A stretch of DNA of 64,000 bases from a virus (Duplodnaviria > Caudoviricetes), in IMG/VR virus record IMGVR_UViG_3300021400_000131, positions 1 through 64,000 of that record; one strand, 5' to 3'. A program made the position numbers and the translations under genes. The notes beneath the pieces are model-generated. The model saw only the letters and a list, made by a program, of their open reading frames with translations. It had not been told where the DNA came from and searched no databases. Below are positions 1 to 64,000 of this stretch, in pieces; position 1 is the first letter of the stretch, and every line of letters begins with the position of its first letter.

Positions 1-238
1 AGAGGTTCAGCACCTCGTACACCTTGGCGTTGCTTGGCTGTCCGAAGTGGAACATGCTCACGCAGATGTCCCGCAGGTGACCAGCGAGCACGCTGTGCTG
101 CGGCAGGTTCAGGAGCACATCGTCCTCCTCCTTGAGGATGAGCCTGTAGATGTCCATGTCGTGAGTGCGCTTGTAGCGCCGAATGAGCCGGAGCATGTTG
201 TCCAGCCTGTCCTTGTCAGCCTTGTATCGCATCTTCAT
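1..238 (-). CDS. hypothetical protein, runs off window start
   Basis: Read by hand: GGAGGGG then ATG at 238, MKMRYKADKDRLDNMLRLIRRY..., no stop before base 1. Confidence 0.6.
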   Translation of the reverse strand, partial: MKMRYKADKDRLDNMLRLIRRYKRTHDMDIYRLILKEEDDVLLNLPQHSVLAGHLRDICVSMFHFGQPSNAKVYEVLNL

Positions 239-539
239 CCCCCTCCCTGTAGATGCACGCCCATAGTTCCCCAGCCTTGAGCGAGAACGCGCAGTGAAGG
301 CACCCGTTGTCGGTGCGCGTTGCCAGAAGCTTCGGGCAGATTCGCGGCAGCTTTCCATCGTCGCTGTTATAAACGACTCTCGCTGCCATCTTCTCTAGGT
401 ACCCGTTCGCACGCCGCTCCTCCTCTAGGTCGCTCTCGCGGTGGGCGATCATGTCACATAGCTCGCGGCGCGAGACTTGCCCGTAAAAGAGCGAGTCGCT
501 GCGCCGCGCCTGCTCCGTTGGCGTCACCTTGCCTCCCAT
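216..539 (-). CDS. hypothetical protein
   Basis: ORF in the tightly packed minus-strand operon, GAGGA upstream. Confidence 0.55.
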   Translation of the reverse strand: MGGKVTPTEQARRSDSLFYGQVSRRELCDMIAHRESDLEEERRANGYLEKMAARVVYNSDDGKLPRICPKLLATRTDNGCLHCAFSLKAGELWACIYREGDEDAIQG

Positions 540-712
540 TCCTCGATCGCACCGGGCACGTCGCGGTGCTCACGCGCCCACTTCCTCAGCTCCTCGCTGC
601 ACGGGAACTTGCTGGTGCTATTGCGTGCGCGGCACTCAAGGAAGCACGCGTCGCACACCTCGCGCTCGTCCGGCGCGTCAAGCCTTTCCAACAGCTCATC
701 AAGCGTCACCAT
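524..712 (-). CDS. small Cys-containing hypothetical protein
   Basis: Overlaps both neighbours; CDAC..C..C. Confidence 0.5.
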   Translation of the reverse strand: MVTLDELLERLDAPDEREVCDACFLECRARNSTSKFPCSEELRKWAREHRDVPGAIEEWEAR

Positions 713-941
713 CGGTACCAGCCCCCTCCCTGCACTCGCGCCACGCTATGAGCCTGTCAAGGTACCACGCCGCCTTGCGCAAGTCCTCGGTGCCGCCCTT
801 GTGCTGGTGGCGCAGGATGTACTTGGCAACGTTGCCCAGCAGGTAGCCGCCAAACGACTCGCCGCACAGGTCATCTATCACCTCTATGACCTCGACTCGC
901 CCCTGCGTGTAGTGCGGCGGATGGTTCACCATGTCTGCCAT
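699..941 (-). CDS. DUF3310-like phage protein
   Basis: VNHPPHY..GRVEVIEVI...GNVAKYILR..HKGG.EDL.KA.WYL motif; GGAGG RBS before ATG 941. Confidence 0.85.
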   Translation of the reverse strand: MADMVNHPPHYTQGRVEVIEVIDDLCGESFGGYLLGNVAKYILRHQHKGGTEDLRKAAWYLDRLIAWRECREGAGTDGDA

Positions 942-961
942 TCCACTACCTCCCAATGCGC

Positions 962-1294
962 TCATGAAACTCCATCGCCCGTCTCGATTCCAAGCTCGCG
1001 CATGCGGTCGTCCAACGCGCACAATCCACAGGCTTCTCCGTTCACTGTGCAACTCATGCCACATCCGAACTTATCGCGCTCAAAGTAAAACCAATCCTGC
1101 TCGTTCGCGTGGCTGATGCAGGAGTACATGTCCCGCACCAGCTCCCGCAGCTTGGCGTTCTCGTCCAGCAGGTCGGCCACGTCCAGCAGCTCGCTCGCCC
1201 GAATCGGCTGCGTGACCCACTCGATGCTGCCGTCCCCCGCCATGCTGCGTAGGCTCCATGCAAGGATTGCGGGAGGTATGTCTGTACGGCTCAT
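962..1294 (-). CDS. hypothetical protein (ENAKLRELV...MRELG family)
   Basis: ORF; motifs shared with 1485..1742 and 1739..2167. Confidence 0.7.
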   Translation of the reverse strand: MSRTDIPPAILAWSLRSMAGDGSIEWVTQPIRASELLDVADLLDENAKLRELVRDMYSCISHANEQDWFYFERDKFGCGMSCTVNGEACGLCALDDRMRELGIETGDGVS

Positions 1295-1488
1295 ATGGCA
1301 TACACCTCAATTGCTGGTATCTGGTTTGGATTGACGATTACGCAGTGGCCGTCACATGTCTGAAGAAACACTGGATGATCAGCCGTCAAACGCTGGATGT
1401 TCACCTCACTGCTCTCTGGCGAAAAGTAGGTGAGCCGCGTGCCTTGCAGATTGATAACCACCTTTGTCTTATATGCGCTCAAGCTCAT
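1291..1488 (-). CDS. hypothetical protein, lower GC
   Basis: GGAGG then ATG MSLSAYK...; 4-bp overlaps with both neighbours. Confidence 0.65.
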   Translation of the reverse strand: MSLSAYKTKVVINLQGTRLTYFSPESSEVNIQRLTADHPVFLQTCDGHCVIVNPNQIPAIEVYAI

Positions 1489-1742
1489 ACCTCCACCCCC
1501 AGCTCGCGCATGGCCGTCTGCAACGTGCAGCCGGAGCACACTAGGCGGCATTCCTCGCAGCTAACATTTGCGCGTATGCAGCGATACGCCGCCTTCACCA
1601 GCTCCCGCAGACGGTCGTTCTCGGCCTGTAAGTCTTTCAGGTCGCGCTCTGCATCGCAGTACACGCTCATGGCATCGGTTTGCGCTTCCGCGAACTGCCT
1701 AGAGCGCCTTGCCTGTGCTTCCGAAAGCTCTGCATAGGTCAT
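1485..1742 (-). CDS. hypothetical protein (ENDRLRELV...MRELGVEV family)
   Basis: GGAGG RBS then MTYAEL; coiled coil plus Cys cluster. Confidence 0.7.
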   Translation of the reverse strand: MTYAELSEAQARRSRQFAEAQTDAMSVYCDAERDLKDLQAENDRLRELVKAAYRCIRANVSCEECRLVCSGCTLQTAMRELGVEV

Positions 1743-2167
1743 GCGTCTACCTCCACCCCGCACTCTCGAAGCTCTCTCTGCAATTGACCGTATACGCATT
1801 CCTCGTCGCGTTCGCCCATTGGGCACGGCTCGTAGGCTGTCACGCCATCGTCCCTGCACGGGCCATCGAACGCTTGGCATAGCCGCTCTGCGGTATTCCA
1901 CGCTCTCTCTGCAAGCCCCCGCAACTTGGCGTTCTCGGCCATGGTGGCGGACAGCTCCTTCGAATGCCACACGTCCATCTTGTCGCGCTCTTCCCGCAGC
2001 TTTGCGTTCTCGGCTTGCAGGTCTTGCGCCCTGTCGCGCAGCGAGAGGATGGTTTCGGCTGCGTCCTCCATCAGCCTTGCATCGTCCGCGCCATCAGACC
2101 ACCTGCCCTGCCTGAGTGTGGCCGCACGCTCCCGCAGTTCGTCGCACTGCGCCGATAGCATGCTCAT
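1739..2167 (-). CDS. coiled-coil hypothetical protein (ENAKLR family)
   Basis: ORF with ENAKLR twice, ends RECGVEVDA. Confidence 0.7.
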   Translation of the reverse strand: MSMLSAQCDELRERAATLRQGRWSDGADDARLMEDAAETILSLRDRAQDLQAENAKLREERDKMDVWHSKELSATMAENAKLRGLAERAWNTAERLCQAFDGPCRDDGVTAYEPCPMGERDEECVYGQLQRELRECGVEVDA

Positions 2168-2742
2168 GCGTCCTCGCTCTCTACCAGACGGAGCTTGGCG
2201 GCGTACTCGGCGATGTTGCTGCTCTTCATCACATCGTCAACGTCATAGAACTCGAAGGCTGACCCTTCTTTCCAAGTGTTGTGGCAGAGCGTCACCACAT
2301 CGCGCAGCACGTCCTCGACGGTCGGCTCGTGGTAGTGATGGAACGTGAGGTCAAGAGCCGTCGGTGCCTGCTCTCCTTCAAGCTGCACTCCCCAATGAAG
2401 CCCTCCGCCCCATTTCTTCGGGTAGTTCGAGAGCATGAGTGCAATCACACGGCCACGTGCCTTCCCGCGCTCCATCACGTCACCCACGTGGATGTACTCA
2501 CCGTCCGCGTCCTTGGGCAGGCGCACCCAGCCATGATGTTCCATCGCTTGCGGATGCTCGGTCAGCCATTTCTCTATGCCCAGATAGTCGGCTTCATAGC
2601 CGTTGTTCCATGCGTCATCGCAAGCCTTCTCGTGCTCCGCGTCTATGCTGTCGGCGATGGCGGCGAAGTTCTCGTGCAGCTCCTTGTCCATGACAGGGAA
2701 CTTGCGTACCCACCACTCCCTCAGCTCGTCGGTGATGCTCAT
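2164..2742 (-). CDS. hypothetical protein (LPKDADG..I.VGDVM family)
   Basis: GGAGG RBS; paralogous to the C-terminal half of 3411..4718. Confidence 0.7.
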   Translation of the reverse strand: MSITDELREWWVRKFPVMDKELHENFAAIADSIDAEHEKACDDAWNNGYEADYLGIEKWLTEHPQAMEHHGWVRLPKDADGEYIHVGDVMERGKARGRVIALMLSNYPKKWGGGLHWGVQLEGEQAPTALDLTFHHYHEPTVEDVLRDVVTLCHNTWKEGSAFEFYDVDDVMKSSNIAEYAAKLRLVESEDA

Positions 2743-2978
2743 GCGTCCACCTCCTTGCACTCTCCCCACTTACAGAAGCCGTCAGGCTCCACATCAGCGC
2801 TCACCAGCTCGTATTCGTCTCCGCCTTCTACCGGCTCCCAGCCAGCGAAGAGTATGCAGCACGTTCCGTCCTTTTGAGAGAAGTCGCAATCCCTGCACCG
2901 CACGATGCGCTCGCGCAGCCAAAAGCGAAGGTCTGTTGCCATCTTCTCGGTGGGAAGGTCGATGATTCTCTCAGCCAT
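2739..2978 (-). CDS. small zinc-binding phage protein
   Basis: IVRCRDC...C...PDGFCKWGE. Confidence 0.7.
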   Translation of the reverse strand: MAERIIDLPTEKMATDLRFWLRERIVRCRDCDFSQKDGTCCILFAGWEPVEGGDEYELVSADVEPDGFCKWGECKEVDA

Positions 2979-3414
2979 CGGTCACCTCCGTATCTGCGTC
3001 ATTTGTCGTAGGTCCTACGATGCGGCGCCCGCAGTTGGGGCAGTAGTTGAGCTTGCAATCGCTGACCCACGGGCTTTCGCCGTTGCGATACTCGGGGGTC
3101 CACAGCATGCGCGAGTCAATCCATGCGCCGCATTCCGAGCAGACATAACGCGCTTGGCCGTGCTCGTCCATCACCTTCGATACGTTGCGGCACTCCCCGT
3201 GCCCTAGTGTGGCGGCTATGGCTTGCAAGATGCGCTCGAACTCGGCATGCCACGCATTGAGCCAGTCGTGGTTAACGTCCAGCCTATACTGCCTGTTGTA
3301 TTGCCCCTGATTCAGCGTAATGACGCTGTGTGACCTGATTTCCTGTTCGTTTATGTCGCACGCCAGCTTGCGCAGCTCGTCCAGCATGCGGCGTAGCTCG
3401 TCGGTTGCGGTCAT
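2971..3414 (-). CDS. zinc-ribbon protein
   Basis: CSECG...YCPNCG. Confidence 0.7.
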   Translation of the reverse strand: MTATDELRRMLDELRKLACDINEQEIRSHSVITLNQGQYNRQYRLDVNHDWLNAWHAEFERILQAIAATLGHGECRNVSKVMDEHGQARYVCSECGAWIDSRMLWTPEYRNGESPWVSDCKLNYCPNCGRRIVGPTTNDADTEVTDG

Positions 3415-4718
3415 TCGGCATCATCTGCCAGACGAAGCTTTGCGGCGAAGTACTCGATGATCTCCTCGTCGCATAGCTCCGTATCATCGCGGTTGAACTC
3501 GTTCACGAACTCCCGCAGCGTGTCCTCGACGCTCTCTGGCTGGTGGTGTATCTTGTCGCACGTGCGTGCCCACTCGACCACATTCTCGCCAACCTCGACG
3601 TAGAAGAACGTGCCGTCGCCCACGCCAACGACCTCTGCCGTCGTGGTGTCCGGCCACTCCATCACGTCGCCGATGCAGACGGGCACGCCGTCGCTGTCCT
3701 TTGGGAGCATCATGTAGTGGCTCTCTGGTGCCCACTCGTGATGCTCCTTGAGGTCATCGATCTCCTTCTGCATGCGACATGCCTTGTTGTACCACTCTAG
3801 GTACTCGCGCTCCTGCTTTTCATTGACGTGGCACGCAACCTCATAGTCACGCTCAAGGTCGTGGATGTGCTCAAGCGCCTGCTCGTAGAGGCTCTTCCAG
3901 TGCTCGCGTGCGGAGGTAGCCTGGTCGAAGTTGTTGCGCTGCGTCTTGCACTCGGCGGCGAGACGCTTCACCTCGCGTTCAAGCATGTTGATGCGCTCGG
4001 ACTCGGCGGGATACATGGTGCGCTTGCGCAGCTCTGCATTCTCGCGCTCTAGGTTCGCGTGGACGGCATCAATTGCGTCGCAGAGTCGGTCGAACTCGCC
4101 CTCGGTGAACTTCACGATATTCTCGTCCTTGAAGTTGCAGTAGCGCTCCGCAGAGTCACGCAGCTCTTGCGTGATGGGCGTCAGAACTTGCCCCTGATTA
4201 TCTGCACGGTCACCACTACCATCAACACGTCCAGTGGCAGGAGCATCAGCACTAGCGCAATTGCATACGCTACGTCCTGCGACGTCCATTCCATCGCTGT
4301 CCCCTCCAAGAAGGTAGATGAGTGTGTCGCGTGCCGTGGCAAGCGTGCTCGGCCAGTCATCCTGCAACTTGCTGAACGCGCCGATGAGGAGGCACAGGTC
4401 GCCGACGCGAATCTCTGGCGGCACCATGTCGCTAAAGTCGGTGCCCTCGTCGATGAACCTGAGCTTTTTCAGCTCGCACACGGCCTTGTGGCGCTCGTTG
4501 CCAAGCACGTCGTAGGTGGTTGCAAACTGGTCCTGCTCCTGCTTCCAGCCAAGCGCAATCTGATAGCCGCCAACATCCGTGTCGTGCGCCTTCTTGATGC
4601 GCTCGCAGCACTCGTGAATCTTGTCATCGATGCGTGCGCAGCAGTCGTGGCCGTAGTCGATGAGCGCTTGCAGCTCCTCCTCGAACGTGCCAACTTCGCT
4701 CTTCTTGAAATCGTCCAT
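3411..4718 (-). CDS. modular coiled-coil hypothetical protein
   Basis: Long ORF, central coiled coil, C-terminal LPKDSDG..IGDVM module. Confidence 0.7.
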   Translation of the reverse strand: MDDFKKSEVGTFEEELQALIDYGHDCCARIDDKIHECCERIKKAHDTDVGGYQIALGWKQEQDQFATTYDVLGNERHKAVCELKKLRFIDEGTDFSDMVPPEIRVGDLCLLIGAFSKLQDDWPSTLATARDTLIYLLGGDSDGMDVAGRSVCNCASADAPATGRVDGSGDRADNQGQVLTPITQELRDSAERYCNFKDENIVKFTEGEFDRLCDAIDAVHANLERENAELRKRTMYPAESERINMLEREVKRLAAECKTQRNNFDQATSAREHWKSLYEQALEHIHDLERDYEVACHVNEKQEREYLEWYNKACRMQKEIDDLKEHHEWAPESHYMMLPKDSDGVPVCIGDVMEWPDTTTAEVVGVGDGTFFYVEVGENVVEWARTCDKIHHQPESVEDTLREFVNEFNRDDTELCDEEIIEYFAAKLRLADDAE

Positions 4719-4720
4719 GC

Positions 4721-4936
4721 CTATGCCTCCGTCCACTCGTCGCACTCGTCGCACTTGAGGATGCGTGCCATGTCATCCGACCGCCCGAAGTGCTCGCGGC
4801 TGTCGATGAACGTCTCGAACAGCCGTGCGCACGCATGGCAGTGGGCGCACAGGTCCATCCACTCGTAGGGAGTGCGCTCAGGCTCGTCCATAGGCTGCTC
4901 GTAGCGCGGAATCGCGTCTGCCCTAGCTTGGGTCAT
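4721..4936 (-). CDS. small Cys-containing hypothetical protein
   Basis: CAHCHAC...CDEC. Confidence 0.55.
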   Translation of the reverse strand: MTQARADAIPRYEQPMDEPERTPYEWMDLCAHCHACARLFETFIDSREHFGRSDDMARILKCDECDEWTEA

Positions 4937-5273
4937 CGTCCACCAGCTCCTTGCTGTCCACGTCCTGACTCTGCCCAACCCGTGCGCCACGCTGGTAGCC
5001 CTCGGCGAGCAGCGGGAATCCCCACTGGTCCAGCAGCGGCGTCACGCTCACTCCGTAGCAGACGCGCACGCAGAGGTACTGCACGCCCGTCTCGGTGTCT
5101 ACAATCACACTTGCGCTGCACGCATCGTCGCTATACTCGAAGCGCTTGGGCACGTGGCTGTCGGTGCCAGTATCGGCGCTGCACGCCGTCATGACCGCAG
5201 CGGCCAGAAGGACGGCGATGGCCGCGATCACGCACCGCTCGAACCTGTCGGGGAACTTCGCTAGACCTTCCAT
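4923..5273 (-). CDS. DUF6440-like putative lipoprotein
   Basis: Hydrophobic N-region ending MTAC (lipobox-like); VIVDTETGVQYL. Confidence 0.65.
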   Translation of the reverse strand: MEGLAKFPDRFERCVIAAIAVLLAAAVMTACSADTGTDSHVPKRFEYSDDACSASVIVDTETGVQYLCVRVCYGVSVTPLLDQWGFPLLAEGYQRGARVGQSQDVDSKELVDDDPS

Positions 5274-6073
5274 GTGACCTCCTCAACCTCGAATGCCCCG
5301 CTGTTGCCAAGGAACCGCGCAACGTCGTTGAGCTTGTCAACCTCCGCAAGCGCGTCCTCCATCGTGAGGTACAGCCCGTAGCAGCGCGGCTCAGGCTGCT
5401 TCGCCCAGATGAGGTACGCTGGTTCGCTTGTGTCGGCAAGCGGAACGCCAGTCGCATCCATGTGCTTGGTCGTGTTGGCGTCGAACTCATGCCGTGCCTC
5501 GTGGATGGCCTCTCGTATGCGCTCGTCACTCGGAATCGCCACCTCGGCTGCGGGCCGTATCTCCTCGATGGGGTCAAGCGGCGCTCCGCATACGGCTTGG
5601 CCTTCATCGCTTTCGCCGCTGTCAAGAACGGGCTTGCGCTCCACCATGTCCATGAACTGCTGCTCGGCCTCCATGTCGGCGAGCCACTTGTCGAACTTGC
5701 CGATGGCGTCGGTGTCATCCTTCGCGTGGAAGGCCCGCGTCTCCTCGACGCCACCAACCGTCGCGCGGCCAACGTAGCCATCATCGACGCTGAACGTAAG
5801 CTCCTGCCCGACCTTGCGCTGCGCCACAACGCGGAACCTGGACTCCTTGCGCTCCTGCTCCCTGCCGCGCTCCCTAAGCGTGCGGCGGTAGTAGACGCCC
5901 ACGGTGTCCGGCGCGATTCCGAACTTCTTGGCGATGTCCTTGTTGCCGAAGCCCTTGCGCACCATGTTGAAAAGCTCTAGCTCCTGCTCGCGGTCGAGCT
6001 TCCTCCTTCTCGGCAACGGGTCCACCCCCTCCCATGTCTCAGTGCCGTTCGGCACGTATCTCACCTTCTGCAT
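5261..6073 (-). CDS. HTH-containing putative regulator
   Basis: GFGNKDIAKKFGIAPDTVGVY helix-turn-helix near N-terminus. Confidence 0.6.
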   Translation of the reverse strand: MQKVRYVPNGTETWEGVDPLPRRRKLDREQELELFNMVRKGFGNKDIAKKFGIAPDTVGVYYRRTLRERGREQERKESRFRVVAQRKVGQELTFSVDDGYVGRATVGGVEETRAFHAKDDTDAIGKFDKWLADMEAEQQFMDMVERKPVLDSGESDEGQAVCGAPLDPIEEIRPAAEVAIPSDERIREAIHEARHEFDANTTKHMDATGVPLADTSEPAYLIWAKQPEPRCYGLYLTMEDALAEVDKLNDVARFLGNSGAFEVEEVTWKV

Positions 6074-6086
6074 AAACGGCTCCCGT

Positions 6087-6410
6087 TTATGAGTTCTCCA
6101 AATGCTGTGTCTCGATGCCCGCGAACTCGCGCATGATGCGCTCGTACTCGCGCAGGGCGTCGACCAGACCGACGGCCTCGCCCTTGGCCTTGGCCTTCAG
6201 CAGCTCGTCGGCCACGTAGACGAACGCACTGCCCACGGTGCTGTAGCTGTAGAACCTGCCGCAGCGGTGCCACGTCGGCTCGGTGCCGCCCTGATGCCGC
6301 CCACGCGCCTGAGTGACGTGGCGGTGGCACAGCTCCCAGTTGCGCCCGTCGACGGGGACGAGCTTCCAGTCATCGGCGAGGATGACGCCGCCGCTCTCCG
6401 ATTCGTTCAT
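6087..6410 (-). CDS. hypothetical protein
   Basis: AAGGA RBS then MNESESGG. Confidence 0.6.
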   Translation of the reverse strand: MNESESGGVILADDWKLVPVDGRNWELCHRHVTQARGRHQGGTEPTWHRCGRFYSYSTVGSAFVYVADELLKAKAKGEAVGLVDALREYERIMREFAGIETQHLENS

Positions 6411-6537
6411 GTGCCTGTCCTTCCAGAATCGATTCTGCCAAGCGAGAGTGGCCCTATTCGGCCCGCAAGCGACGCATGTGGGCAACTAGTCCACCTTGCG
6501 CCCGCAAAGCCTCTGAGGGCTTCTGGCTTGTTCCTGC

Positions 6538-6873
6538 CTAGACGTGCGTGCCGAAGGCCCGCTTGTCCGCCGCCCACTCCTCGACGATGAGGTCGTGCGC
6601 CGTGCCGCTCTCAAGCCCCAGCACGCGGTCTATGCGGCTCGGCTCGAACCCGACACGCAGCATCCGCATGACCTCGCCCTCGTCGAGCACCGCAGGGCGG
6701 GAGTAGGCCGTGGCGATCTCGAAGCGCAGCCCCATCCGCTCGGCCTTGCTCCTGATGCCCGCTGGCCCGCGACCGGGCAGCAGCGCCGCCCAGCCGTCCC
6801 AATCGGCACCGACGCGCTCGTAGTGTGCGGCAAGCACGCGCTCGTCCTCGCGCGACCACCTAGTCTGTGCCAT
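6538..6873 (-). CDS. Myb/SANT-like DNA-binding protein
   Basis: W(S)REDERVL...W..LLPGR....IRSKA.R.GL pattern. Confidence 0.55.
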   Translation of the reverse strand: MAQTRWSREDERVLAAHYERVGADWDGWAALLPGRGPAGIRSKAERMGLRFEIATAYSRPAVLDEGEVMRMLRVGFEPSRIDRVLGLESGTAHDLIVEEWAADKRAFGTHV

Positions 6874-7051
6874 CTGCCCTCACCGCCATCCAAAGGCCAA
6901 GCTCCTTCGCGCACGCGGGGCACAGGTCAAGCTCCACGAGGTCGTGGGCGTCGCGGCGCATGCCGTCGCCCGCAATCTGGTGGCGCATGACGCGCACCCA
7001 CTCGGTGGCGGACTCGCCGCATCGGTCGCAGGTCGTTTTCGTGACCCTCAT
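6860..7051 (-). CDS. small zinc-binding protein
   Basis: TCDRCG...DLCPAC. Confidence 0.6.
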   Translation of the reverse strand: MRVTKTTCDRCGESATEWVRVMRHQIAGDGMRRDAHDLVELDLCPACAKELGLWMAVRADGTD

Positions 7052-7061
7052 CGGCCACCTC

Positions 7062-8051
7062 CTATCCAATCCAGTTGTTCCATCCGTAGAGCAGCGTCGG
7101 CATCGACACGTTCGACTGGCCGCTCTTGTTCTTGATGACGGTCATCTTGCCCTCCGTCGCGCCGTCCGCGCTGCGGCTCGGCACCATCTGGCCGTCCTCC
7201 CCCTTCACCCTGTCGTGCGTCAGCATCACCGCCTGCTCGGCGGCGAAGCCAACGTAGCCGCTTCCACGGAACCACCCGAGGTTCGGGCCGTCCTTGTAGT
7301 CCTGCGTGTTGAGGTTGCGCGTGGAGCTGATGGCGAGCACGTTGCCGCCGTGCTCGCTGTAGGCGTAGCTCTGCAAGGCGTTGATGACCTCCGTGACGCG
7401 CTGGTACTCGCTCTGCTCGACCGTCGCCCCACTCGGCATGATTTGCAGGTAGTCGACGATTAGGACGGGTTTCTCGTCGCCCTCTAGGTTGCTCATGAAC
7501 TCGCACAGCTCGTGCACATCGTTGCCGCTGGTGAGCACCGCGAGGTTGCGCCCGGGGCCGTCGTTCCACTTGGTGAGCGTGCGGGTGATGGGGTCCATCC
7601 CGCTCCCGACGAGGTAGCGGGAAAGCTCGTCGCGGCTTAGCCCGTCGTACTGCGGGCGGCTCTTGCGCTCCGCGCCGTTGACTATCTGCGACCACGAGAA
7701 CGCCTGGACGCTAGGCTCCGCGACGCTCCACGCGCTCGCGCACCTGAGCTGCACCACGTCCCAGCCCATCTCGTAGCTGGCGTACACCACGCGCTTGCCG
7801 TGATAGGCCATCATCGCCGCGCACTGGCACGCGATGACCGACTTGCCCGCGCTCGGTGGCCCGCCAACGACGGTGACGCCGCGCGTCATCCCGCCACCGA
7901 GGAGCTGGTCGAGCTTCCCGACGTAGGTGGGCTGCGGCTCGGGGGCCGCGAGGTAGACGTTCAGGGCGAACTCGCCGCTCGGTCGGTCGAGGCCGTACAC
8001 GAACGACCACGGAATCGACTTTACGGGGCGCTTGCCCTCCTCCTCCGGCAT
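7062..8051 (-). CDS. DnaB-like replicative helicase (RecA-fold ATPase)
   Basis: Walker A GGPPSAGKS, Walker B IVDYLQI, SGYVGFAAEQAVML and VIKNKSG motifs; directly after the initiator. Confidence 0.8.
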   Translation of the reverse strand: MPEEEGKRPVKSIPWSFVYGLDRPSGEFALNVYLAAPEPQPTYVGKLDQLLGGGMTRGVTVVGGPPSAGKSVIACQCAAMMAYHGKRVVYASYEMGWDVVQLRCASAWSVAEPSVQAFSWSQIVNGAERKSRPQYDGLSRDELSRYLVGSGMDPITRTLTKWNDGPGRNLAVLTSGNDVHELCEFMSNLEGDEKPVLIVDYLQIMPSGATVEQSEYQRVTEVINALQSYAYSEHGGNVLAISSTRNLNTQDYKDGPNLGWFRGSGYVGFAAEQAVMLTHDRVKGEDGQMVPSRSADGATEGKMTVIKNKSGQSNVSMPTLLYGWNNWIG

Positions 8052-8734
8052 CAGTAGTCACCGCCCGGTGGAGGCGGCACGACTGGCGGGTCGGGAAGCC
8101 CACGCTCGCGGTACCACGCAAGGGCCTCCTCCCTGTGGGAGCGCTTCGGCTTCGGTTCCTCCGCATCGTCATGGGTCGCGCCCGAGTACAGTGGACCGTC
8201 CTCTGCGATAGCAGAGTGGACGAGGCCACTGCTATCTACGAGTACGTTGTACTCTACTTGTGCGCCCAAAAACCCGTCATTTTGGGCGCAGTTGTGCGCC
8301 CCAGAAGCGGGGTTTTTAGGCGCGGGGTGCGCCCAAAATTCTTCTCCACTGCGCCCTTTTTTGGGCGCACTGGAATCTCCACTGCGCCCTTTTTTGGGCG
8401 CAGTGGAAGCGTCGCCATCCTCGTCTGTCATCCACCAGAAGGTCCGCTTCGGATACCTCGATGCCTTGTCTGCGTCAACCCTGACAAGCCATCCGTTCCT
8501 CTCCATCTCCTCGACGAATAGCCTTGCAACCTTTTCTGATACGTCGCATGCTTTTGCGATGCTTCGGTATCCCATGCTGAAGCAGGGGCATGGTTTTCTC
8601 CTGCTGTCAATCTTGGAGTAGAGGTGCAGAAGCATGAGGTGCTTCTTGTAGGTGCTGCGCTTGTTGGTGAAGGTGGACAGTATCTCTGCGAGTCGCTTTG
8701 CGTCCGTTTCGTCCAGCTTGTGCCAACTCGACAT
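8051..8734 (-). CDS. putative replication initiator (winged HTH)
   Basis: TAGGAG then MSSWHKL; MGYRSIAKACDVSEKVARLFVEEMERNGWL; internal iterons; precedes the helicase as in lambda O-P. Confidence 0.65.
   Translation of the reverse strand: MSSWHKLDETDAKRLAEILSTFTNKRSTYKKHLMLLHLYSKIDSRRKPCPCFSMGYRSIAKACDVSEKVARLFVEEMERNGWLVRVDADKASRYPKRTFWWMTDEDGDASTAPKKGRSGDSSAPKKGRSGEEFWAHPAPKNPASGAHNCAQNDGFLGAQVEYNVLVDSSGLVHSAIAEDGPLYSGATHDDAEEPKPKRSHREEALAWYRERGLPDPPVVPPPPGGDY
8261..8408. repeat. iteron-like repeats, probable replication origin
   Basis: 33-bp tandem repeat (8343-8375, 8376-8408, one mismatch); eight TGCGCCC/GGGCGCA copies in about 150 bp. Confidence 0.75.
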
Positions 8735-8823
8735 GCCCACAACTCCTAACTGCTCTAAAGGCCGTGGGGCCGCAGCCTGAGCCACGACCCCACGGTATTC
8801 GGACCAAAGATTAAAGCGTGACT

Positions 8824-9411
8824 TTAGAACGGCACATCCTCGTCGTACACGCCCTGCGGAGCGGTGCCGAACGCCTGCGGCACGGGGGCCACGGACGGCG
8901 CTGCGCCCATCGGGTGCTGCTCGCGCTGGTCGCGCGGCTTCAGGAGCGCGTCGCTGTAGTCGTGGTTGGCAACCTGCTCGGGCGTGAGCCATGCGGCGAT
9001 CTCGACGGCCTCGCGGTCTGCGCCGGGGTTCTTGCTGTTCGGGCCAGCGGTGTACAGGCGCTTGCGCACGACTGCGCCGAACTTCTTGCCGACGAACGCC
9101 TGCCAGTCATCGTTATCGAACGCGACGGTGGGCTGGAAGGTGGGGTTGGAGTCCGCGAGCACGTGCATCTTGTGCTTCAGGATGCCGAGCACGCTGTCCT
9201 TCCAGCTCACGATGTCCGATGGGGGCCACTGGCTCTGGGAGTACGCGCCCTTGCGCTCGCCCTCCGCGACGTCCCAGTAGAAGCGGGCGTACTGCTGGCG
9301 CTCCACAGGCTCCACCTTCGTGATGACGAGGGTGTACCCACCCGGCTCGATGTCCGAGAACGTCCCGGTGCTTTCCTGAATGCTGTTCCAAGCTTCGCTG
9401 AGTCGAGGCAT
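8824..9411 (-). CDS. ssDNA-binding-protein-like product from an internal start
   Basis: GGAAGG upstream of ATG 9411 (MPRLSEAW); EPGGY...I.KVE and acidic DVPF end. Confidence 0.55.
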   Translation of the reverse strand: MPRLSEAWNSIQESTGTFSDIEPGGYTLVITKVEPVERQQYARFYWDVAEGERKGAYSQSQWPPSDIVSWKDSVLGILKHKMHVLADSNPTFQPTVAFDNDDWQAFVGKKFGAVVRKRLYTAGPNSKNPGADREAVEIAAWLTPEQVANHDYSDALLKPRDQREQHPMGAAPSVAPVPQAFGTAPQGVYDEDVPF

Positions 9412-10038
9412 CTTTGACTTCCTTCCGTTGTTGCTTTCTCTTCTGAGCTGCTGGATGCGCCACTGCGCCTCCCTGAACTCCTTCTGCTGTTCCGGCGTCT
9501 CGCCGTGGTCGAACCTCGCGTAGCACGCGGCGAGGAACGCAAGCCTGGTCGCCTGCTCGTCCCCGAACCAGTGCCACTCCGGCACTATCTCCGGCATGCC
9601 GTCATTGCCGACGCCGATGGCACCGCTCTCCACCACGCCCCTCGACCGCTCCACGAAGATGCGGCTGAGGGAGTGGAATGCGGTGTCCTTGGCGAACCTC
9701 CTGTGCTGGGTGCCGAACGGGTCTTGGTAGGGCACCTCACCGACCACGTAGATCGGGTAGTACCTAGAGAACTCGTCCACCTTCCTGCGGTCCAGCTCGG
9801 TCATCTTTCCCTTGACCTCCACGAACGTCCACCCGTCGCCGATGCCGACGAGTCCCGCCACGAGGAAGTCTGGCATGTACCACAGCCCGTTGGGGAGCTT
9901 GTAGCCTGTCGGCTCGTAGGCCCACTCAAGTCCGATAAGCTCGAACACGACCGCCCATTGCGCTTCCAGCTTCGAGCGGAACCTACAGCCGTGCCACTTA
10001 GTCTCTATGGCCTTCGGCCCGTTTCTGCCGTACTGCAT
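8824..10038 (-). CDS. PD-(D/E)XK-like nuclease fused in frame to an SSB-like domain
   Basis: N-terminal FRSKLEAQWAVVF...YEP...YMPDF...EVKG; C-terminal YDEDVPF tail; no stop between them. Confidence 0.7.
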   Translation of the reverse strand: MQYGRNGPKAIETKWHGCRFRSKLEAQWAVVFELIGLEWAYEPTGYKLPNGLWYMPDFLVAGLVGIGDGWTFVEVKGKMTELDRRKVDEFSRYYPIYVVGEVPYQDPFGTQHRRFAKDTAFHSLSRIFVERSRGVVESGAIGVGNDGMPEIVPEWHWFGDEQATRLAFLAACYARFDHGETPEQQKEFREAQWRIQQLRRESNNGRKSKMPRLSEAWNSIQESTGTFSDIEPGGYTLVITKVEPVERQQYARFYWDVAEGERKGAYSQSQWPPSDIVSWKDSVLGILKHKMHVLADSNPTFQPTVAFDNDDWQAFVGKKFGAVVRKRLYTAGPNSKNPGADREAVEIAAWLTPEQVANHDYSDALLKPRDQREQHPMGAAPSVAPVPQAFGTAPQGVYDEDVPF

Positions 10039-10046
10039 AAACCTCC

Positions 10047-10688
10047 TTAATTATCGGATATATCTTCTGTTTTATCCACAATCGGCTTCATGTTCCAGTA
10101 CTCGCGGATGAGGGTATCGACCTCCTTGAGGTCGTTGTCCATGACGTCGGGCAGCATGCCCATCGGGGACTTCGCCGTTGACGTGCCGCCGCTCTGGGTG
10201 ATGAACTGGTACTCGCTCTTGTCCACGTTCGCTAGGAGCACGATGGAGAACAGGCCCTCAAGCGTGTAGTGGTTGTCGATGAGCTTGCCGATGGTCTTGG
10301 CCTTGATGCGGTTGTCATCGCCCACCTCCGTGTGGTGCAGGAAGTAGACGATGGTGTCAGGGTCGGTGGCCGTGGCTATCGAGCGCACGAGGCCGATGAA
10401 GTTGAAACCAATGCTGTTGAATTTCTCGTAGCCAGTCTTGCGGCTGTCCATCTCCTCGAAGCTCATGAGGAACTGGCTGTCATCGATTGCGTATGCCCGC
10501 AGGTTGTTCGCCTGCAAGGTCTTGTAGATGGTCTGGTACGTGACGTTGTTGGCCGTCTTTATGTCAGTGCGGAACGGCAGCGGCTTGCCAGCGACGTTCA
10601 GGACGCCGATCTCGCCAGCCTTGAAGTTCCGCAGGGACGTTGACTTGCCGGAGCCTGAAGGCCCCATCACAAGGACCGCTACGCCCAT
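10047..10688 (-). CDS. Sak4-like / AAA_24 ATPase (phage recombinase family)
   Basis: VLVMGPSGSGKSTSLRNF, AIDDSQFLM, LEGLFSIVL, TAKSPMGM; adjacent to SSB. Confidence 0.75.
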   Translation of the reverse strand: MGVAVLVMGPSGSGKSTSLRNFKAGEIGVLNVAGKPLPFRTDIKTANNVTYQTIYKTLQANNLRAYAIDDSQFLMSFEEMDSRKTGYEKFNSIGFNFIGLVRSIATATDPDTIVYFLHHTEVGDDNRIKAKTIGKLIDNHYTLEGLFSIVLLANVDKSEYQFITQSGGTSTAKSPMGMLPDVMDNDLKEVDTLIREYWNMKPIVDKTEDISDN

Positions 10689-10711
10689 GCTTTCCTCTCC
10701 CTCTCTGTCTG

Positions 10712-11077
10712 CTAGAACCTGTACTCCCTCTCGGTGCCAGCCTTGCGGTAGTGGCCGTGGATGCCGTTCGAGCGCACGACGTGCATCCACCCCTCCATGA
10801 ACCGCTCCTCTAGCGCCATGAGGGTGATGGGGACGCCGAACTCGATGCAGCAGACCCCATCCCTGTCGGTCGGCACCTGGCGCGGGTAGTGGCGCGTGTC
10901 CACGCCCGCCCACGTGATGCCGTAGTCCGCATTGAAAACGACCGGGCAGTACTGTCGCTCGCACCAGACGCGCTCGACTGGCTCGTCAAACTCGACCCAC
11001 CAGACCAGCACCTCGTCTATGCGCCTCTGGATTGCCTCAAGCTCTCCCGGCTTCGGCTTGAGGTGGTACGTCTCCAT
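10712..11077 (-). CDS. hypothetical protein
   Basis: ORF in operon. Confidence 0.65.
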   Translation of the reverse strand: METYHLKPKPGELEAIQRRIDEVLVWWVEFDEPVERVWCERQYCPVVFNADYGITWAGVDTRHYPRQVPTDRDGVCCIEFGVPITLMALEERFMEGWMHVVRSNGIHGHYRKAGTEREYRF

Positions 11078-11078
11078 C

Positions 11079-11603
11079 TCACTCGCCTAGAAGTCCGGCG
11101 ATGAGGTCGCCCATGCCCTCGCCAAGGGCTGGCCCGAACGCCTCCGCCACCTTGTCCGCGCGGAAGCCGCCCGGCTTTCCGTTCGCCGCCACGCTCGCGG
11201 GAACCTCCGGCACCTCGTCCTCGGTCACCATGACGCCATCGAGCGTGTCGCCCGTCTCTCGCACATAACGCTCGGCAAGTTCGCCGATGTGCATCTTGAT
11301 GTAGGCGGATAGCCATTCGGCGAAGTCCTCGTTGTCATCGGCTAGGATGGCGTCGTAGTCGTAGGCGGTCACGGTGCGCTCTATGCGTGCTGGCTCGCCC
11401 TTCTTCTCGTCGAACGTGTAGCGCCCCACCTTCTCGCCGTTCACGATGATGTCGTGGCCGCGCTTGCCGTCAAGCTCGTAGAGCGTGCGGTAGTAGTCGT
11501 TGACCTGATCTCGCAGGTTCCCAGTCACGCCCGTCTTGGTGGCCTTGTCGACAAGCTGCTTCAGCGCCCATGCTGCGGCGAACTCGTCGACAACGTTAGG
11601 CAT
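11079..11603 (-). CDS. hypothetical protein
   Basis: ORF in operon, GGAGG upstream. Confidence 0.7.
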   Translation of the reverse strand: MPNVVDEFAAAWALKQLVDKATKTGVTGNLRDQVNDYYRTLYELDGKRGHDIIVNGEKVGRYTFDEKKGEPARIERTVTAYDYDAILADDNEDFAEWLSAYIKMHIGELAERYVRETGDTLDGVMVTEDEVPEVPASVAANGKPGGFRADKVAEAFGPALGEGMGDLIAGLLGE

Positions 11604-12006
11604 CGATGACCTCCCCAGTCTGCGTGTCGATGACGCCGATGCCGTCGTTCATGGGCAGCGGCATCTGCTCGGGGTATATCTGGATGAGCACGGGTTCCTC
11701 GATGTACGGCTCCACCTGCGCCAGCGTCTTGCCGCGCACCTCCACGGTGAGCTTCGCGCCCTTCTTGTCGAGCGTGCCCTTGGTGACGATGGCCTTGGCC
11801 TCGACCATCGGCGGGCAGCTCTCGTGGCTGCTGCGCCACTCGTACATCTCCGCGAGCTGCACCCCGAAGTCGAGGTAGCGGTTGTACTCGTCGAGGTCGA
11901 ACCCATGGTGGTCGGCCCACTCCTCGGTCCCGCTGAACGTGCCGTCAGTCAGCAGCGCCTCGCGGATGGTCGCGGCAGTCTCGGCACTAAGAAACTTCTC
12001 CTTCAT
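11596..12006 (-). CDS. hypothetical protein
   Basis: AGGAGAGG RBS. Confidence 0.7.
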   Translation of the reverse strand: MKEKFLSAETAATIREALLTDGTFSGTEEWADHHGFDLDEYNRYLDFGVQLAEMYEWRSSHESCPPMVEAKAIVTKGTLDKKGAKLTVEVRGKTLAQVEPYIEEPVLIQIYPEQMPLPMNDGIGVIDTQTGEVIDA

Positions 12007-12076
12007 GTTCCTCTCCTTCTCTAATAGAAATGGCCCCTATGGGCCACTCGGTAATTCGACTGCTATGTGTTATTAC

Positions 12077-12541
12077 TTACTCCTCTTTCTCTGCAACAAT
12101 AATGCCATTGAGAGAATGACTAATGCGCAGCTCCATGCCCATGCTATCAAGGTGGTTGCCAATCACATCTTTTAGAGCGAGTAGGTCGTGACCAGACGGT
12201 GCAACATCCCCACCGCTTGTCATTATCTTGTAAATTAGGTCGTTCTCCTTGAGGTACAACGTCGTGGTGTTCACAAACACTCCCCCAAGCAGAATTAGCG
12301 CATCTCTCACGGCCAATGCTTCTCCCTTATTGACCTTCGATGTCCTCTTTTCAGTTTTGCACCTCAGAACCAATGCCTGAAAGCCCTTTGGCGTATCTAC
12401 CCAGATATACTTCTTGGAGATTGTTACACCCACGGTCAGCCCTGCCAGCATAAGCGCGACCGTCTTTGGTGTCAGCCAGTCACCTTCTAGAGTGTCTGCT
12501 TTTTCCTCAACCTTGTTTGGCTCTCTCTTCTCAATCTTCAC
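12077..12541 (-). CDS. hypothetical protein, low-GC insert
   Basis: ORF with visibly AT-richer codons; 4-bp overlap with the upstream gene. Confidence 0.6.
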   Translation of the reverse strand: MKIEKREPNKVEEKADTLEGDWLTPKTVALMLAGLTVGVTISKKYIWVDTPKGFQALVLRCKTEKRTSKVNKGEALAVRDALILLGGVFVNTTTLYLKENDLIYKIMTSGGDVAPSGHDLLALKDVIGNHLDSMGMELRISHSLNGIIVAEKEE

Positions 12542-13371
12542 TTCACGTCACCTGCGATCTGTCGAAGAATCGAAACGCTGCTCTTCTTGGCTGACGGTGT
12601 ATCGAATACGACCTTCGCGCACCCAGTGCCAGAGAGGATGAGGTATACGACATCAATGAAGGTTATCTGCGTCCCATCTCCTTTGATATGGAACACGGGC
12701 TTTCTTTCGCACTTTTCGGACAGGTCAGCAATGCTTTCAATGTCTCTTGCTACGGCGCTGATTCTCGTCGCTATGGCCTCAGCGACATACCTACTGTCCT
12801 TCTCAGGGTCGATGTATGTTCCTCGGCCATCCCCTATCCCAACACCACCAGCCTTTTGCACGGCCTTCCTTACGCCGTCCGTTATCTCGCTCTTCATTGA
12901 CTTCGGGAAATCTTTGCCAAACTTGTGCACTATGTCAGGCACCGACACGGTTCCGTCTTTGCGCAGCTTGTCTCGCGCAGCGGCCTTGCAGTCATTCATC
13001 GCATCATGCATCGCTGCACGTTGACCTGGCACATATATCTTTTGCCTGTAAATGTTGTCAATGGTTTGACCATCAGAGCACATGTCGATGTACTTCATGC
13101 GCTCATTGTCATCAATGCTTGCGAGCCATTCTGCCGCAAGCTTGCGGTACTTACCCTTGATAAGCTCAGCGCTGCCGCAGACTTCATAAGCCCTGATGAG
13201 TGCATACGCCTCATACTTAGCAAACATAATCGACTTCTCATGAAACATGTCAGCAGCTCGCAGAGCCTCCTTGATGGTGTCAAGCTTGAAGAGCAACTTT
13301 CGTATGTCTTGCTCACTGGTAGCGCAATCAAGCTCATCCATAAAAGCATCGGCCTTTATGATTTCATTCAT
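12538..13371 (-). CDS. hypothetical helical protein, low-GC insert
   Basis: GAGGAGG RBS; 277 aa; AT-richer than flanks. Confidence 0.7.
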   Translation of the reverse strand: MNEIIKADAFMDELDCATSEQDIRKLLFKLDTIKEALRAADMFHEKSIMFAKYEAYALIRAYEVCGSAELIKGKYRKLAAEWLASIDDNERMKYIDMCSDGQTIDNIYRQKIYVPGQRAAMHDAMNDCKAAARDKLRKDGTVSVPDIVHKFGKDFPKSMKSEITDGVRKAVQKAGGVGIGDGRGTYIDPEKDSRYVAEAIATRISAVARDIESIADLSEKCERKPVFHIKGDGTQITFIDVVYLILSGTGCAKVVFDTPSAKKSSVSILRQIAGDVK

Positions 13372-13679
13372 ACAGTCCTCCTCTCCTCAGCATCGAGCCT
13401 CCTTCCGCACATCGGACACACCTTCGGGTGGAACATCACCGTCGCTGGAAGCGTGTACTTGCCTGCCCTGTCATCGTCAATCAGGACCAGCAACGACCAC
13501 TCGTTGTCCTCGAAGTCGAACCAGAGGTTGACGCGGCCCTGCGAGTGGTGAACGAGGTCATCGTCATTGGTGAACGCCCACTCACCCACAAGAACGCCGC
13601 CCTCAAGCTCGCCACCATTGCGGGCAACGGCAGCGTCTAGGTCACAGAACTCGCAGCTCACTCTTCGTCCTGCTTCCAT
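13368..13679 (-). CDS. zinc-ribbon protein
   Basis: CEFC...CPMCGRRL. Confidence 0.65.
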   Translation of the reverse strand: MEAGRRVSCEFCDLDAAVARNGGELEGGVLVGEWAFTNDDDLVHHSQGRVNLWFDFEDNEWSLLVLIDDDRAGKYTLPATVMFHPKVCPMCGRRLDAEERRTV

Positions 13680-13969
13680 GCGTACTCGACGCCAGTGACG
13701 GTGTAGGTGGGCTTGCTGTAACAGTTGCCGTCACCACTGTCCTCGACGTGCTTCTTCTCGTGGATGATTGCCTTGATTGCGACGCAGCGCCCATAGCACT
13801 TCGGGCAAAGGTCAAGCTCACGCTTCTCGTAGCCAAACATGTGCGACTCAGTGGTGTGCGTCTCGACCAAAACCTCGTGACGCCAGCGGTTCTCTCCATT
13901 GAAGTGCTCGCCAAAGTCTCGCTCCGCGCCGCACATGTCGCACTTGACATGAATGATGTTCTGTTGCAT
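13658..13969 (-). CDS. zinc-binding hypothetical protein
   Basis: KCDMCG...DLCPKC. Confidence 0.65.
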   Translation of the reverse strand: MQQNIIHVKCDMCGAERDFGEHFNGENRWRHEVLVETHTTESHMFGYEKRELDLCPKCYGRCVAIKAIIHEKKHVEDSGDGNCYSKPTYTVTGVEYAWKQDEE

Positions 13970-13971
13970 CT

Positions 13972-14652
13972 CTACTCCCAAAGCTTGATTGACAGCGTTC
14001 CGTCATCGAGGTCGATGCCGTGCTCCTTGAGCTTCTCCAACTGCTCCTGCATCTGCTCGTGCTCGTCGATGATGCGTGCAAGCTCATGCACGTCACCATC
14101 CCAGAAGCACTCGCCTTCCAGCTTCAACTCCAAGTTTCCGTTGACTTGCAGGTAGGCGCTGACCGAGTGGATGTTGCCAGTCTTTTTCAGGTAGTTGCAA
14201 CCGCTACTCTCAGCACGCTCATACACGTGGCCGTACATCCAGAGGTAGTCGCCATCTCCGTCCTCGACCTCGTGATCGTCAATCTTGGACGTGTCCCAGC
14301 GCGTGCGGTAGTACTTGCCCCACTCGTCTAGCGTCATGTCCCAGAAGGGCGACTCTCGGAACTCATCGAAGGTGTACTCCTTAGACCATTCGCAACCACT
14401 CCGAATGGAGCGCCATCCGTTCTCGTGAATCTCGGTTATGACATCATCCTGAACGACAACGGTAACGGTGTCGGAATAGGTGCTAGGGATGACCCTAAGC
14501 ATCCTTGCTGATACCTCGCCAACCTCCTTTCCACCCATGTTGCGGTACTCGATATTGCCGTCTGACTTGCCGCAGGTGTCGTAGGCGAGCTTGAGGTCAC
14601 GAACGTTCTTTGGGTCTGGCTTGGGCTTTGGCTTCGTGGTATTCGGAAACAT
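13972..14652 (-). CDS. hypothetical protein
   Basis: 226-aa ORF in operon. Confidence 0.65.
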   Translation of the reverse strand: MFPNTTKPKPKPDPKNVRDLKLAYDTCGKSDGNIEYRNMGGKEVGEVSARMLRVIPSTYSDTVTVVVQDDVITEIHENGWRSIRSGCEWSKEYTFDEFRESPFWDMTLDEWGKYYRTRWDTSKIDDHEVEDGDGDYLWMYGHVYERAESSGCNYLKKTGNIHSVSAYLQVNGNLELKLEGECFWDGDVHELARIIDEHEQMQEQLEKLKEHGIDLDDGTLSIKLWE

Positions 14653-14654
14653 CC

Positions 14655-15017
14655 CTAGTCACCGTCCCATACGCCATCGGGACGCATCCTCGCAAACGCG
14701 AGGAGCTGCATCAACGGTCGCTTTGCGTTGCCCTCGGTCGCATCCCAATAGTCATCGCTCGTCTCGTCACCAAGGGCGGCAATGGCCTTCTCAAGTACGG
14801 GGATGGACTCTGCGCCGGACATGCCATAGATTGTGCGGATGCCATTCTCGCCCAGCACGTCATCGCGTCGATAGAACTTGCCGTAGTTGTAGGTGACGTT
14901 GAGCCAGCATTCCGTGGTACCGCCGACTGCATAGGTGCCGCCGCGCATGAAGTGCGACTCATTAAGCTCTATCGGCGTGTTGTCAATGTGGTCGTTGAGG
15001 TAGATGTCGTAGCTCAC
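14655..15017 (-). CDS. conserved phage hypothetical protein
   Basis: MSYDIYL...WLNVTYNY...YW.AT.GNA. Confidence 0.7.
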   Translation of the reverse strand: MSYDIYLNDHIDNTPIELNESHFMRGGTYAVGGTTECWLNVTYNYGKFYRRDDVLGENGIRTIYGMSGAESIPVLEKAIAALGDETSDDYWDATEGNAKRPLMQLLAFARMRPDGVWDGD

Positions 15018-15364
15018 TCGGCATCACGCTCCTCGCGCAGCTCGTCAAGCACCTCGCGCCACTTCTTCTTGCGACTACCACGCATCGCCATGAGCAGCGC
15101 GGCCTCGTCAACGACCTCCTGTGCGTGACGCTCCATCCACTTGTCCATGTAGTCGCTGACGTACTTGTGCCAGTTGACCTTCGGCTTGCCATACTTGTCG
15201 TTGCCGTATGGGCCGTATCCGTAGTCTCGCGGCAGCGCCTCGGCGATGCCCTGCCTGACCACGGAATCGACAACCTTGGCTACCTCGTCGCGCCCAAGCT
15301 CGGCGATCTGCCTTTCGATGGGCGACGTGTCGAAGCAGAACGGAATCGTTACGTCGTGAATCAT
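15014..15364 (-). CDS. hypothetical protein
   Basis: TAGGAGG RBS then MIHDVTIPF. Confidence 0.65.
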   Translation of the reverse strand: MIHDVTIPFCFDTSPIERQIAELGRDEVAKVVDSVVRQGIAEALPRDYGYGPYGNDKYGKPKVNWHKYVSDYMDKWMERHAQEVVDEAALLMAMRGSRKKKWREVLDELREERDAE

Positions 15365-15372
15365 GTCCCCTC

Positions 15373-15669
15373 CTAAAAAGAAAGGGCCGTCTGGCCCTCT
15401 TCCTTCTTCTTCCTTCTTGTTTCCGCATGGTGCTTGGCGTCGTATTTGAGGTGGCATCGAGCGCATCCGGCCATAAGGTTCTCTGGTCTGCAATCCTCTG
15501 GCGTGTGATTCAGGTGCATCACCGTGAGGATGCGTCCGTGGTCCTCGACCTTCTCGCCAGGTCGATAGCACTGAATGCCACATATCTGGCACTTCCAGTC
15601 TGCGGCATCCTTCACCCTGAACGCTATTTCGTTCCAGTTCTTCGGGTAGCGCTTCCTATCCATCGGCAT
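15373..15669 (-). CDS. HNH endonuclease
   Basis: WKCQICG...LTVMHLNH.PEDCRPENL...CARCHLKYD. Confidence 0.8.
   Translation of the reverse strand: MPMDRKRYPKNWNEIAFRVKDAADWKCQICGIQCYRPGEKVEDHGRILTVMHLNHTPEDCRPENLMAGCARCHLKYDAKHHAETRRKKKEEGQTALSF
15375..15397 (-). terminator. possible intrinsic terminator
   Basis: GGGCC-agac-GGCCC-TTTCTTTTT on minus strand, overlapping the HNH gene end. Confidence 0.35.
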
Positions 15670-15847
15670 CGGCGTCATCCTCCAACATGCAAATGAGGTC
15701 ATCAGCGAGGTTGGCTAGGTTGCTCTTGGCATTCAGCAGCTCTTGCTTGACCTTGCCATCGGTGAACGCCGCCAGAACCTCTAGCTTTCCCTCAATCCAG
15801 CCGACCGTGAGAACCATGTCTGGGATGCCGCGCTTGTCGTTAATCAT
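15656..15847 (-). CDS. hypothetical protein
   Basis: ORF in operon. Confidence 0.55.
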   Translation of the reverse strand: MINDKRGIPDMVLTVGWIEGKLEVLAAFTDGKVKQELLNAKSNLANLADDLICMLEDDADADG

Positions 15848-15857
15848 TGTCACTCCC

Positions 15858-16085
15858 CTAGAACGGCAAGTTTTCGGGTAGCAGCTTCTCACCACAGAAC
15901 GGGCAGTAGCTAATCGTGGTGATGCTCATGCCCACGTAGCATGACGGGTCGCCATCCCAGTCCGGCTGGAAGTCAATCAGCGTCCATTTGCCGACGCGCT
16001 CGTAATTGCGGATGGACATGTATGCCTTCAGCGAACCCTCGCAACGGTGCGTGATGTAGTTGCCGCGCCAATCATTGCCAGCCAT
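15858..16085 (-). CDS. zinc-ribbon protein
   Basis: HRC...ISYCPFCGEKL; GGAGG RBS. Confidence 0.65.
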   Translation of the reverse strand: MAGNDWRGNYITHRCEGSLKAYMSIRNYERVGKWTLIDFQPDWDGDPSCYVGMSITTISYCPFCGEKLLPENLPF

Positions 16086-16282
16086 CAGCCGACCCTCCTG
16101 TTCCATACGGCAACGACGTTGCGTTCGCCATACTCGTACACGTGGTAGTCGGTCTTGACGTGGCACTTGGAGCACTCGACCTTGCTATGGCTCGGCTCGT
16201 CGCTGATATAGAGGTGCTTAATGCGTGCCTTGCCACCACAGAACGGGCAGGGAAGCAACACCTTGCTCTCAGTCACAGCCAT
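16085..16282 (-). CDS. Lar-family restriction alleviation protein
   Basis: LLPCPFCGGKA...VECSKC...WNRR. Confidence 0.75.
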   Translation of the reverse strand: MAVTESKVLLPCPFCGGKARIKHLYISDEPSHSKVECSKCHVKTDYHVYEYGERNVVAVWNRRVG

Positions 16283-16728
16283 GCCCTGACCACCACCCAC
16301 CTGCTCCAAGGCAGCGACTCCGTGATTGCACGTGCGATGGTGTCGGCGAAGTCTCCCATGTCAACCTCGACGCCACAGAAGTCGGAAAGCACGTCGCTTG
16401 GGATGTCGTTGAGTCCCAACTTGCCACTCATGCCATGTTCGACCGCACAATCCCACCACGACTCGAACAGGGCCTCGGACACCTCGCACACAACCTCGTC
16501 CTCGTCGTTGTAAATCTTGTCGAACTGAACCATGCCATCGCAGAACTCGCCGAACAGCAGCCAATCGACGCTGGCCTCAACGCCCTCGTGGTAGTACCAA
16601 GAGTAATCGTCTGGCCCGTTCTCGGTAATCATGATGACGGGCAGATCGGGGTTCTGCTCAAGCACATTGCGCACTTGTTCGGCGTTCTTGCGGCCAAGCT
16701 CAATCGTTCGCTTTATACTCCTTGCCAT
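16273..16728 (-). CDS. acidic hypothetical protein
   Basis: ORF in operon. Confidence 0.65.
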   Translation of the reverse strand: MARSIKRTIELGRKNAEQVRNVLEQNPDLPVIMITENGPDDYSWYYHEGVEASVDWLLFGEFCDGMVQFDKIYNDEDEVVCEVSEALFESWWDCAVEHGMSGKLGLNDIPSDVLSDFCGVEVDMGDFADTIARAITESLPWSRWVVVRAWL

Positions 16729-16734
16729 CACCAA

Positions 16735-16953
16735 TCACCCCTCGAACAGCTCCTCATACGTGCAGCCAAGCACCGACTTCAAACGGCGAAGCATGATGTA
16801 CGACGGCTCTGACTTCGCATTGGCCCAGCGATACACCGTCTGTGACCTGTCAAGGCCCAAAAGCCGAGAGAGCGTGGACTGGTTAAGCCCGCGCTCCTTC
16901 ATCAGCCGTGACAGCCGCGTGGCGAACGCGCCAACAGGCTCGTCCTGCGTCAC
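16735..16953 (-). CDS. XRE-family HTH regulator
   Basis: LMKERGLNQSTLSRLLGLDRSQTVYRWANAKSEP. Confidence 0.8.
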   Translation of the reverse strand: MTQDEPVGAFATRLSRLMKERGLNQSTLSRLLGLDRSQTVYRWANAKSEPSYIMLRRLKSVLGCTYEELFEG

Positions 16954-17210
16954 GCTTGGTCACCGCCAGCATCTTCGAGAACCTTGCGCAAGCCCTCAGC
17001 GTAGTCGCTCAGCGACGTCATCGCGCCAGCCGTGTCGAGCTTCCCGTCGAACGCCGACGATGCGGCGTCAGCAAGGTTGCGAACGCCGTCCCAGTAGGCG
17101 AGCGTTGCGATGTTGATTACGGGGTCATCGTCAGGGTCGATTGCCTTCCTGCCCTCGGCTGCGAGCACCTGTGCCGCGATGATTACGGCAAGGGAGTCGC
17201 TTGCGCTCAT
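16950..17210 (-). CDS. hypothetical protein
   Basis: ORF in operon. Confidence 0.55.
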   Translation of the reverse strand: MSASDSLAVIIAAQVLAAEGRKAIDPDDDPVINIATLAYWDGVRNLADAASSAFDGKLDTAGAMTSLSDYAEGLRKVLEDAGGDQA

Positions 17211-17464
17211 TCGATCACCCCGCAGAGCCTCAGCGCCTCCTCGGCGGTTTCCACCCACGCCTTGCGGGTGTAGCGGACGCACATCTTGCCGTCATACGTC
17301 TGGCTCGGGAAGGCCCAGCAGTCGCCATCGAGGTTGCGGAAGTTCACGATGGGCGTGCCCTCTCCGCGCTGCTCCCACTCGATGCCAGCCTTGTCCAGCA
17401 TCTCCTTTAGCTTCTCCATCTCGGCATCGCCGAGCTTGCGGGCGTTAACGTCCACCACCATCAC
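17207..17464 (-). CDS. hypothetical protein
   Basis: ORF, 4-bp overlaps. Confidence 0.6.
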   Translation of the reverse strand: MMVVDVNARKLGDAEMEKLKEMLDKAGIEWEQRGEGTPIVNFRNLDGDCWAFPSQTYDGKMCVRYTRKAWVETAEEALRLCGVIE

Positions 17465-18174
17465 AGCTCACCCCTGTCAAGAAGCTCGCGCAGCAGGGAG
17501 CGCGTGCGCTCGTGCCGCTCGTCCGGGCTTCCGTCATTGACCAGCGGAAGCGGCTCCTGCGGCAGCTCATCGCCCTCGCCCTCTCCGCCATGCATCTCGT
17601 GGCAGACGATGGCGTCCATCGTGTCGCCGCAGTCGAGCGCGTCTGCGGTGGCGTTGAGCGCGTCTGCCAGCACGCGGCACTCGTCCGCGTCGGCTACGCT
17701 GTCAGCGAGGTACGCGATCACATCGTCCCACGCCTCGGTGCGGACGCGGTTGCGCCCGACCTTGCGCAGGGCGCACGTCATGACGCCGCGCATCGGCTCG
17801 TACTCGTCGCAGCCCGCCGCCTTGGAGACGGTCTTGGAATTATCCGACCACAGAACGATTGTCGCAGGGTCGTTTAGAATCACACGCTCGGGCTTAGGTG
17901 CATCGCATCCCATATCGACACCAAGCCTCTTTGCCGCCAGCTTGAACGCGCTGCCAAGGTATTCCGGGTCGAACCCGCCGACTCCGCAGAGGTGAATAGT
18001 AACGTCTGTGTTCCCGATAGTCGGGAAGAGCGCAGTGCCGTCAGTGAAGGTGGAGCCAATGCTATAGTCACATTCGATATTCACGGAAAATGGCCTCTGA
18101 TACTCGCCAATAAGAATCTTCTTGTCCTTCGTCAATTCAGTTCCTCCATTCCCCACGCCGGAGCGCCAAAGCAC
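17461..18174 (-). CDS. conserved phage hypothetical protein
   Basis: PERVILNDPATIVLWSDNSKTV motif common in phages; start uncertain. Confidence 0.65.
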   Translation of the reverse strand: MLWRSGVGNGGTELTKDKKILIGEYQRPFSVNIECDYSIGSTFTDGTALFPTIGNTDVTIHLCGVGGFDPEYLGSAFKLAAKRLGVDMGCDAPKPERVILNDPATIVLWSDNSKTVSKAAGCDEYEPMRGVMTCALRKVGRNRVRTEAWDDVIAYLADSVADADECRVLADALNATADALDCGDTMDAIVCHEMHGGEGEGDELPQEPLPLVNDGSPDERHERTRSLLRELLDRGEL

Positions 18175-18596
18175 AGCCAGCAGAAGTCAAGCAGGGTCAT
18201 GCACAGCCAGTCGTGCTCGTCGCTGGCATGGAGTGGCAGCTTCTCGGTGACTGCATTGAGCGCGAGCCACGTGCCGCCCTGCATCCACACCTCGGACCGC
18301 ATGACGTTCTGGTTGTAGTGGTTCACGACGAGGATGCCGCAGTCAGCGCCCGAGTTCCCTGTCTCCTTGACGGTCTGCTCTCGGAAGTCGAGCATCTTTT
18401 TTTCGTTCGGGTACGACTTGTTCCACTTGGCCTCGACGCAGATAGTCAGGTCATCGACGCTCAGGCGGATGTCACCGTGGTCCTTATCGCCGTGGAGCAC
18501 GACGCGCTCGCAGCACTTGATACCGTTCCAGTCGTTGAACACGTCAACCAGCGCAGTCTCGTACCTGGTCCCCTTAACCTTGGACGGGTTTGCCAT
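18132..18596 (-). CDS. Holliday junction resolvase (PD-(D/E)XK type)
   Basis: MANPSKVKGTRYE...GDKDHGDI...VEAK. Confidence 0.75.
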   Translation of the reverse strand: MANPSKVKGTRYETALVDVFNDWNGIKCCERVVLHGDKDHGDIRLSVDDLTICVEAKWNKSYPNEKKMLDFREQTVKETGNSGADCGILVVNHYNQNVMRSEVWMQGGTWLALNAVTEKLPLHASDEHDWLCMTLLDFCWLCFGAPAWGMEELN

Positions 18597-18823
18597 TAGC
18601 GGTCCGTCCTCTTGAGGTAGAGGTGCTTGTCGCGCATGTACACCTTGACTGGAAGCTTCGCTGCCACAATTGCGTGGCGCAGCGCGTTGTAGGCGCTTGC
18701 CAACTTCTGGCTGAAGTCGGTGACTTCGGCGCACTCTATGCTGCTCTCATAGAACTCGGTTATGATGTCTTTCCAACAGCTGCGTGAGCCGACTGTGGAA
18801 GGCTTTGCCTCAACCAGCTTCAT
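18596..18823 (-). CDS. small basic hypothetical protein
   Basis: GAGG RBS then MKLVEAK. Confidence 0.6.
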   Translation of the reverse strand: MKLVEAKPSTVGSRSCWKDIITEFYESSIECAEVTDFSQKLASAYNALRHAIVAAKLPVKVYMRDKHLYLKRTDR

Positions 18824-18986
18824 TTGATACCTCGATTCCGTTAAGCTCTGCCCATGCCCTCTGCCATGCAAGCTCGCTCTGGTACTCGATGGTCCCGCAC
18901 AGCCCGATGAGTGCGAGCATGAGCACGATGATTACTCCAAGGATGATTCGGTCCGTGCGGCTGAGGCCCGAAGCTTCTCCTGCCAC
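18810..18986 (-). CDS. small single-pass membrane protein
   Basis: IILGVIIVLMLALIGLC; start codon uncertain. Confidence 0.5.
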   Translation of the reverse strand: MAGEASGLSRTDRIILGVIIVLMLALIGLCGTIEYQSELAWQRAWAELNGIEVSNEAG

Positions 18987-19240
18987 GTAACCCAATCGCT
19001 CTCCCTGATGCGGCGGTATCGCTCCCCGCCGTTGGGCGCGGTGGCTATCAGCTCTCCGCGTCGGATGGCGGCGTTGATGGTTGACTTGGGCCACCCGGTC
19101 ATCTTGACTAGCTCGGCCACGGTGTAGCTGCGTTCGAGGCAGGTGATGCTCGCGTACAGCTCGCGTGCAACGTCCGTCCTCGTGTACGACACGCCGTTGA
19201 CCGTGATGATCTCGGGATGCCACACGTCCTTCTCTTCCAT
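18932..19240 (-). CDS. excisionase-like HTH protein
   Basis: YTVAELVKMTGWPKSTINAAIRRGEL...RRIRESD. Confidence 0.7.
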   Translation of the reverse strand: MEEKDVWHPEIITVNGVSYTRTDVARELYASITCLERSYTVAELVKMTGWPKSTINAAIRRGELIATAPNGGERYRRIRESDWVTWQEKLRASAARTESSLE

Positions 19241-19813
19241 GCATGTTCACCCCTCCCGTGTTGTAAGATGGGTGCCGTCTCGGCCTGCACAAGTTGAGAC
19301 GGCACCAAGTTGAGGCTCCTCACCAGTTGCCGCTGATGGGGGGCCGTGGTTTTTGTTGCTGTTAGTCTTTTCCTGCCAATGCTCTGAACCCTTGAGGGGT
19401 CAGCCGCGCCAGTACCCAAGTCGGACGCAGCCCCCTTGCTGGTTACTAACCCTTAGCATGGCAGCTTCGGTAGTGCTCTTTGCTTGTGACCATCGCAAGG
19501 AAGTCAATCCGTCGAGCGCACGCGCTAACACATGCGTGCGTCCAAGCCTCTGCTTTACGGCTGCAATAGGGTTATGCCTTGTGTGCAGTCAACCTCAGAC
19601 ACGGGAAGCGTCGGGCATTGCGTGGTGCTGGACTAGGCCCAGCGGTGAATCGGCTCCGGCAGGTTGCCGTATGCAGGACTAAACCGAAAGGAGGGATTTA
19701 GGTGATTTGCAACCTTTCGACGGCACATCCGAAGTGTGGGACGGGGAAGGCCGAAGTGAGCCGACTCATCGACGGGTCTAGGTGTCCCTCCCCGCGAAGG
19801 GGAGGGGTTGATG

Positions 19814-20038
19814 CTAGTCGGATGGGGTTACGTCAAGCAGCTCGCTGACCGAGCAGTTGAAGAGTTTCGACATCTCAACCGCATCGAAGATGCTGAAGTC
19901 CGTCTTGCCGCTGAGCTTCACGTAGAAGGTCGACCTGCTCATGCCGATGCTCTCGGCAACAGCCTCTTTCTTGACGTTGTTCCTCTGGCAGTAGTCATCA
20001 ACCCAAGCGTTGATGTTATTGACCATCTGTTCTCTCAT
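19814..20038 (-). CDS. Cro-like HTH regulator
   Basis: VAESIGMSRSTFYVKLSGKTDFS; divergent from the repressor. Confidence 0.8.
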   Translation of the reverse strand: MREQMVNNINAWVDDYCQRNNVKKEAVAESIGMSRSTFYVKLSGKTDFSIFDAVEMSKLFNCSVSELLDVTPSD

Positions 20039-20056
20039 CGTCGTACCTCTCCAAAT

Positions 20057-20151
20057 AGTACCGATTTCAGGACTCGGCGAATTAGATTATTGCGTACTGA
20101 GTTCGGTGCTGCAATACTTGTTCCAGCAGTTTTTGTATTGATTTCTGGACT
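20057..20151. promoter_or_regulatory. three pseudo-palindromic operators of the genetic switch
   Basis: AGTACCGATTTCAGGACT (20057), CGTACTGAGTTCGGTGCT (20093), TGTATTGATTTCTGGACT (20134) between divergent HTH genes. Confidence 0.65.
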
Positions 20152-20166
20152 GGGCGGAGGTAGATC

Positions 20167-20418
20167 ATGGAGTATTCGGACATACTGCGTTACTACCTCA
20201 AGAAGTGCAACATCACACAAGCTGAACTCGCTAGGAGAATTGGCGGTACGTCTAGGTCGACCATTGGCGAGCTGATGAGCGGGAGGTCCAAGACGCCATC
20301 AGTCTATAAGGCGAAAGCCATTGCCGAGGCTCTTGGCGTGTCGCTTGACGAGATGATAGACATGCTCGTGCATGACACTGTTCCAGATGTGGAGCCGAAG
20401 CGCTCGGACAAAGAATAA
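20167..20418 (+). CDS. CI-like XRE repressor
   Basis: ITQAELARRIGGTSRSTIGELMSGRSKTP; GGAGG RBS. Confidence 0.8.
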   Translation: MEYSDILRYYLKKCNITQAELARRIGGTSRSTIGELMSGRSKTPSVYKAKAIAEALGVSLDEMIDMLVHDTVPDVEPKRSDKE

Positions 20419-20550
20419 TTCAAATGAAAGTAAAAACGCATCAAACCCCCGTGGACAGACGAGGGCTTGAAGGGGGCTACACCACCACTTACACGAAAGG
20501 CGGGTGGCAAGCTACGGCACGCACGAAGCGCACTGAGGAGATGTTAGCAC

Positions 20551-21711
20551 ATGGCTAAGAAGCGACTGAGGGACGAGTGGGGTTCGATCACCGAGGTTGA
20601 CCGCAACGAGAGGTACCGCATCCGCTATTGGGGCAAGGATGAGAGCGGCACCTATCGACGCATGACCTGCACTGTCCGTGGTACGCGACGGAACGCGGAA
20701 CGCAAGCGGGCTGAACTGATGCTCGAACACAGCGAGGAAGCGCAATGCGTCACCGTCGATTACGTCTGGAAGCACTGGTACCTTCCGACTCTTGAGCGGC
20801 GCTGCAAAGACGGCGAGATGTCCGACAAGACCGTGAGCCAGTACAAGAGCCGCTACGGCTCCGCAATATCCGAGAGGTGGGGGCAGGTGCCGTGTGACGG
20901 AATCAGGCCACTTGACGTGCAGCAGTGGCTCGACGGCATCAGCTACACCAAGGCGAGCCAGTCGCTCAACATGCTCAGGCCAATGCTCGACTACGCCGTT
21001 AGATATGGCGAGATACCTTCCAACCCGTTCAGGGAGCGCTATCTGCTTCCGTCGAAGTCAACGGTCAAGCGCATGGACGATGGCGTATGGAAGCTCGGCG
21101 AGCTGAACCAAGTGTGGGAGCATGTGCGCGGAGAGTGGTTCGAGGGTGCCTTCATATGTGCGGCGTTTGGCGGGTGCCGTGTGGGCGAGTCGATTGGCGT
21201 CCAGGTAGGCGACATAAATCGCCTTGACGTTGACGGCCTATGTGTTGCGGTTGTCAGGGTCGAGCGTCAGGTGAAGAACGCTGGTGGCGTTTCCGAACAG
21301 TTGAAGAACCCGCAAAGCAGGAGGCCAATCGTCATTGTCGGCAAGCCAGCGGAGCGCCTGTGCGAGATTGCCGAAAGCGCATCGATCTGGGTTACTGGCG
21401 ACGGCTTCGGTGGGCCAACGACACAGTTGAGGCTTGGAACATCATGGAAGCAGATGGCAGACCGATTGCCAGATGGGATGTGGCACCCGTTCAGGAACCT
21501 CAGAAACAGCTACCAGACGTTCATGCGCTGGGAGGTTGGACTTGCCCCGTACTACATCGAGGAGCTGCTTGGTCACAAGGGAACGACGGTCACCGACAAG
21601 CACTATGACAGGCCGGACGAGAGCGCCATCGTTGGCGTCACCGTGGCGGCATGGGAGGCGTACCTAAAGGCTTTGCGGGCGCACGGAAAAGCACCCTTCG
21701 ATGCACGTTAA
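20551..21711 (+). CDS. int: tyrosine integrase
   Basis: Catalytic pattern GCRVGE, LKN, FRNLRNS (H replaced), LLGH, HY; N-terminal arm-binding region. Confidence 0.9.
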   Translation: MAKKRLRDEWGSITEVDRNERYRIRYWGKDESGTYRRMTCTVRGTRRNAERKRAELMLEHSEEAQCVTVDYVWKHWYLPTLERRCKDGEMSDKTVSQYKSRYGSAISERWGQVPCDGIRPLDVQQWLDGISYTKASQSLNMLRPMLDYAVRYGEIPSNPFRERYLLPSKSTVKRMDDGVWKLGELNQVWEHVRGEWFEGAFICAAFGGCRVGESIGVQVGDINRLDVDGLCVAVVRVERQVKNAGGVSEQLKNPQSRRPIVIVGKPAERLCEIAESASIWVTGDGFGGPTTQLRLGTSWKQMADRLPDGMWHPFRNLRNSYQTFMRWEVGLAPYYIEELLGHKGTTVTDKHYDRPDESAIVGVTVAAWEAYLKALRAHGKAPFDAR

Positions 21712-21720
21712 CGCTCGTCT

Positions 21721-21910
21721 GGGATATTTTGGGATACGACAACCTTATACAGCTATCATGACCTGCTGTTCTTTTGTAACTAAGTACACGTTCCCGAACT
21801 ATCAGATATGGTCTGCAAGAACAGCTTAGTCAATCTACGAGCAGTTATTCATCGTATAAGGTTGCTGTGGATGCCATGAATCAAGAAATAGGGATACGAT
21901 AGGGATACGG
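21721..21910. other. putative attP
   Basis: Paired GGGATA(C) arm repeats on both sides; nested inverted repeats of 11 bp (21740/21854) and 9 bp (21765/21817); AT-rich; immediately after int. Confidence 0.6.
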
Positions 21911-21961
21911 CATTTGTTTAATGTTTTATGTATGTTCACAGGTGCCGCACAACTCGTCGCA

Positions 21962-22001
21962 ATAAAAAAGCAAGCACCCCCACCACGTCTGGCAGGGGTG
22001 C
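21962..22001 (-). terminator. intrinsic terminator
   Basis: GCACCCC...GGGGTGC-ttgc-TTTTTT. Confidence 0.6.
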
Positions 22002-22210
22002 CACTAGTGGGCGCGTCTATAGCCACGCCCGTGTGACTGTTTCAGTCGGGCCGTCACCGCCGCTCTACTTTTCTGGGCAAAGTAGCCAAGCCCGCCATTT
22101 TCCGTATGGGGATGGCTCCCCTGGCAACGCGGCTCTCCGTGTGGGAGCTACCCGAACGGACTGCCACGCTAGGCAACGCTGCATGCGTGCGCCGCCATCA
22201 CTGATGCCAT
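21965..22210 (-). ncRNA. candidate structured ncRNA
   Basis: Extended -10 TGGTACAAT, several hairpins, own terminator, only very short minus-strand ORFs. Confidence 0.35.
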
Positions 22211-22225
22211 TGTACCACCGAACGC

Positions 22226-22258
22226 AAAAATCCCCCGCCCCCATTGCGGGGACGGGGC
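22226..22258 (-). terminator. intrinsic terminator after the cassette array
   Basis: CCCCGTCCCC-loop-GGGGCGGGG-ATTTTT. Confidence 0.55.
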
Positions 22259-22271
22259 AGCTTGCCGCAGC

Positions 22272-22909
22272 CTACGACACGAAAGTAATGCCAACCAAAG
22301 CAAAGGGGGCGCCAGTTTCATCCGGTGACGGAATCTCGCTTGGCGTCGGAATCGTGAACCCCATCCAATGCTTGTTCTCGCCGACGTAGTACTGCACGCC
22401 ATCGACTCCCCTGTACAGGCGAAGAGGGTAGTCTCCTGACCACAAGGAGGACTTGAAGCCTACCATCAACGACGCGCCCTCTTGCTGTAGGCTGGAATTG
22501 GACGAGTCGAGGCCAATGACCATATAAAGCCCAGCGCGGAGCTGGGGACCAGGACTTGGGCTGCCGTCCACCCTGAGCAGTGGCGCAGTGGAGAGGGTTT
22601 CTGCGCTGTCATAGTCGCTGTCGAGCGTGATGGGGCTGTCGTAGATGCGCCACGTGTCCATTGGTATGGTGCCAGACCCGGTGACGATGAAAGCTACGCT
22701 CTCGTTCGGAAGGTCGCTACCGCCACCCCCACCACCCCGCCGATGTTCGGTGCGAGGTTCCTAATGGCCTCGGCGATGGTCCCACCATGAGCCTCGCCAC
22801 CAAGGGCTACGGTCACGGCATCCACCGCCTCGGCAATGGTCTTTGGAGCGTCACCGTCATAGCCATTTGCCTCGGCAATGGCGGCAAGCTCTTTCTTCTT
22901 CGTAGCCAT
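22272..22909 (-). pseudogene. cassette paralogue A, split by a 1-nt frameshift in the Gly linker
   Basis: MATKK..GYDGD..TIAEA start (22694..22909); poly-Gly linker and C-terminal domain continue in the -1 frame into 22272..22661. Confidence 0.7.
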
Positions 22910-23020
22910 GTGCTACCTACTTTCCGTTTCGCGTTGGTGCGGTGTGGCGTGGTGGCAGGATGCTGCGTACTACTTTCGTAACGTTTATCCTGCCATCTCC
23001 TGTTGTGTTTAGATCACCTG

Positions 23021-23491
23021 TTAGCCAAGGCCGTGTTTCGTTGCTATATTGTTTTTTTCCACGTCGTTGTTGGAGTTGATCCGAATATACGTGATTTGTC
23101 CGCCTTGGCTACCGAGTCCGTAAAAATCCGCATACTGATACTCGCTATACGTGGCAGCATCGCAGAAGTCACTCAACGGCATCAGTTGATAATTCCACAC
23201 GTCATTCGAGCCATCCGTAAGACCAGTAATAAGTGCCCAAACAGGCAGACTTGCACGTACTGCTTCGCCAATCTCAGCAAACGTCTTATCGGCTGTGATG
23301 GTGGTACCGCTTTGAGTGTTAGTCACGGTAATTTTTACGATGAAAAGCTCACCGCCACCGCCACCGCCGCTGCCACCGCCGCCCATGACGGAGCCAAGTG
23401 CATTCACGGCCTCGGCAATGGTGCTGCCGCCATCGCCATCGTAGCCCTGCGCCTCGGCGATGGACATGATTTCTTCCTTGATGGTTGCCAT
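23021..23491 (-). CDS. cassette paralogue B
   Basis: GGAGG RBS; MATIKEEI..GYDGD..TIAEA, GGGGSGGGGGG, variable domain. Confidence 0.8.
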   Translation of the reverse strand: MATIKEEIMSIAEAQGYDGDGGSTIAEAVNALGSVMGGGGSGGGGGGELFIVKITVTNTQSGTTITADKTFAEIGEAVRASLPVWALITGLTDGSNDVWNYQLMPLSDFCDAATYSEYQYADFYGLGSQGGQITYIRINSNNDVEKNNIATKHGLG

Positions 23492-23615
23492 GATGGCCTC
23501 CTGTTCTGTTCGTGCCATCGCCGATTGGCGGTGGCGGTTAGCTTGTTACCTCGTAGTGCCGTGGCCGACGCGCTGCGCGTGGTGGCTGCTGCACTCGTGG
23601 AGTCGGCTGAGACGG

Positions 23616-24074
23616 CTAAGAAAGCATCGTTGACGTGTACTCCTTGTTGCTGCCGCTGGTGCTTGTAGACGTGATTTTCATCCCCTTTAGGGACCAAGCC
23701 CCCATGCCATCGTCCTTTCCGTAGAGGGCATATACATCGACCTTGCAAGCGTCATCTGATACTTCGGATACTCTATAGCTAGTCGTATTCATATAGCTAA
23801 TCCCGTCAGAAGGGATAAAGACACCATCAAGGCTAAAGTAGATAAGAGCGCCCTCGCTGTACAAATCATAGATTTCCTTGTTGGTCTTGTCGGCAATTAT
23901 CGGACCCGTTTCACTAAAACTAAAGGTGACCTTGACCAGCTTGCCGCCGCCGCTGCCACCGCCACCCATGACGGTTCCGAGCGCGTTCACTGCCTCGGCA
24001 ATGGTCTGGGGAGCGTCACCGTCATAGCCATTTGCCTCGGCGATGGCGACGATCTCTTCTTTCTTCGTAGCCAT
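23616..24074 (-). CDS. cassette paralogue C
   Basis: MATKKEEI..GYDGD..TIAEA, GGGGSGGG, variable domain. Confidence 0.8.
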   Translation of the reverse strand: MATKKEEIVAIAEANGYDGDAPQTIAEAVNALGTVMGGGGSGGGKLVKVTFSFSETGPIIADKTNKEIYDLYSEGALIYFSLDGVFIPSDGISYMNTTSYRVSEVSDDACKVDVYALYGKDDGMGAWSLKGMKITSTSTSGSNKEYTSTMLS

Positions 24075-24170
24075 GTGCTACCTACTTTCTGTTTCGCGTT
24101 GGTGCGGTGGGTGGAATAGTTGGTTAGAGAGCTAGGTGGGTGACACATGCCCCGAAGCCGTCCGGGGCGA

Positions 24171-24632
24171 TTAGGAGCCGAGCGTGCCCCTTGCACCCTT
24201 GAAGGTCGTGCCGCTCGGTGCCATTGCAATCAATGACACAGCAACCTCAGTCTTGTTCATTGATGTGGTTATGGTCACAAGGTAGAACTCAAGGACGGTT
24301 ACCATGCTTCCCGCGCTCTTGTCATATGTCATGCCAAAAGAGCCAAGTCTATACACGCAATTGTCATATCCGCTCATGGAGTGGTCGTGGATGACCACGA
24401 CATCGTAGTTGCCCTCGTTGACGTAGGCAACGGCCTCCTCATAGGTCACGTCTGTGGTAAGCACATCGTCACCACCTGTGGCAGTAATGATCATGCCTGC
24501 GCCCCCACCAGAGCCGCCACCGCCAACATAGCCAGCAGCAACCTTGATGGCCTCAGCCGTGGTTCCCGGCATGTCACCTTCATACCCACCCTCGCGGGCA
24601 ATAGCTACAAGCTCTTCCTTCTTAGTGGACAT
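24171..24632 (-). CDS. cassette paralogue D
   Basis: MSTKKEEL..GYEGD..TTAEA, GGGGSGGG, variable domain; AAGGAGG RBS. Confidence 0.8.
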   Translation of the reverse strand: MSTKKEELVAIAREGGYEGDMPGTTAEAIKVAAGYVGGGGSGGGAGMIITATGGDDVLTTDVTYEEAVAYVNEGNYDVVVIHDHSMSGYDNCVYRLGSFGMTYDKSAGSMVTVLEFYLVTITTSMNKTEVAVSLIAMAPSGTTFKGARGTLGS

Positions 24633-24789
24633 TCGCCCTCCTTAGACAGAAAGAGGGCGGGAGAAGATTGCCTTGAGCAACCCCCCCCCCGCACCAACTT
24701 TTCGATTGATACCGGGGCGTTTTCCCACGCCGCCCCATTGGCACGCTTGGTGGTGCCTCACCATTCCCACGTGGGTGGATGGAGTTCCT

Positions 24790-25164
24790 TTACCTGTGAC
24801 CCGCGCAAAGCCTGTCGATGCAGACGGGTCTGCCAAGCGCCCTGCTTGCTGCGGCCACCGCCTCGATGGCATGGCCTTCGACAAGCTGTGCCGCCCACTC
24901 CTCGGTTGGCACCCAAGCGCTCGCGGGAATGCCGGAGCGCAGCCGCCCAAGGAGTCCCCATGACAGCGTGATCGCGTGCGCTATCTCGTGCAGCATCACG
25001 CGGTCGAGGAGCGGCGGCATCACCGACTCGCTGACGCATACCGTCCTCGTCGCTGGGTCAGTGGTGGCGAGCCGTTCGATGCCCGTTCTGTCCGTGAGCC
25101 TAGCGTCTCCTGCTGGCACCCTGACAACCCTCCACACGTCCCCGTTGATGACGAACGGCCTCAT
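24790..25164 (-). CDS. HExxH metallopeptidase-like protein
   Basis: RVMLHEIAHA ... EEWAA. Confidence 0.6.
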   Translation of the reverse strand: MRPFVINGDVWRVVRVPAGDARLTDRTGIERLATTDPATRTVCVSESVMPPLLDRVMLHEIAHAITLSWGLLGRLRSGIPASAWVPTEEWAAQLVEGHAIEAVAAASRALGRPVCIDRLCAGHR

Positions 25165-25358
25165 GCTACATGCCGAGCATCTGCCGCAGCTCGCGCTGCT
25201 GAGTCCCTGCCGTTGACCTTGATGATGCCGTTCACTGGCTGCTGCACGGGCATCGGCTGGGGCTGGTACCCCATAGGAAGCTGCTGCGTGACGCCGTAGC
25301 CCTGCGGGACCGTGACCTGTGGCAGGTACGGGTTGTTCCATGTCGGCGTGTAGGGCAT
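25161..25358 (-). pseudogene. truncated Pro/Gln-rich phage protein
   Basis: P/Q-rich N-terminus then IIKVNGRDSA followed by abrupt junk ending. Confidence 0.45.
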
Positions 25359-25361
25359 TGA

Positions 25362-25532
25362 CTATGCCTTCTCTCTCTCGACGGTTACGACGCGCTCCGT
25401 GTGAAGGCACCGCTCGCACGTCAGCTCGACCGTCCTGACCCCATTGAGGGACCAGTCGGAGTAGAGCAGCATGTACAGCGGTGCGCCGCACTTGGGGCAT
25501 CGGCGCTCCGTTACTATCGACTCGTCCCTCAT
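25362..25532 (-). CDS. small zinc-ribbon protein
   Basis: RCPKCG...TCERC. Confidence 0.55.
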   Translation of the reverse strand: MRDESIVTERRCPKCGAPLYMLLYSDWSLNGVRTVELTCERCLHTERVVTVEREKA

Positions 25533-25656
25533 GGCAGAAGCCCAGCGACGAGCTGTGCCACGGACGAGACGATGTGGAAGATTCCCACGCACGCGAGCAA
25601 GATGAGGGCGAGCATCGCGGCGTCGGCCTCCTCTATGCTCGTGTGCCGACGCCGCC

Positions 25657-26421
25657 TCACTTGACCACCCTGCCGAAGTCGCAGGTGGCAATCGCGGTGT
25701 ACAGGCGCTTCTTGGTGCGTGGCCCGATGTGGGTTGCCCAGACGTATCCGTTGCCGATAACCACGCCGTCGAACGTCCACTGGTCGCCAGCGTCGAAGTG
25801 GGTGACCTTCTTGCCCGTCTTGGTGCTGGGCGCGTCGCGGACGTTGGTGAACTTGTTGAACTCGTACTCGAACGTCATGGGAATCACCTTCGTCGCTGTG
25901 CTTGTGGTGGCAGACGTTGTGCCGTAGCTGACCTTGACCGCCTCTATGGTGCCGTCGCCAGCGCGGTTCGGCTGGCTGTAGCCGTGGGCGCTGTGGTCGA
26001 TGAGGTGGTCCATCACCTGTGCCGCGACCTCTGCCGCAGGGATGCCGTTGACGGTCTTGCCGCCCTCGTAGCGCAGGAGCTTGGTCCAACTGCCCTGACG
26101 GTACGCCGAGCGGGCAATCTCGCCGCCCGTCTGGTCGCCCCTGTTGGGGCCAGTGATGCCGCCGTACTCATCGATGCGTGCGCCACCTTGCATGTTGTTG
26201 CCCAAGTACATCTCCGTGTGACCCTCGCGCCAGAGCACGTCGCCGCGCTGCGGGGACGATAGGCTGCGCTGCACGAAGCCGTTCTCGGCCAGCAGCTCAA
26301 GCTCGTTGCCTGTCCACATATACGAACCATAGGGAAGCACGTCTGCCGCGCGGTAGCACATGCGCACAGCCTCGGAGCAGTCAGCGTCGCCTCCGTGGAT
26401 ATAGACCGTGGCCGTCGCCAT
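25657..26421 (-). CDS. endolysin: NlpC/P60-like peptidase plus SH3b-like domain
   Basis: DCS, RGDVLWREGHTEMYLG; C-terminal NVRDAPST...NGYVW; GGAGG RBS; next to holin. Confidence 0.85.
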   Translation of the reverse strand: MATATVYIHGGDADCSEAVRMCYRAADVLPYGSYMWTGNELELLAENGFVQRSLSSPQRGDVLWREGHTEMYLGNNMQGGARIDEYGGITGPNRGDQTGGEIARSAYRQGSWTKLLRYEGGKTVNGIPAAEVAAQVMDHLIDHSAHGYSQPNRAGDGTIEAVKVSYGTTSATTSTATKVIPMTFEYEFNKFTNVRDAPSTKTGKKVTHFDAGDQWTFDGVVIGNGYVWATHIGPRTKKRLYTAIATCDFGRVVK

Positions 26422-26423
26422 CG

Positions 26424-26636
26424 CTACTCCTCCGTGGGCTTGGCGGTGTAGGTGCTGATGCCCATCACAGCGCACAGGAAGGTGTACACGACCGCGATGG
26501 TGCGGGTCACCTCGTCGGCGTAGGGCCAGCCCCAGATGCCAGCGAGTCCGGCATACAGGACCGACACGGCGGGCATGACCACGGTGACAATGAACTTGAT
26601 GAGGTCGTAGACGTGATTGGGAAGCATGTAGGTCAT
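26424..26636 (-). CDS. holin (Dp-1-like)
   Basis: LPNHVYDLIKFI..VVMPA..LY..LAGIWGWPY; two TM segments. Confidence 0.85.
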   Translation of the reverse strand: MTYMLPNHVYDLIKFIVTVVMPAVSVLYAGLAGIWGWPYADEVTRTIAVVYTFLCAVMGISTYTAKPTEE

Positions 26637-26640
26637 GGTT

Positions 26641-27087
26641 CTACTCCTTCTTCTGGTGCTCTCGGTCAGGCAGGTCCATGACCTGTTTGACCAACTGCTC
26701 GACGAAGTGGTTCTTGATGCCGTGCTTGGCGCATATGTCGCAGTAGACCTCGTACTCGGCCCAAAGGCTGTCCTTCTCCTCGGTGGACGCGCACTTGAGG
26801 TCATCCATGTAGCGGTGAATCTTGTGCGTGATGTCGGAGCGCATCTGCGTGCACTGCGCCTCTAGCACGGACTCGATCTTGGTGTCCTGGCAGTTCATGC
26901 GCTTGTCGATGTCCTCGCGCCACTCGGCCTCTGCCTTGCGCTTGGCGTCGGTGGCCTCCTTGTCCTTGTCCATGCGCTCTGAAATCTTGCGCTGGCCCAG
27001 GTTGACCATCGCCTGACCGAAGCAGATGAGGATTGATGCCACGATGGGCGCTGCCCATCCGATGAGTCTGGATAGCTGTGCGTCCAT
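26641..27087 (-). CDS. membrane-anchored lysis-module protein
   Basis: N-terminal TM helix then coiled coil; upstream of holin. Confidence 0.65.
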   Translation of the reverse strand: MDAQLSRLIGWAAPIVASILICFGQAMVNLGQRKISERMDKDKEATDAKRKAEAEWREDIDKRMNCQDTKIESVLEAQCTQMRSDITHKIHRYMDDLKCASTEEKDSLWAEYEVYCDICAKHGIKNHFVEQLVKQVMDLPDREHQKKE

Positions 27088-27111
27088 GCGCGGTTTTCTC
27101 CTTGGGTAATG

Positions 27112-27139
27112 AAAAAGGCCACCCAGACGGATGGCCTTC
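27112..27139 (-). terminator. intrinsic terminator
   Basis: AAGGCCA-loop-TGGCC-TTTTT. Confidence 0.55.
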
Positions 27140-27201
27140 GTAGCTGTTTAGACAACTGTGCTACAGGTAACACTATAGCATTCTTGCTTTAATTTGTCCA
27201 C

Positions 27202-27312
27202 CTAGAGCGTAAGCAGGATGGCTACCTCTAGCACCGCCACCGCGAACGCGATGGCAAGGCAGACGCGGAACTGAGCTTGCAGGTGCCTCTCGTGCGGTGA
27301 CGGGTATGGCAT
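27202..27312 (-). CDS. 36-aa membrane peptide
   Basis: Read by hand: MPYPSPHERHLQAQFRVCLAIAFAVAVLEVAILLTL; AGGAGG RBS. Confidence 0.5.
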   Translation of the reverse strand: MPYPSPHERHLQAQFRVCLAIAFAVAVLEVAILLTL

Positions 27313-27314
27313 GG

Positions 27315-27539
27315 CTACGCCTCCTGACCGTAACAACGGCTTTCCAGCACGAAGCAATGGTTGTTCATCAGCACGGCACCGTGCACGGGCAAGCCGCTTA
27401 CCGCTGCCGCTGCAAGGACGCTATGGAACTTGCTCTCTGCCTCCTCGCGCGTGTCATGCTGGGTGACGAGGTTCGCGACCTTTCCGTCCTCCATGGTTTG
27501 CAGCTCTACGACTACATACTTCTCCACTGTGACTCCCAT
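27315..27539 (-). CDS. conserved phage hypothetical protein
   Basis: KYVVVELQT...AESKFHSVLAAAAVS. Confidence 0.7.
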   Translation of the reverse strand: MGVTVEKYVVVELQTMEDGKVANLVTQHDTREEAESKFHSVLAAAAVSGLPVHGAVLMNNHCFVLESRCYGQEA

Positions 27540-28865
27540 CTAGTTGAGGCGTACTGCGGTAATCCATGTGTCTCCCGCACCGCTGGTTATCGACGCGCTT
27601 CCAGCCAGATACACCGTTGTCTTGGAGCTGAACGTGCGGAGCGCGGATACGTTGAGAACGGCGAAGTTGCCGCTCGACTGCCTGATGCGGACGCGCTCGC
27701 CCCATAGGGTGCCCGACGCGCCCGAGCGGAAGCCCACTTGCATGTTGCGGTCGCCGCTGGCCGACGCGCTGTTGAACGTCCATGCGCCAACGAACATGTA
27801 GGAGCCAGCGGGAATCGTGATGCGCGGCCCATTGGTGTACGTGTCGATTCCTGCCGTCGTGATGGCATAGCTCCCGCTGTTCTGGTAGCGGGTCGGGTCG
27901 CCGAGCTGGAGGTACGTGCTGAGGCTTGAGTCGTACGGGTCTGAGAACCTGATGGTTTTCATGCCGTTTATGTTCATATCCGTGCGGCCGTTGAAGTTGT
28001 TGATGTCGATGTCGCTGTAGTTGTACTCGCCACCTATCTCGACTATCATCCGCGACCCCTCGGGGTCGGCCTCGACTATCATGCCCGCGCCGTGGCGCTC
28101 GTACCCTCCCGAGTCGAGGTACGTCGCGCCGACGTATCCCGCGTCAGCCGAGTCGCGCATGGTGATGAGCTGGCGGTTGTTAATGCCTTTGAGAACATCG
28201 ACGGAGTTGCCGTCTATGCTCACGTGAATGTCGGCGTCGCGACCTATCTGCGCTCCCGTGCCGAGCAGGCGGGCGATGATGTTGCTACTCTCGTTGCCCT
28301 CGCCGTCGTAGATGGCGATGCCGCTCGGCAGGATTGCTAGCAGGTTGTTGGTCCCGTCGCGGAAGAGCTGGCCGATGCTGTTGATGAGCACGTTCGCCCC
28401 CGTCTGCGCCGCCTGCCACGCCTCCTGCGTGGCCTCCGTGACGTGGATGCCGCTGGTGTCGGCCCAGAAGTGCTGGTTGACGGCATCCGCGACGGCCTGT
28501 GCAGCCTCGGCGATGTTGAGGGACGCGGCGACCCTGCCGCCCAAGCCTGACACGGCCTTCCTGACGGGCGCAAGCGCCTCGCCCACGAACCGCCCACCGA
28601 CGCTTGGGCTTGTGCTGTTGCCCGTGATCGTGACGCCGTTGTTCTCGATGTTGTACGTCACCGTGTCACCAGGCTGTGCCTCGGCGACGATGCCTCCCGC
28701 AACGGGCGTGTCGAAGTCGTTACCGGGGATGCGCACCCAGCCGACGCCGGACTCGTCTCGGCGCACGAACGTCGCTGTGCCCCTTCCGCTCGGGGCAGCA
28801 GCGTCCTTCGGGGTAAGCGCCTTCTTGAGTGCCCATGCCACGCGGGCGCTTATGTCCTCTGCCAC
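27540..28865 (-). CDS. minor tail / tail fibre-like protein
   Basis: Position in tail cluster; beta-rich C-terminus. Confidence 0.65.
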   Translation of the reverse strand: MAEDISARVAWALKKALTPKDAAAPSGRGTATFVRRDESGVGWVRIPGNDFDTPVAGGIVAEAQPGDTVTYNIENNGVTITGNSTSPSVGGRFVGEALAPVRKAVSGLGGRVAASLNIAEAAQAVADAVNQHFWADTSGIHVTEATQEAWQAAQTGANVLINSIGQLFRDGTNNLLAILPSGIAIYDGEGNESSNIIARLLGTGAQIGRDADIHVSIDGNSVDVLKGINNRQLITMRDSADAGYVGATYLDSGGYERHGAGMIVEADPEGSRMIVEIGGEYNYSDIDINNFNGRTDMNINGMKTIRFSDPYDSSLSTYLQLGDPTRYQNSGSYAITTAGIDTYTNGPRITIPAGSYMFVGAWTFNSASASGDRNMQVGFRSGASGTLWGERVRIRQSSGNFAVLNVSALRTFSSKTTVYLAGSASITSGAGDTWITAVRLN

Positions 28866-29896
28866 GTCTTGACCTCCATCCTAGATTCCTCCTCGACCAC
28901 AATTCCCACCTCACACTTGACCGACTGGCGCATCACGCGCATGTCGCCGTCGAGCCTGACCGACGCGAGGGAGCCGCGCACGAGGTCGTGCGGACACACG
29001 TCGGGCCACCACTCGCGCGAGTAGGTGCGCGAGTCGTAGACGGTTGACTCCTCCTCAAGGCGTCGCGCCGCGTATGCCGCAAGCGTCTCGCCGTTGACCC
29101 TCACGGGTGACTCGTCCCTCACGTCATGGACCCACCCGCGATGGACGGTGGACGTGACGGAGAGCGGGTCATCGTTGATGGCCGTCGCCTCGTCGCTGTT
29201 CTCTATGGCTCTGTAGCGGTTGGGAACCTCACTGTAGTCGAGCGCGTAGTGGACCCCCGTGTGGACCAGACGTGCGTGCGCGGCGTCGAGCTGCAACGCG
29301 GGGACTGTCGGCTTCGCCACCACGCGCACCGTGCCGTCGCCCGCTATGCGCAGGACGTGGTTGCCAGCGTCGAGCACCTTCCACACGGCCTCAAGCGCGA
29401 ACGTGCCTGGGTCGAACACAAGGTGCTCGTCAAGCGTGAAGCCACCGCCAACCTCCACGGGCGCGTTGATGCAGTCGCGCAGCACCGACGCGCACCACTG
29501 TGCGCCATCGACACCCTGCGGCGCATAGGAGCCGTCCGAGAGCATCGTGACGGAGGCGGGGTAGAGGACGGAGCGGCCCTGTATGTTGCGCTCGTCGGAG
29601 CTGTGGTCTATGTCGCCATCGACAAGCGAGCATTGCAGCGTGCAGACGTTGACGCGCTCAAGCTCGCCGTTCTGCTGGGCGGTCATAACAACGCGGTAGT
29701 AGCCCTCCTCGAAGCCCTCGCCGACTGGCGTGACTGACGTGAGGGAGCCGCGCCCCAGAAGGGGCGCGTCCTCGTCCATCGTAGTCTCGTAGGTGACCGC
29801 CGTGATGCCGCCAAGAGGCTCGCCGTCAGCCCATGTGTCCTTGTTGACCCGGAACACGCGCCACGTTGCGCTGTACCCGGCCCTCCAATCAATCAT
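28850..29896 (-). CDS. minor tail (baseplate hub-like) protein
   Basis: Position downstream of the large tail protein; 348 aa. Confidence 0.65.
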   Translation of the reverse strand: MIDWRAGYSATWRVFRVNKDTWADGEPLGGITAVTYETTMDEDAPLLGRGSLTSVTPVGEGFEEGYYRVVMTAQQNGELERVNVCTLQCSLVDGDIDHSSDERNIQGRSVLYPASVTMLSDGSYAPQGVDGAQWCASVLRDCINAPVEVGGGFTLDEHLVFDPGTFALEAVWKVLDAGNHVLRIAGDGTVRVVAKPTVPALQLDAAHARLVHTGVHYALDYSEVPNRYRAIENSDEATAINDDPLSVTSTVHRGWVHDVRDESPVRVNGETLAAYAARRLEEESTVYDSRTYSREWWPDVCPHDLVRGSLASVRLDGDMRVMRQSVKCEVGIVVEEESRMEVKTWQRT

Positions 29897-29897
29897 G

Positions 29898-32800
29898 CTA
29901 TGGCTCCTCAGACTCCTCGACGGTTGCCACGTATCGCGTCAGCGCAACCTCGTCCGCGTCGATGGTGACCGCGAGCGCGTAGCTCCTGCGCTGACCGCCC
30001 ATGCTGTTGACCTGCACGTTGGCCTCGTAGGCGCAGCCATCGGGCGTGCGCACGAAGCACGACCCCGCGTAACTCGCAAGCCGCCTGAGCGCCACCACCT
30101 TGTCCTGCTCCCACACGCGGATGATGTCGGAGTTGTAGGTTCCCTTGCGCTCCGTGCCCTCGTTCCAGTAGCCGTCGATCGAGCCGTCCAGCTTGTGTCG
30201 GCTCTCGAAGTCCTTGGTGTAGGCGTCGGTCACCGAGAGGTTGTAGGGAAGCTCCACGTACTCCTCGCCGAAGTCGATACGCAAGTCCTTGCCGGGAAGC
30301 TCATACTCGAAGTCATCCCAGGCAATGTCGCCATCGACGGTGCGGCACGCGATGCGGTATCCGTACTCCCCCGTGCCATACGGCGCGTAGGGGTCGGTCA
30401 CGGTGCCGCCAATCTCGACGCCCTCTGCCACGAGGTAGTATCCATCGGGCGTGGAGCGCCACACGTCGTAGAGGTCGGTTTCCTCGTAGCTGTCGGTCGG
30501 TGCCGCGAGCGTGATGGAGCACTGCCGTACCCTGATGCCATCCTCGTCAGTCACGTCGCTCGGCGTGATGGCGATGCCGTCATAGCTGGTCGGTGCCTGA
30601 TGCGCCCAAGCGACAAGAAACTCGCACTCAGCCGCCTCGGAGGTGAGGCCCGTCTGGTCTGTCGCGCGTGCAGTCACCGAGTAGAGCGCACCGTCTCTCA
30701 GGTCAAGCCCGTCAGGCGCGAGGATGACGCCCTCGAATGCGTCCGCGTCCTCGTCGGCCTGCTGCCAGTCGGACGCGCTGCTGCCCTCCACGAGCTGCAC
30801 GAGGACACGGGAGCCAACCACGGACGGTGAGGCGGCGACCATGACGTAGGTGCCAGTCTCGTCATCCATGAGCGTGTGGGTGAGAACCACGTGGTATCCA
30901 GCGACGCCCTCGCCAGCGATGGCGGTTGTCGTGCTTCCCGCCGTCGTGGCGTCACCGATGATTGCGCCGTCCGCATCGACGGGAACGAGCGACACCTGCC
31001 ACTGCTCGTCAACCTCCTCCGGCGGCTCGCCCTCCTCAGGCACCTCCTGCGGCACGACCTCGACTTTGGCGGTGTAGGTGGTGCCCTCAGTGGCGGCAAC
31101 GGGGCTTATAGTGCGGAGTCGCGCACCATCGGTCGTGAGCCAGCGCACGCCCTCGCTGTCGATGGTGTAGTAGCCATTAACCCACTTGGACGGGTCGTTG
31201 GTGAGGAGGTTCGCCGACGCGGGCCTGCTGATCGCGGCCCACGTGGGGGTCACCGTGTCGGACCACATCACGTCGCCCGCCATCTGCCTGAGCTGCCCCA
31301 GCGCACCGACATCGACGCCCTGTGCCCTCACGGTCACGGCAACGTTCGACGTGGGCGACGAGCCGCGCACACGGAGGACGAGCGGCTGTGCCGTCACGTC
31401 GCCAGCGGTGAACGTGGTGCCGTCGTATGCGCCAGCCTCGACCGAGAGCGTGGGTGGCTTTGCGATGACGATTACCGACTCCTCGGACTGCGACGTGCCG
31501 CCGCCCGTATGGACGATGACGGAGATGCGGACGTTGCCATTGGAGTCTGCCGACGCCTGTAGCTCGTCTGCCGCGAGCGTGCAGGAGCCGAGCGCGTCCG
31601 TGCCACTCTTGAGCACTCTGCCGTCGCTCACTATCTCCCAAGCGGTCTGGGTGCCGCCGTCGAACGCCCACGACACCGCGCAGTCGCTCCCGATGGGGAC
31701 CGATGCTGGTGCGGTGAGCGTGACAGCGCCGGGTGCCACAGACGGCGTGACGGTCCTTGCGTCAGACCACGGCGAATAGGTGGTGTCGGCATCGTCGCGC
31801 TCAAGGTAGCGACGCGCCTTGATGTAGTAGTTCGTCCCCTGCTCAAGGCCGCGCACATCGACGGTGCATGACTTGTCCCACTCGGTCGCGGACGCCGCTT
31901 TCGGGTCATCGTCCCACGTTACCTCGAAGGTGTCGGGCTGGTCGGTTGAGGTCCATGCGTCCTCGCGGTCGGACCATGCGACCTCAGTGCCCGTGTTGCT
32001 GTCGTTGGCGTAGCCCACGGTCACCATAGCCCCAAGGCCGTCATCAGCGCTCGTACACGAGACGATGGCACACTGGTCATCCTCCGCTGTCGGTGCGGGG
32101 GTATACAGCTCCTTGAGCTGGTAGTAGTCGGAGTAGCGGTAGAAGCCATCCTCGATCTGGTTCCAGCTCTTGATGCGCACCCACGAGCGCTTGCCCTCAG
32201 TCTCGGGGATGACGAGCGACATGTCCACAGAGAGCGCTGTGCATTCGCCATCGTCAGGAACGCCGACATCGCGCCAGTTGTCCTCCTCGGTTGCGGGGAT
32301 GTCGGACGCCCTCTCGTAATCGACGTTCGCAAGCACCTGTAGCCTCACGCCCGTTGACGGGTGCTCCTTCGTCCTCATCAGGTCGATTGGGATTGTGACC
32401 TTGCCAAGCTGCTCGCGCGACGGGCAGCTCACCTGCTCAGTGAGGATGACTGGCTTGTTGGGCCAGCTCACGTAGATTTCCTGCGACGCATCCGCAGAAG
32501 GCCCTGAGTAGCCGCGTGCCTGGGCGGTGACGCGGACGCGGACGTACTGCTCGTAGGTAAGGTGAAAGCGGTCCTCGACATCGTACTCTGCCGTGTAGCT
32601 CGTGGCTTCGGTGTACTTGACGATGCTGGTGTTGCGGTCAGCACCCGTCTTTCGGGTGTCCTCGACATCGATGGTCACCCTCGTGTTGAGGCGGTCGCGG
32701 TAGTCGTTGCCCTCGTCGCTCTTTATGGTGCAGGAAACGTGGCCCGTGTCCTCAGCGTGCTCAAACGACGAGACTTCCGGCGTGCGTGAGACGCCGTAGG

Positions 32801-33212
32801 AGCGCGTGGCCGTTCTCGTCGGCCCCTTGCCCTTCGAGTTGTAGCCACGGATGTTGAAGGACAGCGATGTGATGTACCAGCTCCCCTTGCGCGGAAACAG
32901 GTCGTAGAAGCTGGTGCGCTTCTTGTTGCAGAGCGTGATGTTGCCAAGACTGAGAGACGCCTGCGTGAGTCCCGTGTTGCCGGACCTGTAGGTGAGCGTG
33001 GTCCAGCGCTTCGTGTGGCCCGACGTGTCCTTGAGTCCGATGACCCACCACCACTCGAAGCCCTGTATGCGGTGGTCGTTGGTGTCCTTGAAGTCTGCTG
33101 AGTTGTTCTTCCACGTGACCTTGTGGTTCGTGCTGCCGCCGCTGTCGCGCGTCGGTGCCGTCACGCTTCCAGGTCCACCTGTCGGCTTCCTCTTGATGGA
33201 CGTTGCTGCCAT
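29898..33212 (-). CDS. large minor tail protein with Ig/FN3-like modules
   Basis: Directly after tape measure; 1104 aa beta-rich; YYIKARRY FN3-like motif. Confidence 0.7.
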   Translation of the reverse strand: MAATSIKRKPTGGPGSVTAPTRDSGGSTNHKVTWKNNSADFKDTNDHRIQGFEWWWVIGLKDTSGHTKRWTTLTYRSGNTGLTQASLSLGNITLCNKKRTSFYDLFPRKGSWYITSLSFNIRGYNSKGKGPTRTATRSYGVSRTPEVSSFEHAEDTGHVSCTIKSDEGNDYRDRLNTRVTIDVEDTRKTGADRNTSIVKYTEATSYTAEYDVEDRFHLTYEQYVRVRVTAQARGYSGPSADASQEIYVSWPNKPVILTEQVSCPSREQLGKVTIPIDLMRTKEHPSTGVRLQVLANVDYERASDIPATEEDNWRDVGVPDDGECTALSVDMSLVIPETEGKRSWVRIKSWNQIEDGFYRYSDYYQLKELYTPAPTAEDDQCAIVSCTSADDGLGAMVTVGYANDSNTGTEVAWSDREDAWTSTDQPDTFEVTWDDDPKAASATEWDKSCTVDVRGLEQGTNYYIKARRYLERDDADTTYSPWSDARTVTPSVAPGAVTLTAPASVPIGSDCAVSWAFDGGTQTAWEIVSDGRVLKSGTDALGSCTLAADELQASADSNGNVRISVIVHTGGGTSQSEESVIVIAKPPTLSVEAGAYDGTTFTAGDVTAQPLVLRVRGSSPTSNVAVTVRAQGVDVGALGQLRQMAGDVMWSDTVTPTWAAISRPASANLLTNDPSKWVNGYYTIDSEGVRWLTTDGARLRTISPVAATEGTTYTAKVEVVPQEVPEEGEPPEEVDEQWQVSLVPVDADGAIIGDATTAGSTTTAIAGEGVAGYHVVLTHTLMDDETGTYVMVAASPSVVGSRVLVQLVEGSSASDWQQADEDADAFEGVILAPDGLDLRDGALYSVTARATDQTGLTSEAAECEFLVAWAHQAPTSYDGIAITPSDVTDEDGIRVRQCSITLAAPTDSYEETDLYDVWRSTPDGYYLVAEGVEIGGTVTDPYAPYGTGEYGYRIACRTVDGDIAWDDFEYELPGKDLRIDFGEEYVELPYNLSVTDAYTKDFESRHKLDGSIDGYWNEGTERKGTYNSDIIRVWEQDKVVALRRLASYAGSCFVRTPDGCAYEANVQVNSMGGQRRSYALAVTIDADEVALTRYVATVEESEEP

Positions 33213-33224
33213 TGGTACACCCTC

Positions 33225-36200
33225 CTACAGGTTGAGGATTCCGAGCGTTCGTGCGATGGCGTTGGCAACCTCGTCTGGGCCGCTCACACCAGTTACCGTG
33301 ACCGTGATGTTATTCTGTGGCTGGTTGCCACCAAGCTTCCGTGCCACGGCGTCGGAGATGTCATCGATGTAGGGCATCGAATACTTGCGGTTCGTCAGCG
33401 GCACGAGAGAGTTGCCGCTGTACAGCTCAGCGCCGTCCTCGCCCACCCAGCCGATGTTTGTCAGCGTCGGGCGCGTGAAGATGCCTGCGGCGTGCTTGGG
33501 CATCTTGTTCGGGTTGATGTAGGTTCCTGTCGCCTTCTTGACATCCCTCGTAACCCGCGTTGTGGTGAGCGTGACCGCCTTGGATTGCAGACTGTTGATG
33601 GCGTGGACAAGGTTCCACGTGTTCGATGCAGCCGCGCCGCTCGCAACGTTGCCGTTTGCGGATATGTAGACGCTCTTGTTCCTCATGTTGTTGGCCGCAG
33701 TGTTCAGGCTCGCAACGTTCTTAGCGGCCTTGTCGCTTCCAGCGGCGTTGCCAGTCGCCTTGTACGACCTGCTCTTGCTGCTCATCTTGTTGGCAACCTC
33801 GTTGAGGTCGGCAATCCGCTCGGTGGCCTTCTGCAATCCGTTGGACGAGACGGTGATGGTGCTACGCACGTCGGTGGGCACCTTTCCAAGCGTGTCTGTC
33901 ACGGCCTGTATGGCACCCGTGTCTGCGGTGACGCCAACGTTGATCTGCTTGTCGGTGCCAAGCTCTTCAATCTGGCTTGCGAACGTGCTGGTGTCGAGAC
34001 GGACGGGGATGTTGATGCCACCAGTGTCGGCTCCGTTGACGGCACCAGAGAGGTTCGCGGCAAGCTCGCTCGTGTCGAGCGTGACGTTGACGTTCATGGA
34101 CGTGCCCTCTTCGGCCTCGTCCTTCGCCTCGTCAATGCCGCTATCGTCCACCTCCGCGTTGACGGGCATATCCGCGCCCTCTTCGGCGTTGGCCTTCGAT
34201 TCGTCAACAGAGCTATCTTCCACCTTGGCATTAACAGGCATGTCAGCGCCCTCTTCGGCATTGGCTTTAGCCTGATCGATGTTCTCTTCGCCCTCGACCT
34301 CGGCGTTGAACTTCAAGGTGTAGTCGTTGCCCGTCCACTCGTATATCTCGCCCTCAAGAGTCTCGAAGCTGGTGTGGTCCTCGTTCCACTTGATCTCGCC
34401 GTACTTCTCCTCAAGCTGCTTGTCGTTCCACTCGTCAATGAGGCCAATCAGCGTGTCCATGTCGCCATCAGCCTGCTCGACCATCTTGCCGAAAACGTCG
34501 GGGTTCTGGTTTGAAAGCTCGGCAAACTCCTTGGCACCGACGCCCGCGTCCTGGAGGCCCTGTGCGAGCGTTTTGACCTTGGGCTGAATCTCCTCAAGAG
34601 AGCTTCCCCACTGGCCGTTGGCTATGATGGCATCGCTCATGGCCTGCGTGGTCATCATTATGCCCTCGCGCTCGCCATAGGCATTCGAGGTATAAAACGC
34701 GTTCTTATTGATAGCGCCAGTGAGCGCATCGTCGTACACCTTTAGCTCTTCGCCAGCGGCCTGGTACGCCTCGCGCGTCTCGCCTACCGCCTGGTTAAGC
34801 TCACGATAGGTTCCTGTCATACGGGCGGCGTTCTTGGCATCCTCCTCGGTCATGGTGTAAAGGTTGCCATAGCGGTCAACCGACGTGTCGCCAGTGTGCT
34901 CCTTGGCATACTCCTTCACAAAGTCGCGGCGTGCCTTACGCGCCTTCTTGTAGGCAATCTCCGTCTCTGCCTGCGCCTTGGACGCCTCGGTGTACATCTC
35001 CTCGTAGGCACTTACTTGCAGCTCGCGCTTCTTAGACTCGATGAGCTGGTCGATCTCGCCACGGAGGTTGCGGACGGAACCAGACTCTTTGTCATAAGCG
35101 CCGAAGAGAATGTCATGCTTGGTATAACTAGTGCCAAGGGCCTCGTTCAACCCGTCGATAGCCCATTTCAGTTCACCCTGACTACCAGCGTAGTCTTTGC
35201 CAGCACCAGCGGCCTTGTCGATAATCTCCTTGTACTTCTCAAGCATGCCGATGGACTCGCCCGTGCTCTCGCGCACCTCGCCGATCTTGCGGTAGTGGTC
35301 CTGCAAGCCGGAGAGGAAGTCGTTCATATTGACCTTGGCATCCTTCCAAGAGGTGCCGTATTGGGCGACCGCATCCTTGCCGTACAGCATCTCTGCCGCA
35401 AGACCGTCTGCACTCCCCTTCATGTCCTCCATGACGCCGTTGAACTTCGCGGCCTCGGCGTTGGACTTCACTATCTCCACGAGGAACGCGCCGACCGTCG
35501 CTGCGGCAATGCCGCCGAAGATGCCCAGGAACAGACTCCCGCTCGTAGCTGCCGCAGACAGACTGCTGGCAAGTTTCGTGACAGCAGTGCCAACATTCGT
35601 GAGCATGCTACCCTTGGTGCTCAGCTCCGTGACGCCGCCGCCAAACGACTTGAACCACACGATGCCTTGGGAGACGGTGTTTACGATGAGCTTGGAGAGG
35701 CCACCAAAAATCTTTCCGAGATTTGAGAACATAGCAGCCGCGACTGGCTCGACTGCGGCGAACCCTGCCGCAAGACCGCCAAAGAGGACGATGCTGCCTT
35801 TGGCCTTGTCATCCAGCTTGTCAAAGAAGCTGATGAACCTCTCAAGTGCCTGCGTCGCAGTTTTCATGTAGGGCACCATCGCGTCGCCAAACTCTGCGGC
35901 AAGGACGCCAACGGTGTTCTTTAGTTTCTCGTATGTGCCAGAGAAGCCTTCTGCCTTGCGCTCGGCCTCACGCGCCGCGTCACCAGCATCGCCGAACTCG
36001 TCATCGAGTCCATTGAAGGCGTCGGTAGCCATGCGCACGGAGTTGTCAACCGTGTCAACCGTCTGCGCTAGTGCTGCGAGCGTCTGGTTCTGGCGGACGC
36101 CGTTGATATCAAGGCCCATGAGGGTTGCGAACACCTCGTCGCCATCGTCCTTTAGGCCCCGCACGAACGCCTTCAGCGTATCGCTCGGCTTGCTGCGCCA

Positions 36201-39200
36201 CTCCTCCGCGAACTTCTCGGCACTCATGCCAGCGACCTCGGCGTACTTCTCTAGGCTGTCGCCGCCAGCGCTCACGGCCTTGCTGATGTTCGTGATGGTG
36301 GTGGCGATACCACTGGCTGCCGCCTCGCTCTTCTGTCCAGTCGATGCGATTGCAGCCGCCCAGCCCATAAGATCCGGGGTGCTGAAGTGCGCCACGTCGC
36401 CGATTGCGGAGAGACGCTGCGTAATCTGCATGATGTTGGACTCCTGCGTGGGCATGTTGTTGCCCAGGCGCACGAGCGCGTCGCCGAACTTATCGATGTT
36501 ATCGGTGTCGAGGTCGCCCATGACGTTCATGATCTGGCCCATCTGAAGCGCGATGGTGTCAGATTGAATGTCTGTTGCCACGTCGAGGTTTGCAGCCACC
36601 TCTGCGAACTTGCCGATTCGCTCTGCTGCATCCTCGGCCTTCTTGCCGCTCTCGTCCATACCGACGCCAAGCTGCGCGGCGATTGCCTCCATCTCAAGCA
36701 TGTCAGAAGCGCTCGTGACATGTGACATGCTGTACTTCATGGCTGCATCGTAAAGTTGCTTGTACTCGCCCTCCTCGGCCTCGAACGTCTTGCGGAGGTC
36801 GCGGTACGAAGCGTCAATCTCGCTCGATGACGTGATGATGCTGCGGCCAGCGCGTGACGCAAACTGGCCTATCTGGACGCCAGCGTTGACAGCCGCCGTG
36901 CCGACCTCGCCAAAGTTGACGTTCATCGACTTCTTCAGCTCGTCAATCTGAGTGTCGGTGGTGCGTATCTCGACTTCAAGCTCCTTGAATTCGTTCACCG
37001 CCGCTGCGGTGTCCGCCTCCTTGAGGGCGTCCTGAAGGGCCTTCTTGAGACGCGCAAGCTCCTCCTCGTTCTGGACGCCGGACTGCTCGAAGTTCTTGAG
37101 CGCTGCCCGCGCCTGTTCCACGTTCGCATTGGCCTTCTGGAATGCGACGGCTGCGTTGCCCGTGTTGCGTGCAATCCTGTCGATGCCGTCAGCCTTGTAT
37201 GCCTCAAGTTTGGAGCGGAGGGTGTCAGCCTTCTCGCGCGTCGCGTTGATGGCCTCGCGCAAGGCAACCATGCTCCTGACGGTAGTCGATATGCTGAGCG
37301 GCCTTATCTGCGACGCCTTGTTGAGTGCATCGAACCTGCCGCGTGCTTGCTCGGCACCAGCGCTCACTTGGTCGAGAACCGCGTCGATGGGCTTCAGGTA
37401 GTGCGCGACGGTGGACATGCCATCGAAGGAGCGGCTTGCTCCAGCCGCCGTCTCGCGCAGCTCTGCAAGGTCGAGCTTCGTCCGCGTGATCTGCTCGTCA
37501 AGGTTGCCCATGTCCTTCGCACGCTGCATGAAGTCGGCGTTCTTGAATGCCGCCTCCATCTCGCCCTTAGCGTCCTCAAGGAGCCTATTGCACTCCTCAA
37601 TCTCGGCGTTCAGCTCATTGATGCGCTGGGCACCTTCTTCGGTGCGGCCAGCAGCCTCGCTCATGCCCCCCAGCTCTTCCTGAGCGGATGTCGCCCTTGC
37701 CTGAAGCTTGTCAACGACGTCCGAGAGGACGCGGTACCGACTCGCCGCCTCCTCCGCCTTCACTGCAACGTTGCCAGTGGTTATGTCTAGGTTGGAGACG
37801 CCAGCGCGCTCAAGCTCCGCCTTTGCCGCGTTGAGTTCACGAAGCTTTGCCTCGGCAAGGCTGATTGCCTCGGCTGTAGCGTGCATCTGCTGCTCAGTGA
37901 GTTCGGTGTTGCCGGGGTTCTCCTGAAGGGCGCTGCTCAGCTCGTCAGCCCGGCGCTTGGCGTCATCGAACGCGGAGCCTAGCCCCTTGATCTTCTCGTT
38001 CACGTCGCCGAAGCTCCTGAGCGCCGTCGAGCCATCAGAGAGGCTGTCGAACCGCTCCTTCAGCTTGTCGAGTGCAGAGAAATCGACTTCAGGCACAATC
38101 TTCTGTCCGGAAGCCTTCTGCATAGCGACGTACAGGCGGTCCATTGTCGCCTCGTTCTGGGCGACCTTCACATCGAGATCGGAGACTTCCTGACGCTGGC
38201 GGGAAAGGTCGAACTGCTGGAACGCAGCCTCCTCGTCGGCCTTTGCGCCCCTCAGCTGCTCGCGCAGGTTGGCAAGCGCGCGATCATACGCATCGATGTT
38301 CGCTGAGAACGCTTCGTTGTCGCGTTTACCCTGCGTGTTGGCGATCTCGATGTTCAGCTCACGGACGCGGGCAGCGGCCTCATCGTAAGCGGCAGCGGCC
38401 TCGTTGGTCTGCTGCGCGGCGGACTTTGTGTAGTCGGACGCCTCGCGTATCGCGTCGATGTCGTATGCGGCGAGCTGCTCCTTGAGTCCCTGTGCCTCCT
38501 CTGTCGCAAGGCGCTCCGCCTCTTCAAGAAGCTCCATCTGCGTCGCGGCGATGCGAACGTTGTCCGGGTTCAGCTCAAGGGCACCCTTGAGTGAGTCGGC
38601 AGACCCCTCGGTTGACCTGAGCGATTCGGAAATGGCCTCGTACTGCGTGCGGAGGTTGGCAAGGCTGGACTCCACGCTGGATGGCATCTTGATGTCGGCG
38701 AGGGACTTCGCCATCTTGACGAAGCCTGCATCGACCTCAGCCACCTGCGCTTTCAGGCTACTGTACTGCTGAACAGCATGCGCCGTGTCCATACGTTGCT
38801 GCGCTGCCTCAAGGTCGGCCTTGAGAATCTTGAACATGCCGTCAGTCTCGCTGCCAGTGCGCGTGTACTCGTCAAGGGCACGCTGTGCCTTGTGGAACGC
38901 GGCTTCAGACTGCTCGACCTCCACAGAGATGCTGCCGACCTCCTGCGCCGTCCTGTCAAGCCCTGCGGACTCGTAGGAGGCGATGCGCTCCTTCAGGAGG
39001 TTGGACTGCATCTGCGCAGTGACCATCGCCTCGCCAAGAGCCTTCGTGTGTTGTGCGGCGAGGTCGAGGTTGGATGGGTCGATGGTGAACGCCGTGTCGA
39101 GACGACTGAAGTACTCCTGCGCCGTCTTTGCAGCAGCGGACACGAGAGTGAGCCTTTGGTTTACAGGCTCAAGCTGGTTGCCAAGCTCGCTGAATGACTT

Positions 39201-39851
39201 GTAGCGGTCAACCTCCGCGAGCTGGCGGTTGATCTTGTTGATCTCGGCTTCCTGTGCGGCAAGCTCCGCGTTCAGCTCGCCAAACTTGGCGGCGTTCGTG
39301 TAATCATCGAGGGCGGCGCGGGCTTCCTCCCAGCGGTCCTTGAGTTCCATGACCACATCGGCCTGCTCGTCGCCGACAAGGCTGCGAAGCCTCTTCTCGT
39401 CGAACGTCCCAGCGCGAGTCTCTTCCGAGACGTCGTAGTCAGTGGCCTCTTTGATGGCCTTGGACATCCATTCGAGTTCCCTGTTGACCTCTGCGTACTT
39501 CATCTTGGCACGCTCTGCCGCGAGCGTCACGCTGTCAGTGTTCCGTGCGAGGTCGGCGACGTCCTTGGCTGCTTGGCTCACAGGCCATTCGCTGAGCTGC
39601 TTGATGCCCTGGTTGAGCGAACTCATCTTCGCAGCGATATTCACAGCTTGGGCACCGAGTGCGCCAATCTGTCGGGTGGCGACGTTGATGTTGCCGGGGT
39701 CGATGCGTGTCGCCTGAGAGAGCTTGCGCAGCTCGGAGCCAGTCTTGAAGATGGCTGAGTTCGCTGTGCGCAGACCAGTGCTCAGCTTTGTGAGGTCAGC
39801 GCCAATCCTGATGGTCAAGCCCTTGTAGGCACCTGCTGGCACGCGGACCAC
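33225..39851 (-). CDS. tape measure protein
   Basis: 2208 aa, Ala-rich helical, KGLTIRIGAD N-terminus, TP901-like core, follows the chaperones. Confidence 0.92.
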   Translation of the reverse strand: MVRVPAGAYKGLTIRIGADLTKLSTGLRTANSAIFKTGSELRKLSQATRIDPGNINVATRQIGALGAQAVNIAAKMSSLNQGIKQLSEWPVSQAAKDVADLARNTDSVTLAAERAKMKYAEVNRELEWMSKAIKEATDYDVSEETRAGTFDEKRLRSLVGDEQADVVMELKDRWEEARAALDDYTNAAKFGELNAELAAQEAEINKINRQLAEVDRYKSFSELGNQLEPVNQRLTLVSAAAKTAQEYFSRLDTAFTIDPSNLDLAAQHTKALGEAMVTAQMQSNLLKERIASYESAGLDRTAQEVGSISVEVEQSEAAFHKAQRALDEYTRTGSETDGMFKILKADLEAAQQRMDTAHAVQQYSSLKAQVAEVDAGFVKMAKSLADIKMPSSVESSLANLRTQYEAISESLRSTEGSADSLKGALELNPDNVRIAATQMELLEEAERLATEEAQGLKEQLAAYDIDAIREASDYTKSAAQQTNEAAAAYDEAAARVRELNIEIANTQGKRDNEAFSANIDAYDRALANLREQLRGAKADEEAAFQQFDLSRQRQEVSDLDVKVAQNEATMDRLYVAMQKASGQKIVPEVDFSALDKLKERFDSLSDGSTALRSFGDVNEKIKGLGSAFDDAKRRADELSSALQENPGNTELTEQQMHATAEAISLAEAKLRELNAAKAELERAGVSNLDITTGNVAVKAEEAASRYRVLSDVVDKLQARATSAQEELGGMSEAAGRTEEGAQRINELNAEIEECNRLLEDAKGEMEAAFKNADFMQRAKDMGNLDEQITRTKLDLAELRETAAGASRSFDGMSTVAHYLKPIDAVLDQVSAGAEQARGRFDALNKASQIRPLSISTTVRSMVALREAINATREKADTLRSKLEAYKADGIDRIARNTGNAAVAFQKANANVEQARAALKNFEQSGVQNEEELARLKKALQDALKEADTAAAVNEFKELEVEIRTTDTQIDELKKSMNVNFGEVGTAAVNAGVQIGQFASRAGRSIITSSSEIDASYRDLRKTFEAEEGEYKQLYDAAMKYSMSHVTSASDMLEMEAIAAQLGVGMDESGKKAEDAAERIGKFAEVAANLDVATDIQSDTIALQMGQIMNVMGDLDTDNIDKFGDALVRLGNNMPTQESNIMQITQRLSAIGDVAHFSTPDLMGWAAAIASTGQKSEAAASGIATTITNISKAVSAGGDSLEKYAEVAGMSAEKFAEEWRSKPSDTLKAFVRGLKDDGDEVFATLMGLDINGVRQNQTLAALAQTVDTVDNSVRMATDAFNGLDDEFGDAGDAAREAERKAEGFSGTYEKLKNTVGVLAAEFGDAMVPYMKTATQALERFISFFDKLDDKAKGSIVLFGGLAAGFAAVEPVAAAMFSNLGKIFGGLSKLIVNTVSQGIVWFKSFGGGVTELSTKGSMLTNVGTAVTKLASSLSAAATSGSLFLGIFGGIAAATVGAFLVEIVKSNAEAAKFNGVMEDMKGSADGLAAEMLYGKDAVAQYGTSWKDAKVNMNDFLSGLQDHYRKIGEVRESTGESIGMLEKYKEIIDKAAGAGKDYAGSQGELKWAIDGLNEALGTSYTKHDILFGAYDKESGSVRNLRGEIDQLIESKKRELQVSAYEEMYTEASKAQAETEIAYKKARKARRDFVKEYAKEHTGDTSVDRYGNLYTMTEEDAKNAARMTGTYRELNQAVGETREAYQAAGEELKVYDDALTGAINKNAFYTSNAYGEREGIMMTTQAMSDAIIANGQWGSSLEEIQPKVKTLAQGLQDAGVGAKEFAELSNQNPDVFGKMVEQADGDMDTLIGLIDEWNDKQLEEKYGEIKWNEDHTSFETLEGEIYEWTGNDYTLKFNAEVEGEENIDQAKANAEEGADMPVNAKVEDSSVDESKANAEEGADMPVNAEVDDSGIDEAKDEAEEGTSMNVNVTLDTSELAANLSGAVNGADTGGINIPVRLDTSTFASQIEELGTDKQINVGVTADTGAIQAVTDTLGKVPTDVRSTITVSSNGLQKATERIADLNEVANKMSSKSRSYKATGNAAGSDKAAKNVASLNTAANNMRNKSVYISANGNVASGAAASNTWNLVHAINSLQSKAVTLTTTRVTRDVKKATGTYINPNKMPKHAAGIFTRPTLTNIGWVGEDGAELYSGNSLVPLTNRKYSMPYIDDISDAVARKLGGNQPQNNITVTVTGVSGPDEVANAIARTLGILNL

Positions 39852-39857
39852 CCCCTG

Positions 39858-40104
39858 CTATATCCAGTTCTTGACGTCCTCTTCCGTTGCGTAACGGACG
39901 TCCTCTTTCTCCTTGGGACTCTTTGCGGCCTCGTATGCCTCGGCGCGGGACTCGAACAGCATCCTGCACACGCTCCACGGCATGCGCAGCGCCTCGTCCC
40001 ATGCGACGCCAAGCTTCAGAAGCTCGGTCCAGATGTGCGTGTAGGGAAGCTGTATCTCTGGACCTTTTGCCGGATTACTCGGAGGCGGCGGCTCCGGCGT
40101 GAAA
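39858..40104 (-). CDS. tail assembly chaperone C-terminal frame (GT-like)
   Basis: Open +1 frame FTPEPPPPS...PYTHIWTELLKLG...EEDVKNWI with no N-terminal start codon of its own. Confidence 0.65.
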
Positions 40105-40476
40105 CAAACCCCGCTGGCACTCGTCGAACACGGCCTGCGAGATTTCGCTCATGTCAATGTCTCGCGTAGCTAGACACCACTCGATGAACGACGGCACCTG
40201 CACGCCCATCCTGTTCTCGCGCCGCGCGATGGCCTCGGACGTCTTGAGCATCGCCCAGAACGCACGCAGCTCGGCCATCCAGTTGTCGATGGTGTAGTCC
40301 ATCGCCACCATGTTGCCGCTCTCGTCGAAGTTGCTGGCGGCGCGTCGAATGTCGATGCGCCCGAACACGTCCTTGATGAGGTCGCTCTTGAACTCCTGCT
40401 CGTAGATGACGAGGGTGTAGGTCGTAGCCTCGTACTCGCGCTCAATTCCGTTGTGCTCGTAGTCGATGGTGGGCAT
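40075..40476 (-). CDS. tail assembly chaperone (G-like)
   Basis: Between major tail and tape measure genes; 133 aa. Confidence 0.75.
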   Translation of the reverse strand: MPTIDYEHNGIEREYEATTYTLVIYEQEFKSDLIKDVFGRIDIRRAASNFDESGNMVAMDYTIDNWMAELRAFWAMLKTSEAIARRENRMGVQVPSFIEWCLATRDIDMSEISQAVFDECQRGLFHAGAAASE

Positions 40477-40520
40477 GTCTACCTTTCGTCGCAGTGTTCC
40501 ATGTCAGGCGCAAAGCGCAC

Positions 40521-40558
40521 AAAGAAAGGCCCTCTCCCCCATTCCGGGGAAGAGGGCC
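40521..40558 (-). terminator. intrinsic terminator after the major tail gene
   Basis: GGCCCTCTTCCCC-loop-GGGGGAGAGGGCC-TTTCTTT. Confidence 0.7.
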
Positions 40559-40594
40559 TGTGCTTCGGGTGCTCTGCTTGAGCGTTTTGGCTTG

Positions 40595-41206
40595 TTAGCC
40601 GTTGGCGGGTGCGGTGCCGGGGGTGATGACGGCGTTCCAGAACTTGTCGAAGGCATCGTGCGTCTGGCCGGAGTCATCGCAGTGGGCCTTGAGGACGTTC
40701 ACCGTCTTGGCGCTGGTGCCCTCGCCAATGGTGAAGTCGCGGCCAGCGGCGGTGTAGTTGACCGACACGGTGTCGGGGTTGGTCGAGTCCGTCATGGTGT
40801 TGGAGGACTGAGACGGGGCGGTGAACGTGACGTTGTAGCGGACGCCGCGCTGCTTGCCCTCATTGCCGGAAACCTCATAGCCAAGCGCGAACGTGCGGGT
40901 AACAGGCTCGGTGTTCTGGTAGGTCAGGCCAGAGGTGGCATCGTTCTGGTATCCGAAGAGGTCGGTGTACATCTCGGCGGTGATGGCCGCAAACTCAATG
41001 GTGCCCGTCTCTTTGCCTGAAGCACTGATTGTGGCATAGATGCCATCATCGGCATAGAAGTCGTTCTGGGTGGTGTCGGCATCGGAAGAGAGAGAGACGG
41101 CACCGGGGATAGACTTCCAAGGGCCGTAGGTACCAGCGGTACCATTCTCGCCGGGGGTGTAGACGGAGTAGTGGACGTTCTTGAGTCCGTAAATAACCTT
41201 GCCCAT
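40595..41206 (-). CDS. major tail protein (phi13-like)
   Basis: KVIYGLKNVHY...IPGAVSLS...FYADDGIY. Confidence 0.9.
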   Translation of the reverse strand: MGKVIYGLKNVHYSVYTPGENGTAGTYGPWKSIPGAVSLSSDADTTQNDFYADDGIYATISASGKETGTIEFAAITAEMYTDLFGYQNDATSGLTYQNTEPVTRTFALGYEVSGNEGKQRGVRYNVTFTAPSQSSNTMTDSTNPDTVSVNYTAAGRDFTIGEGTSAKTVNVLKAHCDDSGQTHDAFDKFWNAVITPGTAPANG

Positions 41207-41225
41207 GTGTGGGCCTCCTATTCTG

Positions 41226-41549
41226 TTATGGGTGGAATGTCAGGGTGTAAGAGGTGACCCATGAGCTTTCCATGGGCACCCACGACTCGTAGCATGCGTA
41301 GGGGCCAAGCTTCGCAAGCTGCTCCTCAAGCGCGTCAACCTCGTCCTCGTCAGGCTCAGCCTGATAGAGGTCCACGTCGTAGCGCTGAAGCTTCGCGTAG
41401 TTGGCGTTGTCGGCAAAAAACTCGCCCTTCTTGAGCCTGCGGTACGAGAACCACGGGAGGGGCGGAACCTTGCCCTCGGGCCAGCCGCTCTTTGTGCCAC
41501 GGATGCCGGACTCGCAAAGAGTCGCGTATACCGTTTCGTCAGGCGTCAT
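41226..41549 (-). CDS. tail completion protein
   Basis: Synteny; PPLPW...FFADN. Confidence 0.7.
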   Translation of the reverse strand: MTPDETVYATLCESGIRGTKSGWPEGKVPPLPWFSYRRLKKGEFFADNANYAKLQRYDVDLYQAEPDEDEVDALEEQLAKLGPYACYESWVPMESSWVTSYTLTFHP

Positions 41550-42048
41550 TTATGGCCCTCTCGATTGAGGCGTCCAGATTCTCTTCCAGCTTCTTGAACG
41601 CGGTGTCTGCCGCTGGCTCTATGTGCGGGTGTGGGGCAGCGCGGAAGTAGCCATGGCCCTTCTCAAGCAGGTGCGCAAGTCCGGGATGTGACGGCGAGCC
41701 GACTTCGCCGGATGGCGCGTCGCCGCCCGTGATGAGCTGGTGCCTGATGGAGCTTGCGTAACGGCCAGTCTTGTAGACCTTGCCGTACCACTTGATCTCC
41801 TTGACCTGCCCCTTGCGCTTGCCGCTCTTGTAGCGGATGATGCCGTCCTTCTTGATCTTGCCCCACCCGCCACGCGAGTAGGAGACGCTGAGGACGGCTC
41901 TGGCGTTCTTCTTCCACTCGTCCTCGCCCGTCTGCAACGCCCCCTCGACGGCCTCTGGGGTCACGTCCTTGACGTTCTTTCCCACGCGGTCGAGCAGGTC
42001 GGTGAGGGCCTTGGCGAACTTGTCGGCTTCGACTACGACGTCACTCAC
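41539..42048 (-). CDS. HK97 gp10-like neck protein
   Basis: HLLEKGHG...HPHIEPA. Confidence 0.75.
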   Translation of the reverse strand: MSDVVVEADKFAKALTDLLDRVGKNVKDVTPEAVEGALQTGEDEWKKNARAVLSVSYSRGGWGKIKKDGIIRYKSGKRKGQVKEIKWYGKVYKTGRYASSIRHQLITGGDAPSGEVGSPSHPGLAHLLEKGHGYFRAAPHPHIEPAADTAFKKLEENLDASIERAINDA

Positions 42049-42403
42049 CGTCTGTCCTGTCTCCGATTCGCTGTCCGATGGTCAGCGTGCGGAACTCGCC
42101 AGCGCCAGAGGAGTACATGACCTCGTAGCGCTCGCCGTGGTAGATGCACTGGCTCTCGCCCTTGTAGTCGATGGCACGGAGCTGAATCATGTGCTCGTTG
42201 CGCAGGCCGACGTCGATTGGGTCCGTGCTGTTCGCCATGCGCACCTCTGAGGAGCGCAGGTTAGCCATCGCCATGACGCCTATGGTCATGGGGTTGCAGT
42301 AAACGGTTCGCGGCACCTGCTCGCCCTTGTGCCATGCGCCGGATGCGTCCTGATAGCTTTCGGGGCTAGAGAGCAGCGTCACGACGTCATTCCAGCGCGA
42401 CAT
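42041..42403 (-). CDS. head closure protein
   Basis: Synteny; YKGE..CIYHGERYEV. Confidence 0.7.
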   Translation of the reverse strand: MSRWNDVVTLLSSPESYQDASGAWHKGEQVPRTVYCNPMTIGVMAMANLRSSEVRMANSTDPIDVGLRNEHMIQLRAIDYKGESQCIYHGERYEVMYSSGAGEFRTLTIGQRIGDRTDGE

Positions 42404-42702
42404 CAGCCCTCCTCATCGTCCTCGTCGCATGCGTCCGAGTGCATGAGGGCCGTGACGGTCATGCGGTAGTCATCGCTAAAGCGTACAGCCTCGCTATTGT
42501 CGTAGCCGTAGTGCGCCTTGCAATACATGAACACGGCCTGCTTGGCGAGGGGGTCCATTGTGCCATTCTCGTTAAGCAGCTCCTCGCGCACGCCAAGACG
42601 GCGCATGTCGCGCAGAGCTGCGGCGATGTGAGTCTCGATTTCCGCGTCAGTCTCTTCGGACATGATGCGGAGATGCACGCGAGCCTCGTCAAGCAGGGCC
42701 AT
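42403..42702 (-). CDS. head-tail connector protein
   Basis: LLDEARVHLRI...DAEIE..I.AA..D. Confidence 0.8.
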   Translation of the reverse strand: MALLDEARVHLRIMSEETDAEIETHIAAALRDMRRLGVREELLNENGTMDPLAKQAVFMYCKAHYGYDNSEAVRFSDDYRMTVTALMHSDACDEDDEEG

Positions 42703-42706
42703 GTGA

Positions 42707-43036
42707 TTACTCCTCTAGCAATGCGATGAGCTGTGCCTTCTTGGCACCCTTGGGAACGTCGATGCCGCGCTCCTTGGCGAGTGTCTTGAGCGTCGCCACG
42801 GTGAGCTTGGAGAGGTCAACCTGCGGGTCTGCCACAGGCTCAGCCTCGTGCGTAGCCTCCTCGACGGGCGCTGGCTCCGGCTTCTCCTCGTCGATGGCCT
42901 CGAAGGTGATGTAGCCGGGAAGCTTCGCATCGATGTAGGCGGCTCGCTTCTCGGTGGCCTCGAACTGGTCGCCAACGTTGCGGTCGCACTTGGCAACGAA
43001 GTCCGCGAAGCGCCGCAATACGGTGACGAGAACCAT
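42707..43036 (-). CDS. Rho-N/HeH-domain head-associated protein
   Basis: DLSKLTVATLKTLAKERGIDVPKGAKKAQLIALL. Confidence 0.7.
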   Translation of the reverse strand: MVLVTVLRRFADFVAKCDRNVGDQFEATEKRAAYIDAKLPGYITFEAIDEEKPEPAPVEEATHEAEPVADPQVDLSKLTVATLKTLAKERGIDVPKGAKKAQLIALLEE

Positions 43037-44406
43037 TACGCGCCGACCTTCTTCTTGAGGATGGCCCAGCCGTAGGGATAGACGGGACGGCCATCAAGGG
43101 CAGTCAGCACGCGGGTCTTTTCGGTGTTCGTCTCGTAGTCGGACCACTGGACCGTGGAGAGCGGCATACCGGGCTGCGTGTTGATGACGTAGTTGTTCCA
43201 GTTGCCGAAGATGCCGATGACGTCGCCATCAGAGGCGGCATCGAAGCTCGGAAGCAGGGCGTCCTCGACAAGGTTGACGTTGCGGCCACGCAGCTTGTAC
43301 ACGGCCTCGTCGTTGAGAACGTCGGCCTTGCCCAGCGGGCGGTTGTTGTCATCGTGCAGCAGGTCGATGTGCATGCCCCAGGTGGAGTCGCCGAAGGTCC
43401 ACTCGCCGCCGTCGCGGTACAGGCGGTTGAACACGGCGGTGTTGTAGAGCAGCGAGTGCCAGAACTTCCAGTCATCGACGTCCTCAGCGGTAACCTCGAT
43501 GATCGCGGCACGCGGGGCGATGTAGCCAGACTGACCCTCGGTGCCCTGACCCACGATGCGCGGGTCAACGGTGAGGCCGAGCGGCTGGGTGGTGCCGTTA
43601 CCACGGAGGATTGCGGCCTCGATTGCCTTGACCATAGACTTCGCCAGCGCGGGCGGGACCATAGCCTTGAGGTCATCGGTCAGGAGGGCCTGAGCGAGCA
43701 TGGTGCGGGAGAAGCGGACCTCAAGCTGGTGCCAGCTGAAGCTGAACGCGGTCGGGTCCTCTTCCTCGTTGTAGGGAGAGACGTGCTTATCGTCCTCAAG
43801 CCACGACGCGGTGAACTCAAGCTGGTTCTCGCGGTAGGTGATGGCACCGGGGAGCGAGAGCTTCTGCACCTTGGAGTAGATGTTGCCGTACTCGTCGAGC
43901 GGCTGGATGATGCCGCCGATGAAGGAGTGCGGGAAGGCGATGGTGTTGGTCAGCGTGTTCACGAAGTCGCCAGTGGCAGAGAACTCGCCGTTGATGGCGT
44001 TGGTGATGTCGATGTTCGCACGCTGCTGCATCTCGTAGGGCATCGGGCGGCGGCGCAGGATGTGGTCTGCGAGGGCGCGACGGTACTCCTTGGTGTCGGT
44101 GAAGTGCTCAGGCTCGTTCATCGGCTGGATGCTGTGGCGGGTCTGCGGGACAGGCTCGCTCTGGGCGATGACCTTGCCAGCGCCGGACTTGACGGCATCG
44201 AGCTTGGAGCGCTGAAGGCGCGTCTCCGCGTTCTTGCGGCGAATGGCGTCCTCGGCATAGCCGACCTCGGCCTCAAGCATGTCGATGGTGACGTCCTCGG
44301 GAAGCTCCTCAGCGGCGAGCGCGTCATTGAGTAGGGACTGACGCTCCTCAAGAGCGTCGCGGTCGAGAGCACGGTACTCAGCCGCGCTCATGGGGGTGAA
44401 CTCCAT
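43036..44406 (-). CDS. HK97-fold major capsid protein
   Basis: N-terminal coiled-coil delta domain; AILRGNGTTQPLG; IFGNW; GGAG RBS. Confidence 0.9.
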   Translation of the reverse strand: MEFTPMSAAEYRALDRDALEERQSLLNDALAAEELPEDVTIDMLEAEVGYAEDAIRRKNAETRLQRSKLDAVKSGAGKVIAQSEPVPQTRHSIQPMNEPEHFTDTKEYRRALADHILRRRPMPYEMQQRANIDITNAINGEFSATGDFVNTLTNTIAFPHSFIGGIIQPLDEYGNIYSKVQKLSLPGAITYRENQLEFTASWLEDDKHVSPYNEEEDPTAFSFSWHQLEVRFSRTMLAQALLTDDLKAMVPPALAKSMVKAIEAAILRGNGTTQPLGLTVDPRIVGQGTEGQSGYIAPRAAIIEVTAEDVDDWKFWHSLLYNTAVFNRLYRDGGEWTFGDSTWGMHIDLLHDDNNRPLGKADVLNDEAVYKLRGRNVNLVEDALLPSFDAASDGDVIGIFGNWNNYVINTQPGMPLSTVQWSDYETNTEKTRVLTALDGRPVYPYGWAILKKKVGA

Positions 44407-44443
44407 AGCCCACTCCTTTCCTCTTTGGTTGTGATTGCTTTGG

Positions 44444-45070
44444 CTACAGGAGGGAAAGCCCCTTGAGCCGTTCTGCAAGGGCGGACTTGCGCTCTTGCAT
44501 CTCCTCGGCACGCCGCAGCACCTCCTGCTGCTTGCGCCTAGCCTCAATCGCTCCGTCGAGGTAGGAACGTGCGCTTATCTCGGTGTTGGGGTTCGCAGGG
44601 ATGCTCACCGCCGACACGTCGAATACCTTGCTGATTCTGGTGATGGTCGAGTGGATGGTCCCGTCCTCGTCCTCGTCCCAGTCGAAGCCGTCCTCGGCGA
44701 TGACAAAGCCAAAGCTCATCTCGTCGATGAGGCCATTCTTGATGGACTCGTAGAGGTCGCGTCCCTCGCGGCAACCGCCAAGGTACGCCTCGCACCACCC
44801 GCCGTGCTCGTCGATGCCGACGCTCAGCGAGTTGTTGCGCTGGCGTGCGAGTGGAGCGCCATCGTGGTTGAGCTGGAAGATCACGTCGCTCATGTTTGCC
44901 CCGTCGAGGGCGTGAGAGTCGACCGTCTCGTACCAGTCGGACATAAGCTCGTACTCCTGCCCGAACGTGGTGAAGTACCCCTTTACCTTGTAGGAGTCAT
45001 CGCCGTCGACGGAGCGGAAGTTGTTGGCAGCGAAGGTACGGTACTGCCTGTCATTCGGAAGATATGGCAT
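44444..45070 (-). CDS. HK97-family prohead protease
   Basis: FQLNH, MSFGF, DVSAVSIPANPNT. Confidence 0.9.
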   Translation of the reverse strand: MPYLPNDRQYRTFAANNFRSVDGDDSYKVKGYFTTFGQEYELMSDWYETVDSHALDGANMSDVIFQLNHDGAPLARQRNNSLSVGIDEHGGWCEAYLGGCREGRDLYESIKNGLIDEMSFGFVIAEDGFDWDEDEDGTIHSTITRISKVFDVSAVSIPANPNTEISARSYLDGAIEARRKQQEVLRRAEEMQERKSALAERLKGLSLL

Positions 45071-46364
45071 CGTCATCCTCCTCTGCGTCGTCAGATGAAG
45101 AAGGTCCGTCATCGTCTGACGGGCCTTCGTCTGTGTCTGTGTCTGTGTCTGTCTGCGAGCCGAGCGGGTGACCGCCGCTCGTCGCAACGATGTTGTTGTT
45201 CTCGTCGAGAAGGATGAACTCGCCGCGAAGGATGCGCATGTCCCCACCGGGGATGTGCGGCATCTGTAGGATGTCGGCAGCTTGGTTGAACGACATCGCG
45301 GCGCGGTCCATCATCGACTCGATGACCTTGCGCTTGCTCTCCGGCGTGGCGTACTCAAGGTAGCTGGACGAGAACATGATGCGGTTGCCGTGGCGGCGCT
45401 GGATGGGAGTGATGAGCATCTTGGTAAGCTGCTCGCCCAGCATCAGCGCGAACGGCTCGATGCATCCCTCGTAGAACGCACCCCACTGCTCTTCCGTGTA
45501 GTCGTTCGTGAGGATGTGTTCGTTGATGCCGAAGTACGTGTAGAGCGCCTTGTCGATGCGGGCCATCTCGCCCTCGTCGATGGTGTAGCTCTGCTCCTTG
45601 ATCTGCTGAATGGACTCCCACGTGTTGTCGTAGACCATCATGCCGCTGGTGTTGCGCGGCCCAAGGTTGGCCTCGCCGAACTTCTCGCGCTTCTTGTCCA
45701 TCTGGTCCGGCTGCACCAGTCCGACCAGCTTGCCGATGAAGCGGATGCGTGCGCCGTTCTTCAGCGCCAGCTCCTCGGCCTGACGCTGCGCGTCCATGAG
45801 GCGGAGCGTCGATGTGAGCGGGATGTTCTTGCCGCCGAAGATGTCGCTGTAGAGCTGGAAGCGGGTGAGGATGCCGACTTGGTAGAAGCCGAACGCCTGA
45901 ACCTCGCCGCTCGCAAGGTGGAACACGATGAACGGCTCACCCTCGTACTCCACGACCTCGGCAGAAGTCGGCTTCAGAGGGTAGAGGCCAATCACCCGGT
46001 AGTCCCTGTCGAGCTGCGGAACGACGTATGCCGTGGTGTCCGTGTACAGAATCGTCGCAAGGCGGCGAAGGAAGTCCGGCCACGTCATCTCGTCGTTGGG
46101 CCACGTCTCGAAGAGCCTCTGCACGCGCGGGTTGACGCTGGTTCCACCCTCTGGCATCACGAACTCGGGCTTGAGCTTGGAGCACGACAAGGCGATGCGC
46201 TCGACGATGGCGCGTGTCTGCGCCTGCTCGTAGAGGGAGCCGTCGAACGCGGAGAACGTCGGTGCCGTCTCCGTGAACGTCTGGAAGCCAGTTGTGGTGG
46301 TGAGGTTGGATTGCTGCGTCTGCCTGCGCCAAGAGGCGGGGACCAATTTAGACAAGAATCCCAT
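45051..46364 (-). CDS. HK97-family portal protein
   Basis: Size, synteny; PNDEMTW..F...LYPL. Confidence 0.88.
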   Translation of the reverse strand: MGFLSKLVPASWRRQTQQSNLTTTTGFQTFTETAPTFSAFDGSLYEQAQTRAIVERIALSCSKLKPEFVMPEGGTSVNPRVQRLFETWPNDEMTWPDFLRRLATILYTDTTAYVVPQLDRDYRVIGLYPLKPTSAEVVEYEGEPFIVFHLASGEVQAFGFYQVGILTRFQLYSDIFGGKNIPLTSTLRLMDAQRQAEELALKNGARIRFIGKLVGLVQPDQMDKKREKFGEANLGPRNTSGMMVYDNTWESIQQIKEQSYTIDEGEMARIDKALYTYFGINEHILTNDYTEEQWGAFYEGCIEPFALMLGEQLTKMLITPIQRRHGNRIMFSSSYLEYATPESKRKVIESMMDRAAMSFNQAADILQMPHIPGGDMRILRGEFILLDENNNIVATSGGHPLGSQTDTDTDTDEGPSDDDGPSSSDDAEEDDDAISSE

Positions 46365-46371
46365 GACACAC

Positions 46372-46400
46372 ACTATATCTTGTATTAGCCGTAATGTCAA
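46372..46400 (-). promoter_or_regulatory. sigma70-type promoter, leaderless portal mRNA
   Basis: TTGACA-17 bp-TATAGT; ATG begins 7 nt after the -10; no SD. Confidence 0.75.
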
Positions 46401-46693
46401 CCGTTAATTGGCACAATATATTGTGGTTATGCTAGAATGTAGGGAGTGAACCCCGGAAGCCTCTGGCTGACCTCCTCTCCCAGCCACGCGCAACTCTAGG
46501 GTGTTGTCGTGCCAGTGACGGCGCACAAGCTGGCACAGAGAGAAGCAGTGGGGCCTCAATCGCCTGTTGTGCCTACTCACCACTGCGCTAGAAGGGGACG
46601 GCGATCTCGGTTGCCGCCCCCTTTCTCTTCGCTTCTTTCTTTTATATTTTCTTTCTTCTCTTCTCTTTCCTCCCAGTTGCTACCCATACAGAC

Positions 46694-46752
46694 AGGAAAG
46701 AGAGTGAAATTCTAAGACCCATCCAAGTCTTAGAATTTCCTCTCTCTTTCCT
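46694..46752. repeat. long near-perfect inverted repeat
   Basis: AGGAAAGAGAG-T-GAAATTCTAAGAC / GTCTTAGAATTTC-C-TCTCTCTTTCCT. Confidence 0.8.
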
Positions 46753-46850
46753 ACTGTTAGGTATGTGCTGTGACTAGTACGTTGTACTTGCTTGTGAGAG
46801 GGCTGGTTTTCGACAGGGCGATGTTGAAACCTTGCGGCGCTGTTGAAAAG

Positions 46851-48581
46851 CTACCAGCCGATGGCCTGCATGTACTCCTCCTCGTTGCGCTTCAGGGCAC
46901 CGTAGGCGCACAGCTCGGCCATGTAGCCATCGATGCGGTTCTGTGGGCGCAGCTCCTTCTTCTGTGGGAAGTAGTTGTCGTTGTTGTCCGCGCGGGCGTT
47001 GACGTTGGAGCGGCACCACTGAAGGACTGGGTTGTCATTGTCGATGATGCGCTTGGCACGGAGGTCAAGGCGGTGCTCCTTCATGAGCGGGCTGATGACC
47101 TTGGCGTACTGCTCGACGGGGCGTGCCCTGCTCTCCCCCACGAGCCGCTGAAGCTCAAGCTCGGTGTGGTCATCGACGTGCCACTTGTCGTAGCCCACCG
47201 CGAACGGGTACACGCCCTCGTCCACAAGCTCGCGCAGCCACTCGATGATGACCATCTGGTTGACCTTGTTGCCGGGGACGATGCGTATCAGCCCGTCAGC
47301 GGCCCACTGGTGGTACGGCACGCCGTCCCGCTCCTTGAAGGAGTTGCTGTTAATCTCAACCTGGTCCTCGGCAATCCAGAACATGGCTCGCTCGTAGATG
47401 TGGTCATCGTCTGGCTTCATGCACATCATGACGGCGGCATTGAGGTCGCCACGGTCAGCGAGGTCGAAGCCGACGATGCCGTAGCGGAACTGCGTGGCGT
47501 CGAACGTGTACGTCTCGCGGTTGACGCACTCCTCATAGGTGAGGAACGATGCGTAGGAGTTGGACGGCAGGTTCATCTCCTTGGTCAGCAGCGACGGCAT
47601 ACGCGCCGGGGACTGCTGCGCCTTGCTCACGCGGTTGCGCAGGTAGTCCCACTCCTTCGTTATGCCCAATCCCGGTGAAGCCTTGGGCCACATGCGCTCG
47701 TCCCATACCTCGTCCCTGCTGTCCAACTCGTAGAGGAACGGGAGGAAGGTGTCATCCTCGATCTTGCCGTCAAGCCATCCGTAGGCGTACTTCTTGCGCT
47801 CGTCCCAGATGCCCTCGCGCACGTAGTTCTCGGTGCTGATGATGAAGAGCATCGGCGACTTGCGCGATGACATGGACTCGGTGAGCAGGTCGTAGGTTGC
47901 GCCGCCGTCCTCGCATGCGGCAAGCTCGTCAAGCACCGCGAAGCTCGTGTTGAGTCCGTCAAGCTTCTTGGAGTTGGAGCTGATGGTGCAGAGGTAGCTA
48001 AGCGTCTTGTCGTAGTTGAGGCCGGAGATTCCGCGCTTCTGCACCATGCCGCGACGGATGCGCTTCTTGAGCTGCGGTGACATCTCGACCATGGAGTTTG
48101 TCGCGCCGTAGCACAGACGCGCCTGGCTCTCGGACGTCGCGCCGTTGTAGACCTCCGCACCTCCCTCGCCGTCGCTGGTGAGCATGTAGAGGTTGAGCGC
48201 GGCCAAGAGCGACGTCTTGCCCGACTTTCTCGCCCACTCTACCAGCACTTCTCTGAACTGGCGTGCGTTGTCATCGTCCACGAAGCCGAAGGCCGTCTCG
48301 ACAACGACGCGCTCGTAGGGAGCGAGCACGAACGGCTGGCCCATCTTCTTTGCGCTAGGGATGCGGCAGAACTTCTCGATGAAGCGCACGGGTCGCGTGG
48401 CGGCGTCGATGTCAAAGTGCCACTGCTTGTATCCATTGCTGAAGCGCGGCAGCATTATCTCAGCGAGCTTCTTTACATGGCGGCTCACGGTATAATTGCC
48501 GTCCATGCATCCAAGAAAGTACTGCTCAGCGTCGGAGCGTCCGTGCTCGTCAACGTAAACGAACGGCTCCCAGCTAGGCAT
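46851..48581 (-). CDS. terL: terminase large subunit
   Basis: Walker A ARKSGKT, Walker B VLDEL, nuclease GFDL, RIDG..A. Confidence 0.93.
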   Translation of the reverse strand: MPSWEPFVYVDEHGRSDAEQYFLGCMDGNYTVSRHVKKLAEIMLPRFSNGYKQWHFDIDAATRPVRFIEKFCRIPSAKKMGQPFVLAPYERVVVETAFGFVDDDNARQFREVLVEWARKSGKTSLLAALNLYMLTSDGEGGAEVYNGATSESQARLCYGATNSMVEMSPQLKKRIRRGMVQKRGISGLNYDKTLSYLCTISSNSKKLDGLNTSFAVLDELAACEDGGATYDLLTESMSSRKSPMLFIISTENYVREGIWDERKKYAYGWLDGKIEDDTFLPFLYELDSRDEVWDERMWPKASPGLGITKEWDYLRNRVSKAQQSPARMPSLLTKEMNLPSNSYASFLTYEECVNRETYTFDATQFRYGIVGFDLADRGDLNAAVMMCMKPDDDHIYERAMFWIAEDQVEINSNSFKERDGVPYHQWAADGLIRIVPGNKVNQMVIIEWLRELVDEGVYPFAVGYDKWHVDDHTELELQRLVGESRARPVEQYAKVISPLMKEHRLDLRAKRIIDNDNPVLQWCRSNVNARADNNDNYFPQKKELRPQNRIDGYMAELCAYGALKRNEEEYMQAIGW

Positions 48582-48924
48582 TGAAGGCATCGAACTCGTC
48601 CTCCTCCTCTGGTGCCGTGGCGTTCTTGGCGAACGATGACACCTTCTTGGCGAGGTCACCCAGTCGACCGATGGCCTTCTGGTAAGCCTTGAACTCGGCA
48701 CGCTCGACGCGCTCGATGTGGCGGTTGTTGACGGTGCCGACCTCCTTCTCCTCCATGACGCCCTTCTCCTGTATTACGAGACGCAGCGCCTCGGTCATGG
48801 ATGCGAGCGCGTCATACTCAGTGAGGAGATCGTCTAGCAGCGCCTTGTCAAAGCCCGTGAGTCCGTCCGACTCTCGGTGCAGGCGGTCAAGGCGCGGCGT
48901 GTCGTACTTCTTCTTTGTTGCCAT
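48574..48924 (-). CDS. terS: terminase small subunit (P27-like)
   Basis: Precedes terL; helical; ends EEEDEFDAF. Confidence 0.75.
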   Translation of the reverse strand: MATKKKYDTPRLDRLHRESDGLTGFDKALLDDLLTEYDALASMTEALRLVIQEKGVMEEKEVGTVNNRHIERVERAEFKAYQKAIGRLGDLAKKVSSFAKNATAPEEEDEFDAFNA

Positions 48925-48997
48925 ACCTCTCCTTGCGACAGAAGGAGCCATCCCTACGTTTCCGCAGGTAGGCGACTCACTCGGTTGTGGGTCGAAG

Positions 48998-49339
48998 CTA
49001 GAGGTGTGGCGTTTCCTTCCTGATGACGCGCCCATGCTCGTCGAACGCGACGCGCATTTCGGTAGTGCCGCTGTGGACGAATGCGTGGCAGTCTTGGCAA
49101 AGGCGCTGGAAGTTCTCGTATGCGAGCGTCACTGACGGGTCATCAATGTTGTCGGGGTTGAGGTGTACCTTGTGGTGAACGACCTTGGCTGGCGTGAGTT
49201 TGCCCTGCTCAAAGCACCGTTCGCACATGCCAGGGGGAACGATGCCCCACGGTGTGTCAATGGGGCGCTCCATATATGCCTTGCGGTTGTGAAGCCATGC
49301 TGGTGAGTGGTAGAAGCTCGTTGCGAACTTTCGTGACAT
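48998..49339 (-). CDS. packaging-associated HNH endonuclease
   Basis: FYHSPAW...CERC...VVHHK..L...N...LCQDCH. Confidence 0.85.
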   Translation of the reverse strand: MSRKFATSFYHSPAWLHNRKAYMERPIDTPWGIVPPGMCERCFEQGKLTPAKVVHHKVHLNPDNIDDPSVTLAYENFQRLCQDCHAFVHSGTTEMRVAFDEHGRVIRKETPHL

Positions 49340-49360
49340 ACTCCCCCGCCATTCCTATGC

Positions 49361-49405
49361 ACTATATCTTGTGGTTTTCTCAAGTTTGCAAACTATATAT
49401 TGTGG
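49361..49405. promoter_or_regulatory. tandem NrdR-box-like sites over the packaging-operon promoter
   Basis: ACTATATCTTGTGG and ACTATATATTGTGG 31 bp apart. Confidence 0.5.
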
Positions 49406-49649
49406 TTTCCCTAACTATCCTACACAGGAAAACGAGAAATTTCAAACTATCACGCGCACCAAAAATTGACTGGGGGCGCCGGTCCCACTGGAAAGTTGCA
49501 TGATTTATGCACTATGGGGGCGGTTAACCGTTTTAGCTTGCACACAAACTTTCATACCCTACCTTTTCGGTGGGAATATGTTCCACAATTCCTAGCGTTT
49601 CGGTAGGTTTTAGTCTTTATTCCTACTGTATCAGTAGGGTTTTATTGTT

Positions 49650-49806
49650 AGGTACCTTATTGTTAGGTACCTTACCTTTAGGTACCTGATTGTTAGGTAC
49701 CTTTTGATTAAAAAGACAATCGCTAGGTACCTGATTGTTAGGTACCTAGTAGTTAGGTACCTACTGATAGCAAATTATTTGCTAGGTACCTAGCAGTTAG
49801 GTACCT
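49650..49806. repeat. nine AGGTACCT palindromes in about 15-bp phase
   Basis: Starts 49650, 49665, 49680, 49695, 49725, 49740, 49755, 49784, 49799. Confidence 0.95.
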
Positions 49807-50067
49807 AGCAATTGCCAATTTTGGCATGATTTATTTTTATGCAATGACCAATGCATTTCTATGCAGTATTTTCTGCGTTATTCAATAATTCGGGCAATAT
49901 CACGGCATTTTATGCGCTGTTTTGCATTGATTTTGAATTATGTATCCAATTCCTCATATTTCAGTAAGTCTAGGCACTACTACCCCACATTTGCGTTGAA
50001 TGGCCTTAAATCGCCTTAGAATGGCCTTAAACGCGATTGTGTACATAGTGTGTACGTTTGAGTTAGG

Positions 50068-50096
50068 TTGACATTTAAACCTAACCATGCTATTTA
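50068..50096 (+). promoter_or_regulatory. candidate early promoter
   Basis: TTGACA-17 bp-TATTTA with a TG extension. Confidence 0.45.
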
Positions 50097-50157
50097 TCGC
50101 GCGCGCACGCGTTACCTATCGTTATTGGGTCGATATACCGAACACTATGTATGTTAT

Positions 50158-50211
50158 TACTCACACTGTGCATTAATACTCACATTGTGTAATATTACTC
50201 ACACTGTGCAA
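50158..50211. repeat. three operator-like repeats
   Basis: TACTCACA(C/T)TGTG(C/T)A at 50158, 50177, 50197. Confidence 0.8.
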
Positions 50212-50878
50212 TATCTTTTCCGATTCTATTTTTCGTGCCTCAAATGGCAATTGTGTAGGAATTGTGTAGATAATCTGACGTCTACAAAACAAGGTAAAGA
50301 TTTAACCTTAGTTAACACCACATTCTACCTGCTTAAATGCGACTCGATCGAACGTTTCCGCAGGTCAAAGTGCCTGTTTTGCGTTTCCGCTGGTAGATGC
50401 CTATATCTTGTACACAAATAAACGTCTGAGCTGGGAATTTGATTATGTGGCGTTCAATTCGTATCTTTATAGCCAGCGACGGGGACACCCCGACGGCGAA
50501 CCTTAAAATCGGATACCTGATGCACCCACGGGTGTATCGACAGCATAGCCTAACAAGCTCCCTAGCCGTGGGATTCTGACAGTGACAGTGTTGGCGCTCA
50601 AACACGGATATAGCAGCCACAAGCCGCAATACGGCTATGTTGCAAGTAGGTGAAAAGCCTACGTCTAAAAACATTTACTATCTTGCAAATGTTGTTTAGG
50701 CAACATGGGTGAGCATACGCCACTAGTGTCTGGAATTGAGTACGGATGCAAGCGTTGGAATTGAGTACGGCGCGATAGGTGTGTGCCGCCTGTGTCGTGG
50801 GCACAGGACATGGTTCTGTACCCACAGCACAGGTGAATTGTGCCTGTAGGAAACAATCGCTAGAGAGAGGAAGCAATC

Positions 50879-51370
50879 ATGTCTAAAGCCTATCGTGTCA
50901 CGTTCTTTGATAAGAACTACATTCGCCCCAACATTGAGCTGGTAGTCTATGCCACAGCTAAGTACCTCGCTGTGGATGCCGCTCGTGAACAGCTGCACGA
51001 CATTGCCAGCCAGCGCATTGAGTACATTACCAATGGCATGGCTGGCACTATGCGTGAGGTGACCAACCACAAGGGTGAGGTCCAGCGCTGCCGTGTGCTG
51101 GAAGTCTCCCCTGAGTATTACAACATCCTTGTGGATGAATGCTGGGGCATCGCTGAGGTCATGCAAATTGAGGGTGTCGCTAAGGGCGTCTCTTCTGAAT
51201 CCACAGTCGCTAAGGCTGAGGAAGCCCTGCGCAAGAATCATGACAACTGTGAACGTGAGAACGCGGGAGATTCATGTGTGACCCGTCGCAAGAAGCGCTG
51301 GACAAAAGCTCAAAAACGTGCCGCCAATGCCGCTCGTGAACAGGCCGCTAAGCTCTCTCTTGTCGCATAA
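50879..51370 (+). CDS. hypothetical protein, first gene of the rightward block
   Basis: AGAGAGG RBS; basic C-terminus. Confidence 0.7.
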   Translation: MSKAYRVTFFDKNYIRPNIELVVYATAKYLAVDAAREQLHDIASQRIEYITNGMAGTMREVTNHKGEVQRCRVLEVSPEYYNILVDECWGIAEVMQIEGVAKGVSSESTVAKAEEALRKNHDNCERENAGDSCVTRRKKRWTKAQKRAANAAREQAAKLSLVA

Positions 51371-51375
51371 GTTAG

Positions 51376-51420
51376 TCGATGGGCATACTGGTGGAACTAC
51401 GCTACCAGTATGCCCATCGA
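51376..51420. repeat. perfect 17-bp inverted repeat
   Basis: TCGATGGGCATACTGGT-11 nt-ACCAGTATGCCCATCGA. Confidence 0.85.
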
Positions 51421-51524
51421 AACCAGAACCATCTTCTCGTTGCGTGAATTTGGCAAAGAGCAGAATCAATCACAATTCTGCTATTTGCTGGTATTCAGGC
51501 AACCAACAAGGTTAGGAGACAATT

Positions 51525-51809
51525 ATGCTTAAAACCAGTGCCGCCACGGACACTCTCGGTGTTGATGTGTCTTATGACGGGTGTGATTTCTTTATCACTC
51601 CTTATGACACAGACGTAATCGCTGTAATGTGCAAGCGTCATGGTGAGTGGGACTTCTATGACAGGAAGCCCTACAAGACCTTTGCAGAAGCCTGTGAAGC
51701 CATCTTCTACGGTACGATTCTCGTTGACCGCGCTGAGCGTGGGCACATTAACATTGACATGTTCGGCAATTATACCGGGCTTACGCCCCTCACCTATTAC
51801 GAGTCGTGA
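51525..51809 (+). CDS. hypothetical protein
   Basis: TAGGAG RBS. Confidence 0.65.
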   Translation: MLKTSAATDTLGVDVSYDGCDFFITPYDTDVIAVMCKRHGEWDFYDRKPYKTFAEACEAIFYGTILVDRAERGHINIDMFGNYTGLTPLTYYES

Positions 51810-51857
51810 GAGGCTTCTAAGCTTGTATAATCCTTCTAGTCGATTGAAGGGAGGAAT

Positions 51858-52085
51858 ATGCGAGCTGACAAGGTACTACGTGAGATTATAAGCAAAGAAG
51901 GTCTGTCTGCTACCGAAGTTTCAAAACGAATCGGTAAAACTAGGCAATACATGACTACTTTGTTCTCACATCATCGTATCCCACAAGCTGATACGATGGC
52001 GCGAATTTGTGACGTCGTGGGATACGATTTGCTGGTACGTTCTCGTGATGATGGTTACGAAATAACTATCGACCCTCCCGAGTAG
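51858..52085 (+). CDS. XRE-family HTH protein
   Basis: GLSATEVSKRIGKTRQYMTTL; TATAAT and GGAGG upstream. Confidence 0.75.
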   Translation: MRADKVLREIISKEGLSATEVSKRIGKTRQYMTTLFSHHRIPQADTMARICDVVGYDLLVRSRDDGYEITIDPPE

Positions 52086-52109
52086 ATCGCCCACAACAAT
52101 TCTGTACCT

Positions 52110-52140
52110 AAAGCCCCTGGCCTAACGCTAGGGGCTTTTT
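52110..52140 (+). terminator. intrinsic terminator
   Basis: AAAGCCCCT-loop-AGGGGC-TTTTT. Confidence 0.75.
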
Positions 52141-52162
52141 CTATCTCAAGGAAGGAGTAGCC

Positions 52163-52438
52163 ATGTGCAGCTACACTAACGCCGAAATCCTCAATGAGCT
52201 TGAGGGCATGCATCGCCATGACGAGCTTGAAAGCAAGCTCGCAAATCTCATGGATGACTACTTTGCCATCGACGAGGAAGAGCGGGCGTATTACGCCCTC
52301 TCCGAGTGGTGGTGCGAGTTTGGGCACTACATGCCCGAGAACACCACCATCAGTATCGAGTGGCGTGATTGGGGCAAAGAGCGTGAAGCTCTTGCGAAGC
52401 AAATTGACCAAGTGGAGAACGAGCTGGTGTTCTTCTAG
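52163..52438 (+). CDS. acidic hypothetical protein
   Basis: AAGGAG RBS. Confidence 0.7.
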   Translation: MCSYTNAEILNELEGMHRHDELESKLANLMDDYFAIDEEERAYYALSEWWCEFGHYMPENTTISIEWRDWGKEREALAKQIDQVENELVFF

Positions 52439-52548
52439 GTCAAACGATGCCGAGCCGGGCGGCTAATCCCGGCATGTGTTAGGGGCTGGACTCTGCAACG
52501 AGTCTGGCCCCTATTGCATAGGGCAAACAAACGAAGAAAGGAGTAGCC

Positions 52549-52824
52549 ATGTGCAAGAACTACCGAATCCAGAATCAGGTTATCGAGGAAGCGAAGCAGG
52601 ACACCCCCGAGGTGTACGCCCTCTTCGAGCAGGGGGACAACCTTGTAGGGCTGGTGAAGGTGCTTAATCGCACCCTCGCCATGTTCTACAACGTCCACAG
52701 GTACGGCGACACCGAGCTGTACGCCCACACGAGCACCGAGGGCGTGAGCTTCAAGCTCATCAAGCGTGTGTTCGGGGTCGATGACCCCATGCTGCGCGGC
52801 ATGTACCGAGTCGTGCCCTGCTAG
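52549..52824 (+). CDS. hypothetical protein
   Basis: AAGGAG RBS. Confidence 0.7.
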   Translation: MCKNYRIQNQVIEEAKQDTPEVYALFEQGDNLVGLVKVLNRTLAMFYNVHRYGDTELYAHTSTEGVSFKLIKRVFGVDDPMLRGMYRVVPC

Positions 52825-52961
52825 TGCTCTCCCCTTTTTTACCCTGCCATATCAAAAGTTGAACCAATAAACGAACCGAGCGGGTAGCTAGGTGACCGAG
52901 TGAAGGCCCTAGTCCGGCAGGTGTAGGTGAGGTTCAACTTTCTACGAGAAACGAGCCACAA

Positions 52962-53084
52962 ATGCAGCAAATGTTTGAGTTTCTTCAAGTCCTGAACAGC
53001 CCTTGGATGCGTGAGTGCTTCCCACTGTGGGCTGCATTGTTCGTCATAGTCGGGGTGTACATCAAGCATCACCCCGAACTCTAG
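52962..53084 (+). CDS. 40-aa membrane peptide
   Basis: Read by hand: MQQMFEFLQVLNSPWMRECFPLWAALFVIVGVYIKHHPEL; weak SD. Confidence 0.4.
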   Translation: MQQMFEFLQVLNSPWMRECFPLWAALFVIVGVYIKHHPEL

Positions 53085-53128
53085 TCACCAGTAACGAGCC
53101 AGAAGGCTCGAATCGAAAGGAGAACGTC

Positions 53129-53281
53129 ATGTCCAAGTACGCCATCAACAAGGTCGCAGACGAGCGCGGCATTGCCCGCAGCACCGCCATGCTCATCTGG
53201 GAAGCCACGCAGGACGTGGCCGAGTTCATCGCTGCTATCGAGGACTACGCCGCGGGTCGCGGCTTCGTCCTCGCCTACTAG
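53129..53281 (+). CDS. small hypothetical protein
   Basis: AAGGAG RBS then MSKYAINK; strong codon bias. Confidence 0.65.
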   Translation: MSKYAINKVADERGIARSTAMLIWEATQDVAEFIAAIEDYAAGRGFVLAY

Positions 53282-53293
53282 GAAGGAATCATC

Positions 53294-54163
53294 ATGACCA
53301 TCATCGAGCAGCCGCAGATTGCCAACTTCCCGACCGATGGGTTCGACCCCATCGACGCCCCCAAGCCCACCGAGTCCAACGCCACCAAGCCCACGAACAA
53401 GAAGGGTAACAAGACCATGACCAAGAAGAACGCCACCAAGACCAACACCACCAAGAACGCCAACGCAAAGAAGGAGAACGCCACCATGCCCAAGACCAAC
53501 GCCGCCGCCAACGAGTCCGCCGCCACCCCCAAGCCCAAGAGCGCCTACACCGAGCGCAAGGAGTACGCTGCCGCCCTGCGTGCTCAGTATGCCGACGAGA
53601 TCGCCGACACCGAGCCGCTGGCTGGTGTCACGTCCTGCCTCCCCGGCAAGACCATCGCCAACCTCACCGATGACCCCAACGAGCAGGACTTCCTGGCCCG
53701 CGCCGCCGCCTACTTCGACGCTGGCACCGCCTTCTGCACCGAGTCGCAGGCCAAGAAGTTTGGCGGCACCCTCGCCGACCCCGAGCACGTGGCTGGCATC
53801 CTCGTGAACTGGAAGCCCAAGACCACCAAGGCTGGCGTGACGAGCACGTGGCAGGCGGTCGTGTATCCCGTCGATGCCTTCGAGTGGGAGAACGGCACTC
53901 CAACCTTTGACGAGCAGCTTGACGCCGAGCGCAAGGCCCGCCGCGCCAAGCGTGCCGCCAAGCGTGCCGCCGACGCCCTGAAGGAAGCAAACGAGAAGGC
54001 TGGCATCCCCAACAAGCCCAAGCGCCGCACTGCCAAGGCTACGACCAAGCCCGCAGCCGCCGCACCGAGCGCCGACGTGGCCGCGATGACCGAAACGATG
54101 AACGCCCTCATGCAGCAGAATGCCCAGCTCATCGCTGCGCTGACCGCTGCCCTCGCCAAGTAG
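53294..54163 (+). CDS. K/A/T-rich protein with possible ArdC-like ssDNA-binding core
   Basis: FCTESQAKKFGG...ILVNWKP; low-complexity basic arms. Confidence 0.5.
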   Translation: MTIIEQPQIANFPTDGFDPIDAPKPTESNATKPTNKKGNKTMTKKNATKTNTTKNANAKKENATMPKTNAAANESAATPKPKSAYTERKEYAAALRAQYADEIADTEPLAGVTSCLPGKTIANLTDDPNEQDFLARAAAYFDAGTAFCTESQAKKFGGTLADPEHVAGILVNWKPKTTKAGVTSTWQAVVYPVDAFEWENGTPTFDEQLDAERKARRAKRAAKRAADALKEANEKAGIPNKPKRRTAKATTKPAAAAPSADVAAMTETMNALMQQNAQLIAALTAALAK

Positions 54164-54260
54164 TCACCTAGCTGCGCCTACAACCTGCCCTCTAGTGACG
54201 AGCTAGAGGGTGGGCATGTGGGCACATCCGCCCACAAACGAGCTTGAAAAGGAGAGCCAA

Positions 54261-54485
54261 ATGAACAACTTTATCTTTCTGGGTCACATTGAACCCGCGC
54301 CTACCCCCAAGTCCTTCTTCATCCCTGCGAAGAACTACAACAACGGCCATGGAATAACCGCTTGGGGCTGCAAGTGTCCCGAGTGTGGGGCTTACCACGA
54401 GTTCACCTTCGGCAACAGGTGGAACTTCTGCCCCGCATGTGGCTGTGATGCCACCGAGAAGAAGTACGAGTGCCGGATTCAGTAA
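54261..54485 (+). CDS. zinc-ribbon protein
   Basis: KCPECG...NFCPACG. Confidence 0.7.
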   Translation: MNNFIFLGHIEPAPTPKSFFIPAKNYNNGHGITAWGCKCPECGAYHEFTFGNRWNFCPACGCDATEKKYECRIQ

Positions 54486-54497
54486 GGAGCGAACACC

Positions 54498-54830
54498 ATG
54501 TCTTATAAGCGTTGGCAGAAGCGCAAGGCACCACGAGTTCACCGCTCGATGGTTGAATGCGAGCGCTTCGGCGATACCGTCTCATTCCGCAAGCTGCACA
54601 GCAACGACTGGGACTTTTGGTGGAAGGAAGAGTGGGACCACTCAATCAGGAATCGCTGCTGGAAGAACCAGCGCAAGACCAAGCACCAGTACAAGCGCAC
54701 CGCCTACATCGACCTCTACGAGCCGTACCCGCACGACGAGTGCGGCCTTGTCATCACTGACGAGCAGATCGACCAGCTCTACGAGCTGTTTACCACCTAC
54801 GACCTCGCCGCCTTCGGCGTCACCCTCTAG
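54498..54830 (+). CDS. basic hypothetical protein
   Basis: TAAGGAG RBS. Confidence 0.65.
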   Translation: MSYKRWQKRKAPRVHRSMVECERFGDTVSFRKLHSNDWDFWWKEEWDHSIRNRCWKNQRKTKHQYKRTAYIDLYEPYPHDECGLVITDEQIDQLYELFTTYDLAAFGVTL

Positions 54831-54845
54831 GAAAGGAGTACCACC

Positions 54846-55040
54846 GTGCAAACCAACCAGCAGCTTGACCCCATCACCCACCCCAAGCGCCGCCCGAGGA
54901 TAACGCAGAACTGGAAGCACCGCACGAAGCGCTGCCACCAGTACCACCGCACACCGAGCATTACGCTCCATCCTGGCTATGCGTGGATGGATAACGAGGG
55001 GACGTTCATTGTCCCCTTCGACGAGGAAATCACCTACTAG
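54846..55040 (+). CDS. hypothetical protein
   Basis: AAGGAG RBS, GTG start. Confidence 0.55.
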   Translation: MQTNQQLDPITHPKRRPRITQNWKHRTKRCHQYHRTPSITLHPGYAWMDNEGTFIVPFDEEITY

Positions 55041-55055
55041 GAAGGACGAGCCACC

Positions 55056-55349
55056 ATGAGCAAGTACCACGGCATCATCGAGCACCCCTACGGGATGGAC
55101 TACATCCAAGCCCGTGCGATGGTCAACAGCTACAACGAGCACGTCGACGCCACCGACCGCTGCGCCGAGTGGGCGTACACCTCTGATAGTGCCTTCGACC
55201 AGCGTGTGTATGGCCGTCTCGCCGAGGAGTACATGGACATGAGCGGGCAGGAGCTTTGCACGCTCCTCCATTACGGGTGGGACTACGTGACCATCGATGA
55301 TTGGGGTCACATCGCCCTGAAGAACGAGCAGATGGCACTTGCCGTCTAG
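55056..55349 (+). CDS. hypothetical protein
   Basis: ORF in operon. Confidence 0.65.
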   Translation: MSKYHGIIEHPYGMDYIQARAMVNSYNEHVDATDRCAEWAYTSDSAFDQRVYGRLAEEYMDMSGQELCTLLHYGWDYVTIDDWGHIALKNEQMALAV

Positions 55350-55369
55350 AAGAGAGAGGAAAGCGAATC

Positions 55370-56035
55370 ATGGAATGGGTCACGAAATACACCGAGGTTC
55401 ACCCCGATGCCGTCATGGTGACGGCACGAGCACTTGCCGCCGCTGGCACCTTCACCGCCAAGGAGACGTACAAGTACGCCATTGGCGGCGTCCACATCAA
55501 GAGTGGTGCGGTCACGACCCTCACCGCCACCGACAGCTACAAGCTGGTGCAGGTGACGAGCCGCAGGGCGTCCGGCCACACCAACCCCAACGACGAGTTT
55601 GTGCTTGACTGGCAAGGATTGAAGGCCACGAAGATGCTCACGCCACGACCGAAGGCGAGCATGTGGGTGGCTATTCACCGCTCACCTGCCAACAACGACC
55701 TGAACCTCGTGTTCCTAGAGGAGAAGGGCGAGGGCCAATACACCGAGCGCGGCAGGGCCACGGTGAAGGCGCTGGATGCCAACTTCCCGAGCGTCGAGCC
55801 GCTGTTCAAGGGCAAGGCTGAGTACGCAAAGGGTGAGCAGTCCAACGCTGGCCCCTACCTCAACACCAGCTACCTCATCGACCTGTTCAAGGCTATCGAG
55901 TTGGCGGTGAGCGCCGATGGCGCAGCCGCAACGAGCTTCATCCACGGTCCCAACTGGAACCAGCCCATGTTCTTCGAGGCCGAGAACAAGAGTGGTGAGG
56001 CCGTCACCGCCATCTGCATGCCCATCCGTCACTAG
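55370..56035 (+). CDS. two-domain DNA polymerase III beta-clamp-like protein
   Basis: KYAIGGV, TATDSYKL, NFPSVEPL, LNTSYLIDLFK, ICMPIR match DnaN middle and C-terminal motifs. Confidence 0.7.
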   Translation: MEWVTKYTEVHPDAVMVTARALAAAGTFTAKETYKYAIGGVHIKSGAVTTLTATDSYKLVQVTSRRASGHTNPNDEFVLDWQGLKATKMLTPRPKASMWVAIHRSPANNDLNLVFLEEKGEGQYTERGRATVKALDANFPSVEPLFKGKAEYAKGEQSNAGPYLNTSYLIDLFKAIELAVSADGAAATSFIHGPNWNQPMFFEAENKSGEAVTAICMPIRH

Positions 56036-56053
56036 CAGAGAGGACAACGAAAA

Positions 56054-56155
56054 ATGAACGTCACTCGCAGGGGATTCATCAAGCTCTTCGCAATCGGGTT
56101 CGTCAGCGCACTGGCTGGCGAGCTTGACGCATCCGACGATGACGGTGGTGGCTAG
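56054..56155 (+). CDS. 33-aa Tat-signal-like peptide
   Basis: Read by hand: MNVTRRGFIKLFAIGFVSALAGELDASDDDGGG; AGAGAGGACAACGAAAA leader. Confidence 0.6.
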   Translation: MNVTRRGFIKLFAIGFVSALAGELDASDDDGGG

Positions 56156-56202
56156 CTGGCTCCACCGCACCGCAATGACCAACGAGAGAAAGGACAACGA
56201 AA

Positions 56203-56607
56203 GTGGGCTACTACAGCGACATTCGATTCAACACCACCGCAGCGGGCTACAAGGAGTTCCTTGCAGCCCTGCCCGACGAGTTCAAGGACCCCACCAAGTG
56301 GGGCCTCTTCGACAAGCATGGCAACCCCGAGGTGTTCGAGGAGTACGACGGCGGCGTGATGTTCGGGTGGGATGGCGTCAAGTGGTACACCGATTGGGGC
56401 ACCTACCTCTACGGCAACAACCCCTTCGCCGACGTGCAGGCCGTGATGGCGGCTTTCAACGAGGTGTTGGACAACGGCGTGCCCATCGAGTACATCCGCG
56501 TCGGAGAGGAAACGGGTGACATCGAATACGGTGGCGACATCCACTACGCCAGCACCGAAGGGCCTACCTGCTACCTTGGCACGTCCACGACAATCGAGCT
56601 GTACTAG
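56203..56607 (+). CDS. conserved hypothetical protein
   Basis: MGYYSDIRF...YIRVGEE. Confidence 0.7.
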   Translation: MGYYSDIRFNTTAAGYKEFLAALPDEFKDPTKWGLFDKHGNPEVFEEYDGGVMFGWDGVKWYTDWGTYLYGNNPFADVQAVMAAFNEVLDNGVPIEYIRVGEETGDIEYGGDIHYASTEGPTCYLGTSTTIELY

Positions 56608-56619
56608 GAGGGAGCAAGC

Positions 56620-56865
56620 ATGAGAGTCAAGCCAATCGAAGAGTTTGACTACGAGGGCCAGCACTACAAGTACGTGACCTTCGAGTTCAACACGCCGTCG
56701 ACCCACGAGGCCACGGTGTGGCTGGACGAGGACAACGAGCCAACGGGCGGCGAGGAGATCGCCTACGGTTCGTGGAACACGTTCGACAAGCAGGAAGTCG
56801 GCGAGTACCTGCACCACTACGGCATCGACTTCGGCGAGGTGCTGCAACGAGCGGTTGCAGCATAG
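56620..56865 (+). CDS. acidic hypothetical protein
   Basis: AGGAGG RBS. Confidence 0.65.
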   Translation: MRVKPIEEFDYEGQHYKYVTFEFNTPSTHEATVWLDEDNEPTGGEEIAYGSWNTFDKQEVGEYLHHYGIDFGEVLQRAVAA

Positions 56866-56939
56866 CACCGACAACGAACCACGGAACCAAGCGGCCATCC
56901 ACAAGGGGTGGCCGCAACTCATTAGAGAGGAAGCACGAC

Positions 56940-57332
56940 ATGCTCAACGAGTACACCCGCACCTACATCGTCAACGGCGACTTCAACAACAGCGGCGTCA
57001 ACCGCATCGACGTGAGCATCGACTACCGAAAGGGCGGCATGAGCTACTGGGACGGCGGGATGCGCCCCCGTGGCTACTACTTCAGCATCAGCCCCTACAA
57101 GCTGGTCGACCACGGCTACTGCACGAGCCGCGAGGTGATGATTGGCGTCCACGGCAGCGGCTCCGCCGACTGCATCCTACCCTGCGAGCGCCAGTCCAAG
57201 AAGCGCTTCGAGACGGCGTGCGGCATGGTGGACGAACTCACCGACAAAATCCTGCCTGCCTTCCTTGCCAAGCACGGCATCGAGCTTGAGAGCAACGAGT
57301 ACACCGAGAAGTGGGACGAGCGCCGGGTCTAG
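56940..57332 (+). CDS. conserved hypothetical protein
   Basis: VSIDYRKGGMSYW...RGYYFSISP. Confidence 0.65.
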   Translation: MLNEYTRTYIVNGDFNNSGVNRIDVSIDYRKGGMSYWDGGMRPRGYYFSISPYKLVDHGYCTSREVMIGVHGSGSADCILPCERQSKKRFETACGMVDELTDKILPAFLAKHGIELESNEYTEKWDERRV

Positions 57333-57404
57333 TGGCGAACGGCCACCTGTGAGGACTCACAAGGACGAGAGACACATCAGGGAACAAGAGAGAGGACAAC
57401 GAAA

Positions 57405-57707
57405 ATGCAGAAGCTCATGACCAAGGCAATTGAGAAGAAGGCACCCCGTCTCTACGAGCAGGAGGACAAAGGCGGCGACGCCATCGTGTACGCCCACTTC
57501 TTCTCCTGCTTCAGCAATTGGGACTGGTACATGACGGAGTACGACCCCGAGAGCCGCCTGTGCTTCGGTCTGGTGAAGGGCTTCGCCACCGAGTACGGGT
57601 ACTTCTCCATCGACGAGATGGAGGGCATCAACCGCAGCAAGGGCTTCAACATCATCGAGCGTGACCTGTACTGGGAGCCGTGCACGGTTGGCTCCCTGAT
57701 TGACTAG
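57405..57707 (+). CDS. DUF2958-like protein
   Basis: AHFF...WDWYMTEYD...FGLV.GF..EYGYFSIDEM. Confidence 0.75.
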   Translation: MQKLMTKAIEKKAPRLYEQEDKGGDAIVYAHFFSCFSNWDWYMTEYDPESRLCFGLVKGFATEYGYFSIDEMEGINRSKGFNIIERDLYWEPCTVGSLID

Positions 57708-57728
57708 CGACGGCAGGAGGAAGCGAGC

Positions 57729-57983
57729 ATGAAGCACAGTATGGAGGAAGTTCGCATCGACCTCAACAACTGCAACCGTTGCCTTGCACGGCTTGGCATC
57801 GACCGCAGGCTGCGCATCGAGGCGATAAGGGACGGCGGGACGGCAGGCTCCCGCCGCCTTGTGTGGAGCGACAACCACATCGTGAGCAACCGCTGCAAGC
57901 AGGGCGAGCTGTACAAGGTGGTGAGCACCTTGAAAGAGGTGCTTGAGGACATCACCAACGAAATCGAGGAGTACGGAGTGTGA
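57729..57983 (+). CDS. hypothetical protein
   Basis: AGGAGG RBS. Confidence 0.6.
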   Translation: MKHSMEEVRIDLNNCNRCLARLGIDRRLRIEAIRDGGTAGSRRLVWSDNHIVSNRCKQGELYKVVSTLKEVLEDITNEIEEYGV

Positions 57984-57987
57984 GCAC

Positions 57988-58239
57988 ATGGAAGTGAACG
58001 GCATCCGCATGACCTACGAGCGACGGTGGAGCTTGCTGAATGGCAAGATTTTTATGGTGGACTTCACCCTCAACGACCCCACGGGACGCCTTAACTACGC
58101 AAGCGTGAGCAAGCGTGCCAACAGGCCGTTCCGTGTGAGCGTTGGATGGAAGCCTTCGCCAAGCCACCACTACGTCATCGGCGACTACGAGACGGCAGCG
58201 CAAGCACTCAACCGCATCATCGAGTACATCGGGAGGTAA
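57988..58239 (+). CDS. hypothetical protein
   Basis: ORF in operon. Confidence 0.55.
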   Translation: MEVNGIRMTYERRWSLLNGKIFMVDFTLNDPTGRLNYASVSKRANRPFRVSVGWKPSPSHHYVIGDYETAAQALNRIIEYIGR

Positions 58240-58245
58240 CGAACT

Positions 58246-58965
58246 ATGGCACGAGAGCAGATTATCGACCGCATCAAGAAGCTCCTCGCCCTTGCGAAGG
58301 ACAACGCAAGCGCAGCGGAGGCCACCGCAGCCGCGCTCAAGGCGCAGAAGCTCATCGCCGAGCACGACGTGAGCAAGGACGAAATCTACGGCGAGGAGCC
58401 GGAGGAAATCGACGAGACGCAGAGCTTCGACATTCACGGCAAGCCGTGGGCAACCTACCTTGCCCGCGCCATCGCCGACAACTTCCGCTGCAAGCACTAC
58501 TTCTGCGACACGACCAGCCAGAACTACTGGACGCGCCGCAAGAGCGTGACTGGACGCAAGGTGGTGTTCGTCGGCTACGAAACAGACGCGGAAGCCGCCC
58601 GCGTCACCTTCGAGCGACTGTACGAGATCGGCGAGAAGCTTGCTGACGCCGAGTGCCGCAGGGCCAAGCGCCTGTATGGCACGACGAGGGGCATGCGCAA
58701 CAGCTTCCTCGTCGGCGACAACCGCACGTCGGGGTTCGTCGCTGGCATCCGCAGCGAGCTTGAGAAGCAGTCACACGAGCTGATGCTTGTGCGACCGAAG
58801 TCCGTGGATGACTACTACACCGAAATCAGCAGCGGGTTCGGCACCATGCGCAGCAACCTGCGCAGCCAGGGGTACAGCAGTGCGGCGGCGAGCCGTGGCT
58901 ACGACGCAGGACGAGACTCGCTGAGGAGCGCCCGCATGGGCGGTCAGCTGGCACTTGAGGGTTAG
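58246..58965 (+). CDS. DUF2786-domain protein
   Basis: IIDRIKKLLALA...EATAAALKAQKLI. Confidence 0.8.
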   Translation: MAREQIIDRIKKLLALAKDNASAAEATAAALKAQKLIAEHDVSKDEIYGEEPEEIDETQSFDIHGKPWATYLARAIADNFRCKHYFCDTTSQNYWTRRKSVTGRKVVFVGYETDAEAARVTFERLYEIGEKLADAECRRAKRLYGTTRGMRNSFLVGDNRTSGFVAGIRSELEKQSHELMLVRPKSVDDYYTEISSGFGTMRSNLRSQGYSSAAASRGYDAGRDSLRSARMGGQLALEG

Positions 58966-58980
58966 AAAGAAGGAGCAAGC

Positions 58981-59163
58981 GTGGCAGACAAGGGCAAGTA
59001 CGAGATTCGCTGGTGCTGGAACGGGAGCAAGCGCCAGGTGGCCTTCGTCGACCGCTTCGACACCGAGGAAGAGTGGCACGACGTCATCTGGAACCAGCCA
59101 TACGACATCATCGACGAGACGGACACCGTGTGCTTCATCGACTACGGTGACAACGACGATTAA
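58981..59163 (+). CDS. small acidic protein
   Basis: AAGGAG RBS, GTG start. Confidence 0.55.
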   Translation: MADKGKYEIRWCWNGSKRQVAFVDRFDTEEEWHDVIWNQPYDIIDETDTVCFIDYGDNDD

Positions 59164-59174
59164 GGGGGCAGCGA

Positions 59175-59321
59175 GTGAAGTACGTGGTCAGCAAGGACGA
59201 GAAGAGCGGGCTTTGGTACGTCCACATGGACGGCTTCGCCTACATCCCCGTGTTTGGCTCGTTCCGCAAGAGCAAGCGAGCGGCACAGGCAATCGCACGA
59301 GAGAGGAACAAGTGGCAATGA
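59175..59321 (+). CDS. small basic protein
   Basis: Read by hand: (M)KYVVSKDEKSGLWYVHMDGF...; ATGA overlap with next gene. Confidence 0.55.
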   Translation: MKYVVSKDEKSGLWYVHMDGFAYIPVFGSFRKSKRAAQAIARERNKWQ

Positions 59322-59530
59322 TTGTGCGAATCAAGGTCGAGGAGTTCTACGAGGTCGAGGTGGACGATGACAACATGACGGACGCCAAGCAGACCATCGA
59401 GACGGAGATGGGTGACGGCGTGCGCTGGTACTTGGACAACTGCACCGACTACGTGGGACGCTACATCTTCTGCGAGAACGCAGAGAACCACATTGGCCTG
59501 CACAACTACGAGCAGGTGGATGCAGAGTAG
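59318..59530 (+). CDS. small acidic protein
   Basis: MIVRIKVEEFYEVEVDD. Confidence 0.6.
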   Translation: MIVRIKVEEFYEVEVDDDNMTDAKQTIETEMGDGVRWYLDNCTDYVGRYIFCENAENHIGLHNYEQVDAE

Positions 59531-59542
59531 GAAGGAGATGGC

Positions 59543-59818
59543 ATGACACTTGGACAGTTGCTTGACAGCATGACCGTCTACGGCCCCGTGGGGCTGTGGC
59601 GGGGCGCGATTTTCGGCAACGCCGCAGCGCCCGAGGTGTGGTACGAAAATCCGGCAGACATTGCGACGTGCGACCCGAAGCTCCTAAAGCTTGAAGTTGT
59701 CGGCGTCTGCGTCGCCGCAGGCGAGTTCACCGACTACGACGATAACGTGCTGCTTGAGATTGGCCTTGAGTGGGACGGCTTCGAGAATGACGAAGAGATG
59801 TGGGAGGGCGCACGATGA
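59543..59818 (+). CDS. acidic hypothetical protein
   Basis: AAGGAG RBS. Confidence 0.6.
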   Translation: MTLGQLLDSMTVYGPVGLWRGAIFGNAAAPEVWYENPADIATCDPKLLKLEVVGVCVAAGEFTDYDDNVLLEIGLEWDGFENDEEMWEGAR

Positions 59819-60201
59819 TTGCGACGCAGGGAAAGACGTCACTGACCAGCGAGCAGGTTCGGGAGCTGATTCCGGGCCTGCTCTTTTGCAAGGATTGCGA
59901 GCAGTGGACACCGCACTATGGCGAGTGCAAGGAAGAGGGCTACTGCAACTTTGGCCTTGGCTCTGCGTGTGCTGATGACTTCTGCTCGCAGGGAATACCG
60001 AAACGCCGCAACACATGGGGCGACGTCAAGCGCTGGCTGGACAAGCTCACAGACGAAGAGCTGAACCTAACCGCCTACGTCTACCTCACCAACAGCAAGC
60101 AGTGGGACGGAGCGCACGAGATCACGGGGATTACCCCGTGGGACAGCAGCCGACCCGTGGTGCGGCAGGACAACGAGCTGGCATTCGACATTGAGGAGTA
60201 A
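59815..60201 (+). CDS. zinc-binding hypothetical protein
   Basis: FCKDCE...C...DDFCSQG. Confidence 0.65.
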   Translation: MIATQGKTSLTSEQVRELIPGLLFCKDCEQWTPHYGECKEEGYCNFGLGSACADDFCSQGIPKRRNTWGDVKRWLDKLTDEELNLTAYVYLTNSKQWDGAHEITGITPWDSSRPVVRQDNELAFDIEE

Positions 60202-60205
60202 CGAC

Positions 60206-60388
60206 ATGACCAAGGCACAGGCAAACAAGATTCTTAACTTCATTCGTCACCACTACGACATGGTGGGACAGGAGGAGTACTTCGACCTCTGCGACATGCT
60301 CTTCGACATCATCGAGCACGACGCGAACGCCGGACGCTATGCGGCGGCGCTCGCCAAGGACAACCCGGACTTCTTCGAGATGAAGTGA
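60206..60388 (+). CDS. small hypothetical protein
   Basis: GAGGAG RBS. Confidence 0.6.
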   Translation: MTKAQANKILNFIRHHYDMVGQEEYFDLCDMLFDIIEHDANAGRYAAALAKDNPDFFEMK

Positions 60389-60449
60389 GATTATGTCGTG
60401 TCATAGTGAGACAATAGCGACGGCGTGTGAGTAGGAGAGAGGAACGACA

Positions 60450-61088
60450 ATGCTGAACATTTTCACCGACAACTGGGACAATCCACCAATCCTCAACGAG
60501 GATGAGAGTGTGTACCGCATCTACACCAGCAACCACAATGATGTACTTTACGCCATCACTGACCTCACGGGGGACGAACTTGATGACGAGGTGCGGTTCG
60601 CATTGCGCCACACGTTCGGCGATGCCGTGAAGCTCGTTGACCTTGAGGACGTGTCGTGCATCATCTACGAGGAAGCGGAAGCAAAAGAGAATGCCCGCAA
60701 GGATGCCGACGAGAGCTGGGACGGCGAGGGCTACTACCTCATCGGCTGGTCTGATGGCGGCATGGACTGGACCAACAACGGCCCGGTCTGGTTCGACCGC
60801 AAGGACGATTTGGCCGACGAGCTTGAAGCCGCTTACGCTGACAACACAGATACTCATCTGCCCTACGCCGAGAAGGTTGTCGTGTTCGGCAACTACGATG
60901 ATGGCGGCTTCGATGCGATGTTCGGCAAGTTCAAGGAGGACTACGACATTGAGGGTGTCATTGAAGCCATCGACGAGGCAACGCGACCAACGGCTGACGG
61001 CAAGAACCGCTATTGGGTCGGCCTGACCACGCCCGAAGAGGGGCAGGAAGAGCTGAACAAGATTCTTGAGGAAAACCTCAAGAAGTAG
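60450..61088 (+). CDS. strongly acidic hypothetical protein
   Basis: AGAGAGG RBS; D/E-rich. Confidence 0.7.
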   Translation: MLNIFTDNWDNPPILNEDESVYRIYTSNHNDVLYAITDLTGDELDDEVRFALRHTFGDAVKLVDLEDVSCIIYEEAEAKENARKDADESWDGEGYYLIGWSDGGMDWTNNGPVWFDRKDDLADELEAAYADNTDTHLPYAEKVVVFGNYDDGGFDAMFGKFKEDYDIEGVIEAIDEATRPTADGKNRYWVGLTTPEEGQEELNKILEENLKK

Positions 61089-61183
61089 CTCACATTTGAC
61101 AACTGACAGCGCACGGCAATGCGGCCCACTTGCTTCGGCAAGCGGGTCGTTTGCTTTGCACTGGCAGCGAGAAAGGAGCCGAC

Positions 61184-61600
61184 ATGGCGAACCTGCACAC
61201 CTTCAGTGAAGTCAGGAATGAGTGCCTTACGTGGCACTATGAGAACCGCAACAACATCAACGAGTTCTTCTGGAAGCTGCGAGAGGACGGCGCAGTGTAC
61301 AGCCCGACGCTTGGCGCGGCGGTCCTGTGGTGCGAGTGGAAGTCTGGCGGCGAGGTTGTCGACCGAACGTTCGAGGTCGTGTTCGACGTGACGCCGGACA
61401 ACCTTCGTGAGCACGTCGAGTTCATCAAGGAGTGGGGCGGCTGGGACAAGTGGGCGACCGACCTGCTTGCAGACTTCGAGCATTACAGCTTCAACCTGAA
61501 CGAAGAGGACGAGGTGCAGACGTGCATCGCCGTGCTTGCGGCCATCTGCACGGCCCCCGACTGGACGAGCAACCCCAAAGAAGTGCTTTGCCACAAGTGA
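61184..61600 (+). CDS. acidic hypothetical protein
   Basis: AAGGAG RBS then MANLHTF. Confidence 0.7.
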   Translation: MANLHTFSEVRNECLTWHYENRNNINEFFWKLREDGAVYSPTLGAAVLWCEWKSGGEVVDRTFEVVFDVTPDNLREHVEFIKEWGGWDKWATDLLADFEHYSFNLNEEDEVQTCIAVLAAICTAPDWTSNPKEVLCHK

Positions 61601-61612
61601 GAGGAGCAAGGA

Positions 61613-61960
61613 ATGGACAACAATCCCAACTACAACAAGACGCTCTTTCACCTCATCGCAACGAAGGCCGTCGAGATTTGCGACACCAATGGTGCCTACG
61701 AGGAGCTTGACGAGTACGACATTTCGCAGCTCCTACTTGCACTTGAGCGTCACGTTGACAAGAAAAACGGCGTGGTTGGTGCCGCCTTGTCGCTCGCAAG
61801 CGAGTGGATGACCGACTACGCCTCCGAGCTTGACGAATGCATCGAAGAGTTGCTGGACACGCTGTGTGCCCACGGCTACCTGATGAAGCTCAACAACAAG
61901 ACCGACGCCGTTTACGTGAGCATGATGAGTGGCAAGTTTAAGTGTCTCCGAGAGGATTAG
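61613..61960 (+). CDS. acidic hypothetical protein
   Basis: ORF in operon. Confidence 0.65.
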   Translation: MDNNPNYNKTLFHLIATKAVEICDTNGAYEELDEYDISQLLLALERHVDKKNGVVGAALSLASEWMTDYASELDECIEELLDTLCAHGYLMKLNNKTDAVYVSMMSGKFKCLRED

Positions 61961-61962
61961 AC

Positions 61963-62211
61963 ATGGACAAGTACGAGGAACTTGCACTGGCAATCGTGGA
62001 CTACGAGATGGTGGGCTACTACGACCTGATGGATGCCTACGGGAGCGAGACTAACGCCTTCCACTGCATCGTGAACGACCTGTACAGCAACAAGATTGAC
62101 GTGAGCTGGTACAAAGAGCTGCTGGAACACGAGGAGCCTGACGAGGAAGAGACGGTGATGCTCAACCGCATCATCGAGCTGGCAGACGAGATTGAGAAGG
62201 AGAGCAACTAA
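61963..62211 (+). CDS. acidic hypothetical protein
   Basis: GAGGA RBS then MDKYEE. Confidence 0.65.
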   Translation: MDKYEELALAIVDYEMVGYYDLMDAYGSETNAFHCIVNDLYSNKIDVSWYKELLEHEEPDEEETVMLNRIIELADEIEKESN

Positions 62212-62546
62212 TGAGCGCAGAAAAGCAGCTTTTCCACCTGATGGCCGAGAAGATGCGGGAGCTGGCGTGCGAGACGCAGGGCTTCAAGCCGGATGATGAG
62301 GATGTGAGTGACGTTTTTTGCGCCCTCTGCATGTTGATTGATGGCATGGACCACACGACAAGCCACGTCGAAACCGCCGCCGCCGCACTTGCCGTGGCGT
62401 CTGGCGAGTTCAGTAACGACCTGTATTACCACATCAACGAGCGTGGCGACACGTTCGACTGGTTGCTCGATTGCATGGTGAAGGACGAGATTCTTGAGCG
62501 CCTTGACGGCGACAACCACAAGGTCTACCTGCGTACTGACGAGTAA
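62211..62546 (+). CDS. acidic hypothetical protein
   Basis: TAATG overlap. Confidence 0.65.
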   Translation: MSAEKQLFHLMAEKMRELACETQGFKPDDEDVSDVFCALCMLIDGMDHTTSHVETAAAALAVASGEFSNDLYYHINERGDTFDWLLDCMVKDEILERLDGDNHKVYLRTDE

Positions 62547-62556
62547 GGAGCACGAC

Positions 62557-62925
62557 ATGACCAAGTACGAGTGCAAGTGGTTCCACACTACGAGGAAGCA
62601 CCCCCACGCATGGAGCGACGCCAAGGGAAGGGAGCTGATGGAGCTTGTTCACGACTACTACGACGATAAGGATGCTCTCATGGCCGACGTGCTGCGGCTG
62701 GCTGGTGAGAAGCGGTGCCTGCTCATCATGGACATGGACCCGAACCCCAAGCAGCGGTTCCCTATCTGGTGGTACCTGCATCCGTCCCTGCGCTTCGACG
62801 GCTGGCAGCTCAGCAGCTTCGACTACTGGGGCGCACGGTGCCACTACGACGTGAAGCACGGAGACGTGCACGAGCTTTCCTACGACCTGCCTGACAACTT
62901 CGAGTGCTGGTACTACGGCAACTAG
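62557..62925 (+). CDS. hypothetical protein
   Basis: TAAGGAG RBS then MTKYECKW. Confidence 0.65.
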   Translation: MTKYECKWFHTTRKHPHAWSDAKGRELMELVHDYYDDKDALMADVLRLAGEKRCLLIMDMDPNPKQRFPIWWYLHPSLRFDGWQLSSFDYWGARCHYDVKHGDVHELSYDLPDNFECWYYGN

Positions 62926-62939
62926 AGAGAGGACAACGA

Positions 62940-63248
62940 ATGATTATGACGTTTGAGCGCATCTACGAGGTGGAAGTCTACGCCTGTGACTACGACTTCG
63001 TGAACGACGAGTGGGATGACGAGAGGGATTGCGTCTCACAGAATCAGTACGACAGCTACAACGCAGCGGTGAGTGCCGTGCGCAGCATCACGCCGAAGGC
63101 GGCGATGAAGCTTGAGCGGAAGTACGACCGCAACGGTCTGGACATCGTGATCTACGAGCGCTGCTTCGCCAACGACGAGGAAGTGAGCTGGGAAGAGGTT
63201 GGGTGCGCCGAGTGGATTGGCGCGTGCTGCAATGTCATGGACGTGTAG
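62940..63248 (+). CDS. acidic hypothetical protein
   Basis: AGAGAGGACAACGA leader. Confidence 0.65.
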   Translation: MIMTFERIYEVEVYACDYDFVNDEWDDERDCVSQNQYDSYNAAVSAVRSITPKAAMKLERKYDRNGLDIVIYERCFANDEEVSWEEVGCAEWIGACCNVMDV

Positions 63249-63260
63249 GAAGGACAGGCA

Positions 63261-63464
63261 ATGACCGACGAGTACAGGCTTTTCATCAGGGACAACGCAA
63301 TCACGACAGAACAAGCGCTTTTCAACCTGCGCAACGCCTTGCGAGGCACGAGCATCGACGAACTTGAGTCGAAGTCATACCACGTCGAGGAAATGCGGGG
63401 TGTCGTTAGCAGACTTGTTAGCAAGCTTGAGCGCATGGGACGAAACAACGAGGAACAGGAGTAA
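63261..63464 (+). CDS. hypothetical protein
   Basis: ORF in operon. Confidence 0.6.
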   Translation: MTDEYRLFIRDNAITTEQALFNLRNALRGTSIDELESKSYHVEEMRGVVSRLVSKLERMGRNNEEQE

Positions 63465-63469
63465 GAGAC

Positions 63470-63742
63470 ATGGCAAAGAGCATCTACACGCTGGTGGACA
63501 CGGACTACGTTCGTGACTACCTCATCAACAACACCGAGCTTATCGACGATGACAACAGCATGACGGACGAGCAGCTTGACCAGACCATCGACCGCATCGT
63601 TTCCGCATCCACTGACGGGCGGCTCTTCGTGATGCTGGGAGAGTGCTTTGCGCACTCCCGCAAGTTCGACAAGCTGCTCGACCTCGTTGACAGCTGCATG
63701 TACGACTTCGTGGCCGAGTGCCTGAAGGAAATGGAGGAGTAG
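63470..63742 (+). CDS. acidic hypothetical protein
   Basis: ORF in operon. Confidence 0.65.
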   Translation: MAKSIYTLVDTDYVRDYLINNTELIDDDNSMTDEQLDQTIDRIVSASTDGRLFVMLGECFAHSRKFDKLLDLVDSCMYDFVAECLKEMEE

Positions 63743-63744
63743 AC

Positions 63745-64000
63745 ATGGCATACAAGACCTTCGCAAAGACCGACATCGTTGTGCTCAACGCCTTCGAGGC
63801 TGCGGCATACGTCAACATGTGGTGCGAGTTCAACAACCGCGAGCCGTTCGGTGAGAGCGAGTTCAGTGACGCGCTTGACTACGGCATTGATGCCGGGGCG
63901 ATCACGCAGCTGAACGATGACCAGTTCGAGTTGTGGTCACTTGAGAACGTAGGCAACGTCATCCGCTATCAAGCAAGCTACCTTGTCAACGCCGACGTGC
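63745..64000 (+). CDS. hypothetical protein, runs off window end
   Basis: GGAGG then MAYKTFAKTDIVVLNAF... Confidence 0.6.
   Translation, partial: MAYKTFAKTDIVVLNAFEAAAYVNMWCEFNNREPFGESEFSDALDYGIDAGAITQLNDDQFELWSLENVGNVIRYQASYLVNADV

Follow-up and report, generated by a model that had tools for sequence, protein, structure and literature searches.

The closest described systems include the mosaic receptor-binding proteins of phages, as in S. thermophilus phages, where VR2 lies between collagen-like repeats, and in the T-even phages, where gp38 has glycine-rich motifs. Siphophages of Gram-positive bacteria carry accessory appendages that are added non-covalently, such as BppA/BppL on BppU in TP901-1-like phages and the neck passage structures. 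The capsid targeting sequence of T4 and the helix-turn-helix of the P22 scaffolding protein are tag systems to which the short front module described below can be likened. The virion of phi29 bears a dispensable head fibre, gp8.5 (PF11133; PDB 3QC7, 6QVK), that has a helical stem and a small distal head as well as a neck motif (PMC6542822), and the MuF-domain polymorphic toxins of prophages join a modular N-terminal part to diverse C-terminal domains (PMC11806420).

Here, we describe an array of four small genes, cassettes A to D, in a 64,000-nt stretch of phage DNA (the window). Like the mosaic receptor-binding proteins, it combines a conserved anchor with exchangeable distal domains, and recombination proceeds via repetitive Gly-coding or conserved flanking DNA. 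However, the cassettes are stand-alone genes of approximately 150 codons, arranged in tandem outside the tail module, with a 36-residue anchor, a plain poly-Gly tether, and no sequence relationship to those proteins. The mosaic pattern is also found in the canonical tail protein of this phage (27540-28865), which is 47% identical over its first 250 residues to that of the relative L005 and unrelated thereafter. BppA/BppL and the neck passage structures are extra, dispensable binding modules in which a short N-terminal segment docks on a conserved virion platform, the layout that we propose for the cassettes, and one protein with repeats of the cassette end domain also has a BppU_N domain, a likeness to TP901-1-like appendages. 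The cassette genes differ from BppA and BppL in following the lysis genes and in having no sequence similarity to either. The T4 capsid targeting sequence and the MuF toxins, in which a short or modular N-terminal part takes many different C-terminal domains to the virion, share with the array a conserved N-terminal part with many C-terminal domains and loci that are plastic between related phages. However, the array is not homologous to them and does not conserve the cleavage motif, and its end domains are tied to external fibre proteins rather than to toxins or internal proteins.

The four cassettes at the end of the late operon

The source is an uncultured, temperate siphovirus from gut or rumen with a complete genome of 76.6 kb (habitat statements leave out the small-share runs X5-X16). 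The four tandem genes claimed by an earlier note on this DNA are all present, as paralogues on the minus strand, and, as it had also proposed, they close the late operon after the lysis genes (Table 1), with the attP/integrase-like region on the other side. The integrase-like ORF shows tyrosine-recombinase motifs by eye only and had no match in Pfam. Every cassette is laid out as a complete gene in the same orientation as the others and has a start and a ribosome-binding site of its own, with a hairpin on its 3′ side; the terminator follows the whole array. For cassette B, the start at 23491 is preferred over a second in-frame ATG upstream at 23518, which would give 165 aa, because of its AGGAGG ribosome-binding site. 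No strong sigma-70-like promoter was found ahead of the cassettes; on its minus strand, the array has two matches (9 of 12), both within coding sequence, in B and C. Rfam gave no match over 19-28 kb, and a tRNA search found none. A place next to attP after the lysis genes, a hairpin per cassette, and a lower GC content are also typical of morons.

Table 1. Positions of the array and neighbouring features in the window
Feature	Position	Strand	Remarks
Integrase-like ORF	20551-21711	plus	runs towards the array, with the presumed attP region in between
Intrinsic terminator	22233-22257	minus	ends the array and the late operon
Cassette A, whole span	22272-22909	minus	broken by a frameshift
Cassette A, Gly tether and beta-rich end domain	22272-22739	minus	-1 frame
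Cassette A, front part	22694-22909	minus	three-helix front module; 71 codons
Frameshift site	22735-22738	minus	run of four bases in the Gly-coding tract, C on the plus and G on the coding strand
5′ recombination block of A	22818-22944	minus	leader and gene start; 32-mer at 22845-22876
Cassette B	23021-23491	minus	156 aa; ADKT-type end domain
Cassette C	23616-24074	minus	152 aa
5′ recombination block of C	23983-24109	minus	leader and first 92 nt of coding sequence; 32-mer at 24010-24041
Cassette D	24171-24632	minus	153 aa; MSTKKEEL-type front module, then a Gly/Ser tether and an end domain of the ADKT type; AAGGAGG as a strong ribosome-binding site
Structured leader upstream of D	24633-24789	minus	four hairpins, the last pairing the Shine-Dalgarno sequence; z = -3.9
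Lysis genes together	25657-26804	minus	just upstream of the array
Endolysin	25657-26475	minus	ELLD, Amidase_5/NlpC-P60, and SH3_5 matches
Holin	26424-26804	minus	Dp-1 family; lysis gene, just upstream of the array

A search of the 76.6-kb genome with cassette C retrieved B (E = 9e-22), A (E = 2.5e-14), and D (E = 5e-12), and no further copy. Common to all four is a front module of approximately 36 residues followed by a Gly/Ser run, and the layout of N-terminal helix, GYxG turn, helix, Gly/Ser run, and separate end domain recurs in more than 100 retrieved relatives, with AF2 models in agreement. The DNA encoding the end domains has a GC content of 0.47 in B, 0.47 in C, and 0.52 in D, whereas the front modules have 0.60-0.64 and the window as a whole 0.59; the AT-richness described earlier for B and C thus holds, and D shares it.

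Cassette A had been read as one gene, which proved incorrect for the source phage: its front frame stops early because of a one-base frameshift in the Gly-coding run, and the Gly run and end domain continue in the -1 frame. In sample X2, one extra base behind 22734 restores the frame at a depth of 15.6 of 15.6, compared with 0 of 21.4 for the same insertion in the source run X1. An intact homologue of 211 aa exists elsewhere (P0159), and three other short family members (P0037, P0040, and P0056) apparently stop at the Gly tract. At the population level, indels in the G runs of the linker turn individual cassettes off and on.

A sizeable family with diverging end domains

The end domain of A is unrelated to those of the other cassettes, as stated earlier. 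Those of B, C, and D, on the other hand, were thought to share only a short motif and turned out to be diverged homologues of one fast-diverging alpha/beta domain family, which we call the ADKT domain. The AF2 model of cassette C (pLDDT 84) has helices at residues 4-14 and 25-36, then the tether and the alpha/beta end domain. Models of the A type have three N-terminal helices at pLDDT 91-95 and a low-confidence end domain with pLDDT of about 60. The folds nearest to the cassette C model are weakly cystatin/NTF2/CaMKII-hub-like (Foldseek E ≥ 2e-3, VIA Z ≤ 4.8); even at the best of these values, no solved fold was convincingly like the end domain, and from this weak resemblance, no function can be drawn. 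The ESM Atlas gave low-score leads only. A homotrimer prediction of cassette C returned run scores of 0.02, 0.81, and 0.02, which we count neither for nor against binding. Poly-Gly tethers are unusual for rigid trimeric fibres, which counts against the virion role proposed below.

There are also long proteins with the ADKT domain in tandem repeats, where its Pfam partners are Collagen, Fibritin_C (foldon), BppU_N, and DUF4988. Three of these four are phage fibre or baseplate domains, and DUF4988 is a domain of unknown function; such fibre or baseplate features are recognisable in only about 3-4 of the 34 long ADKT proteins. P0084 and P0074 have matches to tail-fibre, tail, and fibritin PHROGs.

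The family comprises 485 cluster representatives at E ≤ 1e-3 (72 at E ≤ 1e-10), all of them from metagenomes. Cassettes A-D had no significant match in Pfam, PHROG, NCBIfam, or PADLOC. Searches of GenBank phage records with the array, cassette C, P0055, P0077, P0097, and the L010 neighbour matched neither DNA nor protein; additional scans of IMG/VR, run with P0055 and with sub-family profiles, were equally empty, and profiles A2, A4, and A5 together with the terminase had no match among species-representative genomes. PDB profile searches with A2 and A4 brought up only artificial Gly-Ser linkers or noise. The front module had no detectable relative among known virion anchors and no similarity to scaffolding proteins. 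The earlier note had spoken of an undescribed system. The family may fairly be called undescribed, but not the kind of system, since the principle of an anchor with swappable heads that recombine through Gly-rich or conserved DNA is known for phage fibres.

The neck motif of phi29 gp8.5, LPAATxTTLGGxK, also occurs in the family members L005, P0017, and P0027. In the form YSLPAATTTTLGGVKKG, it is present in L005 (ORF 6001-6531), P0017, P0027, P0034, and P0048, and absent from cassettes A-D. The profile of Phage_head_fibr (PF11133, gathering score 24.6 bits) likewise had no hit on cassettes A-D, and its scores on the relatives L005 (19.5 bits) and P0017 (17.1 bits) are under the cut-off. We therefore do not class the cassettes as phi29-type head fibres: hhalign of gp8.5 against A2/A7 gave a probability of 0.2, and there is no double beta-barrel base or helix-turn-helix supercoil stem, the models having only 2-3 short helices ahead of the tether.

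Reassortment of front modules and end domains

The constant front module with interchangeable ends that had been proposed is borne out by 99 pairs of family members in which the front modules are at least 92% identical and the end domains unlike. Conversely, over 108 aa, the end domain of B matches that of a chimera in L007 (L007_1/P0018) at 100% identity, the two front modules being 51% identical, and a D-type front module is found, 100% identical, ahead of three different end domains. Within the array, the 32-bp block said to be identical in A and C is exact, and the near-identity claimed for their leaders amounts to 90% over 40 nt; both lie in a 127-nt repeat that is 91% identical between the two cassettes. 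Short unitigs are interrupted at the 32-bp repeat within the D-C-B-A order.

At the DNA level, the crossovers of L007 map to the Gly-linker DNA (window 24505/23365) and to the shared A/C 5′ block, in agreement with the suggestion of shuffling through the conserved 5′ block. Chimeric joints are also present in contigs of other samples, with shorter sides of 75 and 112 nt. L005 and L006 carry one cassette at the matching post-lysis, pre-integrase site, beginning 45 nt past the preceding late gene, and L007 and L010 carry at least two. Relatives at that site bear different end domains and do not carry the same four genes invariantly, which the earlier note had named as a refuting outcome; cassette number ranges from one to at least two.

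The absence of a diversity-generating retroelement or invertase, noted before, was corroborated: the 76.6-kb genome has no RVT_1 match, that is, no reverse transcriptase, and no serine recombinase. The array repeats are front modules and linkers, not adenine-specific variants, which sets the array apart from diversity-generating retroelements. A shufflon or invertible tail-fibre segment (Rci, Hin/Gin/Cin, Rin) does not fit complete, co-oriented genes with no strand-changing joints listed. The reassortment itself, the crossovers in the linker and 5′ block, and the lack of a reverse transcriptase or serine invertase therefore support homologous recombination among related phages as the process that builds and re-sorts the array, with the GGN-repeat linker and the 5′ leader/front-module block as its substrates. 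By recombination at these two places, front modules and end domains are reassorted, and cassette number comes to differ between phages.

Possible role as virion-attached binding modules

We propose, giving this reading about an even chance, that the cassettes encode stand-alone accessory proteins of anchor, tether, and head, whose front module plugs end domains reassorted by recombination onto the virion as auxiliary adhesins. The front module, a conserved N-terminal helix-loop-helix of approximately 36 residues in which the GYxG turn is invariant and the second helix is of the TIAxAV type (three helices in A), would act as a docking or oligomerising plug that fixes the end domains to the virion, most likely at the tail or neck. 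A flexible tether of 5-10 Gly/Ser residues joins it to an exchangeable end domain of 100-150 residues (the ADKT domain in B, C, and D), and these end domains may serve as adhesins beside the canonical receptor-binding protein at 27540-28865. We infer display on the virion. In its favour, the L012 family member is flanked by the genes of the tail terminator (phrog_78) and of the major tail protein (phrog_88), the stop codon of the terminator gene ending one base before the start of this member; the ADKT domain recurs beside phage fibre or baseplate domains; and some members (L005, P0017) have the phi29 head fibre neck motif. In the window, the tail terminator lies at 41226-41549 and the major tail protein at 40595-41206. 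Against display count the moron-like traits of the array, the small share of long ADKT proteins with fibre or baseplate features, the lack of a convincing solved fold for the end domain, a front module with no detectable relative among known virion anchors, and the poly-Gly tether. A more specific form, possible though rather doubtful, is an undescribed, non-covalent plug-and-display arrangement of siphoviruses, in which a universal 36-residue plug would dock a swappable adhesin repertoire on a conserved tail or neck platform, with recombination in the plug and linker DNA reassorting the repertoire between phages and G-run indels toggling single cassettes.

If the front module is a virion-docking plug, 36 residues and a glycine tether would make a compact natural system for displaying arbitrary small domains on a phage particle. 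It would help to explain how gut or rumen phages broaden or tune adsorption, and might be put to use in phage engineering. Regardless of what the cassettes do, a sizeable family of proteins stands outside every curated database, as does the ADKT repeat domain, and the locus offers an unusually clean case of domain reassortment, with crossover points mapped in linker-coding DNA.

The array could be explained in other ways. One is that the cassettes are morons or lysogenic-conversion genes, i.e., non-virion factors for superinfection exclusion, anti-defence, or host modulation, with a front module for oligomerisation or for binding a host target. We consider this unlikely, though not negligibly so: the array occupies a classical accessory slot after the lysis genes and beside the presumed attP and the integrase-like ORF, with a hairpin per cassette and a terminator behind; the lower GC content of the end domains suggests imported DNA; and cassette number varies among relatives. 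However, PADLOC, Pfam, and NCBIfam are without a match, the only sigma-70-like candidates are those inside B and C, and 45 nt separate the single cassette of L005 and L006 from the preceding late gene. A programmed switch, by which a shufflon-like inversion between inverted CCGCACCAAC motifs or phase variation would pick the expressed cassette within one lineage, is hardly probable at all. The structured leader of D does hold an inverted copy of this leader motif at 24682-24698, so that inverted copies flank D (compared with 24098-24114 and 22933-22947, 87-88% complementarity), the G-run indel of cassette A differs between samples, and the three short members apparently end at the Gly tract. 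Nevertheless, arms of 15-17 nt with such complementarity can arise by chance, a serine recombinase is absent, the cassettes are all complete in one orientation with their own ribosome-binding sites, and no strand-changing joint is listed in four runs.

The front module could also be a tag of another kind than the virion plug proposed above. As a capsid- or scaffold-targeting helix-loop-helix, it would load variable effectors into the head for injection into the next host, which we regard as quite unlikely. The layout, in which a flexible linker joins a short, conserved tag at the N-terminus to a small variable domain, would suit such cargo, as would the tandem, plastic array and the location of one member within a structural gene module; against it, no scaffolding-protein similarity was found, and the IAE tripeptide, found two times in cassettes A-C and resembling the T4 cleavage site, is not a conserved feature of the family. 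A T4-type capsid targeting sequence with an (L/I)xE site was rejected on the same ground, the Glu being replaced in variants such as ALARKLGY, TIAGAIDAL, and TVAKAINAI. It is very improbable that the cassettes are secreted bacteriocin-like or RiPP-like precursors, whose Nif11-like leader a C39-peptidase exporter would cleave at the Gly run. Conserved "leaders" precede variable "cores" after a Gly-Gly run, and Pfam Nif11 (PF07862) matches weakly over the AxxxGY turn in D (13.9 bits, E = 0.068) and C (12.0 bits, E = 0.27), but these scores are far under the gathering score of 23.8 bits, and we did not assign the cassettes to the Nif11/NHLP precursors; moreover, the "cores" are folded domains of 100-150 residues, and the annotated neighbourhood of the array has no peptidase-transporter genes. 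The L012 member inside the tail gene module argues against precursors and morons alike, and the ADKT domain argues against both morons and cargo, since it occurs in fibre and baseplate proteins, whose collagen, foldon, and BppU_N parts are external structures.

Layout of the array at the end of the late operon

The virus record is complete (76,647 bp with direct terminal repeats), the window being part of it, and it represents a siphovirus whose late operon is of the standard kind, lies on the minus strand, and runs through terminase, portal, protease, capsid, major tail protein, tape measure (2208 aa), and tail proteins to a Dp-1-type holin and endolysin. The four tandem genes described in the earlier note are indeed present at the end of this operon, behind the lysis genes, and their strand is corrected here to minus, the same as that of the operon. 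Past the terminator lie a non-coding stretch, a converging integrase-like ORF, and two HTH regulators, which is the layout expected around the attP of a temperate phage. Comparison with PF00589, Pfam-A, and PDB sequences gave no match for the integrase-like ORF, which, judged by its motifs, may encode a very divergent recombinase. The D-C-B-A order rests on the original assembly because the short unitigs of the source run break at the 32-bp repeat; the equal depth (~22x) of three unitigs from that run supports it.

Coordinates of the array and of features near it or in related loci (window positions unless a locus is named)
Feature	Position	Strand	Remark
Cassette D	24171-24632	minus	paralogous gene
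Cassette C	23616-24074	minus	paralogous gene
Cassette B	23021-23491	minus	paralogous gene
Cassette A	22272-22909	minus	paralogous gene, frame split
Break in A	22735-22738		run of four G on coding strand
Intrinsic terminator	22233-22257		closes array
Integrase-like ORF	20551-21711	plus	tyrosine-recombinase box motifs by eye
Leader of D	24625-24770	minus	four hairpins
CCGCACCAAC leader motif, inverted copy	24682-24698		upstream of D; compared with 24098-24114 and 22933-22947
HEIAH ORF	24790-25170	minus	~126 codons, just upstream of array
Pro/Gln-rich ORF	25161-25358	minus	65 codons, between zinc-ribbon and HEIAH ORFs
Zinc-ribbon protein (CPKCG ... C..C)	25362-25691	minus	follows endolysin; conserved in related phages (L005 5737-5955; L006 5677-5955)
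Last tail gene	27540-28865	minus	mosaic; counterparts L005 1900-4104, L006 2599-4542
Gene fragment in L010	3-587	plus	at least 194 codons, precedes two cassettes

Among the small neighboring genes, that for the zinc-ribbon protein stands directly before the single cassette in the relatives L005 and L006. The HEIAH motif suggests that its ORF could encode a small zinc metallopeptidase; neither Pfam nor PHROGs gave a match for this ORF, which L005 and L006 lack. The Pro/Gln-rich ORF had no family match. The fragment in the related locus L010 is not a lysin and had no match in PDB or GenBank phages.

An undescribed protein family with a common plan

No cassette had a significant match in Pfam, PHROGs, NCBIfam, or PADLOC. 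Among 1.84 billion cluster representatives searched with a profile, 485 proteins matched at E ≤ 1e-3 (72 at E ≤ 1e-10), and all ten representatives looked up came from metagenome assemblies. No member was detectable in 50,697 GenBank phage records or 185,579 species-representative genomes. The family is undescribed. Most members have 130 to 200 residues and the same plan as the cassettes, with front modules of several sub-types that have two or three helices. In the AF2 model of C (68-sequence alignment, mean pLDDT 84), a helix (4-14), a turn with an invariant GYxG, and a second helix (25-36) are followed by a Gly/Ser tether and an end domain in which a helix packs on an antiparallel sheet. 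In the A type, the TIAxAI helix is repeated to give a third helix (pLDDT 91-95), and the end domain, which is beta-rich, was poorly modeled.

In B, C, and D, for which the earlier note saw only a short motif in common, the end domains belong to a single family and have diverged; the shared domain consists of a strand, an ADKTxxEI helix, and a GxxV strand. The end domain of A alone is unrelated, as had been stated. Long proteins such as P0055 and P0064 contain three to five tandem copies of the common domain, with Gly runs between them. No solved structure was convincingly like the end domain of C (Foldseek E ≥ 2e-3; VIA Z ≤ 4.8), the weak fold matches being generic cystatin/NTF2-like rolls.

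Cassette A is not a single open gene: a stop ends its front part after 71 codons, with the Gly run and the end domain in the -1 frame. Independently assembled contigs of the probable source run carry the break too. In a second sample of the same study, one additional base at this site, present at full depth, restores the frame, and another metagenome contains an intact homologue of 211 residues (78% identical). A is therefore the frameshifted allele of a gene that is normally intact. Three short relatives (P0037, P0040, and P0056) end a few residues into or past the Gly tract, and may reflect either recurrent linker frameshifts or assembly errors.

Recombination between cassettes

Recombination in the array, which had been inferred before, is shown here. 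Copy number and C-termini vary: the IMG/VR relatives L005 and L006 each carry a single cassette, flanked precisely by the lysis genes on one side and the integrase-like gene on the other, with differing end domains, and the loci L007 and L010 have at least two. The first cassette of L007 joins a D-type front module to the end domain of B, the latter being 100% identical to that of B over 108 residues, against 51% for the front modules. Its DNA matches the window in the order 24743-24505, 23365-22827, and 24109-23614, which places the crossovers within the GGN repeats that encode the linker and within the 5′ block shared by A and C, so that the proposed route through this block is supported, with the linker as another. 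The D-type front module is found unchanged before three different end domains, and in 99 pairs front modules at least 92% identical precede unlike end domains. Contigs from other samples contain a chimeric joint of a B-type front with the C end, and an A body behind a B-like front. Neither a reverse transcriptase nor a serine recombinase was found in the genome, in agreement with shuffling without a DGR or invertase, and no strand-changing joints were seen in contigs of public samples.

The repeats and composition reported earlier were also recovered. A and C carry the 32-bp block without any difference, and their leaders are 90% identical as part of a 127-nt repeat at 91%. The GC content is 0.47 to 0.52 where B, C, and D encode their end domains, versus 0.59 for the window.

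Mosaic phage fibers and tag-directed virion proteins follow the same logic of a conserved anchor with swappable heads, and recombine likewise through conserved or Gly-rich DNA; the cassettes are not homologous to any of these proteins. They did not qualify for the phi29 head-fiber family by score, base domain, or stem. Mosaicism is also seen in the last tail gene: its product is 47% identical to the L005 counterpart over the first ~250 residues, with unrelated C-terminal parts of different lengths, and is likely the canonical receptor-binding protein.

Likely role of the array proteins

Several contexts point indirectly to the virion. The locus L012 has a family member of the three-helix type between tail terminator (phrog_78) and major tail protein (phrog_88), with the terminator's stop codon ending one base before the member's start; the major tail protein of the window, a distant homologue of the one in L012, falls in that PHROG as well. 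The only Pfam partners in 34 long ADKT-repeat proteins are Collagen, Fibritin_C, BppU_N, and one DUF; P0084 and P0074 match tail-fiber, tail, and fibritin PHROGs; and some family members insert the phi29 head-fiber neck motif after the front module. Because of these three lines, we favor the array proteins as putative auxiliary binding modules, with the conserved front module probably docking them on the particle. Such modules would work alongside the canonical mosaic tail protein.

The leading alternative is an accessory (moron) role outside the virion, which the position close to attP, the hairpin that follows every cassette, and the low GC of the end-domain DNA would suit. Encapsidated cargo and a programmed switch are less likely, as are bacteriocin-like precursors, for which a Nif11 match fell far below the cut-off.

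The inverted copy of the leader motif is 87 to 88% complementary to the other two sites over 15 to 17 nt, and the public contigs compared with the array showed no inversion joints. The hairpins in the leader of D have a predicted energy of -69.5 kcal/mol (z = -3.9), and the last of them, as folded in silico, would pair the Shine-Dalgarno sequence and could thereby control translation.
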